Source: Ylistrum balloti
Lineage: Eukaryota
Assembly: GCF_031769215.1 (NCBI RefSeq)
Contig: NW_026782059.1
Span: 248,001-312,000, forward strand
Reading direction: 5' to 3'
DNA: 64,000 nucleotides
Part shown: positions 1 to 64,000 of the stretch, in pieces
Layout: every line of letters begins with the position of its first letter
Position numbering within the stretch: the first letter of the stretch is position 1
Program-made: the position numbers and the translations under genes
The notes under the pieces: generated by a model
Told to the model about the DNA's origin: nothing
The model's input: the letters and a program-made list of their open reading frames with translations, nothing else
The model's database searches: none

Positions 1-959
1 ACAGCATATAGGCAAGTAGAGTTCCACAGCAACCATACACATGTATGATCTATTTCATTTTTTTTTCAATCAATCAGGACATTCATTCTTGCTTTTTGAA
101 TAATTTGAAAAGTCTATAGAAGGGCACATAAATTCAGTTCAAGGAACATAATTGTACTAGTGTTCTGTTGTATATTATCATCAACAAATCAAAGTTACCA
201 TCCTTGTTGTTTGATATTGTTGATATTTCCTCAAACAGTGATTCTCATAAGGTCATCCAGTCGAGCAAATTTTTTAAAATTTTTATATATTTTTGTTACT
301 CCTATGCATATGTATATGTAAAGAGTGCTAGTGTGCATGTGTATATATTTTTGGGCAACTCCAATGTGTCAGTTCTTGTGACAAAACTATACAGAAATTG
401 AAGTTTTCTAAACTAATTTCTAAAATTTAAATACATCCTCAAGTTGATAGATTAAATTTCTTACAAAACTGTTGTCATGACAAAGACAAAATCGAATCAT
501 CAAAATTTCTGATAGTAAAGAAACTAGGCCTATACATGTCTGGTCACCTTACTAGCCAGTGTAATGTTGGAAATGAATTTCCTTCAGAATATAGCTAGCA
601 GTAGGCCTGGGATATCCTCATTGAGAGCAGGAGGAAAAAGTCTTGAACCTCTGCAAAGCAGAACTTCTTTTGAAAAACTGAGCTCAGCAATTAATGAAGG
701 TTAGTAATCTCCATGTTTCAAGAAATCTGTATGACGCTAAAAAAAACTGTAGAGAATAGACCTTGCCAAACACAACTCCAATTTTAAGCTCATAAAACAA
801 TGGAAAAGCATTTGTCCATTTTTGACACTGCAGATGTTAATACATGTAAGTCCACTTGAGCCGTAAAACACAATCAGTGGCATTTGAATTAAGTTTTAAA
901 AGTAATGCACAATAGCTGGAGTTATGGATATTCATTAAACAGGTAAAATACATGTGTAA

Positions 960-1370
960 TAAGAAGAAGTAATGAAAAACACTTTGCCGCCACTGGGGTT
1001 CGAATTAGCAACACTAACCAGACGCTCCATCGCATGACAACAGGGAAATCCAAGGCTAGTAAGGGACCTGTATTTTTTCTCAGCTTCTACATTACCTCCT
1101 CCTTTACAAAGTCTTTGACTTGGAGAACAACAACCCAGGTTTGTTATCTTCAAGGAAACACCTCAATTTCCTGAAGCTTCTACCCTTGGAGTAGTCAACA
1201 GCAACAAAATTGTAAAAGGAAGGAGTAATGAAGAACACCCTGCCACTGATGGGGTTCCAACTAGTGACCTTTTGGTTTCTACCCAGACACTCTACAGCTC
1301 CACTAAAGGGAAATTCCCAAGAGTAATGGCTTGAAAGGCAACCTCTGCTCTCAACTTCAGCATATATACC
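960..1370 (-). mobile_element. Two degenerate tRNA-derived SINE copies in the METTL21A intron
   Basis: Related segments at about 960-1110 and 1215-1370 with A-box-like and B-box-like (GGGGTTCGAA / GGGGTTCCAA on plus) motifs. A similar copy lies at about 24245-24400. Confidence 0.45.
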
Positions 1371-1581
1371 TCGAGGGGACCCAAGACCACATTGTATAAA
1401 GTGATATTCATAAAGGGCGACTTCATAAATGCAATTATAAATAACATAGTAACAAACTGATTACTGAAAAATGGTTACTCAAACTCAAATCCAGGACCAT
1501 TTCGTATGCATTCCTAACCTGTGAACTATATTTGTACCCGATGGCTAGTGTGCAGCGCTAATTAGCTAACAGAATGACCTA

Positions 1582-1995
<414 letters not shown>

Positions 1996-2117
1996 TTAAT
2001 AATATTATCATTCATTATCATAAATAAAAAAGTAATTCAATAATAATGTTGAAAACAGCTATTTTGATTATTGAAATGTTAACAGTGATACGAAACTACA
2101 GCCACAAATTTGACGTT

Positions 2118-2131
2118 GTTTCCATGGTAGC
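2118..2131 (+). promoter_or_regulatory. RFX X-box-like element
   Basis: GTTTCCATGGTAGC resembles the X-box consensus GTT(N)CCATGG(N)AAC and lies about 75 bp upstream of the C7orf57-like ATG. Confidence 0.45.
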
Positions 2132-2206
2132 ATGTACACGAGTCCATACGTCTACAGCTTGTTTATTATTGCCGTCGGCCTGCAGTCCTCATTGTAATCA
2201 AACAGT

Positions 2207-5200
2207 ATGGCGACAACGTCTTCAAAGAAAATAAAGGAGGCTGGTAAGTTCAGTTTTTTTTTATATCAATCTTAAGTAGCGGTGAATTATTTACTTTTCG
2301 TTGCCCCATGTCTGTATGGATAACAATGTGTCAATCCGTCTGATAGCAGAATAGGCAATGGCCGTCTTTATTAGGTAAATACATGGATTATTATGTTGTC
2401 ATACCTCTACTATAGTCGGATCTACCGAAATACGGGGTATTCATCTTGCAACTAACACTGCCATTGTCGAAATACAACTGCCGCTTGTATTTTTGCTGTA
2501 AGATATTCACAAACTCCAAAGGTTCGCTACTTGCGTCTTTCTTTAGCCTCGCAAAAATACAGCTTATATGTTAAGACACTGACCATTTCTTTACCATGAA
2601 TGTGTGTTGGTCATATCACAATCCCTCTCCCTAATTATTTTTATTGTTAAATCTTGGCGGATTGCTAATGTATTGTAGTTGTAGGAACATAACAGGATCT
2701 TCTTTGGACGCTGGTCTATTCGACCACTATATATGTCCGCATCTAATTGATCAGTTTCGTCATTTTTACTTTTACGTGACATCTTCCGGCGTTGTCTATG
2801 TCCGAGTTGTGGTTGTATTTTACATCCTAGTTTTTCAAAAAATTATCCATTTTTGCTTCAAAATATTTAACAGTTTTTGCTTGCATCACAGATTCTGGTA
2901 AATTGTTACAATTATCCACTGTTCTTTAAGTGAAGCTGACCTTTCTCACATTTGTGTTGCAGCACTGTTTATGTACTTTAAGACTTTGTTCCCTTGTGGA
3001 TGTACTTTTTGTTTTGGCAAAGAATCCAATAGATACATTTTGTCATATGAACCATTCATGATCTTAAACATTCCTATCATATCACGCCTTAGATGTCTAT
3101 ATTTCAGTGTTGGCATCTTTAGTTTCTTCAGTTGGTCACTATAACCATGTCTTTTAATGATGTAACTTGATAGAATATGTTTAATAAATTAAAATAATTT
3201 TGAATTACTATTTCCTCAGACCTGAACACCAGACGTTGAACTTCTAGACATAAAAATGAGATAATAAATAATTTATGTACTTACAGTACCATGCAGACAA
3301 ACAGTAAAATCATTGAAAGGACATACAACATATATACATGAACCTGTATGGATATATACAAATCAAAGTGTAAAATGTATGCCTTATCCAAAAATACATC
3401 ACACACAAACTACATTATATCTACATATTGTATGTATCGGTTTATGTTGTACAGATAGGTTCATTTATACTAATTGATATGAAATGATGTCAGTCACTAA
3501 CTTGTAGAAACTGTTTTGTGATATACATTGATTTATTGTTTTGCTTTAGGCTGGTTCTACCATGCCCCAGCCAGGAGGAAGAATGTGGAGCCTGTGCTTG
3601 TCCCACCTGCTTCCCAGATACCGGGCCTCAACGATCCTGTGGAGGGTGAAATGATTGGTGATCCAGTCAGACCTCTGTATCGTGACACAGACACAAAATA
3701 TATACGACTTGCTAAACAGGGAGGTAGACAGAGTAAGTATTGATGTAGGTAGAAAGACAATTATCAATATACCCTAAAAACTTGAAAAAGTAACATGTGG
3801 CTTATTTTCTTTAACAATGTAAGCAAATACAGGTATATTGATATAAGAAACTACAGACTTGTTTTCAGGATAGGCTTATTTCTGAAGTTTTTTAGTTTGT
3901 TTTTGTTTTGTTTTTAAGTTTTTAGAGTATTATAATGCATGTGTTCTTAAACTCACTTTGTTGAGTTTAATTATAAATATTCCATGAATCCTACATTTTA
4001 TTTGGTCCTACTTGTATTTCCAACCAACAGCCTTTGAATACAATATCAGTGATAGTGGGTAATGTGAATCAATCAGGTTAAGTACACCATAATATATTTA
4101 TTATTTTCTATTTTTTCCTGTCAGATTTGCTTCAATTCAAAGAAAATCCAAAGATGTCAGAGAGACCTTGTGTTGGTTACCCGCGATCAGAATGGTTTTA
4201 TCTAGAGGACAATGCTATAGAGGATGCTGCTTCAGAACCAGACACAGGGTGAGTATTGATCGATGATTATCATGGAATATACCCAGAATGTGTTTAAGAA
4301 TTGATTCAAATTAAAAATTCAAGAGTAAAATTAAAAATGATACTAAATATCATCTATCATAAAATAATAGAAAAAACCAGGACAAAAAAAAAGTAGAAAT
4401 TTTCAATGGAATAAAAAGGCTACTATTTGTTGTACAATATTATGTATACATAATGTATAAACTGCTTTTAGAGAATACACAATTAATAAAGGTCCCTTGG
4501 GTTATGATATCTGTAGTCATTTTGCCATGTTCCAAGAAAAAACAATACCTGTAGTCTGCACAATTTATCAGAAAACAATTCATCATTAAGAAAAACTATA
4601 GCTTATGTGAAACGTTGCTGTTTATGGTTGTTAAACATAAGTATATGACCTTGTTTTGAACTTACAAATTTGACAAGATTTGTAAATATTCTTTTTATTA
4701 AACATGGACTTTGTATCTATCTCTGTTACAGAAAATATAAATCAAAGTAATTTGATAAAAAAAAAACAAGAAAATATGATTCACACTTTTGTTTTACATT
4801 TCTTTTTAATGTGAGTTTTTATTTTTTAAATTCTTTTGTCAGAAAATATGAGTTTCGTGTCCCTGAGTATATGTTCCATGATGTTCACCAGCCCTCTACA
4901 GATGAAAACTACCTAAAAGCAGGTCGCACGCCATACGCATATGACAAGCTCTCTGCATATGACAGAGAGGGCAAAAATGTGAAGAATAAGACACTTAAAC
5001 TTCCTGAGGTCAAGAGGTCAGGGTATGGCGTGAGGATTGCCAAACCTCCTAGAGTAAAGTCACATCCACAGGAACGCACAAAACCTTCAGATGCTGCCAA
5101 AATATCACAACTGGAGCGAGAAAGACCACATCTGAAATATCTTCCGCTGTATGTATACTCTTTATTAACTACTAGCTATATGATTTAGATGTCAATCAAT

Positions 5201-7752
5201 ACTTGTAATTTAAGTTTTATGGCTGGATACACAGATATTAATTTTTATTCATTTAGAAACAAGGAAAACCTTGGTTTCATATTTGTATATTTTGACTTTC
5301 AAATTTTTTGAGAAATCAGATTGAAGTAAATTGAAAATAGTAAACTTCCATATGATTAAATGAAAATAAATTTGAAACCTGAATCGTTCCACAGAAACAT
5401 CGGGTGTTTCACTCATGCATGTAAAGTTTTCATCGTATTTGATTTGTCTGTTTTTTTCAAAATTTTGAAACAAGTCATTATGCTCCCCAAAGAGAGCGCA
5501 TATAGTCACCGCTTTGTCTGTCCCTCCCTTTGTCTGTCCATCATAATTTTGTCCAGAGCATTACACTAACACTACATAAGAGGTAACAGCAGGAAACATG
5601 AAAATCCTTGTCACCTCAATTTTCACATAATTTAAGCTACTTGAATTAGATTTTCCTTCATTATTTTAAGAAATATTGCAAAAATCAGACAGTATTTCGA
5701 TAATTTCTATATCACATTATCTACATCATACCATCAACATGTTCATGAATAACAACAGCAAATAAAAAAATCTGTTAAAAGACTATGCGTATATATTCTT
5801 TCTCATGAATAAAATTTCAGGAAATGAGTATGAATAGATATTTTTTACAACATCCGTTATTGTCAGTTAAAATAAGGTGCAATAACCATTTTTTCTGGTA
5901 AACATTTTAATAGGCCTGAAGAAGAAAAGGACAAGGCAAAGATGACCAAGATATTGTCCTTTGCATATGATCGAGAGTGGCAGGACCGCATCACAAAATG
6001 GCAGGCACAACAGGACAAAGTTCGGGATAAGCACCGCGCCATGCTAGCAGCAGACACTCAAATAGACAAGGAACCAATCAACACCGAGTACAGAACGACC
6101 ATTGGAAAACAGATCGGAAGTTCCTATAGAAGATCAGAGTATGTACACAGATATTACACACTGGGAGACATGAATGCCCCATTATAGTCCAGAAAAAATA
6201 CTAAATTTGAATTTTGCTCTATTTATTAACTCCTTTCCACCAATTCACACTGAAATCAGTTTCTGACCAATTGCACAATTTTTGTCTAATTGCTTCTGTC
6301 AATTGCTGTATTATAAGATAATTACTGCATAAAATTCATTATCATTGTCAATGTTCATCACCTGACTTTTGCGAGCCTTGTTTTAACATGCCGTTTTGAT
6401 ATGATTTCTTAATATGTGTAATTAGCCAAATCTTAATTAGCCAGCCATGTTTCAATTCTGACTTTGTAAAATGACCTCTTGTTTCATACTATACGTGTGA
6501 CAAAGCAAAATAAATGAATTTGAATTAATCTGAATCTAAAATTGCATGCCCAAAGACATTGTTTACACTCTATGAATGAAAATGATATGTACAGTATTAG
6601 TATTAGTGTTGGGTCGCTCCTATTTGATTTCAATTTTTTGACGTTGTTGATAAAATGGTTATGCAAACTTTAAAATATTATAATTAATAGAAAGTACACA
6701 ATTCTTAACAGATATTTAAATGTGATAACCTTTTAACACGTGAAATGACAAATTAATAGCTCTTAAAAGTAATCAATGATTATATAAAGATCTTTTCATT
6801 TCTACTTCTACTACTGCATTATAATATATGTAGTTAACAGTATGGAGATAATGTTTTTCATTATTTGGCCCATGTTTGTCGATTTCAGGAAAGGAAAAAA
6901 ACAGAATGAGCCATGTTATTCCACACAGTCCAATCCAGAACAGCAAAATAATGATGACGGTAAAAAGGCAATGTCCCAGAAAGAAAAAGAACTGTTCAAG
7001 TTATCCAGGTAAAAAACTGTTCCATAATCTTTCTTTATTTAATTCTTTTTTTCAATTTCTTTATTTGATCTTTTTGATATTCCTTCAACCTTATCATTTG
7101 ATAATTGTGAATTTGTTTTTTGTAGTAAAAGTAATTTCCTGAAGATTGATACAGAATGACTAAATCATACTTTTGTATCCCTATTTTATTGTCTCGACAG
7201 ATTTAAGTACCATTTTCTCAAGAAACACATTATTTTTACTATTTGGTGAACCTGTCTGTGATTTTCCTGTTTGGGTGCAAATGAGGCATAGATTGAATAA
7301 TTTGGCTTTCTATGAGATTACCGTTTATCTTTCTGGTTTTTTGGAATTTGGTTTACCAATGTAAAAGCTGTTTTGTTAGTGATTCTTACCACAGGACAGC
7401 ATAAAACCACAAAATACAATGTAAAGTAGCCGATTCAAAATGGCTTCATCCTGTTGTATGGGGTAACGTCAAACTATCTGACGTCAACAAAAGAGGCTTC
7501 TAATAATTCCTTTTTGAACATCAGTTTAATTTATGTTTTGACCAGCTTTTTTCCTGATCTTTTCTCTTTAAAAATTTAATAAGAAATAATCGCATCAATT
7601 TCTAGAAGGACGGTACATATCTGACCTGTTTACAAAAATCTGAAGATATCTATTGTGTTTTTTATCTTCCTTTTAGGTTCAAAAACATTCCATCCAAGGT
7701 AGACTCTCATAATGCTGTGAAGGCTGAGGTTCCTGTGGTGGCTGCTCATTAG
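2207..7752 (+). CDS. C7orf57: C7orf57 homolog (DUF5524 family), 7 coding exons, 356 aa
   Basis: Exons 2207-2243, 3550-3732, 4125-4248, 4843-5148, 5914-6138, 6889-7008, 7677-7752. All introns are GT-AG with compatible phases; total 1071 nt ending in TAG. Recalled family motifs: WFYH.P, PPASQIPGL, TD..Y..LAKQGGR..LL, P.YM.H, K.LS..Y..EW. C-terminal ELFKLSRFKNIPSKVD. Confidence 0.85.
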
Positions 7753-10639
7753 TTTTGTCTCTAAACTTAAAATATGAGGGCAATATATTAAGCATTGACA
7801 AATTCAAAGTATTGTTCAGTGACTTCAGGGGCTGTTTACTGAAAGTGATCTATAAAGAGGAATGGATTTTCCTGGTCAAATAATAATATAACTTTGATTT
7901 CTTAAGAGACAGTTGAAATATTCTATTAAAATAGTTTACATACAGAACCAGTGCAATATAGATGAGATCATTCTGTGTTGTCTCATTTGTAAGCAAACTA
8001 GATGTATGAATATGATTAATATTTTAATTTCCTGATATTGTTTTTTTTTTTTCATCGATATGTTAATGATGTACAGATAAAAACCTGATACTGTTGTAAG
8101 GGAATATTGTTATATATGTACATGTATCAGTGAGATTTCAGTCGCTTAAAATATCAAAATTTGTTTCCTTTTTATAAGATCTAAAGACAGATGTCATCAA
8201 GATCTTAATCATCATGTCACAGCGATTGGTTTGATTTTTTTTTTCTTTTTTAAGTGCTAAGGTAATGAGTATTATATATTTTTATAACTCTTTGTAAAAC
8301 ACTAAATTATAAATTTACTTTTTATTTGAAATCACATCAAATTGGTATTTTAAATTTGTGTCTAATATCATGACCATGTCATGCTACACATATTTCAAGT
8401 CATTTTGACCTGGTAATTCTTAATTTAAATATGTCAATGCATTTGTATGTTTGTAATGTGGAATATTGAAATTTTTACAGTGAAAACTTATTCATATTTC
8501 ACTGTATTCCAGTTAATCTGTAACAGATGATAGATGGAAAGTGTAATAGAATGTAAAACGGAAGGAAAATATGTGCAATGTGTAACCATTGTTCTAATAC
8601 AGCTGTGTAATGCCAACTTTTCCAAAAGTTTGATATTTAAATCTAATATGCCATGTTCTCAAAACATAAAACATAAAAAAATATTCAAATTGGTTTTAAA
8701 AACATATTTAGCAGTACATGTATATAAAAAAGTGATAATAATAAATACAATTATACTATGATGTGTTTTGTTGTCTTCCTCAAATTCCAAATTCTTCACT
8801 GCTCAACATTTTTGTTTGCTGAAAGTTTTAATATAACAATACTGAACTGATTTTTCATTTCAAAATAATTAATAATAAATTGTTGGTGAGTTATAAATCT
8901 ATTAAATATTGTGCTTAAACAAGTATTTAGATATATGTACTGGAGGTGAGGGAGGAGGGGGTGGTTGAAAGGAGTAATGTAGGAGAATTATCTGCCTCAT
9001 TGTGTGTGATCACAACAATTTTTTTATTTGTCTTTTATTTCAATATAAACAATAAATAGTTTATTTCCTAGGAAACTGAAGATTTGAGGGGCAAAATGAC
9101 ATGAACAGTGGTATCATCCTTTAGGTTGGTAACACGTTTGTCACATCTACATGTTCGTAGTTGAAATATCCCAATCACCACATTTACTGTAGATATGTGC
9201 TTAATAAAACAATTACATACTATTTTCATTCAGTTTTAAAATAATCGCTTTAAAATTGTTTTCATCATCTGCCAAAATTTTGAAATTATAAACTGAAGAT
9301 TATAGTTATTCTGTTATTAGCTAAATCATGCCTTATCCAGGAACACATACATTTCACTGTTTTGTGATATTATCATATGAAAGTGTATTAAGAAGTGCGC
9401 TGCCACAGCATCAGCATGTTTGTACTATACACTTGGTATTATGCATAATGATTTTTGGCCAATTCCATCCGGAATCTTATATGTAATTTATGTAACAATG
9501 TCATCTACAAATAAAACTACTTGTAGAAAAACTCACAGCATATTTAATTATCTTTTTCTTAAGAAACACATTATTTCATGAAATAGACTATTTGTTCAAC
9601 CTGTCTGTGATGACCCAATAAAGGAAGTAGAAAGTGCTGGTGCCCTATAGTAAACTTGATGTCCGTCTGTTTGGCCCTCTGTCAGTATCTCGCTGTCTGT
9701 CCATTTGCACACCTGTTGTCCGTGTGTCATAAACTAACATTTGTCCGTAGATTTCTTACAGTTTCTTTTTCAAACTTAGTAGGTTAAATGACCATGACAG
9801 GAAGTTGTATTTTATTTTTTATAATTGGTATTTCTGGACTCGACTGTATTTGGAAGAGTTTCCGACCTTTTTAAATAACAATATTCATCTTGTCCATCTT
9901 GAAGTTGTGTTTCCTACACAGCAGTTTTTGAAGTAGTTATTGGTCATTGGTTTTTAAACATTTCAATGTATGGAGATCCCCGTCCTTCGTTTTACACCAA
10001 TTTCACTGACACTCGGTAGGCTTAATAACCATTAAAAATGGTGATTCCTTATTAGGGCCCCACATCGAGATATATTACCATGGACTCAATAAGTAGATTT
10101 ATCGATGAAACTTTTTTTTCTGTTGGCGTGACATAAAAATACTTATGAACCTATCTGACTGCCTTTCTAGATATGACTTACATTCGTATTGGTGACACTA
10201 ACTAACTGCATAAGTAGTATGATGACGTGGCGTAATAAGAAGACATATTGGTCTGCTATGTGATGTGACATGACAAAAAAACTATCAGCGATTGCCTTTG
10301 ATGACGTCACGTAATCAATGACCATTGATGTTGTGACGTGTAAAGTAGATTTTGTGTGTATGTTGTGCTGTAAAAATTTCATTCTTATTTCTACACTTTC
10401 CTGAATTGTTCAGTGCGATCATCAGTCTCCTCTATCTGACTTACCCACCGTGTTTTGTAACGTACGTAAAACCAGATTTATTGACGGATTTAACTTCGTC
10501 TGCCGTTTTATCTTACTGACTGTAGTATGACAAGAATTATTTTATTTTCTTGCATTTTCATCGTTCTTAAGAGATTGCTGTCGACGTTGGTGTCTATTGT
10601 AGTCTAGTATTTTACATCTTTCAAACGTTTCTAGATTTG

Positions 10640-11020
10640 TTGACTAATAGATATTTAAATAGATGTTAATCAAAGAGTTTGGACCATTATTTGTCTACAC
10701 TCGTGTCCTTATCCATCATGCTCCATTTCTCACTTCATCGCTGGAGACTGGTTTGTGACCCATGTTGTAAATAACATTTTCCCTGTTAGTAAGACTGAAG
10801 TGTAATAGGTGAAGCTGTATGATGCTGTATAATCTATCGTTAGGCCATACTGTTTCCTATTCTAATCTGTTTAAGGTACTACTCGCTTGAGTATATTCAA
10901 TAAAATCCCTTGGAAGTGTTTTCAAGTATTTAGTCAAAAATGGATGATTTCTCACGGTTGCGGTTGATTGTTTTGGCCAATCAATCTCCTTCAGATTGAA
11001 ATTCCTTTCAATAATTAGAT
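10640..11020 (-). pseudogene. Possible decayed LINE (CR1/L2-type) endonuclease fragment
   Basis: Minus-strand RNFNLKEIDW resembles the APE motif GDFNLP.IDW. The rest is broken by stops and frameshifts. Confidence 0.3.
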
Positions 11021-11167
11021 AGAATGGGGTTATTTATAGCATATAACAATAAATAAAATAACAGTGATTAAATAAATCAAGAAAAGAATCAAAAACAAAA
11101 GAAAGGTGTCGTGTCGTTTAATTCAAAACAAAATAACCCATGTCATGTATATCCGGTTATCGGAGGT

Positions 11168-14100
11168 CTATCTGATGTGTTTTTGGATCCAATCCCTGTA
11201 GCAGCTTATTCTAGTATAGACACTAGGATGATTGACGGCACAGCCAAAATGACCAAATGACGTAACGCCAACAAGCACTTTCCCACAGCTGAGTGCTCCA
11301 CCGCTGTCACCCTACAAAAATGAGAACGGAAATACATCGTATATACTATAAATCAAATCATTACGAATTTTAACAGTTACCTTAGCAGAAGGTGAAGGAC
11401 GGTAAAGCTAGCAGAAGGTGAAGGACGGTAACGCTAGCAGAAGGTGAAGGACGGTAACGCTAGCAGAAGGTGAAGGACGGTAAAGCTAGCAGAAGGTGAA
11501 GGACGGTAACGCTAGCAGAAGGTGAAGGACGGTAAAGCTAGCAGAAGGTGAAGGACGGTAACGCTAGCAGAAGGTGAAGGACGGTAAAGCTAGCAGAAGG
11601 TGAAGGACGGTAACGCTAGCAGAAGGTGAAGGACGGTAACGCTAGCAGAAGGTGAAGGACGGTAAAGCTAGCAGAAGGTGAAGGACGGTAACGCTAGCAG
11701 AAGGCGAAGGACGGTAAAGCTAGCAGAAGATGAAGGACGGTAACGCTAGCAGAAGGTGAAGGACGGTAAAGCTAGCAGAAGGTGAAGGACGGTAAAGCTA
11801 GCAGAAGGTGAAGGAGGTAAAGCTAGCAGAAGGTGAAGGACGGTAACGCTAGCAGAAGGTGAAGGACGGTAAAGCTAGCAGAAGGTGAAGGACGGTAACG
11901 CTAGCAGAAGGTGAAGGACGGTAAAGCTAGCAGAAGGTGAAGGACGGTAACGCTAGCAGAAGGTGAAGGACGGTAAGGAGCTAGCAGAAGGTGAAGGACG
12001 GTAACGCTAGCAGAAGGCGAAGGACGGTAAAGCTAGCAGAAGGTGAAGGACGGTAACACTAGCAGAAGGTGAAGAACGGTAACACTAGCAGAGGTGAAGG
12101 ACGATTAGTAACATTAGTTTAAGGAGGCAAGGCATGATAGAACAAAAAGAAAGAGTTTAAATGATGGCAACAAACTATTCCAATTTCTGCAATGTTGATT
12201 CTCAATAACAAAAAAACCACAAAGAGACACACAGGCGTCTAATTCTGAAAGGCGCACACATAAGCAACCTTTCTGTGCTTATAAAATATAGCAAACGCAC
12301 GCCTTACAATTATCATCTACATTGGAAACATGGAGAAATTACTCTAAACTTGCTACGTCATTGCAACTACAACTTTCCACGGTTACGGTATATCACCTGT
12401 ACGCTCGGTTGCTATTTAGTTAGAACATGTACGTGCAATTTTACCGTGATCAACACACCTACATGGTTTATCTAGCAGATTATAAAAATGTTCAGAATCA
12501 TACATATATGTACCTAGGTTCATTTTAACATTTACTAACAATCGTTATTTCACGTTTAGTTATCGAAATCTGACGAGACCTATATTGAAAAGTCTTGTAA
12601 TGATGGCTATTTTCGAACATGTGCTTGGAATTGTACAGTGGCGGTCTAAGAAAATGGATGCATATATTAAGCTAGTTATATTAAATGGCTTTTGAATATG
12701 TAGGTAGGTTAAAATAAGTTTGTCCCTGTTGATGTATCAGTTAAAACTTTCACACGGTTTTGAATTATTTAAAACATTGTCTGAATGCCGTCGCTAAAAT
12801 GTCGTGTTTTGATATTGGGAGGATGTCTGCCATCCACCACGGCATTGTGAGGACAGAAAACAAATCACGGGTAGAACCTTTAGGACCAAGGAACTCGAAC
12901 AAACATGCGATCGTAGTATTCTAACTTAGGCATGAAAAGTGTCAGAATGTTTCAGTTACGTAGGACTTACAAAGCAAGCTCCATTATATCCGGTGTACAC
13001 ACACACATGACTTTTCTTGATAAAGCTTTTACCCGCCCTCTTCTTACAGTCTGACACAGTGAGTACTTTGGTCCGTGCCTTCTGCAGTTTGTTGGTACGA
13101 ATTAATGCTGAAATGAATATATTTATTTTCAACAGCGTATTATCATTTAAGAACAAGAGGCCCATGTATATATGGCTCGCTCTTACTTTAGCTCGCTGAA
13201 ATTGCTTCATCAAAACTTAATGGAAAGTGTTTAGGCCCCGCCCCTTAGTCCGATGGGGATCAGATGTACTGTTTATACAAAAGTAAGTTCCTTTTACCCT
13301 TGCAAGCTTCAGACCAAAATTGAGGCAAAATTCAATAATTCTTAACGAACAAGAACACTGGCTGTATTTTCCCTGCTGTAACTCACTCCACCCTCCCCAG
13401 GGGGCCGAGACCCACTGTTCCTCTTATTTCCTAATTAATTCCTCTTGTCCCAAAAATGCTTGCAAATTTGAACATAATCCTTACATTCCTACACAAGTAG
13501 AAGGATTTTCAAATATTTGCTCATTTAGTATACTAGACTCACTCCTCCACCCCCACTCCCCCCAACTCCCCCCAACAACAAATGGGCTTAGGGTGCCGTG
13601 ACACACTTTACCATTGATTTCCCTTCAGCAAACAATGCAAGTCCAACTTCACTCCTACAAGAGAATAAGGACTTGAAGAATATGCTCTATTGCTGCCATT
13701 GGGTCCCGCCCTTCCTGCGACAGGGGGTCGTGATGGCCGATCGTTTACATAACATTTATTTCTCTTCACTCAAGGATACTTCAGACCAAATTTGGGCAGA
13801 ATTCAAACACTCCTACAGTTGAGGAACATTTCTGGTTTTGGGCCCCGCCACTCCTCCTCTGGACGGGTATGACCCGCATGTTATACAACATTGATTTACC
13901 TTACCAAACAATACTTAAGGCCAACTAAGTGTAAAATCCAATATCTCGTATTGCTATCGAATTTGCTTTATGTTTTTAATGGGCCATACCCCTTCTTAGT
14001 GGGCCGAGACACACCACTTATACAAAATTGATTTTCCCTTAACCCAACAAGGCTTCAAACAAAATAAAGACAAAATCCTATCACTATTTCCCTTTAGGGC

Positions 14101-17100
14101 ACCGCCCCACCCGCATAATGAAGCCGAGACCAAGCGATGCTTCAGACTAAATTTGTGCAAAATCCAAGGATTGAAAAAATGTCTCCTTTTGGGCCCATCC
14201 CTCGTGTTCCTGGGGGCCGAGACCCAATATTTACACAACTTGTGTTTCCTTTTCCTAAATGATGCTTCTGACACAAATTTGGTATGGTTTATGACAAGAA
14301 ACGTTTTGTATGGAAAATGTTGACAGAAGACGGTAGACGGAAACGGACGACGGACTTGGCGGTATGTCCTTCGAACCAGATGAGCTAATAAGAAAAGAAA
14401 TATTTACTCCTTAAAAAGTTCAAAAGAAAAAGACCATCTGCTTCATCGACCATGCTACTATTTAAATTCTGGTCAATCCAAGTAGATTATGTCACATTCC
14501 CAAATGAGAACACAGTAGACAATAAATAAAAACCCTCCAAAATATAGTCGTTTATGTACCCATAGTTGTCGTATGATCAGGACAATAATTACGATTTATT
14601 AAATAACTATATATCAATTTCCTTATTGGTTTTCATTTTTCAAATACATATTTAAGATTAATCATCATTTTAGTAAGCATGAACATGGATTCGTGAAAGT
14701 TCTTGAGAAAATGTTTCTGTACTTACAACCATTAACGTCTAAGATCCTCCCCCATCCTGTAATGATACATTTTGCTCCAGCAAAGTCGTCGTCGCTCTTG
14801 GGAATTGCAATTGTTTTGGCCAGGCGATGTGATGGTCCTGCTATATCTCTATCAAACTTAAGGATCGCTATGTCGTTGCGAAATTTCTTGAAATGTGGAT
14901 GCTGTCAACCATACAAACAGTTGAAAGAATAAAAAAAAAACAACTGTAGCACCTTTTAATGCAGATTTAGACACAAATTTACAATAGGGTTAAAGAATGA
15001 ATTAGACCTCATCCCACTTTTGTTTCGTCCTTAAAGGACTCATCAGTGATGCTAACAGCCTACATTTTGAATTCTGATAGGCGACTGAAGAAGTTGGTAT
15101 GCTAGAATGTTGGCCTTTCCAATCTAAGGTGAATATCCGAGGTGCGCATTTCGACACTCCCTACCAATAACGGGTTCTTTACCTTAAGAAGTTTAGAAAG
15201 GGAATGGTCTGTCTAATTGTTCTGGACGACATATGGCGTACCTACAAGAAGACTCAAAATGACCCTGGCCTTTCACGGGGCGTTAAACATCGCAAACAAA
15301 CTATGTAGTTTTCTCGAACCTATTTGAATTAGTTGTTTAATCTGAATTCCTCCTTACACATGTCTACCGACGGTCAAAAACATGAGGAACGGATTAGAGT
15401 ATGATCGTGCTTGTTTCCGTGATTACTTGACATCTCCGAAGGTTTCTGTGGCAGATACTATTTGATAATTTTGGAAAGTTTCTGTGCTAAATAATATTTG
15501 ATCCAGTCGGAAGGTTTCTGTGCCAGATACTATTTGATCCTTATGTAATAGATTTTCACTGTATTAAAGACCACCAGTCCACTGGCTGATGTTATAGCGA
15601 CCAACTTCCATATTAACCACGTGCCAAGTTACAAGGTAGCCCTCTAATACAGGGTTGGATTACTTTAATACAATGATGTCAGAAGTATTGGTCAGGAATG
15701 GAAAATATCTCAAGTAGTTTTCCTCATAGTGTTGTGGTTTCATTTTCGGTTTTATCGCATTGTCAATACAAGGTACAACACATAAAGGCATTGAGCGATA
15801 GAAATGATATCGGACTGATTTCCGATCATGTATGAAATATTTTACTTTCAGCAATGTGAATATTAGTTTTTAGGTGATATTGTAACGTTTCTCCCATGAC
15901 TTTCTATTTCTCACCCTGACTTGAATTAAGCCATGTACTCGATTCTTCCCAGGTTACGGCCAATTTTCAACAACCTCCTCTAAAACACTTCTTATAAAGT
16001 TGACTTTTCCACAGGTTGATGAAAGGTTGAGAAATATTCTATTTCAGTGTGCGATACGAATGTGTTTGGGGCTCGTTAGGTTGCTTATTGATTCCGTTGT
16101 TGTATACCTTTTTCTCGTTTGGAAATGTGCCATTATTTACTTGGATTGACCATGATTTACATGGCTGGTGCCTTGGATGAAGCAGACGACGCTTACGCTT
16201 TCTGTTCTGGAACACCTGGTCTCATTCATCTTGTGCATTTTTATGACCATAAGAGAAAATCTTTCTTTTGTTAATATATTGCCCTAGTTTATTGAGTTGG
16301 AGTTGAATTATGATTATGTGGACTTGTTGGTAATTTCTCTGCATCCCTGGAACATTTCATTACAAAACTGTACATTACATGTTCGACACCTTGTGGATAG
16401 GATGAGAAGACTATTCTGGTCCTTTATTGTACATCAAACAAATCTCGGGGTGGCATAACGGCACGTCATGTATTGCCTTTGAAGTAGAGTGTCGCACCTT
16501 TGCAATCTTCAATAGATAAATATCAGTCTGTGATTGGTCAGTTTATTCTTACTGAAACCCAGTTTAGATAACCAATCAAATAATTCGCTTGTGCCTTCAA
16601 TTTTGCCAGGAAATGTCCCAGGGATGTAGAAAGCGAAAATGATCATAACCCTTGAATTATAGAAGAAGCCCCTGGAGTATCGAAAATGCCCCTGGATTAA
16701 CGAGGATGATATCGCCATTGCAGCAGTGATAAATAAAATGTAGTGTGGGAAGGGGAGTGGTGCTAAGTATAGCAACTTCTCTTTCACTATGAATCAGAAA
16801 AGCTCCTGTACAATCCAGTAGGAACTACGCTTTCGTTAGCATGTCTGCATTTTTTCCTGTGTCATCTTTTTCAACAAGAGGTCGTGATAGCTGAATAACT
16901 CTTCTCATACAGTTTACACAAGTGTCACCTTTTCTTGTTTCCTTTTTTCTATCTTAATGTATAATTGATATCACTTTGCATTATTGAAATGTAAATAAAA
17001 CAAAGATTGTATAAAAGACACACAAGTGAATGACACCTTTTCATAATTAGAGTGAGATACAGTAGAGTCAAACAATGAATTAAACTGCATCTTATTGCTC

Positions 17101-20100
17101 GTCAGTGATGCTAAGGGCCTAAATTTGTTTGTCTGAAGGTAAGAAAAGATTAACTGTTTTTGTATCAAATGCTTCCATTAAATCAGCTACGTTCTCATAG
17201 GAACAAACTTTGCGCCTGCCTCTCTTGTCTGTTGTTCAACATGCGGCATTTAAATATGTTGTGAAATGTAATGACTATACTTACGGTAATGATCTTTCTT
17301 ACTGCAACAACAGTCCCCTTATGTCCTGAAAGCTTTGTTGAACCAACTTTGAGAGTAAATGACCTAAAAATAATTTTATAGGAATAAGTACGCAACACTG
17401 ATGACAATAAAAGTGAAAATTAAACCGAATGCATATATTGAAATGAACAACAAATGTACATTATATCTGAACGGAATCAATATTTATGACTTCAAGCAAT
17501 GAAAGACTGATTTACGCTCCATATTTCAGTCATTCTGAATTTCTGCTTGGATGTTTGGGGGACTAATTTGTTAAAGCTTAAATGTAAAATAGATTTAGCA
17601 CGAATTGAAGTCTACGACCTTTGTGTTTATTGTCAACCGTTTTGTTGATCAATTAGGACGAACGTCCTGTATCAATTTTTATTTAAGTTGGTACTTTACT
17701 TGACATTAAGCACTTTATTTCACTTCAATGCAGTTGACCCATTTCGATAACAATACAGGAAAACAGACTCCGTACTGTCAGTATGCATGACATGGTATGA
17801 CATTTGTGAAAAATAATATGAAATTATTATCCGATTTCTAGGCATGCTTCATTTAAGCATTGAAGAATAAGCCGCCTTCAAAATCGGAATATGTTGATTT
17901 CATAAATATTGGATCAGACCGAGAAAAACAAATCTAACCTGAAAACAAACAATCAAACAAGAGGTTGTTATATATATGGTAATAGGTCCATAATACGTAT
18001 ATTAAAAATACCAAACGACCAATGCAAGTAATCATCGATGAGACTGAAGGGTTACAACATATAAGGTGTATCTAGAAATTAATTGAACATATTGTTTAAA
18101 TCAGAGTTCATTGTTTTCAAAGTTTTGCCCGTTGAGTCCGTTGCTGTATATTTCCCCCCTCTTTTGATAAGCTGACATGGATTGACCAATATTTACATGG
18201 TGGGTGTCGTCGAAAAAAACGCTCACTCTTGTTTACCAGTGGTTAGTAAAACTGAAATAATTTCTATTTAAAAGTCAATTCGTTAAATGCGGAATTAAAA
18301 TCGAAAAAAAAATCCAAACATGCCACAACACGTCTACAGCTATAAAATGATTTAATGATTCAAATTTGGATTAAATCGTGTTTGAAAAATTTCACTAACC
18401 ACTGACAATCTTAAGCCAGATTTTGAACAACCAAGCACAGGTTTATTCTCCTTGTACTTTTTTCAAGAGCTCCGTGTAGATATTCCTTTTGTTTTGCCCT
18501 AGTTTTATTGAATTAACGTTTTGGATTATGATTCAGTTGACATGTTGGTATTCTATTGTTTTTAAACCGCGGGCGATCACAAGATAAGCCAGATTTGCTT
18601 AATGCGTTTTTGCTGATGCGATGAAGTATCACATATATCTCGCAAAACTTTGTATATCCATGGTGTCAACCAACGTTTAAAAAGATGCCGTTTTACCAAT
18701 GATTAATTGTCCTCTATATGTTCATGAGGTGATACTCTTTGTATATATAATTATCAAATAAAAAAAAACAGTGAAAAATGTTTTACCGTGATCTGCCTTT
18801 AACACAATGAGCGGCAGTGACTGCTGTTCTTGTCGCAATAACGGCTGCGCCACATACATGATGAGAGAAAATCCGAAGTGACGCTTGCCAAGGAAATTCA
18901 CTGATGTCCGCATCTTCTCCGTTGATGATTCTTGAACTCTTCCTTTTCGCCATAGACTTAAAAGAATAGCCATAAATTAATCAACTTATAAGGACATGAA
19001 TGATATACAAGACACACAAGTGTTAAGCACATTTTAATACAACTTTATAGCTAGATAGTAAAGATAAACGGTGGTTTAAACTGCGTCATACAGCTGTTTC
19101 GTCCTTCTAGTACTCGTCAGTGATGCTAGTCTAGAAGGCAACTGATTGCGATTGAAAGAAAAGTCAAAATCTAGTCAGGGATATGTTCTTGCCCTATATT
19201 TCAATAACCTTCATAATTTTCATGTATACGATAATTTTACACTTAACCGTGCCACTATTCGAATGAATGAAAACGTGGCAAGCAGTTTACGGCAAACCCC
19301 AGTGACTTTAAGTTCACTAGCAATTTCTACCGTCTACATCATGAAAGATACTTAAAAAATTACGAACCCACCATTTTCATATAGATAACAATATTAACAC
19401 ACTGTGTTCCAATCTGATTTACATGTAGTTTTATATTTTTGAAAACGTTACTCTTTCTTGAAGAAAATTTATTCGTCTAAGAGAATTGGAAGGACTTTTC
19501 TAATCCTTCAAATATAACGGTAAGTGCCATAGAAGAGACCTATTCCCAACATGAATTCAAAATGCACCAAAAATAACATTTTCTTTCAATGTTTGCATGA
19601 AATTACAGTGTAGGATTTCGTAAAAAAAATAATTTGTGAAATTTTCTGAATGAAATTAACATAAAAGTTTCTGTATATCATATTCAAAATTTATTGAAAA
19701 TTAAATAGTCATAACATGATATTAAATGAATAATATCCAAGTTAAAGATTTAGTTTTAAAGAACTTGGAAATAAAATATCTATAGAAAATGTGTCAAGGG
19801 ACTCATTATGCTACAACTGTTTGCCGATCTGAACAAAACAACAATCAATAAGTACTAGATAAAATATTTGTGTTGGAAAACGTCATAAGATACGTAGTTT
19901 CTAGTCCTTATAAAAGATTTCCAAAACAATTTTAACTTTATCGATATCTACGAAAAAATGCAATTTACCATCTTGTTCTTAATCAAGTGTTGACTTCGAT
20001 GGCCAAAAGTTGGATACTTGTCACAAGCTGCAAAATTAATTTGAAGGCTTTTTTTATAATTGTTACAATTGTAATATCGAAATCTAGTCACTATCAGGTA

Positions 20101-20700
20101 TAAATTAAATATATACAGACAGTAGTGATTATTCATTTAAATTATTTAATTAATCAATCAATTCATTCGTTCATTAAATGACACAGTAATTACTTTCAAC
20201 ATTTTATCTAACATTTTGTATTTCTACAATTTACTTAAACTGTTCTTTCCAACTTCCTTAAACGCTCACATTAAGATCAAAATTGGTATCCAGCTCGATT
20301 ATAAAGCAGAAATTGAAGACTTCAGAAATTCTACAGATAATCATTTTATCTCTAATTTCATTTATCTATACATTAGATGTGGTCCATTCCAAGCCACACA
20401 TAATGAAGCCTAAGATTCGCTGACACGGTTTCTCAGTAGAGACACGTGCCAATGCTACTTAACTTTCATCACATGCTTTGTGATCCAACCGATAGGTTGT
20501 GTGATTTCGCATATGTAAGAAATACACAATAAGGTTGTTTTTCTCAATAATCAAACATGTAAAATTAAATCAGAATTGCGGCTAGGCTGTTTTAAGAAGA
20601 CTTGCATAAGAAAATTGTTGTACGACAACGACCAAGGTGATGCTTGAATACAACACTTACCCACAAAAGCAATTAAGCACATCGCAATAATGTACTTCAT
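11168..20700 (-). CDS. Secreted chymotrypsin/elastase-like S1 serine protease, 7 coding exons, 267 aa
   Basis: Exons 20700-20661 ([13 protein letters not shown] signal), 20027-19969, 18956-18787 (SSR|IINGED...CG...VTAAHC), 17363-17285, 14901-14727 ([16 protein letters not shown]), 13107-12971 (..GACF), 11311-11168 (GDSGGAL..GVTSFG..PSVYTRI..WI stop). All introns are GT-AG with compatible phases (804 nt). The His/Asp/Ser triad is intact. Confidence 0.92.
11383..12105. repeat. 26-bp minisatellite, about 28 copies
   Basis: Unit GCTAGCAGAAGGTGAAGGACGGTAA(A/C), nearly invariant, in the last intron of the protease gene. Confidence 0.95.
13152..14390. mobile_element. Non-autonomous Helentron/HINE (Pearl/DINE-like) mollusc element with internal degenerate subrepeats
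   Basis: Starts AACAAGAGGCCCATG, has several degenerate internal subrepeats (GGGGCC..ACCCA..TTCAGACCAAATT), a GACG/GGAC microsatellite near the end, and ends TGAGCTAA. This matches from memory the layout of abundant bivalve non-autonomous elements. Confidence 0.55.
15010..15054 (-). ncRNA. Minimal type I hammerhead ribozyme motif, decayed at the cleavage site
   Basis: Minus strand: UAGCAUCA CUGAUGA GUCC uuuaa GGAC GAAAC aaaa GUG GGAUG. Core and stem II are perfect, but the triplet is GUG instead of GUH. Confidence 0.7.
15085..15300 (+). mobile_element. Degenerate tRNA-derived SINE
   Basis: tRNA-like head (GGTATGCTAGAATGTTGGCC...TTTCGACACTCC) and a tail ending ATGACCCTGGC..GGCGTTAAACATCGCAAACAAAC. 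Confidence 0.4.
18237..18404. mobile_element. 168-bp MITE with 15-bp terminal inverted repeats
   Basis: Left end CAGTGGTTAGTAAAA; right end TTTCACTAACCACTG (1 mismatch). AC flanks both ends, a possible 2-bp target site duplication. Confidence 0.6.
19083..19126 (-). ncRNA. Minimal type I hammerhead ribozyme with intact catalytic core
   Basis: Minus strand: GCAUCA CUGACGA GUAC uagaa GGAC GAAAC agcu GUA UGACGC. All conserved core nucleotides are present. Stem I pairs 5/6, stem II 3/4, and stem III is the palindrome ACAGCUGU. Confidence 0.8.
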
Positions 20701-21564
20701 TTCGGCTGTATGCCTGTTGACTAGATTGTTCAACAGGTGGCAAAAAGCGTTCCTAACTAACGTGCAAGCCCTCTTCCGGCGATGTAACTCAACCTACGAA
20801 TTAGTGGTAATTGGAGGATTAAGTAGAGTAGAGGACAGAGTTAATTTCATGGCGGGTAAACATTCTTAATAACGATTATATTTTTAAAATAAAAACTCCT
20901 TTCGTTAAGATATAAACAGAAATGCCTTGTCTTTCTTATCAACCTGTTTTTGTTAAATGTTGAAGTAATGGAATTCAACAGAGCTTATTGTAATAGTCAA
21001 AGACTACAGAAATGCGACAGAGCTGTATTATAATGACTAAAGTCTAATAAAATAAGCCAGAACTGTGTTTTAGAGGCATTGACTCTCACGTTAAACACTT
21101 TACCAAGAGTCATATGGTGCTGATACATATTAAATTAGTACTTATCGCATCTGTCTCCATTACATTTAACTCGCATGACTGCGTGTTTTCCTATAAGTTC
21201 AGTTCAATATACACAGCTGATCACGAAAGACTTTATAACATTTCCTTTAACTAGAAAATGTTCGTAAGACATGCAACTTCAACATCCCCACTCCCTTGCA
21301 TACAATATGTATATTTGGAGAGGTTCTGGAGACACGTTTTATTGACATTGAACGGACGGACGGACAGGGGTAACACTATCACACCATATAACCCCTCCCC
21401 TGTAAACTCCTGAAAGTACAATTATCTTGTTATCTTCGTTCAGAGTGAAAAGTTATGTTCTTTCATGATCTGCATGTATTTGTACAAAAAATAACAGTAA
21501 TTTGAATACAAACCTTACATAGTGTGTACAATGATATCACATTTCACAGAATAACACAATTTTT

Positions 21565-22210
21565 GTATACAGACATAATACAATTTTATACAGTGATAAC
21601 ACAATTTTATACAGTGATAACACAATTAATACAGTGATAACACAATTTTATACAGTGATAACACAATTTTATACAGTGATAACACAATTTATACAGTGAT
21701 AACACAATTTTATACAGTGATAACACAATTAATACAGTGATAACACAATTTTATACAGTGATAACACAATTTATACAGTGATAACACAATTTTATACAGT
21801 GATAACACAATTAATACAGTGATAACACAATTTTATACAGTGATAACACAATTTACAGTATACAGTGATAACACAATTTATACAGTGATAACACAATTTT
21901 ATACAGTGATAACACAATTTATACAGTGATACAGTGATAACACAATTTTATACAATTAATACAGTGATAACACAATTTTATACAGTGATAACACAATTTA
22001 TACAGTGATAACACAATTTTATACAGTGATAACACAATTAATACAGTGATAACACAATTTTATACAGTGATAACACAATTTTATACAGTGATAACACAAT
22101 TTATACAGTGATAACACAATTTTATACAGTGATAACACAATTAATACAGTGATAACACAATTTTATACAGTGATAACACAATTTTATACAGTGATAACAC
22201 AATTAATACA
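21565..22210. repeat. 20-21-bp minisatellite, about 30 copies
   Basis: Unit ATACAGTGATAACACAATTT(T), with an AATTA variant recurring periodically. Confidence 0.95.
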
Positions 22211-25200
22211 ATAGAGAACAGTTGCTTTCATATAAAAGTAGTCTTTAAATTGAGATTTGATTACTTTTTAATCGCTTATATAGGAAACTTAAACAAAGTG
22301 GTTTGTAAACATGTATCTGTTGTATCGAACTGGTGATTATTTCGATCAGATCGCTTAGACGGTACCAGCACTTATAACTATTTAATTAAAAACAGAATAG
22401 AAAGTTTGCTTACATCCGCGTATCATGATTATACATCTTATCTGTACCGTAAAACAAACGCTAATAAAGATTGAAATCTAAATGTAAGCTAAAAGTCTTC
22501 GTATAAATTTTAAAATTTAGCTGGAAAAGATGGGAAAAAATCAGGTTTATTGAATAAAATATGTAGGAGCTGCTGAAAATATGCAAAGATATGGTACATT
22601 AAATAATCAAATATCTATGACCAAAAAAAACTTACATCAAAGCATTAAAGGGTTGTGCAACAGACACAATATTAACACCTTCCTACGCTATTTATAATAC
22701 GGTATAGAAGTGGCTACTAATAAACTTAACTCTGAATGTTTCCTTCTGCTAGGGCGAGCTAGTAATAATAAAAGCCGAAATTGTTGATACAAAAAATCAA
22801 CAGAAAAATAACTCAAAATAGGTTGTCAAAATCTTCATAGGGAATTGTGCGAGTCCCTTGATTCAATAACATGCATTATCACCTATTTCGGAAGATTCCA
22901 AGAGAACGAATACCGGCATACACTGTATAGTGTTAAGGAATGCAAAGCTTGCATCCCAGAAATATAACTATATATTACAATTTTCTCAGTCTGTAATATT
23001 ATCGAGTATAAACGTACCTTTGGGTTCAGAGGCTGTCACACTGTTACTAATGAACGACATACGTGTTATATACCACCCTTTAAATGGCTGTTTCGCTCCT
23101 CTTACTTCACCATATGTCACTCACATTAGTAGGTGTTATTTAATTAGTACATATCATATCGATTTTAATATTATAAGTTTACATAGTAACGATGTTCAGT
23201 GAGATGTCTTAGTTTGTTTACGTTCGCTTGAAGGTAGATAAATTTATTTAAGTCGTCAGTTAAGATGATATATTGTGTATGTGTATCTGATTTACGGATT
23301 GTTCAGCAGTATTGCACTGTTACATGAATATGCTGTATATGAAATGTTTACTCTCCGATGAATATTTTTATAGATTTACATAAAAAAAACTATAAAAAAA
23401 TATTCATCGGAAAGTAAACATGCATATACTGAAAGTGATACATATATAATATTACACTGCCATAGCTTTGGCAACGCAGCGTGTTACCTAGAAACCTGTC
23501 ACATTTACATCACAACTGTTGCTACCCAGTGCGTGTGCTTACAAGATAACTTGGTAGAATCCCCTGGTTGATCACAATCAGCATCTTGTTGGTCGGTGCA
23601 TTCTATTATCTTTTAAGACATTATGTTATATGTATACTTGAGTTTCCGTTTGGATGTCGTCTGGTTTTGGTTCTCATTTGAGGTCCTTGTAGTTTGAAAA
23701 GACCGTCGTAGTGACCAAACCGAATCTGCAACACTCCTAGCAACTTGTGAAGTTTATGTTTGTTTCTCAAGTCTCACTTAATGATGCGTGCCTTGATTTT
23801 GTCTGATGCTAAGCCTCCTCTCGAGTGGTTCCTGTCAATAAGCAGTAGGGCAACACTGTGTACCGGCAGTCACTGTCGCTCGAATCGCGATCGCGAGGAG
23901 TGTTTACAACTGCTTGTAATCATTTTAATCTTGTTCTTAAACCGTTCCGTTGATCGTTCTGCATTTCACAGGAGTGATAAGGTTCGTTTTTATACCTTGA
24001 CGTACCAAAGTCCCAATAAGTTTGATCCTCGATTTATTTAATTCAGTATTGACTAATCGTACAGTCACATGTCTTAGTCTCGACTGGAAGAGATGTCGTG
24101 CATGTACATTTAAACGACTCTTTGACTTTTCTTTTTCTTTCAAAAGCCAAACAATGCTGTTTCCGTTTATAACTTTCCATATACAGATTACGGCACATAT
24201 CTGGAGCATGATACCTTTGTAATAGGAAAAAGTAATAAAGCAACCCGATTGGGTTCGGACTAGGGACTAGCGGTCTCTAGCCGGACATTCTACCGCTCGA
24301 GTAAAGTGAAATTCCCACTAACCAAAGGCAGTAATGCGATGTGTGCTCTCAACTTCTATGCCTTGTTGATATGTCCTAAAGACACTCCTTAATTGCCTGT
24401 CGCAGTAAAACAGTATACAATTACAACACACATCGTTTCGATTGAATCGAGTTGGCGAATCTCACAGGGAAGTATTTGAGTTGGACGTGAACGACGTTTG
24501 TTAGAATGCTTCGTTGCTCCGTTGTAGACCTTGTTCTCATTTATGAACATGACATTCCTTACAAGGTGGCGGATGCCGTCGATGAAGCTGAAGACATTTG
24601 TAATATGTTCACAAAACGTTTTTTTTTATTCTCTTTCTACTTTTTTCAATAATTTCCGCATGTTCTGATTTGTTACAGTTTTATTGATTTCTGAATGTTC
24701 TTTGTTGTTTTGTAAGAGTTGTTTCCCTTAATACTGTGTTCCAAGGGTTTTTTGCTTCTTATAATAGAAACCTTCTTAGTTGCGTTAACATTGTTCGTGT
24801 TGTCATCAGTATTGTATGTTGATATATTTGTCTTTGCATATGCTAGTGTGTATTTGTATCGCTCCAAATGTGTTTTAATTTAGAATCGATCGTAAATCGA
24901 TCACTAACGACTGCTCCAGGGAGCAGTTATTATGTCGATTGAACACAACAGTGAGTCTATAATAACGATGTGCATGGTATCGTAAGCGGTAGCATCACTA
25001 AAATTTCTTTAAAAAGTGAAGCAAAAATCTCAGAGACATGTGACTACTGAAATTGGAGTATGCTTTTAAAATGACACTAAATATTCTTCAAACATTATAT
25101 GTAAACCGGAAGCGGCTTTAACGCCATACTTGTTTTTCAGCGGGCGAAAGGTGACTGCTGACTTCATACCGGAGATTGAGCTGTAACATCATCTTCTATA

Positions 25201-27556
25201 TATAGCACCCATTTAAAAAGTATACAACACACACATAAATGTTTCTCCTGTTTAAAATATGGTGTAACATTATACTGCTGTCACAACAGACACACAGAAA
25301 TTGAAATGAAAGGTAACCTTCGGTTTCGCTGGCATCGTGCTTTTTAGCATAGACTGAACCAACATCAAGTGAAATGTTAAATGCTATACAGTGAAGTTGA
25401 CAATTTCATTTGTTACAAAATGTTTGTATGTGACGCATAGGTATGTGTATTCTAGTTGGTTGAAACATTCGAATGCTATTATTTAGCTTTATTTTCATGA
25501 GATGTCGATGGCCCGATGAAGGACATCTAGAAAAAAAACAGATTCTTTAATTTCATTGTCATTGAGCATTCAGCGTGTGGCTGATCAGTTCAAACTAATG
25601 CACATGTACTACCATGGGTCAATCTAGAATTTTGGGAATACTATCCATCAAGGAAAAGAGGAATCTTTGGCCTATGTTCAGAAATGGAAAATATCGGACC
25701 ATAATTTTGGTCTTGATTCAAAAGAGAGCTATGATCAAAGTATATGACATACTTGCAGATTACATGAATGAAATGGAACATTGTTGAGGTTAGGACAATA
25801 TTTCTTTTTCATGATGGCATGATTTAAAAATAAACTAGAGTGAAGGTACAAAATTTTGCACACTTTTGGTTGGTATTTAAATTCGTTTCTAATATATCTG
25901 TTTTAAAATGAGACGGATTGTCTTACATGGTTAGATGTAGAAATCCTCCATAATATGTAAGTACGTAAACTGGTATGTGCATGCACACTACTGTGCATGG
26001 GTTATTAACTAGTGCTTTCTTCCTGGTTTGAATACGAGCGGAAATGTAATTTCGCACACTCACCTGGCCTCCTTATTTTTGTAGTAAAGCGTGGTTTTCA
26101 AATGTCTTGTATATAAAATAAATCCTAACTTAGATAAAGCCCGAAAGAATGCTTTTAAAGATGTTCAAAAGTTGATATATTTCATGGAATTGATAAATGA
26201 CAAATTACCTCCAATGTACCTCCTAATACTGAATTGAAAATTCATTTAATATATATACTTGTCTTATTTTAGCATTTAGTAAAGTTGAAAGCTTATTGAC
26301 CCATATTCATCAATAATAACTGATACCTGCCAAAGTAAATGTAAATGAGGTGACAAGTTGTGGGGCCTTGCTGTTATAAGCTGTATTTAATCGATTTTAA
26401 AATAATTTTAATTATAATCTCATAAAACAATATTTTCTCTTGATATATGGAAATGCGTAATCAAATCGGTCTCTGGGATTATTATTGATTAGGTATTTAA
26501 TAACCCGATGTAAATAAACAAAAAAAAGCATAATCTATGAATAGTTGATTGAAACAGATCACCAAGTATGCGAATTTATGTATTGTGCAAAATGACATAC
26601 ACTTACTCTATGTAAAATATAGTAATAAGCTCTGTTATGGGAGAAATAAATTTACACATGTTTTCAGTAAATTTTCTTGATGGGTAATTTGTTTATATTC
26701 AGAGGGGAAAACATGTCACTTGGGGAATGCTACCATTTTCTGGTAGTGAAATTAGTTTAAATTATCTTATTCTGGCAACAGGTATGAAAATGAAACACAA
26801 ACTTTATCACCCTACACACAATCCATTAGTTAGCATAGTGAGAGGGAAATCAACATATTTCCCATGCTGGTTAACTATTTAGTAATTTCTTTTCATGTTT
26901 CTTATTGAAAGATTTTGATAAATTTGATATAATTCTGACCCTGAATAGAACTATATGTATGTCAATGTTTGAAGGGTCTAGTGACGTGCTCATTTGAAGA
27001 GCATAACTGAGAATTCTACATAGATTTGACATTATAATCAAAAATGTTTACACAATAATTTTATCTGGCCAACCCATGTCCAACTTTACTAAGTCTTCTA
27101 TAAAAATGTGTACAATAATTTTTATTTTTTTAATCTAAATCTCCCTCACTCAATCTTTTTTATAAATATCAACAGGGAACTTGGTACTTTATATGTTGAT
27201 GACTTTATTGAGTGAATCCAAAGATATAGTATGAAGACAGATGCTTCACTGTGATTTATGCTATTTGAATAAAAAGCACATGCATTCAAAGTGGTCAATC
27301 ATGCTTATAGCAAAATCACCACATGTAACCGATGACTTGGTCATTTTTTTTATATGAAACTGAAGCTTTATTTATATAATGTATACAATATTTGTATCCA
27401 CCAGCCTTCTTTGTAGATATAGAGAAGACTTTTAAGTTTAATAAATCAGAAATATATGGGATCTTGATATCAACAGAAGTTATGGAATTAGGATAATTTT
27501 TCAACCAAATGAAAATAAAACTGGCAGCCATTACTATTGTTTTGATGTTGTTTCAG

Positions 27557-27640
27557 ATACAGTGGCTATGACTCAATTGCTATCCCCAATTTGTCCACAC
27601 CAGGACAGGATGATACTGTGTGTATGTGGATCTAAATAAG
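27557..27640 (+). other. Probable non-coding 5' UTR exon of the Roco gene containing a uORF
   Basis: TTTCAG acceptor and AAG|GTAAGT donor. The frame continuous with the main ORF has stops. An ATG opens a 23-codon uORF that ends inside the exon. Confidence 0.5.
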
Positions 27641-27885
27641 GTAAGTAGTAATGGCCTATCATCTGTTTGTAACGATACAGGCAGTAGAATACGAATTGGA
27701 GCTGTGTCAATAAAGAAATTGGCCAGTTTGATATTTACTAGGCAATCTTACAGTGAAAATAGTGAAAAGTATGTTCTAGTGAAAAACCAATATCTACCTA
27801 TATTTTCAGCTAAAGTATCTTCCTGTGAACATGTAATTTAAATACAAGTTTTGTTACATAAACATTTATTTTTCAGTGTGACCGA

Positions 27886-30800
27886 ATGGTAGACATCATG
27901 GCAACCTCTCAGGGGCAGAGCCAGGTGTCCGAGGCTCTGAAACAGTATGTTCAGCGGGACCTAAAGGACAAGCAGATTCTGGTGGTTCCTGAGGGCAAAT
28001 ACAAAGGCTGGGTTCCCCGAAGCATCTACAGTCTAGATTTGGATGAAGTCTATCTTCCTTTTCTCCGACTTCAGTCCTTTCCTGTAGGTGGGACTTCTCT
28101 TGGAACTTTAACTAAAATGAAAGTGTTTGAAGCTGTAGGAAATTATCTGTTCAAGCTTCCATCAGCATTTGGGAACTGTAAAGATTTAAAAACATTAAAC
28201 CTGAGTTTTAATTACTTCAACCGTCTGTCTCCATCTGTTTTCAAGCTAGAAAATTTGACGGAGTTGGATGTTAGTAACAATGAACTTACAGAGTTATCAT
28301 CTGATGTCGGCCAAATGAAGAATCTGAAGGCTTTGAACCTTAGTGGGAATATGCTGTCAGGAGTACCTGATGAGTTGTCTAAATGCAAAGCCTTGGAGAA
28401 TGTTAATCTCTCCAGAAAATGGTACCCTCGGGATGGTGGAATGACAGAGCTACCAAGTGCAGCTTGCAGCCTGCCAGAATTACGACAGCTTGATGTCAGT
28501 TGGCACCAAATTCATACCATCCCAGATAATGTGGGCTCTCTCACCAAGCTGCAATATCTTAACTTGAAAGGTAACTTCTTAAAAAATGTATCGGAAAACA
28601 TCACACAATGTGTTCGCCTACAAGTGTTAGATTTATCTGGAGCTATGAAACTCAATTCTGTGATTCCCGAGCAGATCCTTATGCTCTCTGAACTTAAAGT
28701 GCTTAATTTAAGTGGGAACTACTTCACTGAACTACCTAAGGAAGTGGCTGGCCTGAAAAAGCTGGAAAAATTTGTGATGAGAAGAAATGCATTACTACGA
28801 CTCCCTGATTCTATTTTTGATCTGGAATTCTTAGAAACTCTTGAACTCAGTGACAACTATTTATATGAAATCCCCCCAGCTGTTCAAAATTTGAAAAACA
28901 TTCGTTATATTGATTTACAAGGGAACAAACTGACTGGTTTACCAGATGAACTTGGCAGATGTTTCAGTCTAGTCCATTTGTCTTTAGCATGTAACGAATT
29001 AACTAGTGTGCCAGATTCCATATGCAGGCTTTTAAAATTACAAGAGTTGAGTTTAGATCACAACCAATTGAAGGAACTACCAATGTTGTTGGATAAACTA
29101 GCTCTCCTGGAAAAATCAGGACGTCTTAGTGTTTATGACAATTATCTTTCAAAACCACCACAAGAGATTTGCAATCAAGGAGTTGTCTCCCTTTTCCGCT
29201 TTTTGAAGGAGATGAGAATCAGTGAGGCAAAACACCGTCGTAAAATGATTCTGATTGGAGCAGCAAAGGCTGGAAAGACAAGTCTGAGAAATGCGTTGAT
29301 GCTAGGTCACTCCAAACTTGCTGCTGAGCATGAAAGGACCTGGGTTTTAGAACGCCATCTGTGGGAGCCTGAACCTAGTCTGCGTGTACAGATCTTGGAC
29401 TTTGGCGGTCATCACATATATTCTGCTGCTCATCACATGTTTTTGACTCCAGAAGCCCTGCATCTGGTGGTGTTTGACCTAGCTAAGTATGAGGAGGACA
29501 AATATGATACCATGGTAGGTGATTGGATTGATGCAATCGCTGATCGTGCCCCAGGGGCCCACATCATGGTGGTGGGTACACATGCAGATCTTTGTGCCAA
29601 TGAAGAGGTGAAATCACGAATTAATCACATTATACAGAAGATGAGCGCTGATGAGAAGGCAAAAATTGATGATCTCAAGTTGTCTCTAGAGAAAGCTAAA
29701 ACAGAACTTATGAATCTGACTGGCAAGGAAAGCAACACTAAATTTGAGGATATCGATGCTCAGAGGAAGCGGGACAAAGTCAGTGGTCTGCAGCGTGTAT
29801 TAAATATGCGTGTGACCTTAGCCAGTAGAGTGGAGGTCGTCAGTTGTGCTGACACACTTGATGGCGTGGATAATCTGCGTGCATTGCTGCAACAGAAACT
29901 CAAAGAGACGGATGAGAAACCCCTCCCGAAGTCCTGGTACAAATACCTGCTTGGTATTCAAAAGAAAAAGCAAAAAATCCTGCACTGGCAGCAGGCTTTG
30001 AGTATATTTAAGGATATCATGGACACTATGAACCAGTCAATGATCTCCTTAGAGGGCTCAGCAGAGTCCAGTTTAGATATGGTATTGCGATACCTCCATT
30101 CAACTGGCGAAATTGTCTGGTACCACGATAATCCTCGTTTACGTAGTATTATCTTTCATCGACCAGAAACTCTAGTGGAAATGTTGAGGGCAATATTCCG
30201 GCATGACTTTGAGAAGGTCGTCCAATTTAATGATACTTATGGGCGATTAGCAAACTTAAGTCTACACAAGTTTGAAGAAATGAAGGTAGACTTTTTGGAA
30301 CAAGGTCTGATGACAGTGGAACTATTACACTACTGCTTGTTACACTTCCAGCTTACCACAGATGCACGTGACATGTTCATCGACTTGATGCTCAAGTTTG
30401 ACCTGTGTTATGAGGTACCAAAACTTGCTGGAGCACCTATGACCTTTGCATCCAGCAGGATCCTCCGTTTCCCATGGTTCCTCAAGAGTGAAGTGCCAAC
30501 TAATTTCACTACGCAGTGGCCATTAGCAATTCCGTCGGACATAATTCAACTCTGTTATCGTCTCCAGTTTAAGAAGAGACTTCCACCAAATTTATTTGAG
30601 AAATTCTCCGCTCGTCTTCAGACTCACATCATGACTCGACATGACTGGAAAAATGGTGTGTTAGCCAAACGAAACCGCACAAAATTGCTTGTTACCAGGG
30701 AGGCTGTGGATGTGTCGTCTGGTGGTCGTGTGGATGTGTCAGTGTCTGTACGCGGAAGTGACCTACAGGAGCTGTGGTTAGTCATGCTTGGTACCTATGG

Positions 30801-33089
30801 TGACATGATCACGTTGCTGCAAGAATGGCCCTTCACTCGGTACGAGCAGTGGCTATTGTGTTCACACTGCCTGATCATGGGTGATGATGAGCCATTCCTC
30901 TACCCTGGCGAGGTGCTTCAGACTTTATGTCCTCGTGGCCACTATCAGTTAACATCTTGTAGAAAGGCCAAAGACGTACCTATTCCTGCCTGTTTCCTGT
31001 TTCCACTTGATCCTGGTAAGTTTTGTATACAAATTGATGTGTATGGAATAAATGACATGGTATTTTTCTAAATCTAGTTCTACATTGAAAATAATAAACA
31101 TTGCATCTATTGATCATGACATTCAGTTGACCCTTAACCTTGACAGTTGGCAATATCAGAAGTCAAATTAAAAACTCAAAGGGTCAGAATGTATATGTGA
31201 AAAAGACATGTCCAATCAAATACATAAGTCAAAATTCATTAATTAATGTCTAAAACATAGTCTGATGGGTTTAATAGATGCCATATCATTGATGAATGAA
31301 GGAAGATAGCTGTGTAAATGTTTTCCCTTTGTAAAGGATATATTTTATATGTGTCAGAATATCCATGTTTATTACTCTGCATGCTGGACTCGAATATTAG
31401 TTTTCTGTCATATTTGTGGAATGTTTATAACTAACTGATATTCAAAAAGATCTCAAACCTTCATGTTGAAGTGTGTGTTAAACTGTTTATTAAATAAAAT
31501 TACATATGTATAACATGCAAGAAATACATATTGCAAAGGAATATCATTTCTTTGCTTCTAGCAGTCTTGGCATAGAAGTCATGCTCTACAGCACTTTAGA
31601 GCAGAAATACTTATCATATCATTTACATGTTATCCCCCGCCCAACAAAGTTGTTGGGAGATATTTAAATGGGTTCTGTCCGTCTTTCTGTCCTTCCGTCA
31701 GTCTGTGCCGGATGCTGCTTTCCACATGATATCTTTTGAAGGACTGGCAGAATTTTTATGAAACTTGGTTGGTACACTTGTTACCTTAATCCCTTGTCCA
31801 AGTTTGATTATCGTCAAATTCTGCGCATATTTAATGAGGCTGCTATGACCTGATTGGCTGATTTTTTAATGTATATGTTTATGTATATATTTTACAAATA
31901 AACATGGGCTGGGGATCTTGAGGACTGCGTATTTTTTGTGAAGTGTCTTTCCTACATTATGTGTGATTGATAGAAATTGGTATATTCATACGAAATTACC
32001 AAGTGAGATCTGATTTTTTCAGAGTATCAAGAAGACATTGCGGAGCACATCAAGGTGGTGAAAGAGTTTCTACTCTCTACCTATGATACTGTTGATGGAG
32101 GAGGCAACTACATACAAAGTAAGCATTCATATTTATTTGCAGTGACATTAGTATATATTTCATTGTGATCATGTTCTGCTGATCAGATTTCTAAAACTTC
32201 TATCGAGTTCTCTCAAATCATACTTTGCAAAAGTGTACTGACAGTGTTATGTGTGTTTAGCTTACTCAAGCTGCAGAGTTTTCAATATTGATCATATTTA
32301 CAGGGTTACTGTCAAACCTCGGCCTTAGCTACATCGCAGCCCGTTGTGGTGCTGAATGGTCGTTGATGGCCTTAGCATTGGGACTTACCCAGCCAGAAAT
32401 AGAACAGATTCAGCTGGACAATCCCTACCAGACAGTCAAACAGATCACCACTGCACTGGTTCGTTGGCGGGATCGACGCCACAACACGACAGAGGATGCC
32501 GTTCTCAGTGACTTGCTAACTGCATTGCAAACAGCTGGTAGACAGGATTTGGTAGATGACCTGGAGGAAAAGTTCCATATACAGGGTAAGTATTTGTCAT
32601 CCTTCTCCCAAAATATTGTAATTGTTCCCACACCAAAACACTCAGCAACGGGAAATGGCCCTAATTGTAAACAATAACATTTTAGAGGCAGGTATTTGGC
32701 TAATGCATAGTCCAGAGTGAGTTTAGTTCCCCTACCAATAATTCTTGTGATTTGTCAGAAAAGTGGAGATCTGGCTGGTGCAGATAATATCCTGTGTGTG
32801 TTACTATCAATGACTTTAAGAGACAAGAGCAAATTGCCTTTATCTAATAACGGCATGACATATCTCCAGAAAAATGTTGTTTGTAACATTTTGTATCAAA
32901 TTGTTTTGTAATGATTGGTAATGAAATCAGAATAGCTCTCATATTTAGTTGTTTAATACAGAGGGACCAGTTACAAGTATACATGTTGACTGATTGCATT
33001 TGCCATCTAGTACTGTTGTAAAGGGAGGGTAATGGGCAAATGTAATACAATATTGAATATCTTTTGTTTTTGTTTCAGTGAACATTTAG
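27886..33089 (+). CDS. MFHAS1: MFHAS1-like Roco protein: LRR-Roc(GTPase)-COR plus C-terminal death domain, 1172 aa
   Basis: Exons 27886-31015, 32023-32118, 32304-32585, 33079-33089. All introns are GT-AG and phase 1; total 3519 nt. About 14 LxxLxLxxNxL repeats; P-loop GAAKAGKTS; G2 ERT; G3 DFGG; G4 THAD; an MFHAS1-type helical insert in Roc; COR; C-terminal CxxC..P..YPGE..L..P.G. Exon 3 encodes a death-domain pattern (L..IA...GAEW..MA..LGL...EIEQIQLDNP......IT.AL..WR......L..AL...GR.DL). Orthology is not tested phylogenetically. Confidence 0.9.
31630..31930. mobile_element. Mollusc-type non-autonomous interspersed repeat in the first coding intron of the Roco gene
   Basis: Starts TTATCCCCCGCCCAACAAAGTTGTTGGG followed by a TGTCCGTC-type microsatellite. 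Related pieces lie at about 5470-5580, 9630-9900 and 46300-46900. Confidence 0.45.
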
Positions 33090-33240
33090 TGGGACAGCAC
33101 TACCTCATACTCAGTCAGCCTTCAGCAATGTTTTCTTAAATGTGACCAAGAAATTTTAAAGATTTGCTGAATAACATCATATTACCCCTGGGAATCGGAT
33201 GGCTTCTGAGAAGAGATATCTCATCCCAGAAAAGAACATT

Positions 33241-33625
33241 AAGAAAACTATTGTTAGGAAGCTTTCACCATTAAGAAAACTCTTGTGAGGAGTCTTTCAC
33301 CACTAAGAAAACTCTTGTGAGGAGTCTTTCACCAGTAAGAAAACTCTTGTGAGGAGTCTTTCACCAGGTAAAAAACTCTTGTGAGGAGTCTTTCACCACT
33401 AAGAAAACTCTTGTGAGGAGTCTTTCACCACTAAGAAAACTCTTGTGAGGAGTCTTTCACCAGGTAAAAAACTCTTGTGAGGAGTCTTTCACCAGGTAAA
33501 AAACTCTTGTGAGTAGTCTTTCACCAGGTAAAAAACTCTTGTGAGGAGTCTTTCACCAGTAAGATAACTTTTGTGAAGAGTCTTTCACCAGTAAGATAAC
33601 TTTTGTGAGGAAGCTTTCACCAGTG
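33241..33625. repeat. 32-bp minisatellite, about 12 copies, probably in the Roco 3' UTR
   Basis: Unit AAGAAAACTCTTGTGAGGAGTCTTTCACCACT with variants, starting 150 bp after the stop codon. Confidence 0.92.
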
Positions 33626-36600
33626 AACATTTCTTAAAAAATGAAGCAGTAGTGGATTAATGCATTTATTTCTGGCCAGTGGATTGCTGTTTCATATTCA
33701 TACCGATATGTGTTGGATTTTTTGTTTTTCTGAATTGATTGTCGTCAGAAATTAGAATTGTTCAATTACATAATATGTAAGTGTAGACTACAGAAGACTG
33801 AATACTCTGGGCTAATCCAGTCCACCCTAGGACTCCAGATTTTGTTTAGGACTGTCCAGTAAAACATCTATGCTACCCCAGGGTTTCAGGTTTTGTTAAG
33901 GATTATACCAGTAAAACATCTATGCCACCCTGGGACTTCCAGGATTTGTTGAAGGCTGTTTCAGTTAATGATCCATCCCACCCCAGGACTTAAAGATTTT
34001 TGTTTAGGTAAACATTTTTGTTTAGGTAAGCCATCCATAGAATTTCATTGGTAATTTACTGAGAGGTGAGAGGAAAGAAACTGAACATACGACATAAGTG
34101 ATTGATTTTGGAGTCTTGGATCAAATAGATTCATTCCTTGAATAGCCCAAATCATTACAGAATTTGATGGCCCAATAAACACAAAGTTGTTACAATTTTT
34201 ACAAAAATAAAAGAAAAAATATTTAAAGCTGCAGATGTTATACATAAAGTGAAGATATATCCTATAATATATTAAATTTCAAAATACCTTGTGAGTGTTT
34301 CTTGAAATGATTTAATTTCATGAACTTTGAGAAAGGAATTATTACTGATGCAACATGATATTGACTTCACAGATTCCTATTTGATCACATGATTTGCTAA
34401 TTGAACTATGTTATATAACCGATTGTGATGTCAGGACATTGATTGTAAATCACTACACATTAGAATGAAACAATGTTCTAGAACCAGGATCATATCAAAA
34501 CCAACATTGAAAATGTATCCTATGAAATACAACCAGAATTTGTAAAAAGCATTGAATCATGTGATAAAATGGATCTTGGATTGTTTCCATTTCATATGTG
34601 ATTTATGAAAGAGAAAGCTTGTCTTTTTCTGCTCCTCATTTATGAGTAACTGTTAGTCAGTGCTGTTTTCCTCAGCATCAGAATCGGCATCCCATCCCAA
34701 GACATTTAGAGTTCCAGCGAAACCGTTTGAAAGGCTTTGAGCTTTATCATATTTTGGACAAACTCTTTTTGTATCAAAACACATTTTTATGTTTATGGGG
34801 TATGAAAAGCAGCTTTAAATTTTTTTTTTTCTTTTTTGCCCCCCCCTTTTTTTTTTAGGTGATGTTTACAATGCAGAATTTAGTGTTGTGAAAGTCTATA
34901 TACAATTCTAAGTCCCCTTATACTTTGCAGGTATAGTACTTAAGCATTTTGCAATGTTTGTAACTAGTAAGCTTGGCCATCAGATATATAAGCATTTGTC
35001 AGTTAGATTTGTTTCATTATTTATATCATATGAAATGGAAGCAATTTAATATCTAGATGATAAACAATCACAAAATTTGGCTGGTGTTTTAGGGAGTTCC
35101 ATTTCTTGTGGCAACTATAATTGTAAGTGCTGAAATACTATCGTTAAAAATCAATTATTGTGACGAACTGTTAAATGTCCTAAAATATATCATGTGACCA
35201 GTATCAGTAAGGCTACATGTTAAATGTATTTCTCATGCAGTAAGTGTAAACTTCTCCTTATGCATGAGGATGTTTGTATGTATATTATTACGTGAACTTG
35301 AGAAGATAAGACTTCTCATTGTTGAATTTTCAGTATTGCTGCTGTACGTATTATATTATAGTAGATTTACTCTTAAGATTTTCAGAGATAAAAACCCTTT
35401 ACAAAAAACCTGTACTTTAGTATGCATCCTAATATGAATTTATGTTCTAAATATATATATTGTACAGTACATATAAAAAAAATTCTTTATTGTTGATTTC
35501 ATTTAAAAAAAGATTTCATGAAAAGATATTTTATGAAAATCGTTTTTCTTTTAGAACATACCTCAGCAAGACGATCATTGAAAGGACATGAAAATAGTAC
35601 CTCTTAATAGATTATATATCACATACTTTTATTACATTTGTGACTTTGTTGTTAATAGGTAATGTGCACTAGAATTTTAGTGTCAAAGTAGGTTTTCTTT
35701 CAACTTCAAACGTCAAATGTCCATGAAAACGCAATCCCACTGTTTCACTTTGCAATCACTTCAACAGTGGAAAAATTGTTGATACAAAGATATCTTTACT
35801 GTATACAAATGCAATTTCAATTGGTAATTTGATGCAGCCTTTCCAGAGTATTGTACCTGTATTATTTTCTCTGCAATAGAAAGACACCTAAGTAAGTCTA
35901 TACATGCACCTGTTAAAATGGTCTAATTTCTTCCTTTTCTATCACAGATTTTTTGTATGTAATAATAGGATTTTGTTGTTATATTTTCCATTGTGCAATT
36001 TTTTTTAACTTTTGATATTAATTATATGTATTTCATGAAATAAATTGATGATTCACATTGTTTCATACTTTATTTTGCCAGAACCATGTGAAATTTTTTC
36101 TGTATGTCTACACAATAGATTCATAATTCAGAAATAACAATTATGATTCACTTATCTTTCCTGATACTACTTCATTATTTATACTAGTTACATTCTCCTG
36201 TGAATGTGATATATGAAATAGAATATTGATTTATATACATTTCAGTAAATTTAATTTACTTTCGCTGGGAAAGTATTTAATTTCTATCTAGCAGCTTAAA
36301 TTTAATTTTCATCTTTTGATGTGAAGTATAACCTAAACACACAGTTGATTCCTATGGTTAATGCTTAGTAAATGTTTTTGGTGAAATTAAACACATATTC
36401 ATATGGTTACTTTTTTATTTGACTCATTGTTATTTTCATCATGTTCATATGCCGTTGTGATCTATATACAACATGTATATTGCTGTAGGTATGTTTACTA
36501 TACATACATGTACCAATAATCTCATCATCATTCCAGGTTCAGTCAACCATAACATTTTACCAGGATGATTTTTCAGCACTCGTTATTTCAACTTGATGCG

Positions 36601-37781
36601 GTAAATTTAATCTTATCGCTATAAATTTTTGTAACCTGCTATGGTATGATAACTACGTAAAACTATTGGATGTATATATCAGATAACTTCATTTCCAGAA
36701 GATTTCCAAAATTGGATATTCAATTGAAACATCGTTTAGAAATAAAGTCAATAAATAGACCGATTGCTTGTAGAAGGGAGATAACTCTGATGCAGCTTAA
36801 ATAGTTTGAAGTGGTTTGTATATTATAGTAAAGTTTTATAAAATGTAACAAGATATTGAACATGAAATACTCATAAGCTAGTCAGTCTTAACAGCACAAT
36901 TAAGTTTTACCAGCAGTACCATCAATAGATAAACATTTAAAGATGAGATTCTGATAAAAATAAACAAATCACAGGGAGTCGCTTTATCAAGTACTGTATC
37001 ATCAAGTCACTGGATATCAGTATTACTTGGATTTCCATCATGAATTATGTAAACAGAGTAGCTAATCATGTAATAATATTATAGAAGTTTGACTTGTGAA
37101 TCATGTAATTTATTATGTAAGACAGGTGAAACAGGTTATGAAATTGTGCTTACTTATATTTTTTTTAGATGCTATTAAATGGTAATGTGATATGTTTTCT
37201 TTACGTTTTTGTTATTGTGTACAAATGGTCATGTTAAATGACGTAAATAAACAGCAAACATATGTACCGGTGTGTTAAGAGGTGATAATGAAAATATGTA
37301 TTTGTTGAAACTCAAACCAACAACTTCTCACTCTCCAGGCCAATGCCTTAACACCAAGCACAAGCGAATACTTGTCAAGTGAACTGTTCCCTCAATTACT
37401 TTTACAGTAGATGGTAGAAACGACACACATTAATAGCAATTTTCAAATCAAATTTATTATTAGTAATTGCTTTACAATCAAATCTATCATTTCACTTTGT
37501 ACCTCATGCAACAAAGAATATCAGTAAGATTTAAATTAGATTTTGTCATTAGATACAGTATCCCCAGTTATCAAAGTAATCTGAAACTGTTTAATCATTC
37601 TTCGACTATAGATGGTAAAGTATTGCCTGTTACATACTTGATAACATGAAATGCTTGTGGGTACCTCCTTTTTGTGGTTTAAGCCTAATCCATACCTTTC
37701 ACAGGTAAAATATTCATATTAACAGATGCATCATCCTTTGACATATAGTCTTAGTATTCCTTTTATTTTTGTGGATTTTTA

Positions 37782-37915
37782 GGGTGGTCGGGTGGCGCAG
37801 TGGTAACACACTCTCCTTTCACCTAGACATTCTTAGTTTGATTCCAGTAACAGACTTGAAAAGGTTTGGAATCACCTGCCTGACAATGTGGGCCTACCCT
37901 GGGTACTACCACTGT
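37782..37915 (+). mobile_element. tRNA-derived SINE (head plus conserved central segment)
   Basis: GGGTGGTCGGGTGGCGCAGTGGTAACAC A-box, degenerate B-box GTTTGATTCC, then TGTGGGCCTACCCTGGGTACT. A sister head lies at 60082. Confidence 0.6.
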
Positions 37916-40359
37916 GAGATCCCTTGAATGCTTCCATTTCAGCAAACAAGAGTGATTCTTAACAGTTGGAAAAACTTGTTTCCCAATAATTGCAAAATAA
38001 ATAAAGTTTATTTAATGCATTTGTGTGGTTTTCCTTTTGCCACAAAACCAACAAAATTTTCTACACGACAAATATTTCATTTGATACAGTATAGTAGTCA
38101 TAGCTGCTCCGTGTAGGTAAAAGTAAAGATTTCAATAAGTAGTGATGTAGACTGTAACAGGAAGTGATGCCACACTTTGTGTTATCAGTTTGGTCTGCAT
38201 ATTACAAGGCAACCCCATTTCTTTAAATGATTTTACATGATCATAACTGATCTTGTGATGATAATTTGAAATATTGATCATGCCTTATATCAGAGTTGTT
38301 CTCTTGTCCCAAGTGAAATTTTATTTTTTAAATACTCTTCGCCTTTTTTAGTCGCCTTGATTTCCTCTTTCTATTTTGTATAGATTACAGTGGTGAAAGA
38401 TTGGAACATTCAAACACTTGTTAGTTGATGTTTGTTTTGCCACTTTAAAATGTCGGAGACTTTTCACAACAATTATTAAAAAATCGCTTTAAATTTCAGA
38501 TTAGGTTAAACTGCACAGATGAAAAATTAAAGTGAAACTGTTGATCTTAATGGATCATTTGTCGCTACAATTCATGGACAAGTTTGCAGAAATGTACATC
38601 ACATGTGAAATATATATGATGAGTTACAATAAGATTAAGATTATTTCAATGAATTTCTATCATTGAGGTTAAAATGACTTGGGGTCCATACTATCAATTG
38701 CTGGTGTTTATGTATAAGTGTTTAGATAGAATACAAAGTGGTTGAAATTATTTATTTATCAGTGACTTCTGTAAGATTTTTTCAAAGCTTGTTTAGAACA
38801 CAACGTCCATAATTTTGGTGAGTCCTATTACTAAGAGATATTGTGGGTTCTCATAGTCTGGGTGATAGACACAGGAAGAGCAAGTGACCAGGACTTAAAT
38901 ATCAGAGTCCCAAAAATCACTGATTAATGTATATTCTTTATTGTGACTAATAAAACTCTATTTGTACGTATTACACCTGTATATTATTTCATAAAATTAC
39001 CCTTCAATATTTACTTGTTACTGAGATTTAAGATGCAGTATCATTGACAGCTATTTTATACAGCCTCACAGTTTTTTCAAATTCAATTGGTTTTTTATGT
39101 TATCACATTAGGAGTCGTGCAACTATTTTGATCCATAGAGTCTGGAATGTGTGATTTTTAGAACGAATATGATATAATTAATGTTTGGGAGGTTTGTTAA
39201 TCTACGCATTTTAATTAAAGGATGTAGTGCTTATTGGGTAAATACTGTAACAGATAATGTGTTCTCTCCTTGTTCAAATTTTGATGTTTTATCAAAAGCT
39301 TCCATTGATGAAAAGGAATGTATTTTCCATTTATGGAAATCATGAATTAAACTAAGGTCTTTTGTGAATGTTATTTTCAAACTGTTTTGGTTTTGGTTTC
39401 TTTACACATCCTTAGAGATAAGAAAGAGTGGAACTCTCAAACTTTAGCAGTATTTTACAACTTAGATTTATGAAAAGAAAACACAAGTTTGTATGGTGTT
39501 AGAGCATATTATATACTTAAGCCAGTACATGATTTATCATGAAACACTTATTTTTAAAAAAAGTTATTTATTATGATGACACAAGATCACTGGTGTGAAC
39601 AATGTGCACTATTTTTGTGAGTGTGTTATTAATCAGGATGCTTTAACAATTAAAGTAACAAGACTGATTGTATTTTTATTATTTCATTCTGGGTCTATTT
39701 TGATAAAACTTGAACCTGGAACAGTGATCGAGTGATATATTGACAGGGTAACACTTTGGTAAAATTTTATATTCTTTAAAAAAAAATTGGTAAAATTTTA
39801 CATTCTTTATAAAATTTGGTAAAATTTTATGGAAATGCAATGAAATTTCTTTTTTTTATAATCATTAGATATATTTTTCTCCTCAAGTGAAAAAAAACCT
39901 ATTGTCGGCCTTTATGTGTAAGGTAATTGGACATATTTTTCTCCTCAAAAGAGAAAACCTGATCATCAATGTTTGAGTTTCAGGTCACAAATAAGTCTTA
40001 GCTTGATCCAGTTAGCTCTGTCAAAATATTTGAGTGAATGTCAGAGTTGTTTGAATAAGTATGCAAGTTTACTTAGTGTAATGCATGCCAGAAAATATAT
40101 ATGCTTTTGTGTCAAAGTCGTCACGTATACTGGTAATGTTATCTCATTGAAAATATTTAAATCTATGAACTTTAAGCTCTGCTGTTTGACAAATAAACAG
40201 TTGAAGTCTTCCTATGTGTTTGCGTATTTTAGAGCTGGTTTAGCTCAAGCTTTTTCTATCCTGTATGCCGTTTCAATTTACAAAGTGATGTTTAGAGAGT
40301 TTTATTTCAAATACCCAACTTTTGTAAAAATGAATGCATCATTGTCAGTTTACTTTTGG

Positions 40360-41030
40360 CTCGGCAAGGCACCTGTGTGAGGTTAACATTGGCTTGGCCA
40401 AGCATCCGTGTCAGGTTGACATTTGCTCGACCAGGCATCTGTGTCAGATGTCTGCATCAGATTGGCTCGGGCAGGAGTTTATCATGTTAAGATTGGCTCA
40501 CTCACGAGTCTGTGTCAGGTTAAGATTGGTCATTCAAGAGTGTATGTTAGGTTAAGATTGACTAAGGCGGGCATTTGTGTCAAATTAAGATTGGCTCACT
40601 TTAGTGTCTATGTCAGGTTAAGTTTGGCTCGGCAAGGCATCTGTGTCAGGTTAACATTTGCTCGACCAGGCATCTGTGTCAGGTTGACATTTGCTCGACC
40701 TTAAATCTGTGTCAGATGTCTGCATCAGATTGGCTCGGGCAGGAGTTTATCATGTTAAGATTGGCTCACTCACGAGTCTGTGTCAGGTTAAGATTGGTCA
40801 TTCAAGAGTGTATGTTAGGTTAAGATTGACTAAGGCGGGCATTTGTGTCAAATTAAGATTGGCTCACTTTAGTGTCTATGTCAGGTTAAGATTGGCTCGG
40901 ACAGGCGTCTGTCAGGTTAAGATTGGGTCACTCTAGTGTCTGTGTCAGGTTAAGATTGGCTCACTCACGAGTCTGTGTCAGGTTAAGGCTGGTTCGGGCA
41001 AGAGTGTATCAGGTTAAGTTTGATTCATTC
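40360..41030. repeat. Composite tandem repeat: degenerate TGTCAGGTTAAGATTGGCTC-type subunits in a 268-bp duplication
   Basis: ORFs at 40423 and 40691 are nearly identical and 268 bp apart. A short subunit recurs throughout. Confidence 0.85.
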
Positions 41031-44000
41031 AAGCCAGGATATTTTTCTGGTATTTGGATATATCTCAGTTAGATTACCTTTCCGAATTCATCGAAAAGGA
41101 ACATTCCTTTTTTAAATCTATTCTTGGTTGCATTTAGGTCAAATCAGGCGGTTACACGTACTTTTGGGGAACTCAGAATTAAAAGTTAATCATAAGTATT
41201 ATGAGCTGGATCAAATATGGCTGCTGAAGATCAGATAGGAGAAAATATTTTCCTGAAGACTACGAATGCGATTTTATCGAGGAAACTTTTGCATCAATCA
41301 TTAAGCTCCAACATTCTCGTGACATGCTGTTATGATGATGCCGTTTGAAATGGGCGGGGTAGAATGGCTTACAGCCTATCGTCTACAAAAATAGTCATTT
41401 GGACCACGGGATGTTAATGATAGGAAAACCAAAGGTATACAGTTTGAGAACAAAAATAGTCATGAATAATTATCTTTAACATTTAGCATTTAAAACGCAA
41501 AGGAGAATTTCATGGTAGAATCCCTTCCACTGAAATATCGCGCCGCTACATTGGCCATAGTACGGGTATCCAGCTTCCACAATATTCTAAACTGTTAAAC
41601 AACCAAATTTGTTATATTTAAATGTCAGAATGTAACTGGATTGGTCAGGTAATCAAAATTATTACCTTCAATTAAACAGAAAATCTATATTATTTGTTAT
41701 GGAGAAAGGCACCAAGGCGAGGTCGCCCTTCACCTCCTGTTCGGTCATGTAGAAAACACATCGCATTTATACCAGCTTTTAGCTGGTCTCGATATGAGAC
41801 ATTCATTAACATACATTGTTTTTCTGTCCTACAATACAGTAATGTAACCAGTATACAATCTATACATGGAACAGTGAATATCTATTTTTACAATAGGGTG
41901 TCATAAAGTTTGGATCGGTTGATTTACCTCACGCTCCGGTAGATTTGTTGTCTTCCATGCCAGCATACAGTCAAGTGATTAATGTGTGATGATAAATATT
42001 TCATATCTTATACATCTATTCATAAAAAAGCAACGTATTGAATGTCTCTTCGTTGTTGTTTACTGGTGTGGAAACTTTTTTTTCAGAAATTTTAAATGAA
42101 GCGTGTTATGTTGAAATATATGTAAAATATATCTTATATTTATACTTCTTTAAAAATGATAATCGTCATCCATTGGACGTTACACATACAGACGGAACAG
42201 CCCGATAACTAATGGAATAGCAAAATAGCTGATTCTATTTTGGCAGCAAAGGGCGTCCGACCAGACAGATGCCGAAGTATAAACATCAGCTTTATTAGTA
42301 CGCCTGAATAGTGAATACACACCGGAAATATTAATGGTTTCATTTTCTATTTCTTCTGGTACGAAAGTATAAATTTAAGGTTACGTCATATTGAGCAGTT
42401 TCAGTGTAGTACTAGCATGGTGGTTTGCCGATAATCAGTGAAGACGTCTTATTTTTTCCCCTGATTGTCTTTTTGTTCGGTGAATATTATACAAATAAAA
42501 AGTTAAGATAGATTAATGATGACGCGCCTGATCTTTACCGGTTTTATAATATGAAATGGTTGAACTGGGAATATGCAATTGATATCACAATTTAACAAAA
42601 GTCACGTGCAAGGGATTTATCCAATGGCAGAAGACTTACATCCACATTATATGGTATATTTACATATTAGTATAATTATTTTTGACAATTTGATAACGAA
42701 ATGACGTCACGTATTCGCGGAATACGTCTTGACGTCATAATAACCTTATTGCGTCAAAAAGAATCCTACTTGTGTGACGTTGTATTGTACGTTTTCTAAA
42801 TATTCCCCAAATTTATTCCATTTCATACCATGCTTTATAAAACGCGTCTTATGATTGAAAACGGTGACACGAGAAATGGAAACTCATGGGAATCCTAAAT
42901 GTGCATCTATACATCATTGATAAGTATAACAGGAAGCAAGACAGAATTGACGTCATTATCTTGATAGCTACACGTATGTCAATATGACTAAGATCAACCA
43001 GAAAACTAAATTATTGGGCTTTCATGACCCTTGTCACGGATTGGATATATAGAAAATTTCGACAGAAACATGAACACTATTACATGTATAAGACTTCTGC
43101 ATCGATACAAATCATTTTTACCTGTCAGTTATTTCTAATTTTATCTTCATAACATGGGTTGGTCCTCTCGTATGACGTTCAGTGAGGTAGACACTAGTTA
43201 CAAGAGACAAAGAGAGATAGACTCAACAAACATACAATTGTACAGGCTTGTCTAAAGATAAAATCCATGCAGGACAGGTGTGATAATCAACATCCCCGGA
43301 AATGACGTGTTAAAACCATATCTACTATAAATATGTATTTAAGCAGTTTGGAAGTTATATACATTATTTATCAGCACACGTGTATATCTTGTATTGTATA
43401 CGTTCAACAACGGGGATTACTCTGCATTTTCACTATGATAAAACATCCTTCATGTAAAGACCATTATTTTGAATTGTTCAGGAAGTAACCCTTTACTTTC
43501 TCTCAGGCGTCCATTGATATATATACATATGTCACAGCGATGCGAGTCAACATCAATATTTTAACTCGATCCTAAAGAATAGCAAGTTGTCTTTGTAATG
43601 CATTTTGAATGGCGTGTAACGGTTTGTGTTTTCCGTCCTGTCGTTTGGTAGTCAGGTGGCGACTCGACAAGAGAGATAAGCAAATACACGCAGGTCTGGT
43701 ATGTCAACATTTGTTGTAATTGTATTGTAAATACCGACCATGGCCTGCTGTGGTGCCCTCTGACGATATAGATTTTGTCCCATGACATTTTAAATACGTA
43801 TAGAAATGGTTGGTACTCACTGTTGTGTGGAGTGGCCCTGCGAGAAAGCCACGTATCGACCAAAGACCCCACCTACCTGTACAGACGAGATCGATACACG
43901 ATTCAGTCTATACATGGCCCACGTGACCCACACCCGTTACCTTGTTATCGTATCTACTAAAAACTCATTATAATAAAACGCTATTTAAAATTACTATATG

Positions 44001-44689
44001 TTGTATATATATCGATTAACTTTCTTTTTAGATATATCGTTTTTGTTCAAACAAATATTTTACATTCTGAGTCGATGCCTAATTCCCCATTTGCCTATTA
44101 CACCAGAATAAAAAACGAAAGACGAGGGACAGAATTATCATTAAACATTAAAATTTATCTGAACAAGGTTGCCATCAAGTGTGATAGTTACGTAAAACCA
44201 CGATATTTTAATGTACATTACGGGAAATGTGAAACCTGAGTTTTCGATGAACAAGATTTTCCATAAATGGCGAATACTTTTTATAAGGATACAAAGGACA
44301 TATATACATATTAAAATTCAAACTGAAAAACGATGACGTGAGAGTCAAATTTGATACAAGAGAAAAGATTAACACGGAGACTCTTGGAAAAGCACAAAAC
44401 AAAAAGACCTGTTCTCAAGGTAGGGCTTTGTAGGACTCCTCAGTGATGCTAGGGCTTTAAGTATGGAAATCCTGATTTCAAGTAAGAGAAATAAAAAATA
44501 TTATAATAAATATAAAGATATATATAAAGAGAGTGGTGCACTAACAACGTAATTCGTTAACTGCGTTGTACAATTAATATTTAGTCCACAGAATGAAACG
44601 TAAAGGGTTCATAATTTAGACAAACTTCCAAGTCAAAAGTCTACAAGCAAAGGTAACTACACACTAGTCCGGCCTATAAAGTCGGCTAT

Positions 44690-45840
44690 CAGTGCCGTAT
44701 TGTCACAAGGAGGCATCAGTTCCGTATTGTCACAAGGAGGCATCAGTTCCGTATTGTCACAAGGAGGCATCATTTTCGCAGTATCACAACGAGACATCAG
44801 TTTCACACTATCACAAGGAGACATCAGTTCCACACTATCAAAACGAGACATCAGTTTCACACTATCAAAAGGAGACATCAGTTTCACACTATCACAAGGA
44901 GACATCAGTTCCACACTATCAAAAGGAGATATCAGTTCCACACTATCACAAGGAGACATCAGTTTCACACTATCAAAAGGAGACTTCAGTTTCACACTAT
45001 CACAAGGAGACATCAGTTCCACACTATCAAAAGGAAACATCAGTTCCACACAATCAAAAGGAGACATCAGTTCCACACTATCAAAAGGAGACTTCAGTTT
45101 CACACTATCACAAGGAGACATCAGTTCCACACTATCACAATGAGGCATCAGTTTCACATTATCACAATGAGGCATCAGTTTCACACTATCACAATGAGGC
45201 ATCAGTTTTACACTATCAAAAGGAGATATCAGTTCCACACAATCACAAGGAGGCATCAGTTTCACACTATCAAAAGGAGACATCAGTTCCACACTATCAC
45301 AAGGAGACATCAGTTTCACACTATCACAAGGAGACATCAGTTCCACACAATCAAAAGGAGACATCAGTTTCACACTATCACAAGGAGACATCAGTTCCAC
45401 ACTATCAAAAGGAGACATCAGTTCCACACTATCACAAGGAGACATCAGTTCCATACTATCAAAAGGAGACATCAGTTTCACACTATCAACAGGAGACATC
45501 AGTTTCACACTATCAAAAGGAGACATCAGCTCCACACTATCACAATGAGGCATCAGTTTCACACTATCAAAAGGAGACATCAGTTCCACACTATCAAAAG
45601 GAGACATCAGTTTCACACTATCAAAAGGAGACATCAGTTCCACACTATCAAAAGGAGACATCAGTTTCACACTATCACAATGAGGCATCAGTTTCACACA
45701 ATCAAAAGGAGACATCAGTTCCACACTATCAAAAGGAGACATCAGTTCCACACTATCACAATGAGACATCAGTTCCACACTATCAAAAGGAGACATCAGT
45801 TCCGAACTATCAAAAAGAGACATCAGTTCCGCACTATTGC
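44690..45840. repeat. 27-bp minisatellite, about 42 copies
   Basis: Unit CACACTATCAAAAGGAGACATCAGTT(T/C). It produces 9-aa periodic ORFs on both strands. Confidence 0.95.
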
Positions 45841-47929
45841 AAGGAGAGGATATACGAATGCCCCCGTACGTGTAACAGAGAGTTACCTTAAGCTACTTTT
45901 TAAAGGGGTTACTTACCACAATGATAACAGACTGTTACATCTCGGAGGAATCTCTAGGGTCAAGGTCAAGGCTTAAGTTACTCCTTCTAGAATATGCTTG
46001 TCGCTTCAATTCTTAAGCTATTTTCTAAAAACTTTCAACTCTCATATCAAAACAAATATTACACTAACAGGTGTGAGTTTCAGAAGCTAGCGACTTCATT
46101 CCTGCAGTTATTTCGACCCAACTTCATATTCACATAAAGGACATCAATCACCGACGAGTTCCAGGGTTGTAGGGTCAAGGTCAAAGTCAGCGATACTTTT
46201 TTTCAGAAAATCTTTGTCGGCATTCATTTAATTCTTTAAGCGAATTTCGATCAACTTCACACACTTGACCATCTTTTTTTTTTAATTAAGACATGAAGAT
46301 TTGCATCAGTTGCGTTTGTCCATCCGATCGTCTGTCTTTCTGTTCGTCCTTTAGTGTCCCGAGCATAACTTTGCCCACAGTTAAGCAATGATCATGACAC
46401 TTGGTGTGTACATTCGTATATTAAGGCAATCTGAAGTATGCCAAATTCAGGGCTTGCAAACCACTTAATTACAGAGTTATTGCCCTTTGTTAACATTCAG
46501 TGTCCAGAGCACAGCTTTTAATTGTTTGTGTTAAAATTAGGATATGAAGACAATATGCACTTTATCAAAATCATGACCTACGACCCCTTAATAACAGAGT
46601 TATTGTCCTTTGGTAAAATTTTGTGTTCACTTATATTAAGAAACTTGGTATATACATTGTCCATACTTAGATGATGTGAGGTAAGGCTGACAACTCCTAA
46701 GTTACAGATCTATTGCCCTTTGTTCAACTTTCTGCGTCCTGTGCGTAACTTTGCCTTCATTCAAACAAGGATAATGAAACTGTGTGTATCTATTTTTAAT
46801 ACTAGGGTAATATACAGTGTACAAAATTCAATGTTTGAAACCACAAGATTACATAATCCTTGTCCTTTGTTAAAGCTAAAGTTATTTCCGAGGAGCATTC
46901 CTCAATTTCGTTGAAACTCAAATTAAGTTTAGATATTGCCAAATCCAGGAAGATCAATACATAATGTACAATTCTATATTTACGTCCATGCATTATCAAA
47001 GATCAAATTGATAAATTACAAACGCTTTAACAGTGCAAGTTGGAAATATTCGACTAGACAGGACAACTTATTGATGAAAAGTATGTTCTCTCTTCCGTTT
47101 GAGTGCTCTTATCCTAATTTGACGATAATGCATACAAATTCCCATGTTAACAAGACGTTCAACAGACCGTGTTATTTTATTCAGGTAAAATGCAGTAAAA
47201 GCGACCAACCACGCCATACAAACACGCTCAATGGGGGTTCATAAGAGTTAAGGAAATTCAAAGCATACATATATGTATAAAGATTGATTGAAAATATTCA
47301 TGAAGAAAACACCTTATTTCAATAATTGTGGAAATGGTAAAACTATTTCAATATGATTGGTTATGTTAGATTATTTATAAGTACCGATTGGGTTTATAGA
47401 TAATTGGTTTTTAAGGATTTTTCAATCGGTATGACAAGGCCTAGTTTGGAAACAGATAACACATTATCCATACAAACGTTCCCGACTGTCTAGCACATAT
47501 AGAATCTCTATTTTGCATTCATGGTCTGGCCCAGTCATTTTATCGACGACCGTAGACTGCTGCGGTAGGTTTGTTATTAATGTGGAAAAAAATACAGCTA
47601 AATGTAAGATGATATTGACAATGTACATGGCTTCATCACATTTATAAACGAACTAAATTCCAGATTGATCCAATTTAGATTATACATTAGCACTTCCAAT
47701 TTCACACCTGGAAACATTTAGGTATCTGTCTTGCTGTAGATTTAATGGTTAAAGTGTTTAACTGCTCTTTAAGCCATTTGCTGGACGGATTTAATCCGAA
47801 TATTGTTAATGCTGTGTTAAATTTTCACTTTGATATTATGTCACAGACAATTGTAGAAAATGTCTAGTCTGTGATGTTTTATTAACATATTATGTTCCCA
47901 TACGCGTCTTAGTCAGTGCTGAACATCAA

Positions 47930-48215
47930 GCATGGTTTGCTGGATTTTATCACCCATGCACAGCCAGGTTGCCTCCATGTATTAGCTGGTGTCAATTTCA
48001 CTGAACAACATACAGGAGGCAAGTCGCATGTCATCAAGTAAAAATAAATGTGAAGTACCTTGCCCATTGCCACAACAAATTGAGCACAGACTGGTCCACT
48101 TCTCCACCTCCATAGAAACACAAAGGACCGCCACTGGAACTTCGAGCAACACATCAGATCTTTACATAAGTTTACCTAGACCAACGCTCTGACACTGAAT
48201 TATCTCGGCCAATGT
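47930..48215 (-). mobile_element. Degenerate tRNA-derived SINE with a CORE-like segment
   Basis: Minus strand begins GGCCGAGATAATTCAGTGTCAGAGCGTTGGTCTAG (tRNA-like), followed by GGGCAAGGTACTTCAC resembling the CORE-SINE domain. Confidence 0.4.
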
Positions 48216-48424
48216 CATATTCGGAACATCAAATACAAGTTCTAATGACTTTGTCATAGTATGAAACAGGACCCGTTAACACATTTTCTCAAGTTTTAAG
48301 AAAAAAGATAAACAACGTCAAAATAAAAGAAAAGGACTAAAGACACAAATCTTCTGCTGGAGTTTCTAAGACAAGCAGATTCTGACAATGCTTAAATATT
48401 TAAGATTTTTTATGTAACACCAAG

Positions 48425-51040
48425 AAAGATATGAGGGTTAACCAGGGACATATGAGGCCGAGAGTCAAGGAACATACTATCGACCAGGGTCATATGAGGC
48501 CGAGAGTCAAGGAGCACACTGTTAACCAAGGACATATGAGGCCGATATTCAAGGAATACACTATTAACCAGGGACATATGAGGACGAGAGTCAAGGAACA
48601 CACTATCGAACAGGTACATGTGAGGACGATATTCAAGGAACACACTATTAACCAGGGTCATATGATGACGAGAGTCAATGAACGCGCTATCAACCAGGGT
48701 CATATGATGACAAGAATCAAGGAACACACTATTAACCAGAGTCATATGAGGACGAGAGTCAAGGAACACACTATCAATCAGGGAGGTATGAGGACGAGAG
48801 TCTAGGAACACACTATTAAACAGGGACATATGAGGACGATAGTCAAGGAACACACTATTAAACAGGGACATGTGAGGACAAGAATCAAGGAACACACTAT
48901 TAACAAGAGTCATATGAGGACGATATTCAAGGAACACACTATTAACCAGGGTCATATGATGACGAGAGTCAATGAACGCGCTATCAACCAGGGTCATATG
49001 ATGACAAAAATCAAGGAACACACTATTAACCAGAGTCATATGAGGACGAGAGTCAAGGAACACACTATCAATCAGGGAGGTATGAGGACGAGAGTCTAGG
49101 AACACACTATTAAACAGGGACATATGAGGACGATAGTCAAGGAACACACTATTAAACAGGGACATGTGAGGACAAGAATCAAGGAACACACTATTAACAA
49201 GAGTCATATGAGGACGAGAGTCAAGGAACACACTATTAACCAGGGACACATGAGGACGATAGTCAAGGAACACACTGTTAACAAGGGTCATATGAGGACA
49301 AGAATAAAGGAACACACTATTAAAAAGAGTCATATGAGGACGAGAATCAAGGAACACACTATTAAACAGAGTCATATGAGGACGAGAGTCAAGGAACACA
49401 CTATTAACCAGAGTCATATGAGGACGAGAGTCATGGAACACACTATCAACCAGAGTCATATGAGGACGAGAGTCATGGAACACACTATCAATCAGGGTCA
49501 TATGAGGACGATAGTGAAGGAACACACTATTAAACAGAGTCATATGAGGACGAGAGTCAAGGAACACACTATTAAACAGAGTCATATGAGGACGAGAGTT
49601 AAGGAACACACTATTAACCAGAGTCATATGAGGACGAGAGTCATGGAACACATTATCAACCAGAGTCATATGAGGACGAGAGTCATGGAACACACTATCA
49701 ATCAGGGTCATATGAGGACGAGAGTTAAGGAACACACTATTAACCAGAGTCATATGATGACGAGAATCAAGGAACACACTATTAACCAGAGTCATATGAG
49801 GACGATATTCAAGGAACACACTATCTACCAGAGTCATATGAGGACGAGAGTCAAGAAACACACTATTAACCAGACTCATATGAGGACGAGAGTCAAGAAA
49901 CACACTATTAAACAGAGTCATATGAGGACGAGAGTCAAGGAACACACTGGCAACCAGGGACATATGAGGACGAGAGTTAAGGAACACACTATTAACCAGA
50001 GTCATATGAGGACGAGAATCAAGGAACACACTATCAAACCAGAGTCATATGAGGACGATATTCAAGTAACACACTATTTACCAGAGTCATATGAGGACGA
50101 GAGTCAAGGAACACACTATTAACCAGACTCATATGAGGACGAGAGTCAAGGAACACACTAGCAACCAGGGACATATGAGGACGAGAGTTAAGGAACACAC
50201 TATTAACCAGAGTCATATGATGACGAGAATCAAGGAACACACTATTAACCAGAGTCATATGAGGACGATATTCAAGGAACACACTATCTACCAGAGTCAT
50301 ATGAGGACGAGAGTCAAGGAACACACTATTAACCAGACTCATATGAGGACGAGAGTCAAGAAACACACTATTAAACAGAGTCATATGAGGACGAGAGTCA
50401 AGGAACACACTGGCAACCAGGGACATATGAGGACGAGAGTTAAGGAACACACTATTAACCAGAGTCATATGAGGACGAGAATCAAGGAACACACTATCAA
50501 ACCAGAGTCATATGAGGACGATATTCAAGTAACACACTATTTACCAGAGTCATATGAGGACGAGAGTCAAGGAACACACTATTAACCACACTCATATGAG
50601 GACGAGAGTCAAGGAACACACTATCAATCAGGGTCATATGAGGACGATAGTCAAGGAACACACTATTAACAAGAGTCATATAAGGACAAGAGTCAAGGAA
50701 CACACTAGCAACCAGGGACATATGAGGACGAGTGTCAAGGAACACACTATTAACCAGAGTCATATGATGACGAGAAACAAGGAACACACTATTAACCAGA
50801 GTCATATGATGACGAGAATCAAGGAACACACTATTAACCAGAGTCATATGAGGACGATATTCAAGGAACACACTATTAACCAGAGTCATATGATGACGAG
50901 AATCAAGGAACACACTATTAACCAGGGACATATGAGGACGATTTGTCAAGGAACACACTATTAACCAGAGTCATATGATGGAGAATCAAGGAACACACTA
51001 TTAACCAGGGGCATATGAAGATTTGTCAAAAAACACACCA
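48425..51040. repeat. 42-bp minisatellite, about 62 copies, with higher-order structure
   Basis: Unit GAGGACGAGAGTCAAGGAACACACTATTAACCAGAGTCATAT. 294-bp and 463-bp higher-order duplications are visible. Confidence 0.95.
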
Positions 51041-51164
51041 TAATCAAGATCATGTAAGGAACAAATCATGTCAAGGGATTCACGTCTACGAAAAAACAAT
51101 AACCAAGATCATGTAAGGCGGGTGTCAAGGGATTCACTATCAATCAAGTTCGTATGCGGATGGA

Positions 51165-51350
51165 TATCTAGGGACGCAGCAGCAACCAATGGCATTTGAG
51201 AATGAGTGTCTAGGGACAGCAGCAGCAACCAATGGCATTTGATAATGAGTGCCTAGGGACGCAGCAGCAAGCAATGGTATTTGAGAGTGAGTGTCTAGGG
51301 ACAGCAGCAGCAACCAATGGCATTTGAGAATGAGTGTTTAGGGACAGCAG
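51165..51350. repeat. About 43-bp tandem repeat, 4-5 copies
   Basis: Unit GTGTCTAGGGACAGCAGCAGCAACCAATGGCATTTGAGAATGA. Confidence 0.85.
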
Positions 51351-51815
51351 CCAGGGTCTTGTAGGGATGAATGTCTAGGGAGAGGAAAAGGCACCGAAGA
51401 ATTAAGACTAGGGAGAACAGACAAATTGATCACAACTGTTACAATGACAGTGGCAGCATTAATGTCTTTTCGATGTTAGAAACTGAAAAAACAAAAACAA
51501 AGAAAGGCGTTCAAGTTGGGCACATTAACTGTGCACTAACACAGATACCAAAAGTACTGTTGATTAGAAACTTGTGTTAGAATATAATGCAACATTTAAA
51601 CGCTTGGAAATCTGTCTGTAATCTGATATTATATCTAAATCATAAACAGGCAATAATTACAACTGATTTCAATTTAGCACGAGAAATTCAAAATTCAATT
51701 AAGGCAGATTGATGTTATGAAAACCACAAGAACTTATCAATGTGTTTAAAAATCTTAATTAATCAATTTAAACTCGAAATCAAGGAGGAGACAGTACAAA
51801 AGTACTAAGTGAATA

Positions 51816-52115
51816 TCATCTCGTTGCAGTTAAATCCTTTTCGGACTCGTCAGTGATGCTTCGGCTCTCAATTTTGAAACCTAGGTGACAATTGAGTAAA
51901 ATCCATACTAATAGGAAAATGTCAAAATCAAGGTGATAAGGTCCATAAATGTCGGAATTGTTGATATATCTGATACGTCTTAAAGATGTCACGTACATAG
52001 TGGCAAAAAATTGACCTGAAGAAAGATTTACACCGGCACTCTCTAAAATGTGAAAGGAGAGTAAGACCAGGTGTTCAGTAAGAGTAAGCGCCTTTTGCTT
52101 CGTCAATGACAACCG
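51816..52115 (-). mobile_element. Penelope-like element 3' remnant with decayed hammerhead
   Basis: Minus strand has the family motif GGCGGTTGTCATTGACGAAGC..GCGCTTACTCTT..GAACACCTGGTC, followed about 200 bp later by GCATCA CTGACGA GTCC gaaaa GGAT TTAAC. Confidence 0.6.
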
Positions 52116-52913
52116 CCGCGGTTTAGAAACATATATGAAAATATAAGTTAATGAGTCGAGTTTCGTCTCTTTCTGATGCGTGTCTGGGCAAATAAAAAGT
52201 CGCATGTTGTCATTTGCCGATAGAACCACAAGCTTGCATGCTAGCAAAGAGACTAGCAGTTTCAGGTCCTTATCAAAATGATCTGTTTCCGTTAATTTAT
52301 TTATGTACGCAAAATTCACACACTGTATAATGTCTTGGATAATTACAATACATTAAACTATTATACAAAAAAATCGATAGAATATTCAAGACAATTTCTA
52401 AATCGATTTTTGTTCCAAAGAATATTTCTTTCGCGTTTTAACTCATATTGATTGATGCATTACTGCGGTTTAAACAAACATGACACCTCGAATTTCAAAT
52501 AATACTTTTAAGATAATTGTATATATTGAGAAGTAAAAGTAAATAATGACTATTTGTGACAGGCGACTTACAAACATGCAGCACACGAGTGCTGCCCTCT
52601 GTCTAGGTCTAGCATCACTGCTATCAAAGCAACCATTGGAATCAACAAAACGCACTGATCATATCAGATATTGTAATATTAAACTTTTAATGTATTTTGT
52701 GATTCATTGGTTGACTGTTCCGAATTTAATTCTAAATCTGTACTATTCACTCCCGTTTCTTTTTCACAATCCTGTCAAAGCGTTCTGTGTAATATCTCAA
52801 TGTATTCAGATGCAATAACGTGGCTAGTGCACCTCCCGTCTGAATTTTGACATTTTTTCCAATAATTTTGATTTTCCTCAATCGCCTCGTATGTTTCAAA
52901 TTTAGACAATTTA

Positions 52914-52945
52914 CATCTTTGACGAATCCTAGAAGGACGAAAAAT
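52914..52945 (+). ncRNA. Decayed hammerhead motif
   Basis: CATCT TTGACGAA TCC tagaa GGAC GAAA, with core mutations at C3 and at the base after A9. Confidence 0.5.
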
Positions 52946-54017
52946 CTAAGTATTGGGAGGTGTTTTTCTCTTGTGTGTATTTTGTACAATCTTATTCGCT
53001 ATGTTTTTAGACAATTTCCTTGCCCGCATAGTCACCCTATTAACACACCGGCTCCGCTACTGTGCGGTTTCCTCTAATAGCTTGCTAAAGTAATAGCGAA
53101 CGGTTCCAATGTAGCTTCTGGTTATGGTACATGGAAATCAGGTATTTCCGTCGATCATATATTTGTTTGTTTTATGTTTGTTTTAACAAATATTGCATTC
53201 TCTTGGACAAAAAAAAATATTCCTGTAATGATGCTGTAAAGGATTTTTTTTTAAAATTTTTTTTTGTCTTGGGAGGTTCAAATATTGATTTTGCTTGGAC
53301 AACTAATTCGTGTTTTTTCATATACGCCTGGTATGTTTCATTACCTATTGCATTTTTTCATGTGGTGACGGTTTTCATGAGCAATATAACTTGTGCACTG
53401 ACATCACGCTGAAATGCTTTTGCATTAGGTAGCATGATAATCCACTCTCTGTCACAGAATACACACAATAGCTTAACCAGTCCTTAGTACTGGCACAGCT
53501 TTATCTCAATATCACGGGACATGTCATTCTCGTTTATTGACCATTCCAAACATAATGTCAAACAGAGTTCAGAGAATAACACTTATCCTAGTCAAGATAC
53601 TGAACATTTTGAACCCAGTTAACTTAACGACCAAGCAAATATACTCTCACATCGTGACATAGAAACAATAGGAAAGAGATTCGAAGATTCAAAGACATTT
53701 TTTATTCCCAAGTAAGATCCTTTAATCGTGTTGGTGTAAATAACCATCACACAGGTGTGAATAGACAGGTTTACGGTCAATATGAAATAAAGTTCATCCT
53801 CTCCACAGTTAGGTCCACGTGTTAAATAACACTTTGGATACACATTCGCAAGGTCAATGCTATAGTGCAAACTCAATAACATGAACATAGAAATATGCTT
53901 CATAACCATGTCATCTTTTCACAAGTAACCAAGTTTCTGTAGTTTCGTAGGTAACGGTCAGACGACATATCTAAAAATAACTCCAACGCCCCATCATCAA
54001 ACAAAGGCTAATTTGAA

Positions 54018-54210
54018 GGGGGGGGGGGTTGTCATAATGCAAAATCCGCACAGTACTGTCAGGGGAGGGGAGGGGGGGTTGTCATAATGCAAAATCCGCA
54101 CAGTACTGTCAGTGGAGGGGAGGGGGGGTTGTCATAATGCAAAATCCGCACAGTACTGTCAAGAGAGGGGGGGGGGGTTGTCATAATGCAAAATCCGCAC
54201 AGTACTGTCA
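54018..54210. repeat. 50-bp tandem repeat (4 copies) with poly-G tracts
   Basis: GTTGTCATAATGCAAAATCCGCACAGTACTGTCA separated by G-rich linkers. Confidence 0.92.
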
Positions 54211-54509
54211 GACCACGGACACGGTGGCAATGGCAACCTTCCCGATTACCTTTTGATAATAACATAATGATCTGCCCGCGTGCATCCTTTAATGTAGAGT
54301 GATAAGCATAAATAAGAAATATCAGAATGTTATTTTGGTAAGCCACGACTTGGGGTCAGATTCGGTAGCTTTTCTCACGTAAGTGGATGTGTAACTCATG
54401 CGGAGACATCGTGTGCCAATTCCCTACACCTTGATAACATGTGAGAGCGTTACCACGCGCGTCATCCGACCAACCTAGTGAAATATCAGGTTTGATGTGA
54501 TAAGAAATG

Positions 54510-54760
54510 ATGGAGAAGGTTTATGGTCGTCAAAATGATCTCATCAGGAAATATTCTGTTACCTTTTACGATATGAAGCTGGAAGTTTTTGATGCTTATT
54601 AGTATAGCCGTTGGTTCAGCTGTTGTTTACATTGTCCTCATTTGGGAACGTGACACTATTTACTTTGATTGAACAAGATTTATATGGCTTGTCATCGATG
54701 AAATTGTAGACGCTTACTCTTCCGGAACAACTGGTCTTACTCTCCTGGTACTTTTTGAGA
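54510..54760 (+). mobile_element. Penelope-like retroelement 3' fragment
   Basis: MEKVYGRQNDLIRKYSVTFYDMKLEVF resembles the C-terminus of the RT ORF at 59.2-59.6 kb and is followed by the family 3' motif (GACGCTTACTCTTCCGGAACAACTGGTC). Confidence 0.6.
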
Positions 54761-57700
54761 AAGCTACTTTTGTTAATATTTTGACTTAGTTCATTGAATT
54801 TGAGTTTTGATTTTATTTACATTGATATGTCAGCATTACGTTACTTTTTTAACGAACATCATCACTTTTCAATGTAACTGTATTAATCAGTATTTCATAT
54901 CAAAACCAGATTGTATTGTGTTAATCGAGAGTTGTGTAGAAATGAGGTATCACATGTATCGGAGTCATGCCGAACGATGTCATATATCAGGATGTAGTAA
55001 AGGCAATACGAGGACTTAAACGTCCAATTGTTTCAATTCTGATAGTAGGACAAATTGAAACTGTTATCCGTGTGTGTTCAATTGATCTCAGTCAAGAGTT
55101 GATATTCTGTATCTCATTCGAGAGGTGACTGTCAGATTCTGTTATCGACAAAATACAGGTAACAGAATCTCTTTCCCGTATATAATTTGTCAAAATATCA
55201 TAAAAAAAGTTATCATATAGGAAAAGTGTGCGTTTCCTTTTATCGATTAGATTACCTCCCTTGTTTATCATAATACACTCCTTTTTAGGCTAAACGTACT
55301 CAGTACGCATAGCCTATTGCTTCGGCCTTTCAGACAAAATTCACCGATCCTGGCCTTCTCATTGGCTGAAATATCGAAAAGAGTTAGAGCCCTCTAACGG
55401 CAATTTTCTGCGTAAATAATGCCGCGATCTTTCAAATCGCTATTTTAAAAGCAGCCAAAATTAGTTTATTTTTTTAAATAACAATACGTTTACTATATAT
55501 TTCAAAAAAGAAGCACAGTGTGGTTGAACTATTGATAAATTTTGAACAATATATTTTACGGAATTCTCGACATGACGTAAGCGTACAGAACACTGTACGT
55601 GCGAGTTGATAAGAAGCTAGTCTGGGGGCTTGGTTTGAATTATCAACTAACAGCACTTATAAACAAACAAAACTTACAAACAGAACATCAGTTTTGTTTT
55701 AATCCTTGTCGTTGTGGCAAGGTCGTCTTAATATATAATATCACTTTACCTCAGTAGACGTCACCGAATTGGACTGTTCGTCCCACGCGCACACCCGCCG
55801 ATTTGACACTTTTTTCAGGTTTTTCACACCCACCGCCATGACACTTTTTCAAGTTTTTGAAGATAAAAAATTTGCGCTTCGTAGGCAAGGTACATTTGGT
55901 GTTCATGATTTATGAATAATATATTTTCAATACTGTACTGATCATGATGTTGACTCTGTCATAACTTATATTTTTTGTCTTTTAGTTTTATTTGATGAAG
56001 GTTGATTGTGCTGATTTCTCAAGATTTGTTAATGTGTATCAAAGTTCCTTGAATTGAAAATATTTCTTCAAACAAAGCGCGTATAAAAAAACCCAAAATA
56101 TTCATGATTATAATTATCAATTGACTAGAACGAAATATTTCCATAACATATTTATTCATTTAGCGTGTCATGGTGACATTATCTAATGCATTGGAGATCA
56201 GAAATAGTAGTAGCTATAGTGAAAATATTGTAAATTTTGTATATATATGGAAGTCTGGTTTAATCTCAAAGAACTATGTCTTTATAGACATAATTACTGC
56301 AAGAAAAGTCTAACCATTATACTTCTAGGAAGATAGGCATGTAAATACATTTAATGTAATTACTTACACTTTAATCTATCTGAAATGATGGGTACACCTT
56401 ATCTACTTTCCTCAACTACAGATATAATTACAATAAGTAAGGACTATTACTTTGCAATACATTCAAAATAAAGAAGTAGGTATAAAGTCCTTTTGATTTG
56501 TCTAAATCTCATATTGATAGGATAGTAATTGCAACATCTTGGGTATTTCAAAGATTTATTTAGTCAACTTCATCATAGAGTCATTAATCATTTGGCTTGT
56601 TGGCGATAAATGTTTTTACTTATTTTGATTTATTCACATTATTATCGTCAAATTTGAAATAAGAATTAAAGAAGATATAAAATCGCTTAAAGTTAAGAAA
56701 AATAGCCTCTGGTTCTCTTATTTTAGTAATTTTTGCATTCCAAAGTGTAGGAGTATGGGGAAAGTAATATAGCTTTGCGGTTATTTGTGAACATTTTTCA
56801 ATACGTTTAGCCTTTCAGTACTTTCAGTACTTTGATTACTATTGTATTACCCGCTCGTGTTAGGATAAGGCATTACTAGGTGCAACGGGAGGAGTAGCGA
56901 TGTCGGAAAACCTGTCACCAAAAATCCAACCGATTATATCACATCTCTTGTTAAATCATGATTTGACTTTGTGCCAAATATCGCGTGAATGCACCAGCCA
57001 GACCAGATGAGACAGAAAAATATAGCATTGGGTTGTGCAATATATCTAGGCTACATACATTTTTGGTTTCGCTGCCATCTCCCCATAACGTCAAAACTGC
57101 CCGTTAAACTCAGTGATGAGGAGTTAGTATTTGGGACGTAATAGATCTACAGTTGAATGATAAAAACACGTTTTGCTAAATTTAGATAAGAAATAACTTT
57201 CGCGGGGTCGTGATCTGAAAGAAGACTGTTGTGCACTGGTCACTTAGTTATGGCTTTCCTGCAACTGCACAGACAAGAACAGTTTATGACAGGCATGGAG
57301 ATAGAGAGCTCCTTATCATGATATTTTTATTGCACCCTAATAACAACCCTCTTCCCGCAACCCCCGATTTTACTGTTGAATCAACATTTAAGGGATTGTC
57401 CCCAAAATTACGATTCCCTTGCAAGACATCGGCAGCCAACCGATAGACTGACAACGCAGCATTTGCGATACGTTATTGAAACTAGCGTGTTAGTATATTT
57501 GGTAGTTTCGTTGCTGATGGAAGCATCAAAGCATGTCAACAGAATCTAATTTTAAAACACAATTTCGATAAAACCATTTTAACATTTTTCTCATTTTGGA
57601 ACGTTATTGTCTTGGATTTGCCAATATGTACATGGCGGAGGCCGTCGATCAAGCAACAGAAACACATCTTTCTGGAACACCTGGCTTGTACCCTTTGTAG

Positions 57701-58042
57701 TTTTCAAGAAACTCCATGTAAATCTTTTACGTGGTTCTATTTTGCCCTGATATCAGTTACTGTAATCGTACATATTATTTTAGCGGTAACCCAATTTAAG
57801 CTTTATTTGTGTTGGATGGATTTCGGTAAAATATGAATGCTCCAACTATAGTTTCTGCATGTTGTTTGTATGACAAGTATGGTGTTTTGGATAGATGCTA
57901 ATATTTTGTTACGCGGAATTCAACAGGTTTATAGCATTTGTAATTTGAAAAGGACTCTTTTGATATCTCTAGGCTCTATGTCGCTCATCACAACAACGGT
58001 TTCTTCAAATCAAATGAGAAGCAAAATTATGTTGCATTCTGG

Positions 58043-58574
58043 GACGTTGTCTCTCAAGCATATTAGTCAGTCGAAGCCATGCAGAAATAATATGTCTGTA
58101 AGGAAAACGTGGAAGGAAGGTCTTCATAATGACCACTGGCAATACAATTTCATTTTCTTTACACAAAATTTACACGACGTTGTCTCTCAAGCATATTAGT
58201 CAGTCGAAGCCATGCAGAAATAATATGTCTGTAAGGAAAACGTGGAAGGAAGGTCTTCATAATGACCACTGGCAATACAATTTCATTTTCTTTACACAAA
58301 ATTTACACGACGTTGTCTCTCAAGCATATTAGTCAGTCGAAGCCATGCAGAAATAATATGTCTGTAAGGAAAACGTGGAAAGAAGGTCTTCATAATGACC
58401 ACTGGCAATACAATTTCATTTTCTTTACACAAAATTTACACGACGTTGTCTCTCAAGCATATTAGTCAGTCGAAGCCATGCAGAAATAATATGTCTGTAA
58501 GGAAAACGTGGAAGGAAGGTCTTCATAATGACCACTGGCAATACAATTTCATTTTCTTTACACAAAATTTACAC
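58043..58574. repeat. 133-bp near-perfect tandem repeat, 4 copies
   Basis: Identical ORFs start at 58129, 58262 and 58395. I saw one substitution, in copy 3. Confidence 0.95.
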
Positions 58575-59189
58575 AACTTTAATTGATACAATTAATTTCA
58601 AAGCCCGAAGTCAATATATAAAATAAAGGACCTTATTACCATATTTATGCATTACATTCCTCTTAGATACAATTAAGCTCTAATACTCTATCATTAATCA
58701 ATTACGAAAGCAAATGTTATTGGCTTCATCAAGTCAAAACATATTCTTTGGGATGTTTGTTCATAGTTCATGATCGTTCAGTGCAAAAAGGTCCGTTAAG
58801 GAGTTAAGCATAACAAAGCAAACACTTCGATATTTTCTCTGAACGTCTGTACACATTCCCAAAGCAGAATTTCTCCGTTTGATCAAGGAATCTTTAATAG
58901 TGAATATAATGTCATAAAATACCGGCTCTCGTTCCTATTGTTTGCAATACCAACACTACTATCTTTTTTAACAGTAATCATTCTTAATTGCTGTCAGGGT
59001 ATTATCTCCCAATTAATAAATTAATTTAAGGAATTTAATCAAATAAAAACACCATTCTTAAAAATAATTAAAAACGAAAAGAACAAACAATAGAAGGTAA
59101 AAGCTCTAAAAAATTCAAACTTAGAGAATAAAAAATTTAAACTGTTCGTCATAAAGACAACAATGACATTATCGGCGCATCAATAGAAC

Positions 59190-59900
59190 AATGATCAGAT
59201 ATACTGATGATGTCATGTTTATAAATAACAAGAAATTTACTGACCACGTACATAGTGTATACCCACCAGAATTGAAAATCACGTACACGACAGACTTTTC
59301 TACATCAGTAGCTTATCTAGATCATTTCCTACAACGGAACCAACATGGACAGCTCGCCACCAAGCAGTATAAGAGTGATGAATCAATTTTCTCTATTTTG
59401 TGAACTTTCCATTTCTGAATAGTAAAATCCTTGCATTCCAAACCTAGGATGTTTGCAAAAGTTTATTCGATATTCAAGGTATCTGTCCAGTATCACAGTT
59501 TCCGTGCTAGATGTCGTCAGCTGACAAAATCTTAACACGAGAAATGCAGTTAAATGAAAATTACGGTCGTTATAATGATCTCATGAAGAAATGTTTTTGT
59601 ACGGTATGAAGCTAGACGCTCATTTGTTTGTTTGCTTTTCATGTTGTTGTATGCATTCTCAATTCAAAACGTGACAATTATCTTCTTGGATTTACATGTC
59701 GGGTGTCACCGATGAAGCAGTAGACGCTTATTTTTTCGGAATACCTGGTCCTATTTTCCTTGTACTGTTTTAGAAACCACCGTATGAATCTTTCTTTTGT
59801 TCATGTTTTACATTATGATACCGCTCATATGTTGTTTTTTAGGCACTTGGTACCGTTACGGTTGATGTATCCAAAAAGACGAAACAGCTATTTGATGTAG
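59190..59900 (+). mobile_element. Penelope-like retroelement remnant: RT C-terminal half, 3' motif and hammerhead
   Basis: IRYTDDVMFINN..F.....VYPPELKI..TT....S.AYLD; then NFPFLNSKI and YGRYNDL in shifted frames (PLE-type RT thumb). Family motif at 59693-59752. Decayed hammerhead at 59861-59900 (TTGATG TATCC aaaaa GAC GAAAC AGCT ATT TGATG). Confidence 0.75.
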
Positions 59901-60081
59901 TATAATTTGTTGTTTGGCCATGCGATTTGAAACACATATTAAATTGTGCTATTCACAAGAGTTTTTTAGATATATTTTTTGTTTTAGAGTAATACTTAAT
60001 TAAGCATTTTCCCTATTTTACCTTGTGCTAATGTTATCCTGGATTGAAAGAAAGGTCATGGTATATTGAATTGTCTATTTT

Positions 60082-60160
60082 GGTGGTCGGGTAGCACAGT
60101 AGTAATGTACTCACCTTTCACCTGGCCGTCCGGGGTTCGATTCCCGGAACAGGCGTGAAA
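60082..60160 (+). mobile_element. tRNA-derived SINE head
   Basis: GGTGGTCGGGTAGCACAGTAGT A-box and perfect B-box GGTTCGATTCC at 60134-60144. No acceptor stem of a true tRNA. Confidence 0.65.
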
Positions 60161-61384
60161 ATGTTTCAAAATTGCAAAATCAGAAAGCAGATAAATTCAA
60201 ATTAATTCAATACAAAGCTTTTCTGTATTTGAAATCACCACACGTGGTAGGAATGTCGAGTCATGCTGTGAAACAGAACGCGCATGTGACCTGATGAGAA
60301 TGCGATTTCTGAAAGAGTAACATTAAAGTTTCATTCGGCTTTCTGGTTGAAATACTGTATTCTTTGTATTTCATATTCCCAATCCTGGTGTATTGTGCTT
60401 TTAATGTTGTTCTTCACATTATAAATTAAGTGATGTATATTCAATTTCCTGTGTTGCATATACAACTGAATGTTATTTGCATTCGATACCTTGCAGTGTT
60501 TATTCAATATAATTTGCATGATATGGTGTAAGGTTTGGGGGTATTTCCCTTGCCATCGCAGGCTTCTTAAACTGTTGTGAATAGTCCCAATTCTTACAAA
60601 CGGAAGACTTAACATGGATAACAAACATCCCCCCCCCCCTTCAAAAAAAAACAAACAAACAAACAAACAAACAAAACAAAACAAAAACAAAAATTAAAAA
60701 AATCAAGCACCATACTATTTCCTACAGAGTCAAAATAACACGTGGTACCGGTTGACCTTTTTTGTGGAAATGAATCTTAGTGATTCCGTCTGATTGAAAA
60801 TATTGTAAATTGAATTGATGTATCACGAAGTTAAGTATACCATGAAAAGTCAGTCTCTGAACATTATTTTTGAACTTAACACAATGGTACAGTCGTTGCA
60901 TAATATGATGCAACATGATTCAATGTTAAAAAAATACATATACCATCAATTTTAACACACAATAAAATCCTTTTATGCTAATAAATTATTCACACGTATC
61001 AGTACACATTTTTCACATAATGCTACACTTCCTTGTCTGTTAGATAATTTCATAGTAAATTCTGACCATATATGCGATGTAAACACATTTCAGTTCTTAT
61101 AGCCATTTACTAATCACACTACGGTTTTGTATTGTAACCTGTTCAGATAAGTAATAAAATTCACAATTTGCTACAATTCTTAAAAACATTTCTCATGTGA
61201 ATCTACTGTATCGTTTTCGGTATTGCAAATGTTTGCGATTTCAAAAAATTTTAGATCCTACTAGTGTTTGTTTTGCGAAAAGCACATATCATATTTTGCA
61301 AGGCAAAACCATTATTGCAGTCATTCATTCAAATAGATGAATATTTATATAGCGTAACTTTATGCACTGTTAATATACACATAC

Positions 61385-63107
61385 TTGCACATAATCAAGG
61401 AAAACTTTGCCTACATCGATTATATAAGAATCAATTTTTGTAGTATAGTTGTTCAGTCTATTGAAACTGACACAGAGCTCAGCGTGTATATTGATTGTCC
61501 CCTGCCATATGTGGTTGCCACGCGACCATGCGGCGACAGCGTCTGAAGCTCCACCTGGTGGAAAGGCCGAGGTGATCATTACCTGATCGGAGACTGTAAA
61601 CGATAGGAAGACCATCCGATTTCTGTCAACATGTCAGCTATACTGGGATCTTTCAAACTCTCTCAGAAGAGGAAGTAAGTAGCATATCATATTTCAAGAT
61701 TAATGTCAAATATGTTTTAAATAATGTACCACTGTATTGACAATCTTGAAATCTTGTTGAAGCACGTTATCATTTAAATCATGACCGCTGCAGTTAACCT
61801 TCAGTTACCCGTGGTAGTCTACATTGTATGTGACAGCCAAGCATGCACTGGTGTCCTATTTCTAATTATTTTGCAATTTCGTTTTGTAAGTAATGCTACC
61901 TATGGCTTGACGCTTGATACTGCTTCTGTCCTCACCAAATCTTTTGAACTATATCTTTCACCTTGATGAACTGTCCCAGCTTCATACTTCTGTTTCTCTT
62001 GTCAATGTGTCCCCAGCTGCATATTTATTTTTCTCTGGTCTATGTTTCTCAGCTCCTTTTTTTTCGTTTTTCAAAGTCCATATATCTTTTTCTCTTGTAA
62101 AATTGCCACTATTCCATATTTTCTGTTGTTACACGTTATGTAACATGTTAATAATGAAGTGGTTTCCTGTTGATTGCTTTCCAACGTTGCCCGGCTCTAA
62201 AGGTTGCTTGAAAATTTCTACTCCAAAAAAAGCCTTAGAAATCTTTGCTTTCGTTGCTTTCCAACGTTGCCCGGCTCTAAAGGTTGCTTGAAAATTTCTA
62301 CTCCAAAAAAAGCCTTAGAAATCTCATAAATACGTCGTATTGTTTTTGTACCAGCATAATGAGACATGAAACAGACGGGCCCTGTATGATTAATTTATCA
62401 GTGTAAGCAACGTACCATAATAAATACAATTAGGTTAATCTAGGGGAAAAGATGACATGACATGTTATTTTACGCAGTGCCATAATTAGTTAATAGTCAA
62501 AAAATATCTTGCAGGTGTACAGTGAATATTTTTTCTATCCAAATTTTTGTATAAATGTTATGGAAAGCAATTACTGATATACTTCTAATAAGACTTAAGT
62601 CGTTCAATATTTTTGCTCTTAGGACAACAATTAGAAGGAAAATGGTTTAACTGGTAATATTGAAGTGGATATATAGAGAGTTAAATACACTACTGCAGTC
62701 CTTAAATGTGTTATAATTTCTTACGAACTCTGTTATCTTGGAAACAAAAGATCTTATTTTTCTTATTTCTTAATTTTAACTAACACTGAATGGAACAAGT
62801 CTGTATTCTAGCATTTTCTGTTTCGAAAATACAAATTATGACTCGTTTAAAGTGTTTATAGTATCTAATAATTCCCTTCAGAATAGTAAATGACCAGGAC
62901 AAATTAAATCATCTTTTGAAAGCATTGTTTTACACGAGTACACTGAAATGTGTATTGTTGTATATAATGTATCGTGAAGGACTGAAGTAGAACTATTTCC
63001 TACCAAAGGTTCTATGTTCAGGTTCATCATACAAAACAACTGGTTTTGTTTTCGGCTTTAGTAAACGCAACGTGATATTCAGCCAGATTCTGGTATTGCA
63101 CCAATTT
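61385..63107 (-). CDS. Putative exons of an unidentified gene (partial)
   Basis: Exons 63107-63004 (phase 2 to 1, NWCNTRIWLNITLRLLKPKTKPVVLYDEPEHRTF) and 61593-61385 (phase 1 to 0, SDQVMITSAFPPGGASDAVAAWSRGNHIWQGTINIHAELCVSF...FLDYVQ). Both have good AG/GT sites and join in frame. No family recognised. Confidence 0.4.
62174..62324. repeat. 80-bp tandem duplication (2 copies)
   Basis: TTGCTTTCCAACGTTGCCCGGCTCTAAAGG...GCCTTAGAAATCT occurs at 62174 and 62254. Confidence 0.9.
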
Positions 63108-63711
63108 CTAACAAACGCAAAATGTGTAAGAAAAGATGAGACTTGTGGTACACATTAGCAATATTAATTAATATAGACTAGTTAACCTTTTTATAAATAT
63201 TTCTCTAGTAATACCTGATCACGGTCGCAAAAATATATCCCTGGCATCATTTTGAAAGGTCTTGTGATTTTGAAATTTCTAACTCTGAAGCAATGAAATT
63301 GGACTAAGACTGGACATATCAACACGAATTATTTGTTGCCTGCGTATCAATTCTACGTCACAATTCCCACTTGACCGATCACATGTTATTGGCAATGGTC
63401 ATTAATGGAATGATATTTACATAAACACATGAGTATTCTATATGAAATAAATTAATGGAAAGACGATAGCTATGTTTCAAATGGCAAATCTAATCTCCGA
63501 TTCTGTGCGGTTAATTCTGCCGTGTTCAATGTTTATTGTGCAAATGAATGACATTTGAAAACAGCCATGTATATTGTAAATTAAACCCCCAGAGAAGACT
63601 AAATTGAAACTTAGGATGGTGAGGCATAATGATGAATAAGATGAAAATTAACTGTGTAAACATTAATGCCAAAGCAGACATTCAAGCCAAATAATTACAT
63701 TCATTAATTAC

Positions 63712-63890
63712 NNNNNNNNNNNNNNNNNNNNNNNNNNNNNNNNNNNNNNNNNNNNNNNNNNNNNNNNNNNNNNNNNNNNNNNNNNNNNNNNNNNNNNNNN
63801 NNNNNNNNNNNNNNNNNNNNNNNNNNNNNNNNNNNNNNNNNNNNNNNNNNNNNNNNNNNNNNNNNNNNNNNNNNNNNNNNNNNNNNNNNN
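63712..63890. other. Assembly gap (N run)
   Basis: 179 consecutive N bases. Confidence 1.
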
Positions 63891-64000
63891 CACCTTACGT
63901 CAATCAAGTCGTTTTATCCTAATCTGTTTTGGACATGGCTTTTTTATTTATTTATATATATATTTGACAACATCTGCTATTGTTGGAAGAAAGTAACATA

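What the first reader, a model, noticed from the sequence alone, without database searches (positions are those of the whole stretch)
27886..33089. LRR-Roc-COR-death domain protein: a candidate GTPase-switched immune or death receptor
Seen: an MFHAS1-like LRR-Roc-COR chain with intact G motifs is spliced in frame to a full death domain. Established: vertebrate MFHAS1 has no death domain; DAPK1 has Roc-COR-DD but with a kinase and ankyrin repeats; PIDD has LRR and DD without Roc; Roc-COR modules dimerise in a nucleotide-dependent way. Inference: the sensor-switch-effector layout parallels NLRs, with Roc-COR in place of NACHT, and could nucleate death-domain assemblies. Roco-DD fusions may already be reported in other invertebrates, so novelty needs checking.
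Basis: partly seen in the sequence, partly recalled or inferred. Interest (0 to 1): 0.7.

Follow-up and report, generated by a model that had tools for sequence, protein, structure and literature searches.

The report
Scallop LRR-Roc-COR-death-domain (MFHAS1-like) gene
This is a real, intact scallop gene for a GTPase-switch protein (leucine-rich repeats, Roc-COR, then a death domain); it belongs to an old, unstudied invertebrate branch of the MFHAS1 family, and its function has never been tested.

Summary
Four GT/AG exons (27886-31015, 32023-32118, 32304-32585, 33079-33089, + strand) give a 1172-aa protein. It is identical to the database protein 'MFHAS1 homolog [Ylistrum balloti]'.

**Domains.** About 15 LRRs, a Roc GTPase with invariant G1-G5 motifs, COR-A, COR-B, a short linker, and a death domain (DD) encoded by a single exon. 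The DD is closest to the CRADD, PIDD and ankyrin DDs.

**Splicing.** No RNA run exists for this species. Transcript contigs from another scallop are colinear across the three exon junctions.

**Distribution.** The architecture is not unique.
- Near-full-length homologues of similar length were found in bivalves, gastropods and cephalopods; 23 of 27 score Pfam Death.
- LRR-Roc-COR-DD also occurs in an annelid, a sea anemone and many amphioxus paralogues.
- Lingula and amphioxus carry CARD at the same position. Some amphioxus paralogues carry a trypsin-like peptidase, or GT and OTU domains elsewhere in the protein.
- Vertebrate MFHAS1 stops 8-23 residues after COR-B.

**Literature.** Reviews say only deuterostomes have MFHAS1 and only DAPK1 has a DD. 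A 2014 review noted Trichoplax Roco proteins with CARD or DD. I found no functional study.

**Verdict.** The sensor-switch-effector reading is plausible and has comparative support, but it is untested. The LRRs are conserved, not diversifying. A new detail is an invariant DxxD-G motif in the disordered linker, which is a candidate caspase site. This is a new variant of a known kind, of moderate interest.

The parts
27877..27885 (+). Likely 5'UTR part of the first coding exon, after an AG acceptor at 27875-27876. At least one non-coding exon lies further upstream and was not located.
   Evidence: A polypyrimidine tract plus AG sits just upstream. The transcript contig L001 aligns from window 27876 onward, and its first 124 nt do not align nearby.
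27886..31015 (+). Coding exon 1 (3130 nt, ends in phase 1): N-terminal conserved region, LRRs, Roc, COR-A and COR-B (aa 1-1043 plus the first base of codon 1044).
   Evidence: ORF and Pfam hits. GT donor at 31016. In another individual 9 of 10 CDS variants are synonymous.
28033..29175 (+). Leucine-rich repeat domain, about 15 repeats (aa ~50-430).
   Evidence: LRR_8 at 1.1e-35 and LRR_14 at 2.9e-29. A regular strand-helix repeat with pLDDT around 90 in the full-length AlphaFold2 model. Mean pairwise identity among molluscs is 0.51.
29242..29865 (+). Roc GTPase domain (aa 453-660) with G1-G5 motifs. It contains a helical insert of about 70 aa (aa 572-640) between G4 and G5.
   Evidence: Pfam Roc 7.8e-12 and Ras 4.5e-8. 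Motifs invariant in 27 homologues. The insert helices appear in the model.
29866..31014 (+). COR-A (aa ~661-870) and COR-B (aa 880-1043). COR-B ends in the conserved motif PAxxxxP(L/P).
   Evidence: Pfam COR-A 3.6e-10 and COR-B 1.3e-7. Foldseek matches of the COR-B model to LRRK1, LRRK2 and Chlorobium Roco COR. The end motif is shared with Lingula, amphioxus and vertebrate MFHAS1.
31016..32022 (+). Intron 1 (1007 nt). It contains a high-copy interspersed repeat at about 31637-32030.
   Evidence: GT..AG ends. Summed contig depth is 447-764x here against about 10x for the flanks in DNA run X1.
32023..32118 (+). Exon 2 (96 nt, phase 1-1): linker aa 1044-1075, a conserved amphipathic helix followed by the DxxD-G motif.
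   Evidence: Splice sites. Colinear with transcript contigs. Helix 1046-1062 in the model.
32085..32099 (+). Codons for D1065-T-V-D1068-G1069, a candidate caspase-type cleavage motif.
   Evidence: Both Asp are invariant in 27 of 27 mollusc homologues and the next residue is G, S or A. This is the only conserved D-x-x-D pair in the 1172-aa protein. It lies in the only pLDDT<50 loop between COR-B and the DD.
32304..32585 (+). Exon 3 (282 nt, phase 1-1). It encodes the whole death domain (aa 1076-1169; Pfam Death 1085-1164).
   Evidence: Pfam Death 8.1e-12. Helical bundle, pLDDT about 90. Foldseek: PIDD DD 2of5_H (TMt 0.79) and ankyrin-G DD 4o6x (TMt 0.82). phmmer: CRADD DD 3.3e-8.
33079..33089 (+). 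Coding start of exon 4 (the last three residues V-N-I, then stop TAG). The 3'UTR follows and includes a 32-bp tandem repeat at 33240-33624.
   Evidence: AG acceptor and reading frame. The spliced model is identical to P0001. Tandem repeat.

Best explanation
The locus is an intact four-coding-exon gene of the scallop Ylistrum balloti. It is under purifying selection and encodes a cytosolic Roco-family protein with the order LRR, Roc, COR-A, COR-B, linker, death domain.

Shown here:
- The domains are genuine and the GTPase motifs are complete.
- The DD is a single symmetric (phase 1-1) exon joined in frame.
- Close homologues of similar length occur in bivalves, gastropods and cephalopods.
- Related LRR-Roc-COR proteins in an annelid, a sea anemone, a brachiopod and amphioxus carry a DD or CARD at the same C-terminal position. 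Vertebrate MFHAS1 has nothing there.

Inferred mechanism: the LRR solenoid binds a conserved ligand or partner. That event is coupled to the Roc-COR nucleotide and dimerisation cycle known from other Roco proteins. The cycle controls the availability or clustering of the C-terminal DD. The DD then recruits DD adaptors of the CRADD/PIDD/ankyrin type into an oligomeric platform for caspase or NF-kB-type signalling. In logic it would be an NLR analogue, with Roc-COR in place of NACHT. The invariant DxxD-G motif in the disordered linker probably lets a caspase sever the DD from the sensor body, as feedback in either direction.
For: - Gene model identical to P0001.
- Orthologous spliced transcripts.
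- 9 synonymous against 1 non-synonymous variant in another individual.
- Pfam domains in 27 homologues, Death in 23 of 27.
- Invariant G1-G5 motifs.
- AlphaFold2 COR-B+DD model with pLDDT 89.6, whose fold matches LRRK/Roco COR and the PIDD and ankyrin DDs.
- CRADD and PIDD are the best PDB sequence hits.
- An exhaustive profile search found COR-B-to-DD colinear hits in Owenia, Actinostola and Branchiostoma.
- CARD or a trypsin-like peptidase occupies the same position in Lingula and Branchiostoma paralogues.
- In the Roc-COR tree the animal proteins form one clade, and DD-bearing lineages sit on every deep branch.
- Mammalian MFHAS1 modulates TLR2/TLR4, NF-kB and JNK signalling (PMC4658032, PMC5520684, PMC6851511).
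- The DxxD motif is unique and invariant, and it lies in the disordered loop.
Against: - There are no expression, induction, binding or cleavage data for any member.
- No RNA run exists for this species.
- The LRR domain is as conserved as COR (0.51 against 0.52 mean identity), and each mollusc species listed appears with one close homologue. This argues against a fast-evolving pathogen receptor and fits a housekeeping partner equally well.
- The DD is the least conserved domain (0.42).
- DDs of the ankyrin and UNC5 type also act outside immunity and cell death.
- The full-length model has low confidence in the Roc P-loop region and pTM 0.50, so nothing can be said about DD docking.
- The DxxD motif is absent from the amphioxus and anemone linkers.
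Confidence: 0.55

Rival explanations
1. It is a conserved housekeeping or developmental signalling scaffold, not an immune or death sensor. The LRRs bind a fixed endogenous partner. The DD serves as a constitutive protein-interaction or intramolecular regulatory module, as in ankyrins and UNC5, and the GTPase tunes localisation or turnover.
For: Each mollusc species listed appears with one close homologue, and these span the phylum at 44-83% identity. The LRR is as conserved as COR-A. Ankyrin DDs are among the best sequence and fold matches. Nothing in the window suggests an immune gene cluster; the flanks are tandem repeats.
Against: Paralogous expansions occur in Lingula and amphioxus, with effector swapping among DD, CARD and a trypsin-like peptidase. 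That pattern is typical of immune or conflict systems. The best DD hits are CRADD and PIDD, the PIDDosome pair. Mammalian MFHAS1 has TLR-linked roles.
Confidence: 0.3
2. The protein is chiefly a caspase substrate or decoy. The DD keeps the Roco body auto-inhibited, or tethers it to a death complex. Cleavage at DxxD-G is then the activating event, so the signal flows from caspase to Roco and not from Roco to DD.
For: An invariant DxxD followed by G, S or A sits in the only disordered loop. A comparable DAVD lies just upstream of the DD in the annelid Owenia. The high pTM (0.83) of the COR-B+DD fragment model is compatible with DD docking on COR-B.
Against: The motif is missing in amphioxus and sea anemone proteins with the same architecture. 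No cleavage data exist. Conserved Asp residues could be structural.
Confidence: 0.12
3. It is a gene-model artefact. The DD exons would belong to another transcript, or the DD-less read-through form would be the only real product.
For: There is no RNA evidence in this species. The exon 1 ORF continues 18 codons into intron 1 to a stop. Argopecten has a predicted DD-less isoform X2 that ends right after exon 2.
Against: Uninterrupted 1150-1260-aa ORFs with Death occur on 3.7-4.5-kb transcript-sized contigs from several molluscs. Two of these align colinearly across the window's introns. The COR-B-to-DD junction is conserved from anemone to amphioxus. The DD is under selection in 27 species.
Confidence: 0.03

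Closest known systems
Vertebrate MFHAS1 (MASL1), the LRR-Roc-COR Roco protein
   Same: Same domain order, LRR then Roc then COR-A then COR-B, with no kinase. It is the best vertebrate hit (about 28% identity over 93% of exon 1, E about 1e-95). The COR-B end motif is shared. It falls in the same animal clade in the Roc-COR tree.
   Different: Vertebrate MFHAS1 stops 8-23 residues after COR-B and has no death-fold domain. The mollusc proteins group with the Lingula, Owenia and Actinostola proteins and two amphioxus proteins (support 100/97). Vertebrate MFHAS1 groups with a DD-bearing amphioxus paralogue (93/89). One-to-one orthology is therefore not shown.
DAPK1 (kinase, ankyrin repeats, Roc, COR, DD)
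   Same: It is the only Roco group that reviews credit with a DD after Roc-COR (PMC6337361). The GTPase-then-DD order is the same.
   Different: No kinase or ankyrin repeats are present here, and LRRs take their place. DAPK1 was not among the hits whose identity I checked (28 of the 150 listed by the COR-B+DD profile search). No DAPK1 sequence was available for the tree.
PIDD1/LRDD and CRADD (PIDDosome)
   Same: PIDD also combines N-terminal LRRs with a C-terminal DD. The CRADD and PIDD DDs are the closest solved DDs by sequence (3.3e-8 and 2.3e-5). The PIDD DD is among the closest by fold (TMt 0.79, rmsd 1.9 A).
   Different: There are no ZU5 or UPA domains or autoprocessing sites. A Roc-COR GTPase lies between the LRRs and the DD.
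NLR/STAND receptors and prokaryotic LRR 'AP-GTPase' conflict systems
   Same: The logic is tripartite: repeat sensor, NTPase switch and a swappable death-fold or enzymatic effector. Kaur et al. 2021 (PMC8195603) describe bacterial LRR-Roc-COR proteins with variable C-terminal effectors as counter-invader systems.
   Different: The switch is a Ras-like GTPase plus COR, not a NACHT or NB-ARC ATPase. The effector is C-terminal. The similarity is analogy of layout, not family membership.
Trichoplax ROCO proteins with CARD or death domains; Aplysia ROCO-TIR and MyD88-like proteins
   Same: These are earlier reports that invertebrate Roco cores are fused to death-fold or TIR modules (PMC4104024; PMC9334734).
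   Different: Those reports are domain-cartoon surveys. They do not describe the conserved LRR-Roc-COR-DD lineage of molluscs, its wider distribution or the DxxD linker.

Membership tests
Roco protein family | Roc (Ras-like) GTPase domain with G1-G5 motifs | tested here: met
   Pfam Roc 7.8e-12. GAxKAGK[T/S], T485, DFGGH, THxD and SCA are invariant in 27 homologues.
Roco protein family | COR domain immediately C-terminal to Roc | tested here: met
   COR-A 3.6e-10 and COR-B 1.3e-7. The COR-B model matches LRRK1, LRRK2 and C. tepidum Roco COR in Foldseek.
Roco protein family | GTP binding and nucleotide-dependent dimerisation | not testable with these tools
   Needs biochemistry. Only the motifs were checked.
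MFHAS1 (vertebrate sense) | LRR-Roc-COR with no kinase, and MFHAS1 as the nearest vertebrate relative | tested here: met
   Domain scan. The best vertebrate hits are all MFHAS1.
MFHAS1 (vertebrate sense) | Protein consists only of LRR-Roc-COR and ends after COR-B | tested here: not met
   A 129-residue tail with linker and DD follows COR-B here. Frog, aye-aye and skate MFHAS1 have tails of 8-23 residues, and the two C-termini scanned (frog, aye-aye) show no death fold.
MFHAS1 (vertebrate sense) | One-to-one orthology in a Roc-COR phylogeny | tested here: inconclusive
   Animal sequences form one clade against bacterial Roco. Molluscs and vertebrates fall in different sub-clades. No LRRK or DAPK1 sequences were available, and sampling was biased by the DD-containing query.
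Death domain (DD subfamily of the death fold) | Sequence match above the Pfam PF00531 gathering score | tested here: met
   45.5 bits against a cutoff of 22.6, E 8.1e-12. 23 of 27 homologues match.
Death domain (DD subfamily of the death fold) | Six-helix bundle fold | tested here: met
   The model shows helices 1080-1165 at pLDDT about 90, preceded by a short helix at 1073-1077. PIDD DD TMt 0.79 and ankyrin-G DD TMt 0.82.
Death domain (DD subfamily of the death fold) | Homotypic DD-DD assembly | not testable with these tools
   No multimer prediction or binding assay was available.
DAPK1 group | Ser/Thr kinase and ankyrin repeats N-terminal to Roc | tested here: not met
   No Pkinase or Ank hits in any of the 27 homologues. 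LRRs occupy the N-terminus.
PIDD1 | ZU5-UPA module with autoprocessing between LRR and DD | tested here: not met
   No ZU5 or UPA hit.
NLR/STAND receptors | NACHT or NB-ARC STAND ATPase | tested here: not met
   Only Ras-type GTPase families match the nucleotide-binding region. The resemblance is one of layout only.

The most novel reading that the evidence does not exclude
LRR-Roc-COR-death-fold proteins would be a third, ancient class of metazoan intracellular NLR-like sensors, dating at least to the cnidarian-bilaterian ancestor. In them a Roco GTPase replaces NACHT or NB-ARC and drives DD or CARD platform assembly. Vertebrate MFHAS1 would be a remnant that lost its death-fold output. In lophotrochozoans the DD would additionally be wired to caspases through a conserved DxxD-G cleavage site.
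Probability: 0.3. Interest if true: 0.75.

Novelty: new variant of a known kind. Interest (0 to 1): 0.5.

Why it matters
Roco proteins (LRRK2, DAPK1, MFHAS1) matter for Parkinson's disease, cancer and inflammation, yet what their GTPase switch controls is still debated, and MFHAS1 is the least understood of them.

If the ancestral MFHAS1-type protein carried a death-fold output, three things follow:
- The vertebrate protein's TLR and NF-kB phenotypes gain an evolutionary rationale.
- The published statements that only deuterostomes have MFHAS1, and that only DAPK1 has a DD, need correcting.
- Molluscs offer a one-gene system to ask how a Roc-COR switch controls death-domain assembly. No kinase is present, the G motifs are intact, and there is a single DD.

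For bivalve aquaculture it is also a candidate node in cell-death and immune signalling.

Tried and rejected
- **RNA support in this species.** Laying it showed genomic DNA covering the introns. It served only to confirm the assembly and to count variants.
- **Word-based protein searches.** Searches with exon 1 and with residues 445-1172 found molluscs and then dropped to about 25% identity. On that evidence the architecture looked mollusc-specific. The exhaustive profile search overturned this.
- **Long ORFs at 44.6-46 kb and 48.4-51 kb.** They give biased Pfam hits with no matched stretches and lie in 27-bp and 42-bp tandem arrays. I rejected them as genes.
- **Literature searches using a minimum-terms option.** These returned noise. 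Stricter searches found no paper combining MFHAS1 with molluscs, and the single MFHAS1 plus Crassostrea hit was irrelevant. The amphioxus domain-shuffling paper PMC2575513 does not mention Roc, COR or GTPase.
- **Full-length AlphaFold2 model.** pTM 0.50 and low confidence in the Roc P-loop region. It was too uncertain to say where the DD docks.
- **DAPK1 or PIDD membership.** Rejected, because kinase, ankyrin and ZU5/UPA domains are absent.
- **Earlier notes.** The scan's notes for this place were empty.


Full report
**1. What is in the sequence**

The + strand holds a 1061-aa ORF (27886-31071) and, 1.2 kb downstream, a 129-aa ORF (32288-32677). Pfam scores the first as multiple LRR families, Roc, COR-A and COR-B, and the second as a Death domain at 4.4e-12.

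Reading the DNA shows canonical splice sites:
- exon 1 ends at 31015 (…CCTG|gtaagt);
- a 96-nt exon lies at 32023-32118;
- a 282-nt exon lies at 32304-32585;
- a terminal exon begins at 33079 and contributes three residues and the TAG stop at 33087-33089.

The joined CDS is 3519 nt and 1172 aa.

Exons 2 and 3 are both phase 1-1. The death domain (aa 1076-1169) is thus a single symmetric exon, which is the classic form for exon shuffling. Skipping it would keep the frame. An AG acceptor at 27875-27876, together with the start of the transcript alignment, indicates at least one upstream non-coding exon.

**2. Is the death-domain exon really joined to the Roco exon?**

No RNA run exists for this species in the index. 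The only holder (X1) is DNA, because its contigs run through the introns. X1 comes from another individual. Of its 10 differences inside the CDS, 9 are synonymous and one is R24Q, which shows purifying selection.

Splicing is supported by relatives.
- P0003 (84% aa identity, 1172 aa) sits on two Logan contigs of 4.3-4.4 kb from runs SRR26445937 and SRR26445938.
- Each carries the ORF uninterrupted. They align to the window as 27876-31013, 32020-32117 and 32304-32583, colinear across the three exon junctions. The alignment does not reach the 11-nt coding start of exon 4.
- A further homologue, P0008 (58% identity; its species was not determined), sits on a 4.4-kb contig from SRR13374877, and its protein cluster has 530 member sequences.
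- Several more homologues of 1150-1172 aa lie on contigs of 3.7-4.6 kb.
- NCBI also predicts a DD-less isoform in Argopecten (P0002, 1080 aa) that ends just after exon 2, so DD inclusion may be regulated.

**3. The domains**

- *LRRs.* About 15 LRRs span aa 50-430, modelled at pLDDT about 90.
- *Roc.* Roc spans aa 453-660. In 27 near-full-length mollusc homologues G1 (GAxKAGK[T/S]), switch I T485, G3 (DFGGH), G4 (THxD, as in LRRK2-type Roc domains) and G5 (SCA) are invariant. A helical insert of about 70 residues separates G4 and G5.
- *COR.* COR-A and COR-B score in Pfam. A COR-B+DD fragment model (pLDDT 89.6, pTM 0.83) matches LRRK1, LRRK2 and Chlorobium Roco COR domains.
- *Death domain.* It scores 45.5 bits against a Pfam cutoff of 22.6 and folds as a helical bundle. 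It superposes on the PIDD DD (2of5_H, TMt 0.79, rmsd 1.9 A) and the ankyrin-G DD (4o6x, TMt 0.82). By sequence the nearest solved DDs are CRADD (3.3e-8), PIDD (2.3e-5) and ankyrin-3 (3e-5).
- *Absent domains.* No kinase, ankyrin, ZU5/UPA, NACHT or TIR domain is present.

**4.

The linker encoded by exon 2 consists of a conserved helix (aa 1046-1062) and then D1065-x-x-D1068 followed by G, S or A.
- Both aspartates are invariant in 27 of 27 molluscs, while neighbouring positions vary and carry indels.
- It is the only conserved D-x-x-D pair in the whole protein. Only 8 columns in all are at least 90% Asp.
- It lies in the only loop with pLDDT below 50 between COR-B and the DD.
- The annelid Owenia has DAVD at the equivalent place. 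The amphioxus and anemone linkers are short and lack it.

This looks like an executioner-caspase-type site that would sever the DD from the sensor body. That is inference only.

**5. Distribution**

Word-based searches found homologues of about 1150-1175 aa in bivalves, gastropods and cephalopods. Those aligned are 44-83% identical, and 23 of 27 score Pfam Death at E<=0.01.

I then searched a profile of COR-B+linker+DD exhaustively against 1.84 billion representatives. Pfam scans and name look-ups on selected hits followed. They show:
- the same LRR-Roc-COR-DD order in the annelid Owenia fusiformis (2607 aa), the sea anemone Actinostola and many Branchiostoma paralogues;
- LRR-Roc-COR-CARD in seven Lingula paralogues, and a two-CARD version in Branchiostoma;
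- an LRR-Roc-COR-trypsin-like peptidase in Branchiostoma, and glycosyltransferase/OTU-bearing forms there as well.

In all of these COR-B ends in a shared motif (xA/V-x-L/F-V/I-Y/F-P). Frog, aye-aye and skate MFHAS1 stop 8-23 residues after COR-B, and the frog and aye-aye proteins show this motif.

A Roc-COR maximum-likelihood tree of 33 sequences, rooted on bacterial Roco, gives these results:
- the animal proteins form one clade (100/100);
- molluscs group with Lingula, Owenia, Actinostola and two amphioxus proteins (100/97);
- vertebrate MFHAS1 groups with a DD-bearing amphioxus paralogue (93/89).

DD-bearing lineages occupy every deep animal branch. Parsimony needs 5 changes of death-fold presence, compatible with one gain and several losses.

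Caveats apply. Sampling came from a DD-containing query. LRRK and DAPK1 were not available as outgroups. Several branches are long.

**6. What is known already**

- Reviews classify DD-bearing Roco proteins as the DAPK1 group only, and MFHAS1 as plain LRR-Roc-COR (PMC6337361).
- Civiero et al. [quoted passage not shown] - The Aplysia immunome paper notes ROCO cores fused to TIR or MyD88-like modules and suggests a GTPase-linked TLR cascade (PMC9334734).
- Kaur et al. 2021 interpret bacterial LRR-'AP-GTPase'-COR proteins with variable C-terminal effectors as counter-invader systems (PMC8195603).
- No paper in the library combines MFHAS1 with molluscs.
- Mammalian MFHAS1 is linked to TLR2/TLR4, NF-kB and JNK signalling.

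The general idea and scattered sightings therefore exist. The conserved mollusc lineage, the protostome and cnidarian distribution, the DD/CARD swap at a fixed junction and the DxxD linker are not described in what I could read.

**7. How it most likely works**

Shown:
- an intact GTPase switch between a conserved LRR solenoid and a bona fide DD;
- purifying selection on all parts;
- a modular C-terminal effector position across phyla.

Inferred:
- ligand or partner binding at the LRRs is coupled to the Roc-COR nucleotide and dimerisation cycle, which is established for other Roco proteins;
- that cycle governs exposure or clustering of the DD;
- the DD nucleates a DD platform with CRADD/PIDD-type partners, leading to caspase or NF-kB-type outputs;
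- a caspase may cut at DxxD-G as feedback.

Against a classical pathogen receptor, the LRR domain is as conserved as COR-A (0.51 against 0.52 mean pairwise identity), and each mollusc species listed appears with one close homologue. A conserved endogenous or danger-type ligand, or a housekeeping role, is as likely as pathogen sensing. I put about 0.55 on the GTPase-switched DD-scaffold reading, 0.3 on a non-immune scaffold, about 0.12 on a primarily caspase-substrate role and 0.03 on an annotation artefact.

**8. Context from this genome**

Earlier notes of this scan describe a PDZ-PDZ-(dead Roc)-COR-DD gene and PIDD-like ZU5-UPA-DD scaffolds elsewhere in the same scallop genome.

In my data a Crassostrea virginica protein (P0123) has a degenerate Roc, COR-A and a DD. 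Its DD is 51% identical to the DD here, which is in the same range as the DDs of the mollusc homologues. This points to either a shared origin or a possible DD-DD partnership between an active and an inactive Roco protein. I did not test it.

**9. Verdict**

This is a new variant of a known kind (Roco family, MFHAS1-like branch, death-fold output). It is already present but unremarked in public annotation. Interest is moderate at 0.5.

Noticed in passing
window 44703-45837 and 48438-51018: Two large tandem arrays: 27 bp x 42 copies, and 42 bp x 61 copies with a strongly A-rich + strand. They create long ORFs in several frames that are not genes.
   Followed up: partly
window 11383-12103, 21551-22204, 40343-41033, 58043-58574: Further minisatellites: 26 bp x 28, 21 bp x 31, a compound 33/66/268-bp array, and 133 bp x 4 at 99% identity.
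   Followed up: no
window 33240-33624: A 32-bp x 12 tandem repeat begins about 150 nt after the stop codon, inside the presumed 3'UTR of the Roco-DD gene.
   Followed up: no
window 31637-32030 (intron 1): An interspersed high-copy repeat. Summed contig depth is 447-764x against about 10x for the flanks in the DNA run, with many short contigs and loose ends.
   Followed up: no
window 63712-63890: A run of 179 N, an assembly gap or masked stretch.
   Followed up: no
P0002 (Argopecten irradians isoform X2), equivalent to window 32118/32119: A predicted DD-less isoform ends five residues after exon 2. In the window exons 2 and 3 are both phase 1-1, so exon skipping would also stay in frame. DD inclusion may be regulated by splicing.
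   Followed up: partly
P0123 (Crassostrea virginica LOC111110883): A second mollusc Roco-DD protein with a degenerate Roc, COR-A and a DD that is 51% identical to the DD here. It is a possible paralogue or DD partner. It may correspond to the PDZ-PDZ-dead-Roc-COR-DD gene noted elsewhere in this scallop genome.
   Followed up: partly
P0152, P0045, P0047, P0193 (Branchiostoma): Amphioxus MFHAS1-like paralogues carry a trypsin-like peptidase or two CARDs after COR-B, and others carry GT plus OTU domains. The effector repertoire on a Roco chassis is strikingly varied.
   Followed up: partly
P0127 (Acanthaster), P0129 (Patiria): Starfish proteins with 4 to 10 or more tandem death domains (one also has ZU5) were the strongest DD-only hits of the profile.
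   Followed up: no
window 29599-29805 (aa 572-640): A helical insert of about 70 residues lies between G4 and G5 of the Roc domain. It is the least conserved stretch of the protein (0.36 identity).
   Followed up: no
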